From an uncultured Oscillibacter sp. (GTDB lineage: Bacteria > Bacillota > Clostridia > Oscillospirales > Oscillospiraceae), in the NCBI GenBank assembly GCA_947245315.1, contig CAMXNV010000001.1, positions 1-36,559 of the forward strand: a stretch of DNA of 36,559 nt, in the 5' to 3' direction. How positions within the stretch are numbered: the first letter of the stretch is position 1; the number at the start of each line of letters is the position of its first letter. Position numbers and translations under genes: made by a program. Shown in pieces: positions 1-36,559 of the stretch. The notes under the pieces were generated by a model that was not told the origin of the DNA, made no database searches, and saw only the letters and a list, made by a program, of their open reading frames with translations.

Positions 1-2
1 TG

Positions 3-1388
3 CTGGTCCAGGCCCGGGAGCACCTGATTAAAAAGACCTTCGAGGCCATCCAGGGGGCCAAGAACGTCATTCTCCATTTCTATAACTCCACCTCCACCCT
101 CCAGCGGAAGGTGGTCTTTCACATGGACTGCGACGGCATCACCAAAATCGCCACCGACGCCGCTGATCTGATCTATGAGATGTCCCAGCCAATGATTGAA
201 TCCGGTATGAATCTCCGCTTTGAATACTCTCCGGAGTCGTTTATGGGCACCGAGATGGACTACGCCGTGGAAATTTGCCAGGCCGTCCTGGACCACCTCC
301 ACGCCACGCCGGAGAACAAGGTCATTTTGAACCTGCCCACCACGGTGGAGAACTGTATGCCCAACCAGTTCGCCGACATGCTGGAGTACTTCATCCGCAA
401 GCTCCCCTCCCGGGACTGCGCCGTCATCTCCCTCCACCCCCACAACGACCGGGGCTGCGGCGTGGCCACCACGGAGATGGGCCTGCTGGCGGGGGCCGAG
501 CGGGTGGAGGCCACCCTCTTCGGCAACGGCGAGCGCACGGGCAACGTGGACATGGTCACCCTGGCCATGAATATGTACACCCAGGGCGTGGACCCGGAGC
601 TGGACTTCTCCAATATCAATAAGATCAAGGAGATGTACGAGCGCTGCACCAAGATGCCCGTGGGCGACCGGCAGCCGTATGTGGGCAAGCTGGTCTTCAC
701 CGCCTTCTCCGGCAGCCACCAGGACGCCATCAACAAGGGCGTCCAGTATATGAAGTCCTCGGGCACCGAGTACTGGGAGATTCCCTATCTCCCCATCGAC
801 CCGGCGGACGTGGGCCGGGAGTACGAGCCCATCATCCGCATCAACTCCCAGTCCGGCAAGGGCGGCGCGGCCTACATCATGGAGCACGACTTCGGCTTCG
901 ACCTGCCCAAGTCCATGCAGCCGGAGTTCGGCCACATCATTCAGGTGGAGACGGACAAGGTGGGCAAGGAGGTGGCCCCGGAGCGGATCAACGAGCTCTT
1001 CCACCAGGAGTATATCGAGGCCAAGCAGCCCTACCAGCTCCTCAAGCACGCCTTCCAGGAGACCATCGACGACGAGGGCCACTCCCACGTGGCCTTCCAG
1101 GGGACCCTCCGGCACACGGACACGGTCTTCCAGGTCTCCGGCGAGGGCAACGGCCCCATCGACGCCTTCTTCAACGCCATCCAGGGGGAGAAGATCTCCC
1201 GGTTCTCCTTCCTAGACTACGCCTCCCATGCCATCACCGACGGCTCCGACTCCCAGGGCGTGGCCTATATCCTGCTCCAGGACCAGCGCACCGGGAAGCA
1301 GTATTGGGGCGTGGGCCTCAGCCACAACATCAACCTGGCGCCCCTCCGGGCCATCCTGGCCGCCATCAACCGGGCCAAGCGGGCCTAA
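3..1388 (+). CDS. leuA: 2-isopropylmalate synthase (5' end lies outside the window)
   Basis: Frame is open from base 3 (LVQAREHLIKKTFEAI...HFYNSTS). Motifs LNLPTTVE, SLHPHNDRG, LFGNGERTGNVD, FTAFSGSHQDAI, IRINSQSGKGG and C-terminal GNGPIDAF match the yeast/actinobacterial-type LeuA. Confidence 0.96.
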   Translation: MVQAREHLIKKTFEAIQGAKNVILHFYNSTSTLQRKVVFHMDCDGITKIATDAADLIYEMSQPMIESGMNLRFEYSPESFMGTEMDYAVEICQAVLDHLHATPENKVILNLPTTVENCMPNQFADMLEYFIRKLPSRDCAVISLHPHNDRGCGVATTEMGLLAGAERVEATLFGNGERTGNVDMVTLAMNMYTQGVDPELDFSNINKIKEMYERCTKMPVGDRQPYVGKLVFTAFSGSHQDAINKGVQYMKSSGTEYWEIPYLPIDPADVGREYEPIIRINSQSGKGGAAYIMEHDFGFDLPKSMQPEFGHIIQVETDKVGKEVAPERINELFHQEYIEAKQPYQLLKHAFQETIDDEGHSHVAFQGTLRHTDTVFQVSGEGNGPIDAFFNAIQGEKISRFSFLDYASHAITDGSDSQGVAYILLQDQRTGKQYWGVGLSHNINLAPLRAILAAINRAKRA

Positions 1389-1437
1389 GCTCTGAAAGGC
1401 AATCCTCTCACAATGCGGCCTCCCGGCAAAGCTGGGC

Positions 1438-1472
1438 AAGTTTACAGAACTTTAAAAAAGTTCTGTAAACTT
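1438..1472. promoter_or_regulatory. perfect 16-bp AT-rich inverted repeat (possible operator)
   Basis: AAGTTTACAGAACTTT-AAA-AAAGTTCTGTAAACTT, followed by a -10-like TATGAT at 1472-1477. Confidence 0.45.
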
Positions 1473-1565
1473 ATGATTTTAATGGTGCAGGAAACCCTTC
1501 CTGGGTTTCCCGCACACACCCTTCCTTCCCGTCGAACCAGTCTTCTGCGTTTTTGACAGCCTGCG

Positions 1566-1595
1566 GCCTCCCGGCTCTGCCGGGAGGCCCTTTTC
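1566..1595 (+). terminator. Rho-independent terminator
   Basis: GGCCTCCCGGC-TCT-GCCGGGAGGCC followed by CTTTT. Confidence 0.7.
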
Positions 1596-1632
1596 TCCTC
1601 TCCGCGCCGTCCTTCCGCCCGAAGGCACTCTT

Positions 1633-1791
1633 CTAGCCTCTCCGGTCCCGCTCCGGCTCCTCCCCCGGCCCCCGGTTCCTCGCACCCATGCCCGCCTCCA
1701 TACCGGCCATGAAAATCAAGACCTTCAGCACCTGCTCGTCCTGCATCTGGGTAATCTTCTCAATCACGGCCTGCCGATCCGTAAGCTCCAT
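1633..1791 (-). CDS. 52-aa small protein resembling the C-terminal helices of the adjacent XRE regulator (candidate antirepressor)
   Basis: Absent from the ORF track. Hand translation: MELTDRQAVIEKITQMQDEQVLKVLIFMAGMEAGMGARNRGPGEEPERDRRG. It has an AAGGAGG RBS 6 nt before the ATG and its own sigma-A-type promoter. Confidence 0.8.
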   Translation of the reverse strand: MELTDRQAVIEKITQMQDEQVLKVLIFMAGMEAGMGARNRGPGEEPERDRRG

Positions 1792-1824
1792 GGTAATCCT
1801 CCTTCCGGTTTCTTGAATGGTTAA

Positions 1825-1893
1825 AGCTTAACATAAATGGTTTACCTTGTCAACAACTTATTACTTGACTTATTTAAGTTTTCCTGCTATTCT
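1825..1893. promoter_or_regulatory. back-to-back sigma-A-type promoters for the small ORF (-) and the XRE gene (+)
   Basis: Minus strand: TTGACA (1853-1848), 17 nt, TAAGCT (1830-1825), with a TG extension. Plus strand: TTGACT (1865-1870), 17 nt, TATTCT (1888-1893), with a TG extension. Confidence 0.75.
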
Positions 1894-1916
1894 ACCAGTC
1901 ATAAGGGGGTGTGACC

Positions 1917-2330
1917 ATGAACCAATGTGACCGGATCAAGTCCATTCTTCAAGAGAACAAATTAAAGCAGAAGGAGCTGGCCGCCGGGCTGGGCGTGACG
2001 GAGAGCTATATTTCGGTTCTGCTGAAAAAGCCGGAGGTGCGCCTTTCCCGCTCCATCGCCGCGCTGATTGAGGAAAAGTACGGCTACAGCGCCGACTGGG
2101 TGCTGAGCGGCGCCGAGCCCAAGCTGAAGCGGGCCAGCCGGAACAGGTCCCTGTCGGAGCTCCACCAGAAGGCCCTGGCCCAGCTGGAAAAAATGAACGA
2201 CGACCAGGTCAAGGCCGTCCTCGCCTTTATCAACTCCCTGGGCGACATCGAAAAATCCCTGGCGGAGCACGGAGAGAACGCCGCAAAGGCAAGCCGTACC
2301 GCCTCGGGGGAGCCGCCGGAAAATCTGTGA
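1917..2330 (+). CDS. XRE-family helix-turn-helix transcriptional regulator
   Basis: N-terminal DRIKSILQENKLKQKELAAGLGVTESYISVL...YGYSADWVLSG is an HTH_3 pattern. Start is ATG 1917 (RBS AAGGGGGTG) or GTG 1911. Confidence 0.9.
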   Translation: MNQCDRIKSILQENKLKQKELAAGLGVTESYISVLLKKPEVRLSRSIAALIEEKYGYSADWVLSGAEPKLKRASRNRSLSELHQKALAQLEKMNDDQVKAVLAFINSLGDIEKSLAEHGENAAKASRTASGEPPENL

Positions 2331-2356
2331 GCCCGCGCTGAAAGGGGGAGCATGCA

Positions 2357-3112
2357 ATGCCGTTTTTTCAATACTGTGAGCACTCTATTTTTTACGAGGA
2401 ATACGGAGCGGGCGAGCCCCTGATCTTTCTCCACGGCAACACCGCCTCCTCCAAGCTCTTCCAGCCCCTCGTGCCTCTGTACGCCGGGCGGTTCCGATGC
2501 ATTCTCATCGACTTTCTGGGGAACGGAAGGTCCGGACGGGTGACGGCCTTCTCCCCCGGGCTGTGGCACGACGAGGCCCTGCAAGCCGCCGCGCTGGCGG
2601 AGCATTTGCAGTGCAGGGGAGCCGTTCTGATCGGGACCAGCGGCGGGGCCTGGGCGGCCCTCAACGCGGCCCTGGAGCGCCCGGAGCTGTTCCGCGCCGC
2701 CGTGGCGGACAGCTTCGACGGGCGCACGCTTGGCAGCCGGTTTTCTCAGAAGCTCCTGTCCGAGCGGGCCGCGGCGAAGGCGGACCCGCAGGCCAGGCAG
2801 TTTTACGAGTGGTGCCAGGGCCCGGACTGGGAGACTGTCGTCGATCTGGACACGGAGGCCCTGCTGAAGTGCGCGGAGGAACAGCGCCCCCTGTTCCACC
2901 GGCCCCTGGAGGAGCTGCGCCTCCCGGTGCTGCTCCTGGGGAGCCGGGGGGACCGCCTTTGCAGGGAGGACCTTCCGCAGGAATACGAAGAGATGGCGGC
3001 CTCCATGCCCCGGGCCTCCGTCCATATCTTCGAGCAGGGCGGACACCCGGCTATCTTGACAAATGCCGAACAGGCCGCGGAGGTCATCCGCGAGTTTATT
3101 CTGACGGCATGA
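2357..3112 (+). CDS. alpha/beta fold hydrolase
   Basis: Motifs PLIFLHG, IDFLGNGRS, nucleophile elbow GTSGG and catalytic GGHP. Confidence 0.92.
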   Translation: MPFFQYCEHSIFYEEYGAGEPLIFLHGNTASSKLFQPLVPLYAGRFRCILIDFLGNGRSGRVTAFSPGLWHDEALQAAALAEHLQCRGAVLIGTSGGAWAALNAALERPELFRAAVADSFDGRTLGSRFSQKLLSERAAAKADPQARQFYEWCQGPDWETVVDLDTEALLKCAEEQRPLFHRPLEELRLPVLLLGSRGDRLCREDLPQEYEEMAASMPRASVHIFEQGGHPAILTNAEQAAEVIREFILTA

Positions 3113-3199
3113 CGGCAAATGTGGAGGAGGGAAGCAAAAGAGGCCCCTTTGGAAAGGGGCTCTTTTTACTTTCCACCCAACGGAAATGACATAGCCGCC

Positions 3200-3362
3200 G
3201 GGAGTGTCCTATTAGCAGATTTATTGTGGGGGGCCCTGCCCCTTCCGTTTTTCGGTCGTGCCAGGCTCCCGGGGAAATGGCCTGGTCTGGGGACCAGGCC
3301 CCACAGGGTGTTCTATCGATAGAAGAAGTGTGGGGCCGGTCCCCAGACCGGCCATTCCCCGG
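3200..3362. repeat. REP/REPIN-like dispersed palindromic repeat (copy 1)
   Basis: GGCCTGGTCTGGGGACCAGGCCCCAC and GTGGGGCCGGTCCCCAGACCGGCC are inverted around the palindrome TTCTATCGATAGAA. 3200-3323 matches the reverse complement of about 14511-14640. Confidence 0.8.
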
Positions 3363-3475
3363 AACCATGGCGGTTTCAGAGGAACGGGCCCCTTGCATTT
3401 TCCCGGCGCACCTGCTACACTAGCTCTCAGGACGTTCAACGCGGAACGCTCAAAAAGGAAAAGGAGGAGCAAGCA

Positions 3476-3826
3476 ATGCAGAACACATTTGAATTGTTGC
3501 ACGTGGGGTTCAACTGCCCCAATCCCGAGGAGGCCTGGAAGCTGACGGAGCTCCTGGGCATGATGTTCAACCTCTCCACCCGGCAGGGCAACAAGTCGGA
3601 TTTCGCCGGGAGCTATTTTGAGAGCATGAAGGCCCCCTTCCTGGGGACCAACGGGCACATCGCCATGGGGACGGCGGACCTGGAGGCCGCCGTAGCGGAG
3701 CTGAAGGAAAAGGGCTTTTCCTTCAACCAGGACACCGCCGCCTACTCCGAGGACGGCAAGCTGAAAAACATCTACCTGGCCGGGGAGTTCGGCGGCTTCG
3801 CCATCCACATCATGCAGCGCAAGTAA
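3476..3826 (+). CDS. VOC/glyoxalase-like protein resembling the C-terminal extension of clostridial KDPG/KHG aldolases
   Basis: Motifs FELLHVGFNC, GTNGHIAMGT and IYLAGEFGGFAIHI; RBS AAGGAGG. Confidence 0.75.
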   Translation: MQNTFELLHVGFNCPNPEEAWKLTELLGMMFNLSTRQGNKSDFAGSYFESMKAPFLGTNGHIAMGTADLEAAVAELKEKGFSFNQDTAAYSEDGKLKNIYLAGEFGGFAIHIMQRK

Positions 3827-3870
3827 AAAGAGCGGCCCAAGCAGCCCAAGCGATACCAAAGGAGTTACCC

Positions 3871-4812
3871 ATGCGAGAAAACTTTCTGGCGGCCCTGGGG
3901 GCGGTTCTGCCCATGGCGCTGCTGATGGCCCTGGGGGCGGGGACCCGCAGGGCCGGGGTGGTGGACCGCCCCACCATGCGGAGCCTGGATAAGCTGACCT
4001 TCCGGCTGTTCATGCCCGTGCTGCTGTTTAAAAACATCTACGAGACGGACCTCTCCCAGAATTTTGACCCGCGGGAGATTCTCTTCGTCGTCCTGGCCCT
4101 GGCGGCGCTGCTCCCCCTGGCCCTGCTGCTGCCCCGCCGCCTGGAGCCGGACCCCGTGCGGGCCGCCACCATCGGCCATGCCATGATGCGGACCAACTAC
4201 CTCCTCTTCGGCGTCACCGTGGCGGAGTCCATCTACGGCGAGGGCCGCATCGGCTCCGTGGCCCTGGTGGGGGCGGTGGCCGTCCCCATCACCAACGCCC
4301 TGGGGGTGGTCATCCTGGAGTCGGGCCTCTCCGGCCGGACGAGCCCGGGGAAGCTGGCTCTGTCCATCCTGAAAAACCCCATGGTCCTGGCCACGCTGGC
4401 GGCCCTGGGGCTGATGGCCCTGCCCGTCCGCCTCCCCGCCCTGCTCTGGGGGGTGATCCGGGACCTGGCCGGGGTCACCACCACCCTCAGCTTCATCTCC
4501 CTGGGGGTCAGCCTGGACCTGGGAGAGGCCCGGGCCAACCGCCGCCGCCTGGCCGTGGGCACGGGACTGCGGACGGTGCTGGTGCCCCTGGTGTTCCTGC
4601 CCCTGGCGGTGGCCCTGGGCTTCCGGGGCCAGAGTTTGTGCGCCCTGATGGTCCTCTTCGCCGCGCCCACGGCGGTGGCCTCCTATCCCATGGCCGTGGC
4701 CATGGGGGCCGACGGGCCCCTGGCGGGCCAGCTGGTCTGCGCCACCACCGTGCTGTCCGTGTTCACCATGTTCTGCTGCACCTTCCTCTTCCAGAGCCTG
4801 GGCCTGCTCTGA
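3871..4812 (+). CDS. AEC-family (auxin efflux carrier / malate permease-like) transporter
   Basis: About 10 hydrophobic segments with LTFRLFMPVLLF, ILKNP and AAPTAVASYPMA...GADGPLAG. Confidence 0.92.
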   Translation: MRENFLAALGAVLPMALLMALGAGTRRAGVVDRPTMRSLDKLTFRLFMPVLLFKNIYETDLSQNFDPREILFVVLALAALLPLALLLPRRLEPDPVRAATIGHAMMRTNYLLFGVTVAESIYGEGRIGSVALVGAVAVPITNALGVVILESGLSGRTSPGKLALSILKNPMVLATLAALGLMALPVRLPALLWGVIRDLAGVTTTLSFISLGVSLDLGEARANRRRLAVGTGLRTVLVPLVFLPLAVALGFRGQSLCALMVLFAAPTAVASYPMAVAMGADGPLAGQLVCATTVLSVFTMFCCTFLFQSLGLL

Positions 4813-4838
4813 GGGGAGGAGGCCGAAATAGGATATCC

Positions 4839-4870
4839 GGAGGCCGGGGACCGCTGCGTCCCCGGCCTCC
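4839..4870 (+). terminator. hairpin after the AEC gene
   Basis: GGAGGCCGGGGA-N8-TCCCCGGCCTCC with a weak U tail. Confidence 0.55.
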
Positions 4871-4886
4871 GCTTGCATACCCGCCC

Positions 4887-4949
4887 TTCACATCTTGTTC
4901 ACATCTTGACTTTTGACCCCAAAGGTGTATAATCGTCCTATATTCGACA
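4887..4949 (+). promoter_or_regulatory. promoter of the MBOAT locus with a tandem response-regulator box and a downstream 0A-like box
   Basis: TTCACATCTTG occurs twice (4887-4908) and overlaps TTGACT (4906-4911), 16 nt, TATAAT (4928-4933). TTCGACA at 4943-4949. Confidence 0.7.
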
Positions 4950-4987
4950 CGTTTCGCGTCCCCGTCTTTTGAGGAGTTGGTATTCAC

Positions 4988-6373
4988 ATGGCCTTTCATT
5001 CCGCCCCCTTCCTGTTCTTCTTTTTCCCCGCGGCCTGGCTGCTCAGCCTGTTGGTGTCCGGCAGGGGACGGAGCTATGTTCTCATCGCCGTCAGTTTGGC
5101 CTTCTACGCCTGCGGCCAGTGGCAGGGGCTTCCCTGTCTGCTGCTGTCCGCCGTTGTGAGCTGGGCTGCCGGTTTTTTCATGCCCCGGGTCCGGCGGAGA
5201 AAGGCCCTGCTGGCGGCTTCCCTGACCTTCCACCTGCTGCTCCTGGGGACCTTTAAGTACCTGGACTTCTTCACCGGCGCCCTGAACCAGCTGCTGGGGA
5301 CGGAGCTCCCGGCGGCGGGGCTGCTGCTGCCGGTGGGCATTTCCTTTTTTACCTTCAAGTCCATGTCCTACCTGGTGGACGTCTACCGGGACGAGAACGC
5401 CGGGGCGCGCCGCTTTTCCGACGTGCTGCTCTACGTCTCCTTCTTCCCCCAGGTGACCTCGGGCCCCATCTCCCGCTTCGGCCAGTTCATCCGGGGGCTG
5501 GACAGTCCCCGGGTCACCGCCCAGGGGGCCGCCAGGGGCCTCCGGCGCTTCACCGTGGGCTTCGCCAAGAAGGCCCTGATCTCCGAGATGGCGGCCACGG
5601 TGGTCAACGCCGCCTTTACCCTGGGGGACGGCCTGGACGCCCGCATGGCCTGGCTGGGGGCCGTCGCCTACACCTTACAGATCTACTTCGACTTCTCCGG
5701 CTACAGCGACATGGCCATCGGCCTGGGGAGCCTCTTCGGCTTCGAGACTCCGGAGAACTTCGACTACCCTTACATCTCCGCCTCCATCACCGAGTTCTGG
5801 CGGCGCTGGCACCTCTCCCTCTCCCTCTGGTTCCGGGACTACCTGTACATCCCCCTGGGCGGGGGACGCCGGGGCCGGGGGCGGAAGTGCCTGAACAAGG
5901 CCCTGGTCTTCCTGCTCTGCGGCCTGTGGCACGGGGCCAGCTGGACCTTCGTCCTCTGGGGCGCGTGGCACGGCCTCCTCTCCGCCCTGGAGAGCGCCCT
6001 GCCCATGAAAAAGGAGACGCCCCTGGGCCGCTGCCTGGGGCACGTCTACACCCTGCTGGCCGTTTGCCTGGGCTTTGTGGTCTTCCGGGCCGCCACGGTG
6101 GAAGAGGCGTTCACGGTCCTCCGGGCCATGTTCACCGGCTTCACCCTGACCTCCGCCTCCACCCTGGCCCTGGCGCGGATCAGCCCCGCCGTCTGGTGCG
6201 CCCTAGCCGCGGGAATCGCGGGCAGCCTGCCCCTGGGCCCCTGGCTCAAGCGGCGGCTGGACGGGAAGTGGCTGGAGTTCTCCTCCTTCGCCGGGGCGGC
6301 GGCCCTGTTCGCCCTGTGCCTCCTGGCCGCGGCGGGCAGCAGCTTCCAGCCCTTCATCTACGCCCAGTTCTGA
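4988..6373 (+). CDS. MBOAT-family O-acyltransferase (AlgI/PatA-like)
   Basis: Motifs LPVGISFFTF, FFPQVTSGPI, LQIYFDFSGYSDMAIG, ENFDYPY, EFWRRWHLSL, RDYLYIPLG, GLWHGA and C-terminal FIYAQF. Confidence 0.96.
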   Translation: MAFHSAPFLFFFFPAAWLLSLLVSGRGRSYVLIAVSLAFYACGQWQGLPCLLLSAVVSWAAGFFMPRVRRRKALLAASLTFHLLLLGTFKYLDFFTGALNQLLGTELPAAGLLLPVGISFFTFKSMSYLVDVYRDENAGARRFSDVLLYVSFFPQVTSGPISRFGQFIRGLDSPRVTAQGAARGLRRFTVGFAKKALISEMAATVVNAAFTLGDGLDARMAWLGAVAYTLQIYFDFSGYSDMAIGLGSLFGFETPENFDYPYISASITEFWRRWHLSLSLWFRDYLYIPLGGGRRGRGRKCLNKALVFLLCGLWHGASWTFVLWGAWHGLLSALESALPMKKETPLGRCLGHVYTLLAVCLGFVVFRAATVEEAFTVLRAMFTGFTLTSASTLALARISPAVWCALAAGIAGSLPLGPWLKRRLDGKWLEFSSFAGAAALFALCLLAAAGSSFQPFIYAQF

Positions 6374-6514
6374 GAGACGAAAAATTTTTTAAAAATTTCT
6401 CCAAACCATAAAACCAAACGGCCTCCTCATGGTACTAATATAATGTAGAGAGTTTGGGGGTCCTTCCCCTCCCTTCTCTGCCATCCTATTGAGAAATCGT
6501 CGAGAGGCACTGTT

Positions 6515-7903
6515 ATGAAAAAGAATGCCGCCTACGCCGCCTTCACGGCCCTCATCCTGCTGCTGTGCCTGCTCCCCTCTCTGGGGATGCTGCTGCCCGC
6601 CCGGGAGGAAGAGGCCGGAGGCAACCAGGCCCTCTCCAGGGCCCCCTCCCTCCGGGACCCGGAGGGAAATTGGAACACCGGCTATCTCTCCCAGCTCCAG
6701 GACTACGCCGGAGACAACTTCTATCTCCGCCAGGACATGATTACCGCCTGGTCCGCCCTGAACGCCAAGCTCCTCCGGAGCTCCATCACCGAGGACGTGG
6801 TCCTGGGCGGGGACGGCTGGCTCTACTTCGCCGACACCCTGCCGGACTACGCGGGACTAGACCCCTTGACGGACCGGGATATCTTTTCCGCCGCCCGGAA
6901 CCTGGCCCTGATCCAGGAGTACTGTGAGGAGCAGGGGGCGGACTTCCTCTTCACCCTGGCCCCTAATAAGAACTCCCTCTATCCGGAGCACATGCCCGCT
7001 TTGCCGCAGGATGATTTGCGCTCCAACGCCGGACGGCTGGCGGAGGAGCTGGCGCGGCAGGGCGTGAACTACCTGGACTGCTTCGCCCTCTTCCAGGGGC
7101 AGGAGGAAACCCTATATTTCAAGACCGACTCCCACTGGAACGGCAAGGGCGCGGCCCTGGCCGCCGACGCGGTGAACGAGGCCCTGGGCCGGTCCTCCCG
7201 GTACTTTGAGGGCCCCTTCGCCCCGGAGGAGAGCCACAAGGGGGACCTCTACGACATGCTCTATCCCGCCGGGGAGGGCCTGGAGACCGATCAGGTCTAT
7301 CGCGGCGAATTGACCATAGAATACGACGTGCCCATCCGCTCGGCGGAGAACCTGACCATCATGACCCACGGCGGCGGGGAGGGCTCCCTGCTGATGTTCC
7401 GGGACTCCTTCGGGAACAACCTCTACCCCTACCTGGCGGACAGCTTCGACGCGGCCCTGTTCTCCCGGTCCATGCCCTACCGGCTGGACCTCGTGGCCCA
7501 GCGGGAGGCAGACTGTGTGGCGGCGGAGCTGGTGGAGCGGAACCTCCGGTATCTCATCCGGAACGTGCCCGTCATGCCCGCGCCGGTGCGGGAGCTGCCC
7601 GAGGGTTACCCCGAGACGTTTTATATCTGGCATGACAAGAACGACGGAATCGTTTTTTCCGTCCGGCCCTCCGACGATTTACCGGGTTACACCCTGGTCA
7701 CCGGCCCTCAGATTGCGGAAGATTTGATTCTTCCGGCGGTGACCCCGGACTCCCAGGTGCTGATTCCCGCGTCGGACGGAAATTATTATGAGGCGTTTTT
7801 GCTGGAGGACGGCGGCGCGGGCCTCTACCTCCCGGAGGGCGTGCGGCCCTTGGGCGTCGCCTACGCCCCGGTCTGGGGCGTCCCTTGGAATACGGAAGCT
7901 TGA
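6515..7903 (+). CDS. AlgX/AlgJ/DHHW-like SGNH O-acetyltransferase, membrane anchored
   Basis: N-terminal TM segment, GxDGWLY, APNK, catalytic-type TDSHWN and FRDSFG; follows the MBOAT gene. Confidence 0.85.
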   Translation: MKKNAAYAAFTALILLLCLLPSLGMLLPAREEEAGGNQALSRAPSLRDPEGNWNTGYLSQLQDYAGDNFYLRQDMITAWSALNAKLLRSSITEDVVLGGDGWLYFADTLPDYAGLDPLTDRDIFSAARNLALIQEYCEEQGADFLFTLAPNKNSLYPEHMPALPQDDLRSNAGRLAEELARQGVNYLDCFALFQGQEETLYFKTDSHWNGKGAALAADAVNEALGRSSRYFEGPFAPEESHKGDLYDMLYPAGEGLETDQVYRGELTIEYDVPIRSAENLTIMTHGGGEGSLLMFRDSFGNNLYPYLADSFDAALFSRSMPYRLDLVAQREADCVAAELVERNLRYLIRNVPVMPAPVRELPEGYPETFYIWHDKNDGIVFSVRPSDDLPGYTLVTGPQIAEDLILPAVTPDSQVLIPASDGNYYEAFLLEDGGAGLYLPEGVRPLGVAYAPVWGVPWNTEA

Positions 7904-7928
7904 ATCAGGTATAAAGGAGAGTACGAGC

Positions 7929-9737
7929 ATGGGAAAGACGAGTTGGATTGCGCTTTTGCTGGCTCTGGTGATGCTGGCCACCACCGTGCCCGCCTTCGCC
8001 TTCGGGGCGGAGAGCCTTGCGGTGCAGACCTACAGCGAGGAGGACTACGGCGGCCTGGCCCCGCCTCCCAAGAAGGATGAGACTCCCAAACGGCCCAGCC
8101 GTCCCGCCGGAGAGGACGGCGGCCTGGCTCCGGCCCCTGTGGTCAACGAGCCCAAGCGCCCCAGCCGTCCGGCCGGCGAGGGGGACAACGGAGGCATCGC
8201 CCCCACACCCACCGCCGACGAGCCCAAGCGCCCCAGCCGCCCCGCTGGAGAAGGGGACAACGGAGGCATCGCCCCCACCCCCACCGCCGACGAGCCCAAG
8301 CGCCCCAGCCGCCCCGCCGGCGAGGGGGACAACGGAGGCATCGCCCCCACACCCACCGCCGACGAGCCCAAGCGCCCCAGCCGCCCCGCTGGAGAAGGGG
8401 ACAACGGAGGCATCGCCCCCACACCCACCAGCCAGAGCAAGCAGGAGAATTCCTCCGTCGTCAAGAAGAAGCCGGAGAGCGGCCTGCGGAACGCCCAGAC
8501 CGGCGTCGTGGCCGCAGGGGTCAGCCTCCGCACCACCCCCCACTTCGCTTACGCCTACGGCAGCGGCGGCGCCTTCTCCTCCTTCAATCCCGCCCGGCAG
8601 GTCACCCGGGCCGAGGCGGCCCAGATGCTCTTCCGCCTCCTGCCGGAGGGACAGACCGCCACCGGGTCCTACGCCGACGTGCCCGCCGCCGCCTGGTACG
8701 CCCAGGCCGTCACCACCCTGGCGGACCTGGGGGTGCTGGAGGTCCGGGACGGCATGCTGGACACCGGCAGGGCCGTCACCCGGGGGGAGTTCATCCGGTA
8801 CATCGCCAGCTTCTTCCCCCTGCGGACCGACGGGGAGCTCTTCCCCGACGTGGCGGAGGACGACCCCAACGCCCCCTTCATCCGCTCCGCCCAGGCCTAC
8901 GGCTGGGCCCAGGGCGGCAGCGACGGCCTCTTCCATCCCGACGAGACCATCAACCGGGCGGCGGCGGTGGTGCTGCTGAACCGGGCCTTGGGCCGCTCCC
9001 CGGACAGGGCGTACATCGACGCCAACCACCCCGCCTTCTACGTGGACGTGGCCCCCTCCAGCTGGTACTACTACGACGTGATGGAGGCCACGGTGGGCCA
9101 CAGCCACGCGGACTCCGACGGCGGGGAGCGCTGGACCTCCCACACCCCCAAGGAGACGGTCCCCCAGGACGGCCTCCAGCTGGTGGACGGCTGGCTGTAC
9201 TGCTACGACGGCGCCCGGGGAGACGTGGTCCGGAACGCGGCGGTGGGAAGCCACTACTTCAACAACAGCGGGCGCTTCACCACCGGGAACAACGAGCTGG
9301 ACTCCTGGCTCCACAAGATCGTCCTCGCCCGGACGAACCCCTCCCAGACCCAGGAGCAGATGCTCCGCTCCCTCTACCTCTACACCCGGGACTCCTTCAC
9401 CTACCTGCGCCGCCCGCCCTATGAGTTCGGCGTGTACGACTTCATGGAGACCGACGCCCTGCGCATCCTGGAGACGGGCTATGGCAACTGCTACTGCTAC
9501 GCCGCCCTCTTCTGGTACCTCTCCCGCTGGATCGGCTACGACTCCGTCATCTACAACGGCACCGTGGGCGTCCGGCGCTCCCCCCACAGCTGGGTGGAGA
9601 TCAACATGGGCGGGAAGAACTACATCTTCGACACGGAGCTGGAGATGGCCTACCGCCGGAAGAAGCGCTTTGATATCAACCTCTATAAATTCTACGACGC
9701 GGGGAACAGCTGGAACTACCGGCGGCCCAAGAGCTGA
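7929..9737 (+). CDS. secreted SLH-domain protein with Pro-rich tandem repeats and a C-terminal transglutaminase-like domain
   Basis: Signal peptide (MGKTSWIALLLALVMLATTVPAFA; RBS AAAGGAG). SLH motifs VTRAEAAQ, VTRGEF and FHPDETINRA. Cys-His-Asp triad GNCYCYA / HSWVEI / IFD. Confidence 0.88.
   Translation: MGKTSWIALLLALVMLATTVPAFAFGAESLAVQTYSEEDYGGLAPPPKKDETPKRPSRPAGEDGGLAPAPVVNEPKRPSRPAGEGDNGGIAPTPTADEPKRPSRPAGEGDNGGIAPTPTADEPKRPSRPAGEGDNGGIAPTPTADEPKRPSRPAGEGDNGGIAPTPTSQSKQENSSVVKKKPESGLRNAQTGVVAAGVSLRTTPHFAYAYGSGGAFSSFNPARQVTRAEAAQMLFRLLPEGQTATGSYADVPAAAWYAQAVTTLADLGVLEVRDGMLDTGRAVTRGEFIRYIASFFPLRTDGELFPDVAEDDPNAPFIRSAQAYGWAQGGSDGLFHPDETINRAAAVVLLNRALGRSPDRAYIDANHPAFYVDVAPSSWYYYDVMEATVGHSHADSDGGERWTSHTPKETVPQDGLQLVDGWLYCYDGARGDVVRNAAVGSHYFNNSGRFTTGNNELDSWLHKIVLARTNPSQTQEQMLRSLYLYTRDSFTYLRRPPYEFGVYDFMETDALRILETGYGNCYCYAALFWYLSRWIGYDSVIYNGTVGVRRSPHSWVEINMGGKNYIFDTELEMAYRRKKRFDINLYKFYDAGNSWNYRRPKS
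8145..8430 (+). repeat. 72-bp coding tandem repeat, 4 copies plus degenerate upstream copies
   Basis: Encodes [DN]EPKRPSRPAGEGDNGGIAPTPTA. Copies 1 and 3 read GCCGGCGAG; copies 2 and 4 read GCTGGAGAA. Confidence 0.95.
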
Positions 9738-9749
9738 GAGTAAGGAGAC

Positions 9750-10433
9750 ATGAACATGAAGAAACTGCTGAGCACGCTGCTCTGCGCCGCGCTGCTGCTG
9801 GCCCTCTGCGCCTGCGGCGGCGGCCAGACCCCTCCGGCGGAGGCCCCCGCCGCCCGGTCCGCCGGGGAACCGGAGAAGGCCCCCGAACAGCCCAAGGCGG
9901 AAGCGCCGGAGGAGCAGGCCCCCGAACAGCCGGAGGAGGAAGCGCCGGCGGACGCTCCCGCCGTGGACGCGGCCTCCGCCGGGGAAACGGACAACGAGGA
10001 CCCGGAGGAGGAAGCCCCCGCCCCCCAGGCGGAGAAGCCGGAGGAGGAGCCGGAGGAGAAGCCCGCGCCCAAGCCCGCCTCTAAGCCCGCCTCTAAGCCC
10101 GCGGAAGCGCCGGAGCCGGATCCGAAACCGGAGGTCAAACCGGAAGCCAAGCCCGAGCCGAAACCGGAGCCTCAGCCCGAGCCGGAGCCCGCTCCCGAAC
10201 CCGAGCCCGAACCGGAGCCCGAACCCGCTCCGGCGGCGGACCCCAAGGCCGTGGCCCAGGGACTGGTGGGCCGCCCGGTCAGCGAGCTCTATGCCGCCAT
10301 CGGCCGCCCCATCTCCTCGGACTACGCCCCCAGCTGCCTGATCGACGGCGAGGACGGGGAGCTGATCTATGACGGCTTTGTGGTCTACACGGAAAAGGGC
10401 GCGAATTATGAAACCGTCTACGCCGTGTTCTGA
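9750..10433 (+). CDS. lipoprotein with a long Pro/Glu/Lys-rich linker and a small C-terminal domain
   Basis: Lipobox LALCA-C, (PE)n/(KPE)n tract and a roughly 60-aa globular end (SDYAPSCLIDGEDGELIYDGFVVYT); RBS AAGGAG. Confidence 0.88.
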   Translation: MNMKKLLSTLLCAALLLALCACGGGQTPPAEAPAARSAGEPEKAPEQPKAEAPEEQAPEQPEEEAPADAPAVDAASAGETDNEDPEEEAPAPQAEKPEEEPEEKPAPKPASKPASKPAEAPEPDPKPEVKPEAKPEPKPEPQPEPEPAPEPEPEPEPEPAPAADPKAVAQGLVGRPVSELYAAIGRPISSDYAPSCLIDGEDGELIYDGFVVYTEKGANYETVYAVF

Positions 10434-10505
10434 CGGGCTTCGCGCCCGGAAGCACGTATCATAATTTCGGTACATAAGAAACGCCCAACCCTTGGAGGAT
10501 AACCG

Positions 10506-12842
10506 ATGAAACGAACCGTCCTTTTGGCCGGGGCCGCCGCCGTGGTGCTGGCGGCTCTGGCCCTGGCCTATTTTTACATACCCGGCGGCGTCCGCCCCGC
10601 CCTCCAGGAGGGGGAGCTCCGGGTCTGCCTCAACGCCGGCGGCAGCATAGAGCTGGACTGGCCGGAGGCCCAGGATTCTTCCGCCTCCGTCCTCTACCAC
10701 CTCAGCCTCAAAAGCGGCGACGCCCATTTACAGGAGGACTACAGCGCCCCCGGCCTCCTGCTGGAGCAGTGGACTCTGCCCCTGGAGGTCCAGGTCCAGC
10801 CCGTGGCTGAGGGGAAGAACCTGCTGGGCCTCTCCCGCCGCCTGACCGGGGAGAGCCTGAGGGCCACGGTGGAGCCCGCGGACCTCTCCGCCCCCGAGGC
10901 CCTGGGCGCCCCGGGGCCGGGGACCCTGGCCCTCTCCTGGACCCAGGCGGGACAGGCCCCCGACTTCTATGACGTCTTCACCCTCAAGGACGGCCAGGCC
11001 GCCTACGCGGCCACCGCCCAGGGCAAGCAGCTGGACCTGACGGTCCGCAAGCAGGGCGGAGACCTGACCCTGCCGGGCTACGACCACCCCCTCCAGGTCC
11101 AGGTCCGGGCGGGCCTCCGGGGGGAGGGCTACGTCCTCTGCGGCCCCGCCTCCAACACCATCACCGTGGAGCGCCAGGACCTGCTGGGGGACGACCTGAA
11201 CCTGGCCTATCGGGAGGAGAACTCTCGGATGGTCACCCTGGAGTGGGACGAGACCCGGGGGGAGTACTACGAGCTCCAGGAGTGGACCGGCGAGGGCTGG
11301 ACCCTGCTGGACACCCTGGAACCGGCGGAGAGCTTCGCCTATGAGCTGGGCCGCCTGGGCTCCGGGTCCCGTCACCGCTTCCGGGTGGAGGCCAGGGATC
11401 GGAACGGCACCCTCCGCTCCTCGGAGGAGGCGGAGTTCTTCGCCTCCGTGGACCCCCTGTACGCCACCGTCTGGCCCATCATCGAGCAGCCCTTCTACAA
11501 GGACGCCGGGAAGGAGTCCGAGACCCTGGGAAAACTCCCCGCCGGGACGGCCCTCTGCGTCCTGGAGGAGCGGGGAGACTGGTTCCAGGTCCGGTACAAG
11601 GACCAGTACGGCTGGGTGGACAGCCGGTTCTGCATGATTAACCTGCCGGAGTACGTGGGGGATCACTGCTCCTATGACATTGCCAACAGCTACCGCTCCG
11701 TCTTCAAGGTCCACGAGAACCCCATCGCCCTGATTACGGACCAGGTCGTCAAGGGCTTTGAGCACATCCGGACGGCGGACGAGCAGTTCCTGGTGCCCTA
11801 CCTCTACCCCTGCTCCAAGAAGCTCCTCAGCGCCGCCCAGGCCGCCGAGGCCGACGGCTACCGGCTGAAAATCTACGAGGCCTTCCGGCCCAACGAGGCC
11901 ACCCGCTTCCTCTACGACACCACCGCCGCCCAGCTGAACTGGGCCGCCCTGGTCTACAGCTACGAGGACGGCGAGGGCCATTCCCTGGGGCCCGACGAGT
12001 TCCGGGTCCTGGACCCCGTCACCGGCTGGGAGGTGGACCTGTCCGACGGCCGCCTCACCGACCCGGAGACCGGGGACAAGCTCACCCGGGAGGAGCTGGC
12101 GGAGCGCCAGGCGGAGGAGGAGACCCCCGAGGAGGGTGAGCTCCCCGGTGAGGGCACTCCCGGCGAAGAGGCCGCAGGCGCGGAGCTCCCGCCCCTGGAT
12201 CCCTCTCAGCCCTTCTTCACCCTCCCGGAGGAGGGCGAGGGCGGCAGCCTGACCCCTGTGGAGGAACCCGTGGAGCCCGCGGCTCCCGAGGCCCCGCCGC
12301 CCCAGGAGGAGACCCCGGCGCCGGAGACCCCTGCCGGGGGAGAGGAACCCGCGGAGGGCGAGGAGGAGGAACCCCCGGCCTATGACACCTACTTCTCCAT
12401 CATGACCAACAACGGGCGCTTCAACCTGGGGAGCTTTCTGGCCCGGGTGGCCTCCGCCCACAACCGGGGCATCGCCCTGGACCTGACCCTGGAGCGGGCG
12501 GACAGCGGCGAGGAGCTGGAGATGCAGAGCGCCATCCACGACCTGAGCTGGTACTCCGCCGCCTATCTGAACAACGACAACGCCAAGCTCCTGGAGAAAT
12601 ACATGACCGCCACGGGCATGCGGGGCCTGAGCTCCGAGTGGTGGCACTTCCAGGACGACGAGACCCGGGAGGCCATCGGCCTGTCCAGCTACCTCTTCAA
12701 GGGCGTGAGCCTGGCCGGGTGGACCAGGGACGACACCGGCTGGCGCTGCCGGAAGGAGGACGGAAGCTTTTACCGGGACACTGCTGTGACGGTGGACGGA
12801 AGCCGCCGCGCCTTTGACCGGGACGGCTATTGCAAGGAATAA
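10506..12842 (+). CDS. membrane-anchored multidomain protein: Fn3-like repeats, SH3b, VanX-type M15 D-Ala-D-Ala metallopeptidase and a C-terminal cell-wall-binding-like repeat
   Basis: N-terminal TM segment; SH3b (GDWFQVRYKDQYGWV); LKIYEAFRP, SAHNRGIALDLTL and SEWWHF; GWTRDDTGW...FDRDGY. Confidence 0.85.
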   Translation: MKRTVLLAGAAAVVLAALALAYFYIPGGVRPALQEGELRVCLNAGGSIELDWPEAQDSSASVLYHLSLKSGDAHLQEDYSAPGLLLEQWTLPLEVQVQPVAEGKNLLGLSRRLTGESLRATVEPADLSAPEALGAPGPGTLALSWTQAGQAPDFYDVFTLKDGQAAYAATAQGKQLDLTVRKQGGDLTLPGYDHPLQVQVRAGLRGEGYVLCGPASNTITVERQDLLGDDLNLAYREENSRMVTLEWDETRGEYYELQEWTGEGWTLLDTLEPAESFAYELGRLGSGSRHRFRVEARDRNGTLRSSEEAEFFASVDPLYATVWPIIEQPFYKDAGKESETLGKLPAGTALCVLEERGDWFQVRYKDQYGWVDSRFCMINLPEYVGDHCSYDIANSYRSVFKVHENPIALITDQVVKGFEHIRTADEQFLVPYLYPCSKKLLSAAQAAEADGYRLKIYEAFRPNEATRFLYDTTAAQLNWAALVYSYEDGEGHSLGPDEFRVLDPVTGWEVDLSDGRLTDPETGDKLTREELAERQAEEETPEEGELPGEGTPGEEAAGAELPPLDPSQPFFTLPEEGEGGSLTPVEEPVEPAAPEAPPPQEETPAPETPAGGEEPAEGEEEEPPAYDTYFSIMTNNGRFNLGSFLARVASAHNRGIALDLTLERADSGEELEMQSAIHDLSWYSAAYLNNDNAKLLEKYMTATGMRGLSSEWWHFQDDETREAIGLSSYLFKGVSLAGWTRDDTGWRCRKEDGSFYRDTAVTVDGSRRAFDRDGYCKE

Positions 12843-12849
12843 GAGCAAA

Positions 12850-12883
12850 ACGCCCCCGGAAGCCAAATGGCTTCCGGGGGCGT
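12850..12883. terminator. terminator hairpin between convergent genes
   Basis: ACGCCCCCGGAAGCCA-AA-TGGCTTCCGGGGGCGT. Confidence 0.8.
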
Positions 12884-12913
12884 CCCGTTTGTTGTAAGGG
12901 CCTGTGTTTGCGC

Positions 12914-13696
12914 TTATGGAACCGGGTCCGGACCCGCTTCCTCCTCCCGGGCCAGCTCGTCCCTGGCCTCCTGGAGGATTTTTTTCTCGGCCTTGGTGGT
13001 CAATTGGCTCTCGTCAAAGCGGGCGAACAGGTCCGGGCGGCGGCGCATGGTCCGCTTGTAGCTCTCCTTCCGCCGCCAGGCCGCCACCTTCCCATGGTCC
13101 CCGGAGAGGAGAATCTCCGGCACCGCCCGGTCGTGCCAGACGGCAGGCCGGGAGTACTGAGGGTACTCCAGCAGCCCGTTCCAGTGGGACTCCTCCTGAA
13201 AGCACTCCTCGTCCGGCAGCACGCCGGGGACCATGCGGCACACCGCGTCCGCCACGGCCATGGCGGGAATCTCCCCGCCGGTGAGGACGAAGTCCCCCAT
13301 GGAGATTTCCTCGTCCACGCACTCGTCCAGGAAGCGCTGGTCCACCCCCTCGTAGTGGCCGCAGACCAGGATCAGGTGCTCGTAGCGCTCTTTCAGCTCC
13401 CGGGCCACCTCCTGGGTGAAGGTCCGCCCGCAGGGGGAGAGGAAGATAGTCCGCCCCAGCCCGTGGGCCTCCACCACGTGGGCCCAGCAGCGATAGAGGG
13501 GGTCCGCCTGCATGACGGCCCCCCGGCCCCCGCCGTAGGGGTAGTCGTCCACCTGCATCTGCTTGTTGGTGGTGTAGTCCCGGATCTGATGGGTCCGGAT
13601 GGCGATGTGGCCCCGCTCCTGGGCCCGGCCCAGGATGCTGACCCCCAGCATGGCGTCCACGGAGGCGGGGAAGAGGGTCAGGATGTCGATGTTCAT
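12914..13696 (-). CDS. trmD: tRNA (guanine37-N1)-methyltransferase
   Basis: Motifs MNIDILTLFP, VDDYPYGGGRG, LVCGHYEGVDQR, SMGDFVLTGGE and LLEYPQYSRP. ATG overlaps the rimM stop (ATGA). Confidence 0.98.
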   Translation of the reverse strand: MNIDILTLFPASVDAMLGVSILGRAQERGHIAIRTHQIRDYTTNKQMQVDDYPYGGGRGAVMQADPLYRCWAHVVEAHGLGRTIFLSPCGRTFTQEVARELKERYEHLILVCGHYEGVDQRFLDECVDEEISMGDFVLTGGEIPAMAVADAVCRMVPGVLPDEECFQEESHWNGLLEYPQYSRPAVWHDRAVPEILLSGDHGKVAAWRRKESYKRTMRRRPDLFARFDESQLTTKAEKKILQEARDELAREEEAGPDPVP

Positions 13697-14190
13697 TCCA
13701 GAAGGCCCTCCCAAACCCGGATGTCCATCCGGTTGTTCTCCAGGTCCACGCCCAGGATGAAGGCGTCCTTCACCGCCGGGACCAGGAACTCCCGCACGCC
13801 CCGGACGGTGTAGACCTTGCTGGCGGGATAGCGCTCCACCTTCGTCAGCTCCCCGATGCACTCCCCGGTCTCGCCGTTGTAGACATCCAGGCCCAGGAGC
13901 TCGCCGTCGAAATACTCCCCGTCGGGGAGCCGGACGTCGGCCCGGCGGACGGACAGCTCCTTTCCCCGGAGGGCCTCGGCGGCGGTCCGGTCCTCTATCC
14001 CGGGGAGTTTCAGCAGCACCAAGTCCTTGTGGACCCGGCAGGACACCGGCATCAAGGGGCGGCCGTCCAGGTAGACGGCGGAGACCCCGGCGAGGAAATC
14101 CGGGCCTCCCTCCAGGGGCAGGACGCGAAGCTCTCCCCGGATGCCGTGGACGCCGACGATCCGGCCCATGCGGATCATTTCTAGTTTCAT
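13693..14190 (-). CDS. rimM: ribosome maturation factor RimM
   Basis: GRIVGVHGIRGELRV, GIEDRTAAEALRG and a PRC-barrel C-terminus; directly upstream of trmD. Confidence 0.96.
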   Translation of the reverse strand: MKLEMIRMGRIVGVHGIRGELRVLPLEGGPDFLAGVSAVYLDGRPLMPVSCRVHKDLVLLKLPGIEDRTAAEALRGKELSVRRADVRLPDGEYFDGELLGLDVYNGETGECIGELTKVERYPASKVYTVRGVREFLVPAVKDAFILGVDLENNRMDIRVWEGLLE

Positions 14191-14331
14191 GAAACAGGCT
14201 CCTTTTGCGGTTCGTTTGGGATTGAGAACCCGTATTCGTAACCGGGGGCTGCCGCCCGGGGGGAAAATTAACGAAGGGTGAGGGCAAAAGGCCTCTTAGA
14301 CGGCGTCACGCAGTTGCGAATACAGATTTTC

Positions 14332-14360
14332 AGTATAGCACAGTTTCAATCCGGGGGCAA
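14332..14360 (-). promoter_or_regulatory. sigma-A-type promoter for rimM-trmD
   Basis: TTGCCC, 17 nt, TATACT with a TG extension, on the minus strand. Confidence 0.6.
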
Positions 14361-14425
14361 GGGGCATGTCCCTGGGGGAGTGTCCGGCCGCGCGTTTTAT
14401 GATGTTTAATTTTTCCCGGCATTGT

Positions 14426-14640
14426 GTAGGGGCGATTAATAATCGCCCGTCCTCTGGGAAACCCGGTGTTTGAAGAGAACGGGCGGCTGATAGCCGCCCC
14501 TACACGGTGTTCTATCGATAGAGAACCGGACCCTGTGGGGCCTGGTCCCCAGACCAGGCCATTTCCCCGGAAGCCCGGCGCTCCCGAAAAACCGGAGGGG
14601 TCGGAGCCCCCTACAATAAATCTGCTAATCGAACATTCCC
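14426..14640. repeat. composite REP/REPIN-like cluster (copy 2 plus a GTAG-type doublet)
   Basis: GTAGGGGCGATTAATAATCGCCCG...CGGGCGGCTGATAGCCGCCCCTAC, then GTGGGGCCTGGTCCCCAGACCAGGCC...GCCCCCTAC. Inverted homolog of 3200-3323. Confidence 0.82.
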
Positions 14641-14748
14641 CGTCCTTGAGGCATATCCAAACGCGTATTTCATAGAGGAAAGGGCCGTAGGCACGGCCCC
14701 CGCGCCAAAAGCGCCGCCCTCCTGCCGGAGGACGGCGCTGGTTCATGC

Positions 14749-15123
14749 TCAGGAGCCGTCGTTCCCTTTCTTGGGCCAGACCAGGCTGGCCCCCGACAGC
14801 AGGAGGTAAATCCCGAAGGGCTTCCGCAGCAGCTCCACGTCTACGGCGTTGGAGATCCAGGCCCCGGCCAGGGCCGCCGCCACGGCTATGGGTACGGCGG
14901 CTTTCAGGGTGGGCTTATCCAGATAGCCGCCCTTGGCGTGGCAGACCAGGGCCCCGGCGGCGGTGGGGAGGAAGAAGAGAAGGTTGATCCCCTGGGCCGT
15001 CCGCTGGTCCACCCCCAGAAACAGGGTCATGACCAGCAGCAGCAGCGTCCCGCCGCCCACGCCCCAGGCGGAGATGACGCTGGCCCCCAGGCCGCAGAGG
15101 AAGGGAATGATCCAATCCGTCAC
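14749..15123 (-). CDS. TauE/SafE (TSUP) family half-size membrane protein
   Basis: MTDWIIPFLCGLGASVISAWGVGGGTLL...QRTAQGINLLFFLP. The GTG start overlaps the upstream TGA. Confidence 0.88.
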   Translation of the reverse strand: MTDWIIPFLCGLGASVISAWGVGGGTLLLLVMTLFLGVDQRTAQGINLLFFLPTAAGALVCHAKGGYLDKPTLKAAVPIAVAAALAGAWISNAVDVELLRKPFGIYLLLSGASLVWPKKGNDGS

Positions 15124-15473
15124 AGCAGATACTTCACCCCCGCGTAAAAGAGAAAGGCGGCAAAGAGCCACTTCAAGAACTTGGTGGAGACCCTGCCGTA
15201 GAGTTTCCCCCCCAGCCAGCCCCCCAGGAGCCCCCCGGCCAGGTAGGGCAGGGCCGCCCCCAGGGACACGCCGCCCCGCCAGAGGTACACCGCCGCCGAC
15301 ACCAGGCACACCGGGAAGATGACCCCCACGCAGGTGGCGTACAGCTTCCGCTGGCTCAGAGTCCCCCAGCGGGACAGGATGGGCAGGAAAACCATGCCCC
15401 CGCCGCCGCCAAATAATCCGTTGGCCAGGCCCGCCGCTCCTCCGGCCAGCCGGGCCGTCCAGCTTCCCTTCAC
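15120..15473 (-). CDS. TauE/SafE (TSUP) family half-size membrane protein
   Basis: GGAAGLANGLFGGGGGMVFLP...GGLLGGWLGGKL. GTG start behind AAAGGAGG. Confidence 0.88.
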   Translation of the reverse strand: MKGSWTARLAGGAAGLANGLFGGGGGMVFLPILSRWGTLSQRKLYATCVGVIFPVCLVSAAVYLWRGGVSLGAALPYLAGGLLGGWLGGKLYGRVSTKFLKWLFAAFLFYAGVKYLL

Positions 15474-15646
15474 GCTGCCGCCTCCTTTGCCGCTATGTAT
15501 AGTCAACGCAGTTGAAAGGGAGCAGATGCTCCCTTTCAACCGGCGGACTCACGGCCCGCCGGGGCACAGAGCGCCCTTGCGTTTCCCGGGAAATCAAGCA
15601 CAGAGAGCCGCCTGCGCGGCCCGCGTCCCGGCGGCACGGAAGGCGC

Positions 15647-15838
15647 TTATTTCAGCTTGAAGCTCTGGCAGTCCGTGCACTCCACCATGGTGGGGTTGGT
15701 CTCATGGGTGCCCACCTGGATGGTGGACAGGCCGCAGTAGTCGTTGTCCTGGCAGTGGTGCGCACAGTTGTTTACCGTGCACCGGATGCTCTGGTTGGGG
15801 GTGCTGGCGCATCCGCCGTTGGTGCTGTCCTTGGTCAT
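15647..15838 (-). CDS. DUF1540-like small Cys-rich protein
   Basis: NQSIRCTVNNCAHHCQDNDYCGLSTIQVGTHE...TDCQSF fits the C-x4-C...C...C-x-[ST]F pattern. Confidence 0.85.
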   Translation of the reverse strand: MTKDSTNGGCASTPNQSIRCTVNNCAHHCQDNDYCGLSTIQVGTHETNPTMVECTDCQSFKLK

Positions 15839-15970
15839 AGTAAGGTCCTGCTGCGTGAAAATTTTTTCTAGGGCCGGGGACGCGTCCCGCCTCTTCCCCA
15901 CGATGAAGCGGCGTCCCGGCGCCATATTCACGTTCAGGAGAGATCGTTCCGCGCTGTTCCGGCGCTCATC

Positions 15971-15999
15971 TAGTGTGTGCGGGGACAGGAAAAGTATGC
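15971..15999 (-). promoter_or_regulatory. sigma-G-like (forespore) promoter upstream of the DUF1540 gene
   Basis: GCATA, 17 nt, CACACTA on the minus strand; close to the B. subtilis sigma-G consensus G[ACT]ATA-N17/18-CATACTA. Confidence 0.55.
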
Positions 16000-16071
16000 G
16001 CGTTTTTTGAAATTGAAATTTTGGAAAAAAAGAACCGCCCAATGGGCGGTCCGTTCGGTTTTTAAGAAGGG

Positions 16072-16857
16072 TCAGCAGTGACCGGCGCGGCAGCCGCGCT
16101 CACAAAAGCCGCCCGCGTGTTCATAGCCGCAGTAGGTGGTTCCGTTGTGGGCGTGGAGCCCGGCGGCGGTGCAGCCCTCGACCGGGCAGAGGGCGTAACA
16201 GGAGCCGTCGCAGAAGCCGCACGCATGGTCATAGCCGCAGTAGGTAACTCCGTTATGGACATGCTGTCCGGCGGCGGCGCACCCCTTGACCGTGCAGAGG
16301 GCGTGACAAGAGCCGTCGCAGAAGCCACCCTCGTGGTCGTATCCGCAGTAGGTGGTTCCGTTGTGAGCATGGAGTCCGGCGGCGGTGCAGCCCTTGACCG
16401 TGCAGAGGGCATGACAAGAACCGTCGCAGAAGCCGCACGCGTGGTCGTATCCGCAGTAGGTGGTTCCGTTATGGACATGCTGTCCGGCGGCGGTGCACCC
16501 CTTGACCGTGCAGAGGGCATGACAAGAGCCGTCGCAGAAGCCGCCCGCGTGGTCATAGCCGCAGTAGGTGGTTCCGTTATGGAGATGCTGTCCGGCGGCA
16601 GTGCAGCCCTTGACCGTGCAGAGGGCGTGACAGGAACCGTCACAGAAGCCGCCCGCGTGGTCATAGCCGCAGTAGGTGACCCCGTTGTGGACGTGCCGCC
16701 CGGCGGCGGTGCAGCCCTCCACAGTACAGACAGCGACGGCGGCCTGGGCCTTGGGAGCCTGGGCGCGGCCGCTGTGGTGGCCGTGACCGTGGGCGGAGAC
16801 CGGGAGGGTCAGCAGCGCGAAGGCCAATATGCAGAGAAGCATTCGTTTGATACGCAT
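16072..16857 (-). CDS. secreted Cys/His-rich repeat protein (6 x 36 aa)
   Basis: RBS AGGAGG, signal peptide MRIKRMLLCILAFALLTLPVSA, His tract HGHGHH, and repeats of LCTVKGCTAAGxHxHNGTTYCGYDHAGGFCDGSCHA. Confidence 0.88.
   Translation of the reverse strand: MRIKRMLLCILAFALLTLPVSAHGHGHHSGRAQAPKAQAAVAVCTVEGCTAAGRHVHNGVTYCGYDHAGGFCDGSCHALCTVKGCTAAGQHLHNGTTYCGYDHAGGFCDGSCHALCTVKGCTAAGQHVHNGTTYCGYDHACGFCDGSCHALCTVKGCTAAGLHAHNGTTYCGYDHEGGFCDGSCHALCTVKGCAAAGQHVHNGVTYCGYDHACGFCDGSCYALCPVEGCTAAGLHAHNGTTYCGYEHAGGFCERGCRAGHC
16090..16735 (-). repeat. 108-bp coding tandem repeat, 6 copies
   Basis: CCGCAGTAGGT and CAGAAGCC recur at 108-nt spacing. Confidence 0.93.
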
Positions 16858-17020
16858 GGGGGAAACCTCCTAAAGACAAAAAAATTGCAAGCTTATAGTA
16901 CTGCCATTCTGTTTTCTTTTGGCGGCTCGGAATCTCTCGCGTGGCGGAGGCAAATCGGGCCGCGGCAGAGAGTTCTTCATTATAATAGCACAGCCGCCCC
17001 GGGCTGGCAAGGGGGTCTAC

Positions 17021-17075
17021 GTTCAAAAATCCTTCAAACTTCTTTCAGCAAGTTTTAAGTTCTCCCGCTTATACT
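17021..17075 (+). promoter_or_regulatory. response-regulator-type promoter upstream of htrA
   Basis: GTTCAA, CTTCAA, TTTCAG and TTTAAG at 17021, 17032, 17043 and 17054 (11-nt period), then 10 nt and TATACT. Confidence 0.55.
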
Positions 17076-17228
17076 AAGCCCAACAAGTCAAGGGAGAGAC
17101 CCTCCGGAGGGGCGGCATCCCAAAATTCAAAAACCAGACAAGCCCAGTTCACACGTTCGACATGAATTCCTGTTATCTTAGCTTCTAAAGAACGGGGGAA
17201 CGGGATACATAATAAGGAGGAACCATTT

Positions 17229-18605
17229 ATGTATAACGATGAGAAAAACCTGTACAATTATACCTACCGGAAGGACGGGAGCGAGCTTTCCCACCAGAGG
17301 GAGACCGTCTCCTCCCCCTCCGGCGGACAGTACGGCCCTCGGGGGCCCGAATTGGAGATGAAGCCCGTGAAGAAGAATCGGATCGGTTTGAAGATCACCG
17401 CCCTGGCCTTGAGCTGCGCCCTGCTGGGCGGCGCGGCGGGCGGCGGAGCCGTCTGGGCAGCCATGCAGGCCTCGGAGAAAAATGAGAGCGAAATCAGCCT
17501 CTCCAGCCGCCCCGTCACCCAGGTGGCCCTCCGGAATGTGGACGGAAAGACGGCCCTGAGCGACGCGGAGGTCTACGCCGCCAATGTGAACAGCGTGGTC
17601 TCCATCCGGACCTCCGCCACCGCCGGGTACAACTTCTTCGGACAGCCGGTGCAGTCCGCCTCCTCCGGGTCCGGCTTCGTGCTGAGCAAGGACGGCTACA
17701 TCCTCACCAATTACCACGTGGTCAAGGGAGCGGAAACCGTCACGGTGACCCTGTACAGCGGGGAGGAGTTCAACGCCACCTATATCGGGGGAGAAGAGGA
17801 CTATGACATCGCGGTCATCAAGGTGGAGGCCCAGGACCTCCAGCCCGTGACCCTGGGGGACAGCGCCACGCTGAACGTGGGGGACCACGTGCTGGCCATC
17901 GGCAACCCCCTGGGCGAGCTGACCTTCTCCATGAGCGGCGGCATGGTTTCCTGCGTGGACCGGGCCATCAATATAGACGGCACCCCCTTTAACATGATCC
18001 AGACGGACACCTCCATCAACCCGGGCAACTCCGGGGGACCCCTCTTCAACCAGTACGGCGAGGTGGTGGGCATCGTCTCCGCCAAATACTCCCAATCCTC
18101 CGGCGGCACCTCGGTGGAGGGCCTGGGCTTCGCCATCCCCATGAACGACGTGTTCTCCATGGTAAAGGACATTATGACCAACGGCTACGTCTCCAACCGG
18201 GCCTACCTGGGCATCACGCCCCAGACCCTGACGGAGGGCACGGCGGCCCAGTTCCACTATGACGTCACCGCCGGAGTCTTTATCAACTACGTGGAGCCGG
18301 ACAGCGCCGCCGCCAAGGCGGGACTGAAAATGGGAGACGTCATCACCAAGGTAGACGACACGGAAATCAAATCCGTGGAGGACCTGAACCTGGCGAAAAA
18401 GCGCTACTCCGCCGGAGACACGGCTACTCTGGAAATCTACCGGCCCGACGGAACCATCACGGTGGAGATCACCTGGGGCGCGGCCCCCAAGGAGGAGCAG
18501 AGCCAGCAGCCGGTCCAGGAGACCCCCAATAACCGGAACGACTCCTACGGCTATGGAAACGGCGGCATGGATCCCTTCGACATGTTCCGTTACTTCTTCG
18601 GCTGA
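17229..18605 (+). CDS. htrA: HtrA/DegP-family serine protease with a PDZ domain
   Basis: TM anchor, SGSGF, TNYHVV, DIAVIK, IGNPLG, INPGNSGGPL and PDZ (AYLGI...AGLKMGDVI). Confidence 0.95.
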   Translation: MYNDEKNLYNYTYRKDGSELSHQRETVSSPSGGQYGPRGPELEMKPVKKNRIGLKITALALSCALLGGAAGGGAVWAAMQASEKNESEISLSSRPVTQVALRNVDGKTALSDAEVYAANVNSVVSIRTSATAGYNFFGQPVQSASSGSGFVLSKDGYILTNYHVVKGAETVTVTLYSGEEFNATYIGGEEDYDIAVIKVEAQDLQPVTLGDSATLNVGDHVLAIGNPLGELTFSMSGGMVSCVDRAINIDGTPFNMIQTDTSINPGNSGGPLFNQYGEVVGIVSAKYSQSSGGTSVEGLGFAIPMNDVFSMVKDIMTNGYVSNRAYLGITPQTLTEGTAAQFHYDVTAGVFINYVEPDSAAAKAGLKMGDVITKVDDTEIKSVEDLNLAKKRYSAGDTATLEIYRPDGTITVEITWGAAPKEEQSQQPVQETPNNRNDSYGYGNGGMDPFDMFRYFFG

Positions 18606-19052
18606 GATTCTCCTGGAAGATGAGGCCGCATGGACCTAAACCCCCGACGGCAAGCATTTGAGCGTGTGCCCCATATGCTTCTATCGGAAAATGTCCTTCA
18701 ACCTGAGACCAAGTTGCCGACGCAACAGTGCTATCTCCTCTCCAGACCATCAGAACGCGCTAAAGTTCTTTTGCGTACTTTTCCCCTTCGGGGACGTACT
18801 CCACTAAGATTTTGCTTCGCAAAATCAAGTGTCGTTACAGTCTTCCAAGAAAAGTACGACGGGCGGCTTCGCGGCAAGAGCTGCGGCAGGGCAAAAAAGC
18901 CGCTATGCGACGGGCGGTGAGAGGTGTATATAGATGTGGCAGGGCGGGGGGTCTCCCGCCGGAGCGGCAAAACGCCGTATAAAGAGCCCCGGCATACCCG
19001 GGGAGGACAGCAAAGCGCGGGAGGGGCCGGAAGGCCCCTCCCGCGGCATCTG

Positions 19053-19664
19053 TCAGGGAACAATCTCAATGCCCAGAATCCGGGCCACCACCGGGGCCTG
19101 AGAGGCGTGGAGCCTGGCCCCCTTCAGCTCCCGGCAGGAGGCGGAGAGGGCCACGCCGTCCAGCGTGCAGCCCGAGAGGTCTATGCCCGCCCACTGGGAG
19201 CGGAAGAGGTCTGCCCCCGTGAAATCCACCTGAGACAACGTGGTCCTCACCACCCGGAGCTCCCGGCAGGCGCTCTCCCGCAGGTCGCAGCCGGACCAGG
19301 CGCAGCGCTCCCAGAGGGCGCCGGTGAGGTTGGCGTAGCGGAGCCGGAGGCCCTCCAGGGCGCAGTCCTTGAAGCGGGCCCGGCGGAAGTCCCCAGCCTC
19401 GGCCTTGCAGTCCGTCAGGGCCACGTCCTTCCAGTACCCGGCGGCGAAGCGGCAGCGGACAAAGGCACAGGCGGAGAAGGCGCAGTTGTAAAAGGCGGCG
19501 GCGCTGAACGCGCAGTCCGTAAAGCGGCAGCGGCGGAACTGCACCCGCCGGAAGGTCAGCTCCCCGGCGTCCAGGCCCTCCGCCTCCTCTTGCTCGAAGC
19601 TCCGGAGGGCGAGAAGGTCCCCCTCCTCCCGGGCGGCCTCCAGGGCCCGCTCCAACGGGGTCAC
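19053..19664 (-). CDS. pentapeptide repeat protein
   Basis: Recurrent A/C-x-F/L-x-x units (CRFTDCAFSAAAFYNCAF, ANLTGA, ADLFRS, IDLSGCTL); C-terminal ARILGIEI. Confidence 0.9.
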   Translation of the reverse strand: MTPLERALEAAREEGDLLALRSFEQEEAEGLDAGELTFRRVQFRRCRFTDCAFSAAAFYNCAFSACAFVRCRFAAGYWKDVALTDCKAEAGDFRRARFKDCALEGLRLRYANLTGALWERCAWSGCDLRESACRELRVVRTTLSQVDFTGADLFRSQWAGIDLSGCTLDGVALSASCRELKGARLHASQAPVVARILGIEIVP

Positions 19665-20305
19665 TTCCGCTTCTCCGGCATCCAGAGGAGCTCCTCGAAG
19701 CTCTTGATGTAGACGTCGCAGTAGCCCCGCATCTCCTTCTCATCCTGGGCGAAGAGGCCGTCGTAGACCCCCACCACCCGCATCCGGGCCCCCCGGGCCC
19801 CCTGGCAGGCGGCCAGGCTGTCGTCAAAGACGGTGCAGTCCTCGGGGCGGACGTCCGCAGCCTTGGCGGCGGCCAGCCAGACGTCCGGCTTCTTCTTCTC
19901 CAGGCCCAGCTCCTGGGCGAAGGTCACCCGCTCGAAATACTTTTCCAGCCCCAGGGTCTCCAGGGCCATGTGGCAGTGCTCCGGCACGCTGGAGGTCACC
20001 ACGGCCATCCGCCGCCCCTCGGCCTTGCACTGCTTCAAATAGGCCCGGACGCCGGGCTTCACGGGCACATGGGCATAGGAGTCCTCCGCCAGCTCCATCC
20101 ACTCGGCGATGATGTCCTCACAGGACTCGGAGAGCTTGCAGAACTCCTTGGTGAACACCGCCGCCAGGGGCAGGGGCACGTGGGCCACTCCCTCGTAATA
20201 GGCGTGGGTGTAGCGCAGCCCCCGGCGGGCCAGGAACTCCCGGTCCACCTTTTTCCAGATTCCGTTGGAGTCGGTGAGCACGCCGTCCATATCGAAGAAA
20301 AACAT
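19661..20305 (-). CDS. HAD-family phosphatase
   Basis: Motifs FDMDGVLTDS, VVTSS, KKKPD and FDDS. Confidence 0.93.
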   Translation of the reverse strand: MFFFDMDGVLTDSNGIWKKVDREFLARRGLRYTHAYYEGVAHVPLPLAAVFTKEFCKLSESCEDIIAEWMELAEDSYAHVPVKPGVRAYLKQCKAEGRRMAVVTSSVPEHCHMALETLGLEKYFERVTFAQELGLEKKKPDVWLAAAKAADVRPEDCTVFDDSLAACQGARGARMRVVGVYDGLFAQDEKEMRGYCDVYIKSFEELLWMPEKRK

Positions 20306-20308
20306 AGG

Positions 20309-20929
20309 TCACACCTCCTGTAATAGGCGGAAGCGCCAGGGGAAGTCCCTGGCCTCCTCCGCGTAGTCCACCCCCACCCGGGGCCCGGCGACGATCTTTT
20401 CCCCGGCGGGCGGGGAGAAGGGGGGCAGGCCCGCGTCCTCCGGCTTGTCGCAGAGAAAGAGCGCGTCCCCCGTCAGGTCCAGGCCGTTCTCCGCCCGGGT
20501 CAGGGCCAGGGCCCGGCAGACCTTGCCGGGGCCGTTGAGAAAGTTCTTCCGCCGGTAGGGCGTCATGGGCTTGTCCCCGTAGCGGAGGCGGGCCATGACC
20601 TCCGCGCCCGCCACGGGCTCCAGGGCCCGGAGGAGCACGGCGGCGGGCTCCCCCTCCGGCTCGGTGACGAAGTTCAGGCAGTGGTACATGCCGTAGATGA
20701 GGTAGATATAGGCCGTCCCCGGCGGGGCGAAGAGGGCCTCCGTCCGGGCGGTCCGCCGGTAGCCGTAGGCGTGACAGGCCTTGTCGCAGCGGCCCACGTA
20801 GGCCTCGGTCTCCACGATCCGCCCGGCCAGGGACCGGCCGTCCAGGCGGCGGATCAGATACTTGCCCAGGAGCTGCCGGGCGGCGTCCAGGGTGTCCTGA
20901 TTATAGAAATCCCGGGAAAGCCTTGCCAT
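20309..20929 (-). CDS. DNA-3-methyladenine glycosylase (MPG/AAG family)
   Basis: Motifs GRIVETEAY, YIYLIYGMYHCLN, AVLLRALEP, NGPGK, PRVGV and PWRF. Confidence 0.95.
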   Translation of the reverse strand: MARLSRDFYNQDTLDAARQLLGKYLIRRLDGRSLAGRIVETEAYVGRCDKACHAYGYRRTARTEALFAPPGTAYIYLIYGMYHCLNFVTEPEGEPAAVLLRALEPVAGAEVMARLRYGDKPMTPYRRKNFLNGPGKVCRALALTRAENGLDLTGDALFLCDKPEDAGLPPFSPPAGEKIVAGPRVGVDYAEEARDFPWRFRLLQEV

Positions 20930-21033
20930 TTTCTCACCTCGGTGTTACAATAAAAACTCGTGTGGCCCGGAGACGGAAGCGCTCTTAGACCACCAGCTTA
21001 GTATATCACGGAAATTTGGATGGAGCAAGGAAA

Positions 21034-21948
21034 ATGAAAACCAATCGAATTCGGCAGAACGTCCTGCCTCTGATCACGGCCATGATCTGGGGCACCGCCT
21101 TCGTGGCCCAGAGCGTGGGGGCGGACTACATGGGCCCCTTTACCTTCAACGCCGCCCGGGCGGCCATCGCCTTTGTCTTCCTGCTGGGCCTCTGGGGCCT
21201 CCGGGCCGCCTGGCGGAAGGGCAGGGGGGAGCCCCCCGCCCCCGCCGCCTCCCGGCGGGACCTGCTGCTGGGGGGCCTGGCCTGCGGCACGGCCCTGGCG
21301 GTGGCCAGCTGCTTCCAGCAGAAGGGGCTGGAGACCACCTCCTCCGGCAAGGCGGGGTTCATCACCGCGCTGTACATCGTCCTGGTGCCCCTGGCGGGCT
21401 TACTGCTGGGGAAGCGGCCCCCCCGGGCCGTGTGGTTGGGGGTGGCGCTGGCGGTGGCGGGGCTGTACTGCCTCTGCGTCACCGAGGAGCTCTCCGTCAC
21501 CGGCGGGGACCTGTACGTGCTGGCCTGCGCCTTCTGCTTCGCCGTGCAGATTCTCACGGTGGACCACTTCACCAACCGGGTGGACGGGGTGTCCCTGTCC
21601 TGCGCCCAGTTTCTCGTCATGACGGTGCTGTGCTCCCTGGGGGCCCTGACGGAGGCCCTGCCCCCCCTGGAGGTGCTGCCCCAGTGCCTGGGGCCGGTGC
21701 TGTATGTGGGCGTGTTCTCCAGCGGCGTGGCCTACACCCTCCAGATTCTGGCCCAGAAGGACTCGGACCCGGGGGTGGTGTCCCTGCTGATGAGCACGGA
21801 GTCCGTCTTCGCCACCATCGCCGGGGCCCTGATCCTGGGGGACCGGATGAACGGCCGGGAGTACCTGGGCTGCGCCCTGATGCTGGCGGCGGTGATTTTG
21901 GCCCAGCTTCCCGTGCCCCTGGGGCGGCGGCGGGAGGGCTCCATTTGA
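21034..21948 (+). CDS. DMT/EamA-family transporter
   Basis: IWGTAFVAQ, KAGFITALYIVLVP, AYTLQILAQK and ESVFA; about 10 TM segments. Confidence 0.93.
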   Translation: MKTNRIRQNVLPLITAMIWGTAFVAQSVGADYMGPFTFNAARAAIAFVFLLGLWGLRAAWRKGRGEPPAPAASRRDLLLGGLACGTALAVASCFQQKGLETTSSGKAGFITALYIVLVPLAGLLLGKRPPRAVWLGVALAVAGLYCLCVTEELSVTGGDLYVLACAFCFAVQILTVDHFTNRVDGVSLSCAQFLVMTVLCSLGALTEALPPLEVLPQCLGPVLYVGVFSSGVAYTLQILAQKDSDPGVVSLLMSTESVFATIAGALILGDRMNGREYLGCALMLAAVILAQLPVPLGRRREGSI

Positions 21949-21951
21949 CAA

Positions 21952-21980
21952 TGGACAAGGGGTCCAACCTATGCTATAAT
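21952..21980 (+). promoter_or_regulatory. sigma-A-type promoter for the WecB/TagA-tmk genes
   Basis: TGGACA, 17 nt, TATAAT with a TG extension. Confidence 0.7.
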
Positions 21981-22006
21981 AGCCGCAGTATAGCCCTTCT
22001 ATGGGG

Positions 22007-22188
22007 CAATGTCATTAAGCTAAACCCAACGGAGAGCCCTCTCCGTCACGGCTGCGCCGTGCCACCTCTCCCAAAGGGAGAGGCAAGAGGATCTTGCGGC
22101 TATCGCACCGTCTTCTCCCCCCTTTGGGGGAGCAGTCTGGCCAGAGGCCAGACTGAGAGGGTTCTATATCCTTAACTTAATGACATTG
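22007..22188. mobile_element. 182-bp MITE-like element with 17-bp terminal inverted repeats around a palindromic repeat doublet
   Basis: CAATGTCATTAAGCTAA ... TTAACTTAATGACATTG (16/17 match). The interior CCGTCACGGCTGCGCCGTGCCACCTC recurs near 36516-36541. No clear target-site duplication. Confidence 0.65.
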
Positions 22189-22288
22189 GCCTTGGGGGGA
22201 GCGTCTTTCTCCCCGGGCCCTGGACTATTTGTCCGGGAAATTGGAAATCATAGCCGGGGAACCGGCTTGGGCAAAATGAGGTGAGCTT

Positions 22289-23008
22289 GTGCGGATCAGC
22301 GTGCTGGGCGTGGGCTTTGACAATCTGACCTTGGAGGAGGCGGTGGAACGGGGCATGGAGCTCCTCCACAGCCCGGGGGCCCACTACGTGGTCACCCCCA
22401 ATCCCGAGATCGTGGAAATCTGCCGGGAGAACCTGGCCGCCCGGGAGGCGGTGAACCAGGCGGACCTGGTCCTGGCCGACGGCATCGGCGTGGTGAAGGG
22501 CGCGGCCATGCTGGGGACGCCCCTGAAGGGGCGGGTGCCCGGCATCGAGTTCGCCGCCGGGCTCATGGAGCGCATGGCGGCGGAGGGCCTGTCCCTCTAC
22601 CTGCTGGGGGCCAAGCCCGGCGTGGCGGAGGCCGCCGGAGAGCGTCTGGCGGCCCAATACCCCGGCCTGAAAATCGCCGGGACCCACGACGGCTATTTTC
22701 AGGAGGACGGCCCCGTGACGGAGGCCATCCGGCAGAGCGGCGCGGACTGCGTCTTCGTCTGCCTGGGGGCCCCCAAGCAGGAGCTCTGGATGCGCAAGCA
22801 GGGCGGGGCCACCGGGGCCCGGCTCCTCTGCGGCCTGGGGGGCAGCCTGGACGTCTTCGCCGGAGTGGTGGAGCGGGCCCCCAGGTTCTGGTCCGACCAT
22901 GGGCTGGAGTGGTTCTACCGGCTGTGCCGGGACCCCCGCCGGGCCGGGCGGATGATGAAGCTGCCCCTGTTTTTGATACACGTGAAGAAGGAGAAAAGGC
23001 GGAGATGA
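22289..23008 (+). CDS. WecB/TagA/CpsF-family glycosyltransferase
   Basis: Motifs VVTPNPEI, LADGIGVV, RVPGIE, HDGYF, LGAPKQE, GGSLDV and GLEWFYRL. Confidence 0.95.
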   Translation: MRISVLGVGFDNLTLEEAVERGMELLHSPGAHYVVTPNPEIVEICRENLAAREAVNQADLVLADGIGVVKGAAMLGTPLKGRVPGIEFAAGLMERMAAEGLSLYLLGAKPGVAEAAGERLAAQYPGLKIAGTHDGYFQEDGPVTEAIRQSGADCVFVCLGAPKQELWMRKQGGATGARLLCGLGGSLDVFAGVVERAPRFWSDHGLEWFYRLCRDPRRAGRMMKLPLFLIHVKKEKRRR

Positions 23009-23673
23009 GGGGAACGCTGATTGTATTCGAGGGCACCGACGGCTCCGGCAAGGCCACCCAGGCCAAGCTCCTCCTCCGGAGTCTGGAGGCCCGGGGAATC
23101 CCCTGCCGGGAGATTGACTTTCCCCGGTACGGCAATCCCTTTGCCGAACCGGCGAACCTGTACCTCCACGGCGCCCTGGGGGGCAGCCCCGGGGACGTGA
23201 ACGCCTACGCCGCCTCCGCTATGTTTGCCGTGGACCGCTTCGCCTCCTACAAGGAGGACTGGGGGCGCTTCTACGAGGAGGGGGGCGTGGTGATCGCCAA
23301 CCGCTACACCACCTCCAATGTGGTCCACCAGGCCTCCAAGCTCCCCCAGGGGGAGCGGCAGGCCTATCTGGACTGGCTCTTTGACCTGGAGTACGGGCGC
23401 CTGGGCCTCCCGGAGCCGGACCTGGTGCTCTACCTGGACATGCCCACGGAGGTGGCCGGGCGGATGCTGCGCCGCCGGGAGGCGGAGACGGACGTCCGGG
23501 CGGACATCCACGAGCGGGACGAGGCCTATCTCCGCCGCTGCCAGGAGAGCGCCCGGGAGACCGTGGAGGCCCTGGGCTGGACCGTGATCGACTGCGCCGC
23601 CGGGGACCGGCCCCGGACGCCGGAGGAGATTCACGCCCAGGTGGCCGCCGCCGTGGAGAGGTATGTGGGCTAG
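23005..23673 (+). CDS. tmk: thymidylate kinase
   Basis: P-loop FEGTDGSGKATQ, DFPRY, NRYTTSN and PDLVLYLD; ATGA overlap with the upstream gene. Confidence 0.9.
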   Translation: MRGTLIVFEGTDGSGKATQAKLLLRSLEARGIPCREIDFPRYGNPFAEPANLYLHGALGGSPGDVNAYAASAMFAVDRFASYKEDWGRFYEEGGVVIANRYTTSNVVHQASKLPQGERQAYLDWLFDLEYGRLGLPEPDLVLYLDMPTEVAGRMLRRREAETDVRADIHERDEAYLRRCQESARETVEALGWTVIDCAAGDRPRTPEEIHAQVAAAVERYVG

Positions 23674-23727
23674 TCCCAATCCGGGACGCCGGAAACGGGA
23701 CGCGAGGCGTCCCGTCCGGCTGGGTAC

Positions 23728-23994
23728 TCAGCAGCAGGAGTCGTTGCAGCCGCAGTTGCAGTTACAGCCGCAGTTTCCCCCGCAGTTGCAGCCACAGCCG
23801 CAGCCGCAGTTCCCGCCGCAGTTCCCGCCGCAGTTCCCGCCGCAGTTGCAGCCGCAGTTGCAGCCGCAGTTTCCGCCGCAGCTGCCGCCCCAATTGCCGC
23901 CCCAGCTGTTCCCGCCGCATCCGCAGCAGCAGAACAGGATGATGATCAGGATGATCCACAGGCAGCCATTGTCGTTTCCATTGTTAAAGCACAT
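23728..23994 (-). CDS. small Cys/Gly/Asn-rich membrane protein, possibly spore associated
   Basis: RBS GAGGTG; hydrophobic LWIILIIILFCCC, then CGGN/CGCN repeats. Upstream CATAGAAT resembles a mother-cell sigma -10. Confidence 0.8.
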   Translation of the reverse strand: MCFNNGNDNGCLWIILIIILFCCCGCGGNSWGGNWGGSCGGNCGCNCGCNCGGNCGGNCGGNCGCGCGCNCGGNCGCNCNCGCNDSCC

Positions 23995-24131
23995 ATACAG
24001 TCACCTCTCTTGGATTTGAGATATTCTATGCGCCCGGCCGCCGCCGGGAGCCTGACCCGCTGAAAATTCAACCCGTCCTTTTTTTCGGGGGCCTTTTCAG
24101 AGGGCGCGCGCAGACGCGAGGAGGTTTTCAC

Positions 24132-25322
24132 ATGGCCGATTTTAAGAACAGCGACACCGCCAGCTGGGACGCCGGGCAGGTCCGCCGGGAGCAGCCCGAG
24201 CACGGGACCCGTCCCCCCGCCCGTCCCCCCCAGCGGAAACGCCGCCGGAAAAGGCGGAGGATGAACCCCTTCCTGTTCATCCTCCTGCACCTGACCTTCG
24301 TGGCCCTGGCCTCGGCGCTGCTGGGCTGCGGGGGCTGGCTCCTGTTCAGCGACTTCTGCTCCTTCAACCGCTCCGCCCTGCCCAAGGCGGACGTGGTGGT
24401 GGAGGTCACCGCCGAGGACACGGTGGACACCATAGCCGACAAGCTGGCAGCGGGGGGCCTCATTGAGTACAAGTGGTTCTTCAAGCTCTACGCCGACGTA
24501 ACCGGCGCGGAGGAGGAAATCGGCATGGGGACCCACACCCTGAACACGGACATGGACTATCACGCCCTGGTGGCGGGGATGCGGAGCGTCGCCGGGAACC
24601 TCAACGAGGACACCGTCCGGGTCACCATCCCGGAGGGCTACACCGTGGCCCAGACCATCGCCCTGCTGGCCAAGAACGGCGTCAACTCCGAGGCGGCCCT
24701 GACGGAGGCGGCCCAGACCGCCCAGTTCGACTTCCCCTTCATCGACAACGAGTCCCAGGAGCTCAGCCGCCTGGAGGGCTACCTCTTCCCGGACACCTAC
24801 GACTTCTATGTGAACGAGAACCCGGCCAACGCCCTGACCCGGCTGATTAAAAACTTCAACAGCAAAATCGACGACGAGCTGCTGGCCGAGGCGGAAGCCC
24901 GGGGCTATGACCTCCACAAGGTCATCACCGTGGCCTCCCTCATCGAGCGGGAGACCTCCGGCGGCGACCAGGCCACCATCGCCTCCGTCATCTACAACCG
25001 GCTGGACGGCCCCGGCGACAAGGCGGGCACCAACGGCCTGCTCCAGGTGGACGCCTCCCTGCTCTACGGCCTGCCGGGCCACGAGGGGGCCATCACCCAG
25101 CAGGACCTGGAGGCGGACACGCCCTATAACCTCTACAAGTACAAGGGCCTGCCCCCCACCCCCATCGCCAACCCCGGCTGGGACGCCATCGAGGCGGCCC
25201 TCCAGCCCCAGGAGACCAACTACTATTACTACGCCCTGGGCAAGGACGGGGAGCACCACTTCTTCGAGACCTACCAGGCGCACCTGAACTTCGTGAACAG
25301 CAGTGAGTACTATGGGAACTAA
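24132..25322 (+). CDS. mltG: endolytic transglycosylase MltG (YceG family)
   Basis: Motifs VTIPEGYT, LEGYLFPDTY, ASLIERE, SVIYNRL, PYNLY and GLPPTPIANPG. Confidence 0.95.
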   Translation: MADFKNSDTASWDAGQVRREQPEHGTRPPARPPQRKRRRKRRRMNPFLFILLHLTFVALASALLGCGGWLLFSDFCSFNRSALPKADVVVEVTAEDTVDTIADKLAAGGLIEYKWFFKLYADVTGAEEEIGMGTHTLNTDMDYHALVAGMRSVAGNLNEDTVRVTIPEGYTVAQTIALLAKNGVNSEAALTEAAQTAQFDFPFIDNESQELSRLEGYLFPDTYDFYVNENPANALTRLIKNFNSKIDDELLAEAEARGYDLHKVITVASLIERETSGGDQATIASVIYNRLDGPGDKAGTNGLLQVDASLLYGLPGHEGAITQQDLEADTPYNLYKYKGLPPTPIANPGWDAIEAALQPQETNYYYYALGKDGEHHFFETYQAHLNFVNSSEYYGN

Positions 25323-26547
25323 GCCGGAGCTGCTGGCCCCGGCGGGGGACATGGAGCGCCTCCGCATGGCCGTGCTCTACGGGGCGGACGCCGTGTATCT
25401 GGCGGGCACGGACTTCGGCATGCGGGCCTTCGCGGGGAACTTCACCCCCGAAGACCTGGAGGAGGCCGTGGCCTTCGCCCACAGCCACGGCGTCCGGGTC
25501 CACTGCACCGTGAACACCATGCCCCGGAACGGGGAAATGGACCGCCTCCCCGCCCATCTGGAGCGGCTGGAGGCCGCCGGGGTGGACGCCGTCATCCTGG
25601 CGGACCTGGGGGCCTTCCGCCTGGCGGAGAAGTACGCCCCCCACGCGGCCCGCCACGTCTCCACCCAAGCCGGGGTCAGCAATTACGAGTGCGCCCGGGC
25701 CTGGCACGACCTGGGCGCCGCCCGGGTCATCCTGGCCCGGGAGCTGAGCCTGGAGGAGCTCCGCACCATCCGGGACAAGACGCCTCCCTCCCTGGAGCTG
25801 GAGGCCTTTGTCCACGGGGCCATGTGCGTCAGCTACTCCGGGCGCTGCCTCCTCAGCAACTACATGACGGGCCGGGACTCCAGCCGGGGGGCCTGCGCCC
25901 AGCCCTGCCGGTACAAGTACGCCCTGGTGGAGGAGAAGCGCCCCGGGGAGTTCTTCCCCATGGAGGAGGACGAGCAGGGGGCCTACATCCTCAACTCCCG
26001 GGACATGTGCATGATCGACCACCTGGAGGACCTCCGGTTCCTGGACAGCCTGAAAATCGAGGGCCGGGCCAAGTCCGCCTACTACGCCGCCGTGGTCACG
26101 GCGGCCTATCGCCACGGCCTGGACGCCGCGGCGGCGGGGGAGCCCCTGGACCCCGTCTGGCGGGACGAGGTGGAGCACGTCAGCCACCGGCCCTACTCCA
26201 CCGGCTTCTTCTACGGCCAGCCGGGCCAGTACTATGACGACGCCCGTTACATCCGCCAGTGGCAGGTGGCCGCCCTGGTGACGGACTGCGACGCCGGGGG
26301 GAACGCCACGCTGTCCCTGCGGAACAAGTTCCGGGCCGGGGACGAGGTGGAGCTGGTGGGCCCGGACGTCCGGCCCTTCCGGATGACCGTGCCGGAGATG
26401 ACGGACGGGGAGGGCCTCCCCCTCCTGGAACCCAAGACGCCCCAGAGCGTCTTCCATATGAAGCTGCCCCGGAGGGTGCCCCCCTGGACCATCCTCCGCC
26501 GGGCGGCGGACCTCTCGGCCAAGGGGCCGGGGGATGGGACCCCATAA
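25312..26547 (+). CDS. U32-family protein (TrhP-like, likely tRNA hydroxylation)
   Basis: Motifs PELLAPAG, HVSTQA, FVHGAMCVSYSGRCLLS, GACAQPCR and LKIEGR. Confidence 0.92.
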   Translation: MGTKPELLAPAGDMERLRMAVLYGADAVYLAGTDFGMRAFAGNFTPEDLEEAVAFAHSHGVRVHCTVNTMPRNGEMDRLPAHLERLEAAGVDAVILADLGAFRLAEKYAPHAARHVSTQAGVSNYECARAWHDLGAARVILARELSLEELRTIRDKTPPSLELEAFVHGAMCVSYSGRCLLSNYMTGRDSSRGACAQPCRYKYALVEEKRPGEFFPMEEDEQGAYILNSRDMCMIDHLEDLRFLDSLKIEGRAKSAYYAAVVTAAYRHGLDAAAAGEPLDPVWRDEVEHVSHRPYSTGFFYGQPGQYYDDARYIRQWQVAALVTDCDAGGNATLSLRNKFRAGDEVELVGPDVRPFRMTVPEMTDGEGLPLLEPKTPQSVFHMKLPRRVPPWTILRRAADLSAKGPGDGTP

Positions 26548-26568
26548 CATAGAAAAGGAGAAGCCGCT

Positions 26569-27966
26569 ATGAACGCAGACGTTGTGATCGTGGGCGCGGG
26601 CCCGGCCGGAATCTTCACGGCCCTGGAGATGCTGAAAAAGGGGAGCCGGCAGAAAATTATCATGGTGGAGAAGGGGCAGAGCATCGAGAACCGCCGCTGC
26701 CCCAAGCACCAGACCAACCGCTGCATGAACTGCAAGCCCTACTGCCACATTACCACCGGCTTCTCCGGCGCCGGGGCCTTCTCCGACGGGAAGCTGTCCC
26801 TGAGCTACGAGGTGGGCGGGGACCTGCCCACCCTCATCGGTCCGGACCTGGCCCAGGAGACCATCCAGTACGCCGACAAAATCTACCTGGATTTCGGCGC
26901 GGATACCCACATCGAAGGGCTGGAATACCCGGAGGAGCGGAAGGAAATCCGCAAGCGGGCCATCCAGGCGGGCCTCAAGCTGGTGGACTGCCCCATCCGC
27001 CACATGGGCACGGAGAAGGCCCATGACATCTACTTAGGCATCGAGCGCTATTTGCAGGACCAGGGGGTGGAGATACTCTTCAGCCACGAGTGCAAGAACC
27101 TGATCCTGGAGAACGACGTCTGCAAGGGCGTGACGGTCTCCGACCGGCGTCAGGACTTTGAGATTCACGCCCGGCACACCGTGGTGGCCACGGGCCGCCG
27201 GGGGGCGGACTGGCTGGAGAAGCTCTGCGCCGAGCACCACATCGCCCACGCCCCGGGCACCGTGGACATCGGCGTCCGGGTGGAGGTCCGGAACGAGGTC
27301 ATGGAGCTGGTGAACCGGGTGCTCTACGAGTCCAAGCTGGTGGGCTGGCCCAAGCCCTTCAAGAATAAGGTGCGGACCTTCTGCCAGAATCCCGGGGGCT
27401 TCGTCAGCCAAGAAAATTACGACAATGACCTGGCGGTGGTCAACGGGCACTCCTATAAGGAATTCAAAAGTGACAATACAAATGTGTCCATTCTCTGCTC
27501 CCACAATTTCAGCGTGCCCTTCAACCAGCCCATCGCCTACGCCCAGAAGGTGGGCGAGCTGACCAACATGCTGGCCAACGGCCAGATTCTGGTTCAGCGC
27601 TTCGGGGACATCCTGGACGGCAAGCGGACCTGGCAGAAGGAGCTGGACCAGTCCAACATCCGGCCCACCCTGCCGGACGTGGTGGCGGGGGACATCACCG
27701 CTGCCATGCCCTACCGGGCCATGGTGAACATCATCAACTTCATCCAGGCCATGGACTACGTGGTCCCCGGCTTCGCCTCGGTGGAGACCCTGCTGTACTC
27801 CCCGGAGCTGAAGTTCTACTCCAACCGGGTGAAGATGGACACGGATTTCAACACCAGCCTCCAGGGGCTCCACTGCCTGGGGGACTCCTCCGGCTGGACC
27901 AGGGGCCTGATGATGTCCTCCGCCATGGGCGTGCTTATGGGAAGGAAGCTGGCCTCCTTTTCTTGA
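26569..27966 (+). CDS. FAD-dependent oxidoreductase
   Basis: Motifs VIVGAGPAG, GAGAFSDGKL, ATGRRG, VRTFCQNPGG and GDSSGWTRGL; N-terminal Cys cluster RCP...CMNCKPYC. Confidence 0.9.
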   Translation: MNADVVIVGAGPAGIFTALEMLKKGSRQKIIMVEKGQSIENRRCPKHQTNRCMNCKPYCHITTGFSGAGAFSDGKLSLSYEVGGDLPTLIGPDLAQETIQYADKIYLDFGADTHIEGLEYPEERKEIRKRAIQAGLKLVDCPIRHMGTEKAHDIYLGIERYLQDQGVEILFSHECKNLILENDVCKGVTVSDRRQDFEIHARHTVVATGRRGADWLEKLCAEHHIAHAPGTVDIGVRVEVRNEVMELVNRVLYESKLVGWPKPFKNKVRTFCQNPGGFVSQENYDNDLAVVNGHSYKEFKSDNTNVSILCSHNFSVPFNQPIAYAQKVGELTNMLANGQILVQRFGDILDGKRTWQKELDQSNIRPTLPDVVAGDITAAMPYRAMVNIINFIQAMDYVVPGFASVETLLYSPELKFYSNRVKMDTDFNTSLQGLHCLGDSSGWTRGLMMSSAMGVLMGRKLASFS

Positions 27967-28038
27967 AAGATTTGAAGGGCTTATTTTGACCAATGAAACA
28001 TCAGGGCCGCAGGTTCCCGAGACTGCAAGGAGGGACAA

Positions 28039-28551
28039 ATGGGCGTTCTGCTGCTGGTTCCCTTTTTTCTGCTCCGCTTCGGGCTCATGGCCCTTCTGGA
28101 CTCCGGCGCTCTGCCCAGGGCCGCGCACTTCGCCCCTCTGCGGGGAAGGGAACGGGCGGCCTACTGGGTCTATCAGTTCTCCACGGCGGCTCTGATTCTG
28201 GGGCTGTGCTTCGCGAGAATAAGAGCCTCCCGGCTTCTGCCCGCCGGAGCCGTGTGCTATGGGCTGGGGCTCTTGCTGCTGGCCGGTTCCGTGGCGGGCT
28301 TCTGCGCCCCGGCGGAGGACGGCCTCCGGCAAAGCGGGCTCTACCGGGTCTCCCGAAATCCCATGTACCTGGCCTACTTCGTCTTCTTCGTCGGGTGCGT
28401 CCTGCTGTCGGCCTCCTGGCCCCTGGCGGCGGCGCTGGCTTGTTTCCAGGTCTCGGCCCACTGGATCGTCCTGGCCGAGGAACGCTGGTGCCTGGAGCGC
28501 TTTGGGGAGGACTACCGGCAGTACATGGGGCGGGTGCGGCGTTATATTTGA
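28039..28551 (+). CDS. ICMT/PEMT-like membrane methyltransferase family protein
   Basis: Motifs GLYRVSRNPMY, EERWCLERFGEDY and VRRY; RBS AAGGAGG. Confidence 0.9.
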   Translation: MGVLLLVPFFLLRFGLMALLDSGALPRAAHFAPLRGRERAAYWVYQFSTAALILGLCFARIRASRLLPAGAVCYGLGLLLLAGSVAGFCAPAEDGLRQSGLYRVSRNPMYLAYFVFFVGCVLLSASWPLAAALACFQVSAHWIVLAEERWCLERFGEDYRQYMGRVRRYI

Positions 28552-28553
28552 AT

Positions 28554-28585
28554 AAAAAACAGGGCTGTCAAGGCCCTGTTTTTTC
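28554..28585. terminator. bidirectional terminator
   Basis: AAAAAACAGGGC-TGTCAAG-GCCCTGTTTTTT between convergent genes. Confidence 0.88.
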
Positions 28586-28594
28586 TGTCCAATC

Positions 28595-29674
28595 TTATTC
28601 TTCCTCGCGCGGCTGATACTCCGGCGGAACGAGGGAGCTTCCCTCCATCCAGCCTTCCGGGCTGCCCTCCGGCAGGTCGGTGTTGCCCTCCGTGCCCACG
28701 ACGGAGGCCTTGGGAAGTACCCGGACAAGGCACTCCGCCGTCTGGTCCTTCCAGGAGGCGGTGATGACGGCCTCGCCCTCGCCCTCAATGAACACGGTTC
28801 CCGTGTTGGCCACCCGGGCCACGCTGGGGTCGGAGGAGGTCCACTCCACCTCCGCGAAGGGGGCCCCGTAGGCCTCCAGCAGGAAGTGGCCGGTGTCGCC
28901 CGCCGTCGCGTGGATTTCGTTAGTGTTCAGGCTGAAGATTCCCGGAATTTCCTGGGCCTCCATATAGGAGGGGGGAGCTGTGACGTTTAGCGTCTCCGTG
29001 ACCCGAATGTTCCCGCCGCATTCCAGCACAACCTCCAGATGCCCCATAAGGCTCTCCGGAATGTCCCAGGCGAAGAGGGCGAAGTCCCGGCCCTCCCCCG
29101 CCGCCTGGACGGCGATCTGTTCCCGCTGGTCCAGGGTCTCCGTCCCCGTGGGCGTCAGGAACAGGGAGACGGCGTTGACGTAGTTCTCGGGGCTGTCCTC
29201 AAACGTCACCAGCACCAGCACCCGCTCCCCGGCGGTGAAGCTGTTCCACCCGTCCCCCAGGTCCGTCTGGAGAGGCGCGGCATTTTCATCATAGAAATAC
29301 ACACCGGTGACATAGGGCTCCGAGGGCCGGGGCACATCCGTGTGGGTGTCCGCTCTGAGGGCGGTGAACAGGCCCGCTGAGAGCAGGGCCGACAGGACCA
29401 GCACCCCCAGGACCAGGAGCACAATTCGCTTCCAGTTCCAGAAGGGCGGCTTAGGCGGGGCCTCGGGGCCCGCATCCTGCGGGACCGCCTCCGGCGCGGG
29501 GAAGCTGACCCCCAGCACCTCCTCCAATAATTGCAGATTCTCCGGGCTGGGCACCGAGGCCCCCAGCTCCCACTTGCTGACGGCCTGGCGGCTGACCTCC
29601 AGCTTTTCGGCCAGGTCCTCCTGGGTCAGGCCCAGGTCCTCCCGGGCCTGTTTGATGATGTCCGCGATTGTCAT
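28595..29674 (-). CDS. membrane-anchored XRE regulator with an extracellular region ending in a Big_2 (Ig-like) domain
   Basis: GLTQEDLAEKLEVSRQAVSKWELG; TM segment IVLLVLGVLVLSALLSAGLF; Big_2 motif VEWTSSDPSVARV...GEGEAVITA; RBS GGGAGG. Confidence 0.88.
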   Translation of the reverse strand: MTIADIIKQAREDLGLTQEDLAEKLEVSRQAVSKWELGASVPSPENLQLLEEVLGVSFPAPEAVPQDAGPEAPPKPPFWNWKRIVLLVLGVLVLSALLSAGLFTALRADTHTDVPRPSEPYVTGVYFYDENAAPLQTDLGDGWNSFTAGERVLVLVTFEDSPENYVNAVSLFLTPTGTETLDQREQIAVQAAGEGRDFALFAWDIPESLMGHLEVVLECGGNIRVTETLNVTAPPSYMEAQEIPGIFSLNTNEIHATAGDTGHFLLEAYGAPFAEVEWTSSDPSVARVANTGTVFIEGEGEAVITASWKDQTAECLVRVLPKASVVGTEGNTDLPEGSPEGWMEGSSLVPPEYQPREEE

Positions 29675-29728
29675 TTGTATAACCTCCCTGAAAGAGTTGA
29701 AACATGTCTCATGGGGGTTAGTATAGCA

Positions 29729-29779
29729 GGTTGCGGCAGTTGCGTCCACCAACCGGCGGCGCAACCGGGGCGGTTGCGC
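29729..29779. promoter_or_regulatory. candidate XRE operator array
   Basis: Palindrome GCGCAACCG-GGG-CGGTTGCGC (29759-29779), plus further GCAAC/GTTGC half-sites overlapping the minus-strand promoter with TGcTATACT. Confidence 0.55.
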
Positions 29780-29863
29780 GAAAAAAATCCCCCGGCGCTG
29801 CCAGATCGAGGGCCCTTCGTTCGTTTTATTAGCAGAACGGGCCGTTCAAAAGGAGATGATACT

Positions 29864-30376
29864 ACGGAACGAATCACCTATACCCGCCAAGAGGCGGAGG
29901 TGCTGGTAGAGCGCTGGTCGGACGCCGTCCTCCGGGTGGCCTACACCTGGACGGGCAGCCTCCAGGACGCGCAGGACGTGTGCCAGACGGTGCTTTTAAA
30001 GCTGCTGACCCAGCCGGAGCGCTTCCCGGATGCCGACCGGGAGCGGTTCTGGGTGCTGCGGGTCACCGTCAACTGCTGCAAGGACCTGAAAAAGTCCGCC
30101 TGGGCCCGGCGGCGGGTCTCCCTGGACGAGGCGGCGGAGGCCGCCGTCACCATGCCTGACCCCGGCGAGAGCCCCGTCCTGGAGGCGGTCATGGCCCTGC
30201 CGGAGAAGTACCGGCGGGCGGTGTACCTCCGCTATTACGAGGAGTACGGCGTGGGCGAGATCGCCGCCCTGATGGGCTGCCGGACCACCCAGGTCAGCAC
30301 CTACCTCTACCGGGGCAAGGCGAAGCTGAGAACCATGTTAGGAGGAATCTATGGACAAGAATGCTTTTCGGACTGA
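29864..30376 (+). CDS. ECF RNA polymerase sigma factor (start uncertain: ACG 29864 or GTG 29900)
   Basis: Region 2 DAQDVCQTVLLKL...WVLRVTVNCCKD; region 4 LPEKYRRAVYLRYYEEY...IAALMG...LYRGKAKL. Confidence 0.9.
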   Translation, partial: TERITYTRQEAEVLVERWSDAVLRVAYTWTGSLQDAQDVCQTVLLKLLTQPERFPDADRERFWVLRVTVNCCKDLKKSAWARRRVSLDEAAEAAVTMPDPGESPVLEAVMALPEKYRRAVYLRYYEEYGVGEIAALMGCRTTQVSTYLYRGKAKLRTMLGGIYGQECFSD

Positions 30377-31346
30377 ACTGGACCAAGTGCGCTTCACCCC
30401 GGCGGGCCGGGAGGCCCTGACGGAAGCCCTGATGAGCGGGGAACGCGCGCCCGCCCGCCGTCCCGGGAGCTGGGCCAGGCTGGGCCTGGCGGCGGCTCTG
30501 GCGGCGGTGGTGCTGGCGGGCTCCGCCCTGGCGGCGGGGACCCTGTGGGACCGCTATTTCGGACGCCTGGACGAGGGCCAGCAAGAGGTCATCGAGACCC
30601 TGAGCCGGGATCTCCCGGCGGCGGAGTCCAACGGGACCGTCATGACGCCCCTGGCGGCCTTCGGAGACCAGGACTTCTATTATTTGATGCTGGAAATCCG
30701 GGCCCCGGAGGGCACGGTCCTGCCGGACTACGGCGAGGACGAGGGCTTTTACCAGCTCTTCGGCGACACATTGGAGGAGGATATCACCCTGACGGACGCC
30801 GGAGGACAGGATGTTCTCTGTACTTTGGACTACGACTGGATCAACGACGATCCCTCGGACAATGTTCTCACGGCGGTGATCCGCCTCTGGTCCATGGAGG
30901 ACGCGGACCTCTGCGACGGGACGGAGAAGGTGCTCCACATCCCCGGCCTCTGGGTTCAGAGTCCGGACAAGATTTACACCCCCGTGCTCACCGGCGGCTG
31001 GGACTTCAACATCGGGACCCATTCCGGCGGCATGGAGAGCCGGGAGATCGATGTGGCCGGGGTGACGGTGGAGGACGCGGACTGCGGGACCATGACCATG
31101 GAGTACCTGCGGCTGTCCCCCCTGGGCATGCGAATCCGCCACAGCTGGTCGGAACCGAAAGAGGGCATATATCCCGGCGCGAGCCTCTCCGTGGTGATGG
31201 AGGACGGCAGCGAGGTATTCCTGGAGAACAGCGTCGGCTCCTGCGGCGAGAACTGGAATGAGGAATACGGCCCCTTCGAGGTCCCCATCGACCTGGACAA
31301 AGCCGTGGCTGTCCGCTGGGGCTCTGCGGAGATTCCCCTCACCTGA
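30351..31346 (+). CDS. putative anti-sigma factor (DUF4179-like, single TM, acidic extracellular domain)
   Basis: Overlaps the sigma gene end; RBS AGGAGG; TM segment LGLAAALAAVVLAGSALAA; LRLSPLG motif. Confidence 0.75.
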   Translation: MDKNAFRTELDQVRFTPAGREALTEALMSGERAPARRPGSWARLGLAAALAAVVLAGSALAAGTLWDRYFGRLDEGQQEVIETLSRDLPAAESNGTVMTPLAAFGDQDFYYLMLEIRAPEGTVLPDYGEDEGFYQLFGDTLEEDITLTDAGGQDVLCTLDYDWINDDPSDNVLTAVIRLWSMEDADLCDGTEKVLHIPGLWVQSPDKIYTPVLTGGWDFNIGTHSGGMESREIDVAGVTVEDADCGTMTMEYLRLSPLGMRIRHSWSEPKEGIYPGASLSVVMEDGSEVFLENSVGSCGENWNEEYGPFEVPIDLDKAVAVRWGSAEIPLT

Positions 31347-31354
31347 ACAAACGC

Positions 31355-31386
31355 AAAAAAGAGGCACGGCGTTCCGCCGTGCCTCT
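31355..31386 (-). terminator. terminator hairpin between convergent genes
   Basis: AAAAAA-GAGGCACGGCG-TTC-CGCCGTGCCTC. Confidence 0.85.
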
Positions 31387-31401
31387 CAGCTTGTCCTAAG
31401 T

Positions 31402-32313
31402 TCAGATATGAATGCCGCCCACAAAGTATGTATTGTAATAGCCGTCGGTCAGGTCGGAGTAGATCACGCCGCCGCTCCGGGAGGAGGAGGAGTGGATCAT
31501 CTGGCCGCCGCCGATGTAGATACCCGCGTGGGAGCAGGCCTTGCCCGCGTTGCGCTTGGGATCGTTGAAGAAGACCAGGTCGCCGGGCTGGAGCTCGCCC
31601 AGGCTGTACACCCGGGTGCCCAGGCCGCTCTGCCACTGGCCGGTGGCCGTGTGGGGCAGGGAGACGCCGAACTGCTTGTATACATACATGGTGAAGCCGG
31701 AGCAGTCAAAGCCGCCGGGGGCCGCGCCGCCGTAGCTGTACCGGGTGCCCAGGAACTGCCGGGCGAAGTCCACGATGCTGCTGTCGCCCACGCTGGCGCC
31801 GGGGGTCAGGGGGGTCTCGTTGGTCAGGCTGATGTAGTCGCTCCGGACGTAGCCCTCGCCGTATGTACCCGCGATGTGATACCAGCCGTTTTCGATGCCG
31901 GTGACCGTGACTCCGGAGTTCAGGCCCAGGTTGTTCACGATTTCGCTTTCGATATCGGCCTCCGCCCGGACGTTGACGCCCCGGGCGTTGATCCGGCCGT
32001 AGTACTCAAACTCGGTTTCCTCGCTCATGGTGAAGAAGTCCGCGGAGACGTAGCCGTCTTTTCCATTGTGGGCCACGTGATACCAGCCGTCGGTCTCGCC
32101 CAGGACGGCGATGGTCCAGTCCTTGTCCAGCATGGTGATGACGGAGGCGTCCAGCGAGGCCTCGGACCGGAGGCGGAGGGAGGAGCCGGTGGTCTTGCCG
32201 ATGCCCACCACCAGGGGGTCCCCGTCGGCGGCGAAGGCCGTCAGGGTCAGGCACAGCATGGTCAGCAGCGTGAGAGCCAGCAGCTTGGCGGCTTTTCCTG
32301 CAAGTCGGTTCAT
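31402..32313 (-). CDS. secreted NlpC/P60 (C40) peptidoglycan endopeptidase with two SH3b domains
   Basis: Signal peptide; SH3b motifs GWYHV...GYVSAD and GWYHI...GYVRSD; YSYGG, FDCSGF, PGDLVFF, SHAGIYIG and MIHSS. Confidence 0.95.
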   Translation of the reverse strand: MNRLAGKAAKLLALTLLTMLCLTLTAFAADGDPLVVGIGKTTGSSLRLRSEASLDASVITMLDKDWTIAVLGETDGWYHVAHNGKDGYVSADFFTMSEETEFEYYGRINARGVNVRAEADIESEIVNNLGLNSGVTVTGIENGWYHIAGTYGEGYVRSDYISLTNETPLTPGASVGDSSIVDFARQFLGTRYSYGGAAPGGFDCSGFTMYVYKQFGVSLPHTATGQWQSGLGTRVYSLGELQPGDLVFFNDPKRNAGKACSHAGIYIGGGQMIHSSSSRSGGVIYSDLTDGYYNTYFVGGIHI

Positions 32314-32353
32314 AGAGTCGGTTTCCTTTCTCGTTGTCTTTTGTAAAAGGGCC

Positions 32354-32662
32354 TTATTTCTCTTTCCCTGCCAGGGCCCGGTTGAGCCAGACGGTGGCGA
32401 TATCCATCGCCGCGTACAGGCTGTCCTTCTCGCTCTTTTTCACAACCCGGTCCCGGGACTTGAGGTCCGGGTCCGTCAGCTGGAGCTGGATGGACACCTT
32501 GGAGGCCAGCTCCAGGTCCTGCTCCTTCTTGGTTTCCAGCACCTGCATCATGATGATATATTTTTCAGCCATCGTGCCGTAGTAGATCAGGTTCCCTGCC
32601 CGGCGAAGCGGATGGCCCTTATAGACGAGGCCTTCGGTTTTGCTGTTCTTGTTTCCAGCCAT
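32354..32662 (-). CDS. hypothetical protein (102 aa)
   Basis: RBS AAGGAGG and ordinary globular composition (LVYKGHPLRR...IYYG...YIIMMQVL); has its own promoter. Confidence 0.8.
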   Translation of the reverse strand: MAGNKNSKTEGLVYKGHPLRRAGNLIYYGTMAEKYIIMMQVLETKKEQDLELASKVSIQLQLTDPDLKSRDRVVKKSEKDSLYAAMDIATVWLNRALAGKEK

Positions 32663-32683
32663 AAAAACCTCCTTGAAAAATTT

Positions 32684-32721
32684 TGTAACCAAATTGTAAC
32701 ATCTTTTTCCCGTTTTGTCAA
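32684..32721 (-). promoter_or_regulatory. sigma-A promoter overlapped by a WalR-type direct repeat
   Basis: Minus strand TTGACA, 17 nt, TACAAT with a TG extension. TGTAAC-N5-TGTAAC at 32684-32700. Confidence 0.7.
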
Positions 32722-32881
32722 CATTGTTCTCTGAGCGATTTGACGAAAATAAGAGCGGATAATAGGGCACAACTGACAAAAAACGCAAAATCCCGCGGGA
32801 AACGGCCGCTGCCCTCCAGGGGGCCAGGCCGCTCTCCGCGGGATGGCTGTCGAAAATGGTGACAAATTGTTACTCTTTTTG

Positions 32882-33127
32882 TTACTGACCCAAATACCGG
32901 CGAACCAGAACCTGGAGCAGCTCGTCCCGGTCGATCTTGCGGATCAGGGTCCGGGCGTTGTTGTGATTGGTGATATAGGTGGGGTCCTCGGACAGGATAT
33001 AGCCCACGATTTGATTGATGGGATTATAGCCCTTCTCCTCCAGGGATTTGTAGACCGAGGAGAGAATCTGATGAATTTCCTCATCCTTTTCCAGGGCGAG
33101 ACTGAATTTTCTGGTGAAATCGTCCAT
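32882..33127 (-). CDS. ireB: IreB/ReoM-family regulatory phosphoprotein (DUF965)
   Basis: Motifs [25 protein letters not shown] and [14 protein letters not shown]; N-terminal Thr (DDFTRKF). Upstream TTTACA-17-TATACT promoter. Confidence 0.95.
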
Positions 33128-33291
33128 AGGTACACCACCTTCCTTTCCAAATCAACTCTAGTATACTCGATTTTTGGCGGACTGTAAAGGGTTTCGGGCG
33201 GAATTTTACGAAAGATTTTTACTCGGGCCCGGAAAACCGCCTGTTCCGGGGCCTCCGGGGGCCCCGGAGGGCCCCCGGCTTCCCGGGTAAA

Positions 33292-35988
33292 TCAGCGCAG
33301 GACGGCGTTCAGCTCGGTTTTCAGCAGCTCCAGGATGCCCTTCACGTCCTCGTCGGCCTCCTGGGCGGTGAGGCTCCGGTCGTCGGAGCGGAGCTCCAGG
33401 TTGAAGGCCACGCTCTTCTTCCCCTGGGGGATGCCCTGCCCGGCGTACACGTCGAAGAGGCTGACGGCCTTCAGCAGACCCTTGGCCCCCCGGCGGATGC
33501 AGTCCTCCAGACGGCCCACGGGGAGATTCTCGTCGCAGACCAGGGCGATGTCCCGGGTGACGGCGGGGAACCGGGGCAGGGGCTGGTAAATGGGCGTCCC
33601 GGCCATGTTCTGGAGCAGGGCGTCGAAGGCCAGCTCGGCGGCGTAGAGCTCACAGTCCACGTCGTAGTTGGCCGCCACGGAGGGGTGAATCTGCCCCAGG
33701 ACGCCCAGGAGGGCGTCGCCGCTGTAGACCCTGGCGCAGCGCCCCGGGTGATAGGAGGGGTTGGCCCCCTCCGCCTCGAAGCGGAGCTTGGGAATCCGCA
33801 GACCCTCCAGCACGGCCTCCACGGCGCCCTTGAGCTGGAAGAAGTCCATGCCGCCGCCGTAGCCGCCCAGGGAGAGGACCTTGGGCTCGTCGGCCATGCC
33901 GGAGCCGTCGTTCTTGGCGAAGTAGGTCCGGCCCAGCTCGTAGAGCCGGACAGCCTTGTTCCGGTAGTGGTTGTTCCGGGAGAGAATCTCCAGCATGGAG
34001 GGCAGGGTGGTGGTGCGCATGATGGAGGTGTCCTCCCCCAGGGGGTTCAGGATTTTCATGGAGTTCCGGAGGGGGGAGTCCGCCGGGAGGTTGATCTTGT
34101 CGTAGTAGGCGGGGGAGATGAAGGAGTAGGTGATGATCTCGCTGTACCCCGCGGAGCGGCAGAGGGCCCCGGCGGCGTTCTCCGCAAGCTGGACGCTGTT
34201 CCAGCCCCGGCGCTCGTTCAGGCCGGAGGAGAGGGTATTGGGGATGTTGTTGTAGCCGTAGAACCGGGCGGTTTCCTCGGCGATGTCGGACCAGTGCTCC
34301 ACGTCGGAGCGCCAGGAGGGCACGGTGATGGTATCGCCCTCCAGGCCGAAGCCCAGGGCGGCCAGGGTTTTGCGCTGGTCCTCCACGGGGATGTCCACCC
34401 CCAGGAAGCGGTTCATCTTCTCGGGCTCAAATTGGACGGTGACCGGGTTGGGGACGTAGTTCAGGATGTCCACGACGCCGTCCACCACCTCGCCGGCCCC
34501 CAGGAGCTCCACCAGCTCACAGGCCCGGTTCACGGCGGGGAGGGTGTTCAGGACGTCCAGGCCCTTCTCGAACTTGGCGCTGGCCTCGGTCCGCTTCCCC
34601 AGGGCCAGGGCGGTCTTGCGGATACAGGCCCCGTCGAAGTTGGCGGACTCGAAGACCACGTCCGTGGTGTCCGCCACGATTTCGCTGTTCAGTCCGCCCA
34701 TGATGCCCGCCAGGCCCACGGCGTGGGTCCTGTCGGCGATGACCAGCATGTCGGGGTCCAGGTCGTAGACGTTGCCGTCCAGGGTGGTGAGCTTTTCGCC
34801 GTCCCGGGCCCGGCGGACCACGATGTTTCCGCCCTTGATGTAGCGGTAGTCAAAGGCGTGCATGGGCTGGCCGTATTCCAGCATGACGTAGTTGGTGATA
34901 TCCACGATATTGCTGATGGGCCGGATGCCGTTGGCCCGGAGGCGCTCCCGCATCCACTTGGGAGAGGGGCCGATCCTCACATTCCGGACCATCCGGGCGG
35001 TGTACCGGGGGCAGAGCTCCGGGTCCGGGGTCTCCACGTCCAGCAGCTCCGGCAGGGCGCCGGGGCCGCCGCCCTTGACCACCGGGTCATGGAGCTGGAG
35101 GGGCTTGCCGAAGGTGACGGCGGCCTCCCGGGCCAGGCCGATGACGCTGAGGCAGTCAGGCCGGTTGGGGGTGATCTCGAACTCCACCACGTGGTCGTCC
35201 GCGCCGATGACGGGGCGGATGTCGTCCCCGGGCTGGATTCCCTCCTCGTGGAGGACGAAGATGCCGTCGGGGATGCAGTGGGGGAACTCCCGCTGCTCGG
35301 CGTGGAGGTCCGCCAGGGTGCAAATTTTCTCCGTTTTCGTGTCCAAGGCCAGGGTGTCGTGCTCGTGGATATTGGCCAGGGATGTGGTGACGGTGTGATA
35401 GGTTCCGCCGCTGTCGCAGCTGACGGTGAACCGTCCGTCGCCCAGGGATTCCACCTTGGTGACGAAGGCGGCCTTGACGGAGCCGTAGATTTTATAGCCG
35501 GGGGTGACGCCCGCCGGGACGGAGGGCTTCTCCGGGTCGATGGGCTTGTAGTCGTTCAGCAGGGCGGCGGCGGTGATGACGGCGTAGGGGAAGTCCCGCT
35601 CGTCCAGGTTCAGCTCCTTAAGGGAACAGAGCATGCCGTCGGAGAGGACGCCCCGGAGCTTGCCCCGGGTGATCTTCTTGCCCCCGGGGAGGGTGGAGTT
35701 GTGGAGGGCCACGGGGACGACGTCGCCCTCATGGATGTTCCAGGCTCCGGTGACGATCTGGACGGGCTCCGCCTGGCCCACATCAAGCTGGCAGACCCAC
35801 ATGTGGTCGCTGTCGGGGTGGCGCTCCATCTTGTCGATGCGGCCCACGACGACGTTGGAGATCTCCGCGCCCAGGTCCTCGGTGACCTCCACCTTGGAGC
35901 CGGAGATGGTCATGGCCTCGGCAAAGTCCCGGTCGTTGACCGGACCGACGTCTACGAATTCTTGTAACCATTTACGGGATAATTTCAT
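33292..35988 (-). CDS. pheT: phenylalanine-tRNA ligase beta subunit with an insert of about 100 aa
   Basis: Motifs ITPNRPDCLS, ISNIVDITNYV, GQPMHAFD, LAGIMGG, PSWRSD, MRTT and RFPAVTRDIA. Confidence 0.98.
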   Translation of the reverse strand: MKLSRKWLQEFVDVGPVNDRDFAEAMTISGSKVEVTEDLGAEISNVVVGRIDKMERHPDSDHMWVCQLDVGQAEPVQIVTGAWNIHEGDVVPVALHNSTLPGGKKITRGKLRGVLSDGMLCSLKELNLDERDFPYAVITAAALLNDYKPIDPEKPSVPAGVTPGYKIYGSVKAAFVTKVESLGDGRFTVSCDSGGTYHTVTTSLANIHEHDTLALDTKTEKICTLADLHAEQREFPHCIPDGIFVLHEEGIQPGDDIRPVIGADDHVVEFEITPNRPDCLSVIGLAREAAVTFGKPLQLHDPVVKGGGPGALPELLDVETPDPELCPRYTARMVRNVRIGPSPKWMRERLRANGIRPISNIVDITNYVMLEYGQPMHAFDYRYIKGGNIVVRRARDGEKLTTLDGNVYDLDPDMLVIADRTHAVGLAGIMGGLNSEIVADTTDVVFESANFDGACIRKTALALGKRTEASAKFEKGLDVLNTLPAVNRACELVELLGAGEVVDGVVDILNYVPNPVTVQFEPEKMNRFLGVDIPVEDQRKTLAALGFGLEGDTITVPSWRSDVEHWSDIAEETARFYGYNNIPNTLSSGLNERRGWNSVQLAENAAGALCRSAGYSEIITYSFISPAYYDKINLPADSPLRNSMKILNPLGEDTSIMRTTTLPSMLEILSRNNHYRNKAVRLYELGRTYFAKNDGSGMADEPKVLSLGGYGGGMDFFQLKGAVEAVLEGLRIPKLRFEAEGANPSYHPGRCARVYSGDALLGVLGQIHPSVAANYDVDCELYAAELAFDALLQNMAGTPIYQPLPRFPAVTRDIALVCDENLPVGRLEDCIRRGAKGLLKAVSLFDVYAGQGIPQGKKSVAFNLELRSDDRSLTAQEADEDVKGILELLKTELNAVLR

Positions 35989-36390
35989 AGTTTATAACTC
36001 CTTAAAGAAGGATTCAGCCATGAAGATGGCTGGTGCATTTGCGCCCCCCATTCTCTCTTTTTCTTCCATGAAGAAAATGAGAGAATGCGCCGCGCCCGGT
36101 GGAAGAGAGAAAAAGAAGTACGGGGGGAACACGGGGCCCCCGCCGCAACCCAGCGAAGCGGTTGCGGTGGGGAGAGGAGGAACAAACGGAACGGAGTGAA
36201 GCCTGCCCGAAGGGCGGGATTCATGTAGTGCAGTTTGTTCCGACGAGGGCGCGCCTGAATGATCGGCGGAGCCGGAATGACTTCCCCGCGCGCAATTGGT
36301 TTGAGCGGGGGTTTGGAGGGCGTCGAATCGAAAAGCTTCTCTTTTCGCTGGCGCTGCCCTGGCGGGGGAATCGGTTGGGCAAAAACCCAA

Positions 36391-36559
36391 GGCTCCCTCT
36401 CTGAGGGAGCTGGCAGCGCCTTCGGCGCTGACTGAGGGAGTTCCCCCGCAGGGAGTTTCCCCGCAGGGAGTTCCCCCGTTTTCCCCGACAAGAGCCAGCC
36501 CCATGCAAACTCCCTCCGTCACGGCTTCGCCGTGCCACCTCCCTCTAAGAGGGAGGCTT
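36391..36559. repeat. palindromic repeat doublet of the same family as the interior of 22007-22188, with a 15-bp unit repeated 3 times
   Basis: GCTCCCTCTCTGAGGGAGCTG...GACTGAGGGAGT and ACTCCCTCCGTCACGGCTTCGCCGTGCCACCTCCCTCTAAGAGGGAGGC. The 15-bp unit AGGGAGTT[CT]CCCCG[CT] occurs three times at 36435-36479. Confidence 0.8.

Follow-up and report, generated by a model that had tools for sequence, protein, structure and literature searches.

A small HTH-less protein encoded divergently from an XRE-family repressor in Oscillibacter resembles the repressor's C-terminal domain: a candidate antirepressor

Back to back with a gene for an XRE-family repressor, an uncultured Oscillibacter sp. (GenBank assembly GCA_947245315.1) carries an ORF for a protein of only 52 residues. 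The question raised by this locus is whether the ORF is a real gene and, if so, whether its product acts on the repressor beside it. A sequence-only reading of the 36,559-nucleotide stretch concerned (contig CAMXNV010000001.1, positions 1 to 36,559; referred to here as the window) had proposed a pair similar to SinR and its antirepressors SinI and SlrA of Bacillus subtilis, in which the small protein imitates the C-terminal region of the repressor.

The small ORF and the repressor gene

The small ORF was found on the minus strand at 1633..1791, beginning with ATG, and the Shine-Dalgarno sequence AAGGAGG (1798..1804, minus strand) lies 6 nt 5' of the start codon, both as the sequence-only reading had described them. 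It had also been called hidden. This did not hold, since gene callers do find the small ORF and the identical sequence is present in a public protein collection (49 contigs). The conserved core of the protein (residues 4–38; 1678..1782, minus strand) is in register with residues 81–115 of the XRE protein. Helices are predicted for residues 4–15 and 18–38, and the core ends with a family-specific AG(M/L)EA motif.

A genome scan with the repressor as query gave 14 loci. A divergent ORF with the core AIxKIxxMxxEQVxKVLIFMAGMEA was present in all 12 close loci of that scan; the second half of the core was altered in L003. Of the two remote loci, one had a looser divergent-ORF candidate and the other had none. 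The small-protein profile, built from 14 sequences, matched 169 representatives at E ≤ 0.001. Among the 150 representatives listed, 148 were 31–119 aa long, and the remaining two, both long proteins, were spurious; the relatives are almost all short, stand-alone proteins. Ten members of the family were looked up and all were present in the public collection, eight of their clusters being named 'hypothetical' or 'uncharacterized' (one of the eight also 'DUF2281 domain-containing').

Selection on the small ORF was assessed over 27 core codons in 22 loci of the window's clade. The uncorrected values were 0.833 for pS and 0.210 for pN; pN was below pS in 231/231 pairs, and variation was greatest at third codon positions. 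The ribosome-binding site and promoter of the small gene are also conserved in relatives. As for linkage, a divergent partner was seen for 55 of 80 distinct full-length repressor matches with at least 300 nt upstream, and for 52 of the 63 closest, figures raised slightly by a few loci that had been retrieved with the small protein. Conversely, four of the five loci found through the small protein alone had a divergent repressor. The 11 close repressors that lacked a partner include the paralogue in this genome and L124. Purifying selection and conserved divergent synteny, two of the checks that the sequence-only reading had put forward for the small ORF, both came out in its favour, and on these grounds we regard it as a real gene. 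A chance ORF was ruled out by the codon-position pattern, pN < pS, the 169 representatives and the conserved ribosome-binding site and promoter. It may be noted that in a run recorded as RNA the contigs covered leuA, part of the repressor gene and part of the downstream hydrolase gene, with the small ORF outside them; this counts neither way, because contigs show presence and not absence.

The repressor (137 aa; 1917..2330, plus strand; start ATG 1917, with an in-frame GTG at 1911) consists of an HTH, a linker, a two-helix C-terminal domain and an unconserved tail. HTH_3 was matched at residues 7–62 above the cut-off (E 2.9e-8). An N-terminal HTH of the Cro/C1 type was present in 54/54 family members; the Z to P22 c2 was 9.8. 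No S24 peptidase domain was matched in the 137-residue protein or in family members; the tail is helical instead. Its two-helix domain (residues 81–115; 2157..2261, plus strand) is the predicted oligomerisation surface. When the repressor was subjected to a Foldseek search, SinR (1B0N_A) ranked top with an E of 8.4e-4, a match that rests mainly on the HTH (whole-chain rmsd 13.3–13.9). HigA antitoxins and AimC structures were also among the matches.

An alpha/beta hydrolase gene (2357..3112, plus strand) begins 26 nt past the repressor stop. It is likely co-transcribed with the repressor and the local output of the switch. The hydrolase is not a fixed part of the cassette, since two relatives of the same genus carry it without the cassette. 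The cassette sits between leuA and the hydrolase gene, the small gene pointing towards the end of leuA. Other features were noted in the window. A repeated palindromic intergenic element lies at 1426–1575, with six more copies on other contigs of the genome; it has a perfect 16-bp inverted repeat at 1438–1472 and a second hairpin at 1485–1515. Rfam gave nothing at the gathering score within 1300–3500, this element included. A long hairpin-forming repeat at 3268–3363, upstream of a glyoxalase-like gene, had only sub-threshold Rfam matches and is likely a multicopy element, given its very high contig depth. A secreted-looking protein with tandem proline-rich repeats is encoded at 7788–9737, after an MBOAT/AlgI-like gene; what follows these repeats we take to be S-layer homology repeats, and the label of the neighbour is likewise our presumption.

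Resemblance of the small protein to the repressor tail

The claim of the sequence-only reading that MQDEQVLKVLIF of the small protein and MNDDQVKAVLAF of the repressor are identical at 7 of 12 positions was confirmed. Of 1000 shuffles, 4 produced a window of this quality; the alignment score of the whole pair was reached by a proportion of 0.00085 among 20,000 shuffles. BLASTP of the pair gave an E of 3e-4. The preceding segments, DRQAVIEKITQ and LHQKALAQLEK, had also been aligned. Their hydrophobic pattern agrees, but only 1 of 11 residues is identical. Genome-wide, the single-pair match was not significant (tblastn E 4.1), and support therefore comes from the family.

HHalign of the two families aligned residues 4–41 of the small protein with residues 81–118 of the repressor (probability 79.7, E 1.5e-5). 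AlphaFold2 placed helices at 4–15 and 18–38 in the former and at 81–91 and 95–128 in the latter, in the same register with an offset of 77. The best local alignment lay in the repressor tail for 44/46 pairs. The background was provided by 29,374 six-frame ORFs of the same genome, the window rows having been removed from both profiles. With the small-protein profile, the adjacent repressor tail took second place directly below the small ORF (8.6 bits, against 5.6 for the following match; E 2.6). With the tail profile, only the two repressors scored above the small ORF, which came third (9.7 bits, against 6.8 for the following match; E 1.1). Hence, at weak scores, the two are reciprocal best matches outside their own families. 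In the fetched loci, a set enriched for repressors, the small-protein profile matched repressor tails down to an E of 0.0014.

It had been suggested that homolog pairs have the motif MxD[ED]QVxxVLxF in common. The register was indeed kept across clades, but the exact motif is not universal: of 27 core columns, only F27/F104 had the majority residue in both proteins in all nine clades. The most conserved residues of the small protein are not common to the repressor, and nothing there corresponds to the almost invariant AG(M/L)EA end, which may serve another partner or a second function. In L106 (1978–2175) the second helix of the small protein reads like a repressor tail (VLAFIDAL), replacing the usual family motif; this protein is named DUF2281 domain-containing by one source.

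Covariation of the partners was examined over nine clades. Small proteins scored 36.9 against their own repressor tail and 30.0 against non-cognate tails (permutation p 0.002, a value that overstates the significance because the clades are related). The excess was stable over groupings of 7–11 clades. Shuffled tails showed no cognate excess (centred mean 0.24, maximum 3.89 in 200, compared with an observed 6.18), nor did two HTH segments used as a control. Most of the signal was carried by Q20/Q97, D18/D95 and L25/L102, of which Q20/Q97 and L25/L102 change together. The cognate tail ranked first in only 5/10 rows, and for the window's own clade the own tail was not the best-matching partner. 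In favour of a single origin with later co-adaptation, G30 and the AG(M/L)EA end are confined to the small family. Trees of 34 pairs agreed on several small clades; they were not used as evidence of co-evolution because the small-protein tree, of 43 columns, was mostly unresolved. A recent DNA duplication of the repressor tail was ruled out, the DNA identity averaging 35/81 nt.

The sequence-only reading had not recognised the family, and database searches agreed with it. Small proteins gave no match above the cut-off in Pfam, PHROGs or NCBIfam. Against the SinI family (Pfam PF08671) there was no match for the window proteins, for 95 small proteins (E ≤ 0.05) or for nine repressor tails. The small-protein profile matched no chain of 1B0N at E ≤ 10, and a PDB sequence search gave nothing above the cut-off. 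In a fold search with the 52-residue helical model the best Z was 4.6 and no row stood above background; the 50 rows listed, each with Z ≤ 4.6, did not include SinI. In the ESM Atlas the best match of the small protein (0.78) was to unnamed clusters. No HTH family was detected in the 95 small proteins, in agreement with the earlier statement that the protein has no HTH. DUF2281 (PF10047) was matched weakly, below its cut-off, by 3/95 small proteins (best E 0.035) and by 2/9 repressor tails (best 17.6 bits, cut-off 26.5). No toxin family was matched by the window proteins or the small proteins in Pfam, PHROGs or NCBIfam. Neither protein was matched in the GenBank phage collection. In IMG/VR the repressor had no match, and the small-protein alignment found two loci. 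A literature search, in which most subscription journals were not covered, found no description of the family or of its wiring.

The proposal of a SinI/SlrA-like pair stands for the resemblance to the tail, and for the trait of a small, HTH-less protein whose two helices resemble the C-terminal domain of the cognate repressor; no sequence match places the protein in the SinI family itself. Taken together, the family is real and conserved, no description of it was found, and there is good circumstantial evidence for tail mimicry, with an arrangement that is unusual in being self-contained; the principle is known.

The intergenic region and the spread of the cassette

The predicted promoter of the small gene (1825..1853, minus strand) consists of TTGACA (1853–1848), a spacer of 17 nt and TAAGCT (1830–1825), with TG-N upstream. 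That of the repressor (1865..1893, plus strand) has TTGACT (1865), a spacer of 17 nt and TG-N-TATTCT (1893). The two are back to back, as had been described. The location assigned to the small-gene promoter held up, but TAAGCT is weak, with 3/6 consensus positions, and was missed by a promoter scan; its assignment as the −10 is supported because relatives carry TATACT or similar there. The back-to-back −35 anchor was present in 48/53 loci examined. The predicted transcript starts of the divergent promoters are 80–84 bp apart. The small-gene promoter was nearer consensus than that of the repressor in 24/37 loci and equal to it in 13/37, the window included.

Three predicted or possible operators were located. 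O1 (1813..1825), the imperfect palindrome TTGAATGGTTAAA, lies over the predicted transcript start of the small gene; in relatives it is often the perfect TTGAATNATTCAA. O2 (1833..1845), between the −35 and −10 of the small gene, is a weak palindrome and is doubtful in the window, with a matrix score of −1.7 against a clade mean of 2.9; it is clearer in clades B and E. O3 (1865..1877), TTGACTTATTTAA, covers the −35 element of the repressor gene. When the window was left out in building the matrix, O3 ranked first and O1 third among sites in 1.77 Mb, the top rank of O3 being partly confounded because the site contains the promoter −35. Fourteen sites scored at least 9 in the genome (56% complete). 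The second-best operator-like site (G000 C84:2937; score 14.8) lies in an AT-rich stretch and is a possible distant target. Palindromic or repeated 13-mers recurred at the positions of O1, O2 and O3, with clade-specific sequences (TTGAATNATTCAA, TAAATTGAATTTA and TATTCTNAGAATA): the position of the palindrome is kept across clades while its sequence differs. Both the −10 of the small gene and O2 are weaker in the window than in relatives. The proposed action of the repressor on its mimic is supported by these operator-like palindromes, since they overlie the small-gene promoter. No LexA-like box or Spo0A box was found in any of 37 intergenic regions.

DNA similarity to relatives was confined to about 1690–2260, and to 1636–2290 for the closest, the flanks being different. 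Host families are mixed in the repressor tree. The repressor was present in 6/400 genomes of the class (its own genome counted) and in 8/401 and 11/301 genomes in two family draws, and the small protein in 3/120 other genomes of its own genus. A context scan covered 76 neighbours at 35 loci, which were selected from 145 listed with three additions; 19 were run against PHROGs. By our own reading of the scans, a phage, integrase, recombinase, relaxase or replication gene was present at 11/35 loci. At several prophage-like loci the small gene is the first in the early operon, the usual place of cro. It leads into a Rha-like gene in L032 (with an integrase further along the repressor strand), a replication initiator in L090 and a helicase in L025. 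About ten loci lie among ordinary metabolic genes, as does that of the window. As a cassette the pair has a patchy distribution, and in prophage-like elements it takes the position of cI and cro, which the sequence-only reading had not seen.

Stranded copies of the cassette can decay. A paralogous repressor in the same genome (L002; G000 C20:5393-5740) retains the divergent promoter, with an O1 palindrome that is perfect; the small gene is cut to a 14-codon remnant, and a glycosyltransferase gene is now downstream of the divergent promoter. L131 and L124 occupy the same trkH-trkA site with flanks about 84% identical. The small gene is present in L131; L124 has kept the repressor, and the small gene and the divergent promoter are absent.

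Other arrangements were also observed. L019 has two cassettes of this family, from different clades, in tandem (1–632 and 1431–2139), each with its own operator sequence and both with the same terminator-like sequence after the repressor. L071 (541–915) and L078 (455–817) have repressors whose HTH differs from that of this family while the C-terminal domain is near-identical, so that the tail appears, from the sequences, to have been swapped between repressors; such swapping could permit cross-talk between co-resident elements. The divergent gene in both encodes, by eye, a true cro-type HTH protein, that of L071 having no PHROGs match at E ≤ 1e-5. Small HTH-less helical ORFs also face other XRE families in the same elements, often stacked with the cassette (L010:3015-3203; L027:1374-1544 and 2920-3096; L030:4748-4900; L039; L040; L107:273-443). 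For this reason, an HTH-less helical gene at the cro position may be a widespread design of these elements that has gone unnoticed. Among 11 other candidate pairs of repressor and divergent ORF none reached p < 0.01, the best being 0.044–0.05 (L039/L040) and 0.095 (L010).

A possible mode of action

How might the small protein act? We put the probability at roughly two in three that it is a tail mimic that takes the place of the second subunit on the repressor tail, freeing the predicted operators over both promoters. That the 52-residue protein binds the tail at all is very probable; that it is, on balance, an antagonist of the repressor is probable. The XRE protein would oligomerise through its C-terminal tail and repress both promoters, that of the small gene through O1 and O2 and its own through O3. 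A 1:1 heterodimer of small protein and repressor would then lift repression of the small gene's own promoter. The double-negative loop would be OFF with the repressor in excess and ON with the mimic in excess. In prophage-like elements, ON would mean expression of the early operon headed by the small gene; in the window the output would likely be the repressor-hydrolase transcript.

Whether such a loop can hold two states was explored with a toy model, which speaks for feasibility and not fact. Three steady states arose only in part of the parameter space, and one state without binding. Bistability needed tight binding, a mimic output near or above that of the repressor, and a mimic promoter that is repressed more tightly or with greater cooperativity. 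That the switch is truly bistable, as the model would allow, is somewhat doubtful.

The nearest known systems are those with a look-alike of a C-terminal hook. Like SinR of B. subtilis (1B0N), the repressor has an XRE HTH and a two-helix C-terminal domain, and, like SinI and SlrA, the small protein is an HTH-less look-alike of the hook. SinI and SlrA are described as small HTH-less proteins resembling the SinR hook only (PMC3163267, PMC5864091), with sinI in an operon with sinR under Spo0A and slrA under YwcC (PMC4238804, PMC5864091). Unlike sinI, which is in tandem with sinR, the small gene is divergent and has predicted repressor operators over its own promoter; outside control of the Spo0A/YwcC type was not seen, with a divergent layout and no Spo0A box. 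There is also no sequence match to the SinI family, and the cassette has a patchy occurrence, in many cases on mobile elements. In the arbitrium phages of Bacillus, AimC (PDB 9IAQ, 9SF2) is likewise a short phage repressor without an autocleavage domain. AimX is reported there as a small helical antirepressor that forms a heterodimer at the C-terminal oligomerisation domain of AimC and blocks DNA binding; AimR and LexA drive aimX, which is found downstream of aimC on the other strand, and aimC is divergent from aimL, a genuine cro-like gene with an HTH (10.1101/2025.11.23.689978). Unlike in aimC-aimL, the HTH-less protein itself holds the divergent first position here. AimR/AimP were not seen in the window flanks or among the 76 neighbours at 35 loci (flanks of 1.5–5 kb, with family scans that had no AimR profile).

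The divergent layout itself resembles lambda cI/cro at OR, with back-to-back promoters and up to three palindromes; the start spacing found here is close to the roughly 82 bp of lambda. Unlike cro, the second gene here encodes no HTH, and sequestration of a protein would drive the predicted double-negative loop; unlike lambda CI, the repressor has no S24 autocleavage domain. The MOR protein of the lactococcal phage TP901-1 has an HTH and binds CI at its N-terminal domain; unlike MOR, the small protein is HTH-less and resembles the C-terminal domain. The CI dimerisation domain (6FXA) gave the small protein a weak fold match that was not above background (Z 4.0, rmsd 1.7 over 35). CI/MOR is otherwise alike in being a divergent repressor/antirepressor pair in a Gram-positive lysogeny switch (PMC11149083). 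SinR/SinR' of Clostridioides difficile is also alike, in that a clostridial XRE protein is inhibited by a partner protein (PMC5864091); SinR' retains its HTH and is co-transcribed with sinR. By analogy, the small protein likely works as SinI and SlrA do on SinR and AimX does on AimC, while not being a detectable member of either family. The wiring appears to differ: other regulators turn on SinI, SlrA and AimX, whereas here the mimic is under the predicted control of its own target. The surprise therefore lies in the wiring and the family, because the mechanism has precedent in SinI/SinR and AimX/AimC.

The same observations can be read in other ways. The small protein may be a partner rather than an off switch, retuning the repressor as a co-repressor, a stabiliser or through altered operator preference, in which case the loop would damp or shift expression. 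The register match, linkage and covariation would be explained equally well, SlrR is reported to repurpose SinR through the same hook (PMC3163267), and with LexA-like and Spo0A boxes absent no trigger for a switch is visible. Nevertheless, an HTH-less subunit removes one DNA-binding head per complex, the HTH-less cases known from the sources cited above (SinI, SlrA and AimX) are antagonists, and the first place in early operons suits a pro-induction role; we consider a retuning partner improbable. So is a likeness due to common descent or to a generic fold, with no binding today, the small protein being an HTH-less cro-like paralogue, or a DUF2281-like homodimerising hairpin that acts elsewhere through AG(M/L)EA. 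The weak DUF2281 matches on both sides, and the member so named, show that the hairpin is generic; the most conserved residues of the small protein are absent from the repressor, and a shared promoter region alone could produce linkage. The greater cognate than non-cognate similarity, with its composition and HTH controls, would be unexpected from one old duplication, and the motif common across clades, with the low DNA identity to the tail, argues for one family over repeated copying.

A toxin-antitoxin-like module, in which the XRE protein silences a small protein that is toxic or directed against the host, thereby aiding persistence of the cassette, would suit the patchy spread and the cassettes that stand alone between metabolic genes. 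The fold search with the repressor also gave HigA antitoxins, and DUF2281 proteins are tabulated as PIN antitoxins (PMC4963859). Such a module is very unlikely: the genes are divergent and not, as in the type II layout, a co-directional operon with a toxin-family gene, no toxin family was matched, DUF2281 is an antitoxin and not a toxin, and the resemblance to the repressor tail would be left unexplained. There is no membrane segment either, the best 19-residue hydropathy exceeding 1.6 in 0/95 small proteins, by which a membrane toxin was ruled out. The probability of a chance ORF or chance resemblance, to which the genome-wide E of the single pair might point, is negligible in view of the 169 representatives, pN < pS and the conserved ribosome-binding site and promoter.

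Tail mimicry remains the preferred reading. In its widest form, which is tentative and rather unlikely, the cassette would be a cro-less switch of about 570 bp, in which an HTH-less copy of the oligomerisation domain takes the place of cro and is repressed by the target that it sequesters. This would give a two-gene memory with no outside regulator, running the early operons of prophages and integrative elements in gut Clostridia, and stranded copies could give host genes ON/OFF heterogeneity.

How such elements of gut Clostridia switch on is poorly known; in a 2024 account of C. difficile phages, cI/cro homologues are described as often missing and most regulators as speculative (PMC11172241). 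A 'hypothetical' family at the cro position that likely sequesters the repressor lends itself to a cheap, direct test, with two genes, about 570 bp and promoters of the sigma-70 type, and the cassette gives a handle for deliberate induction of these elements. Clade-specific operators and covarying tails suggest orthogonal repressor/antirepressor parts for synthetic circuits. If tail mimicry is true, these two genes would form a compact on/off switch that serves prophages and genes nearby.
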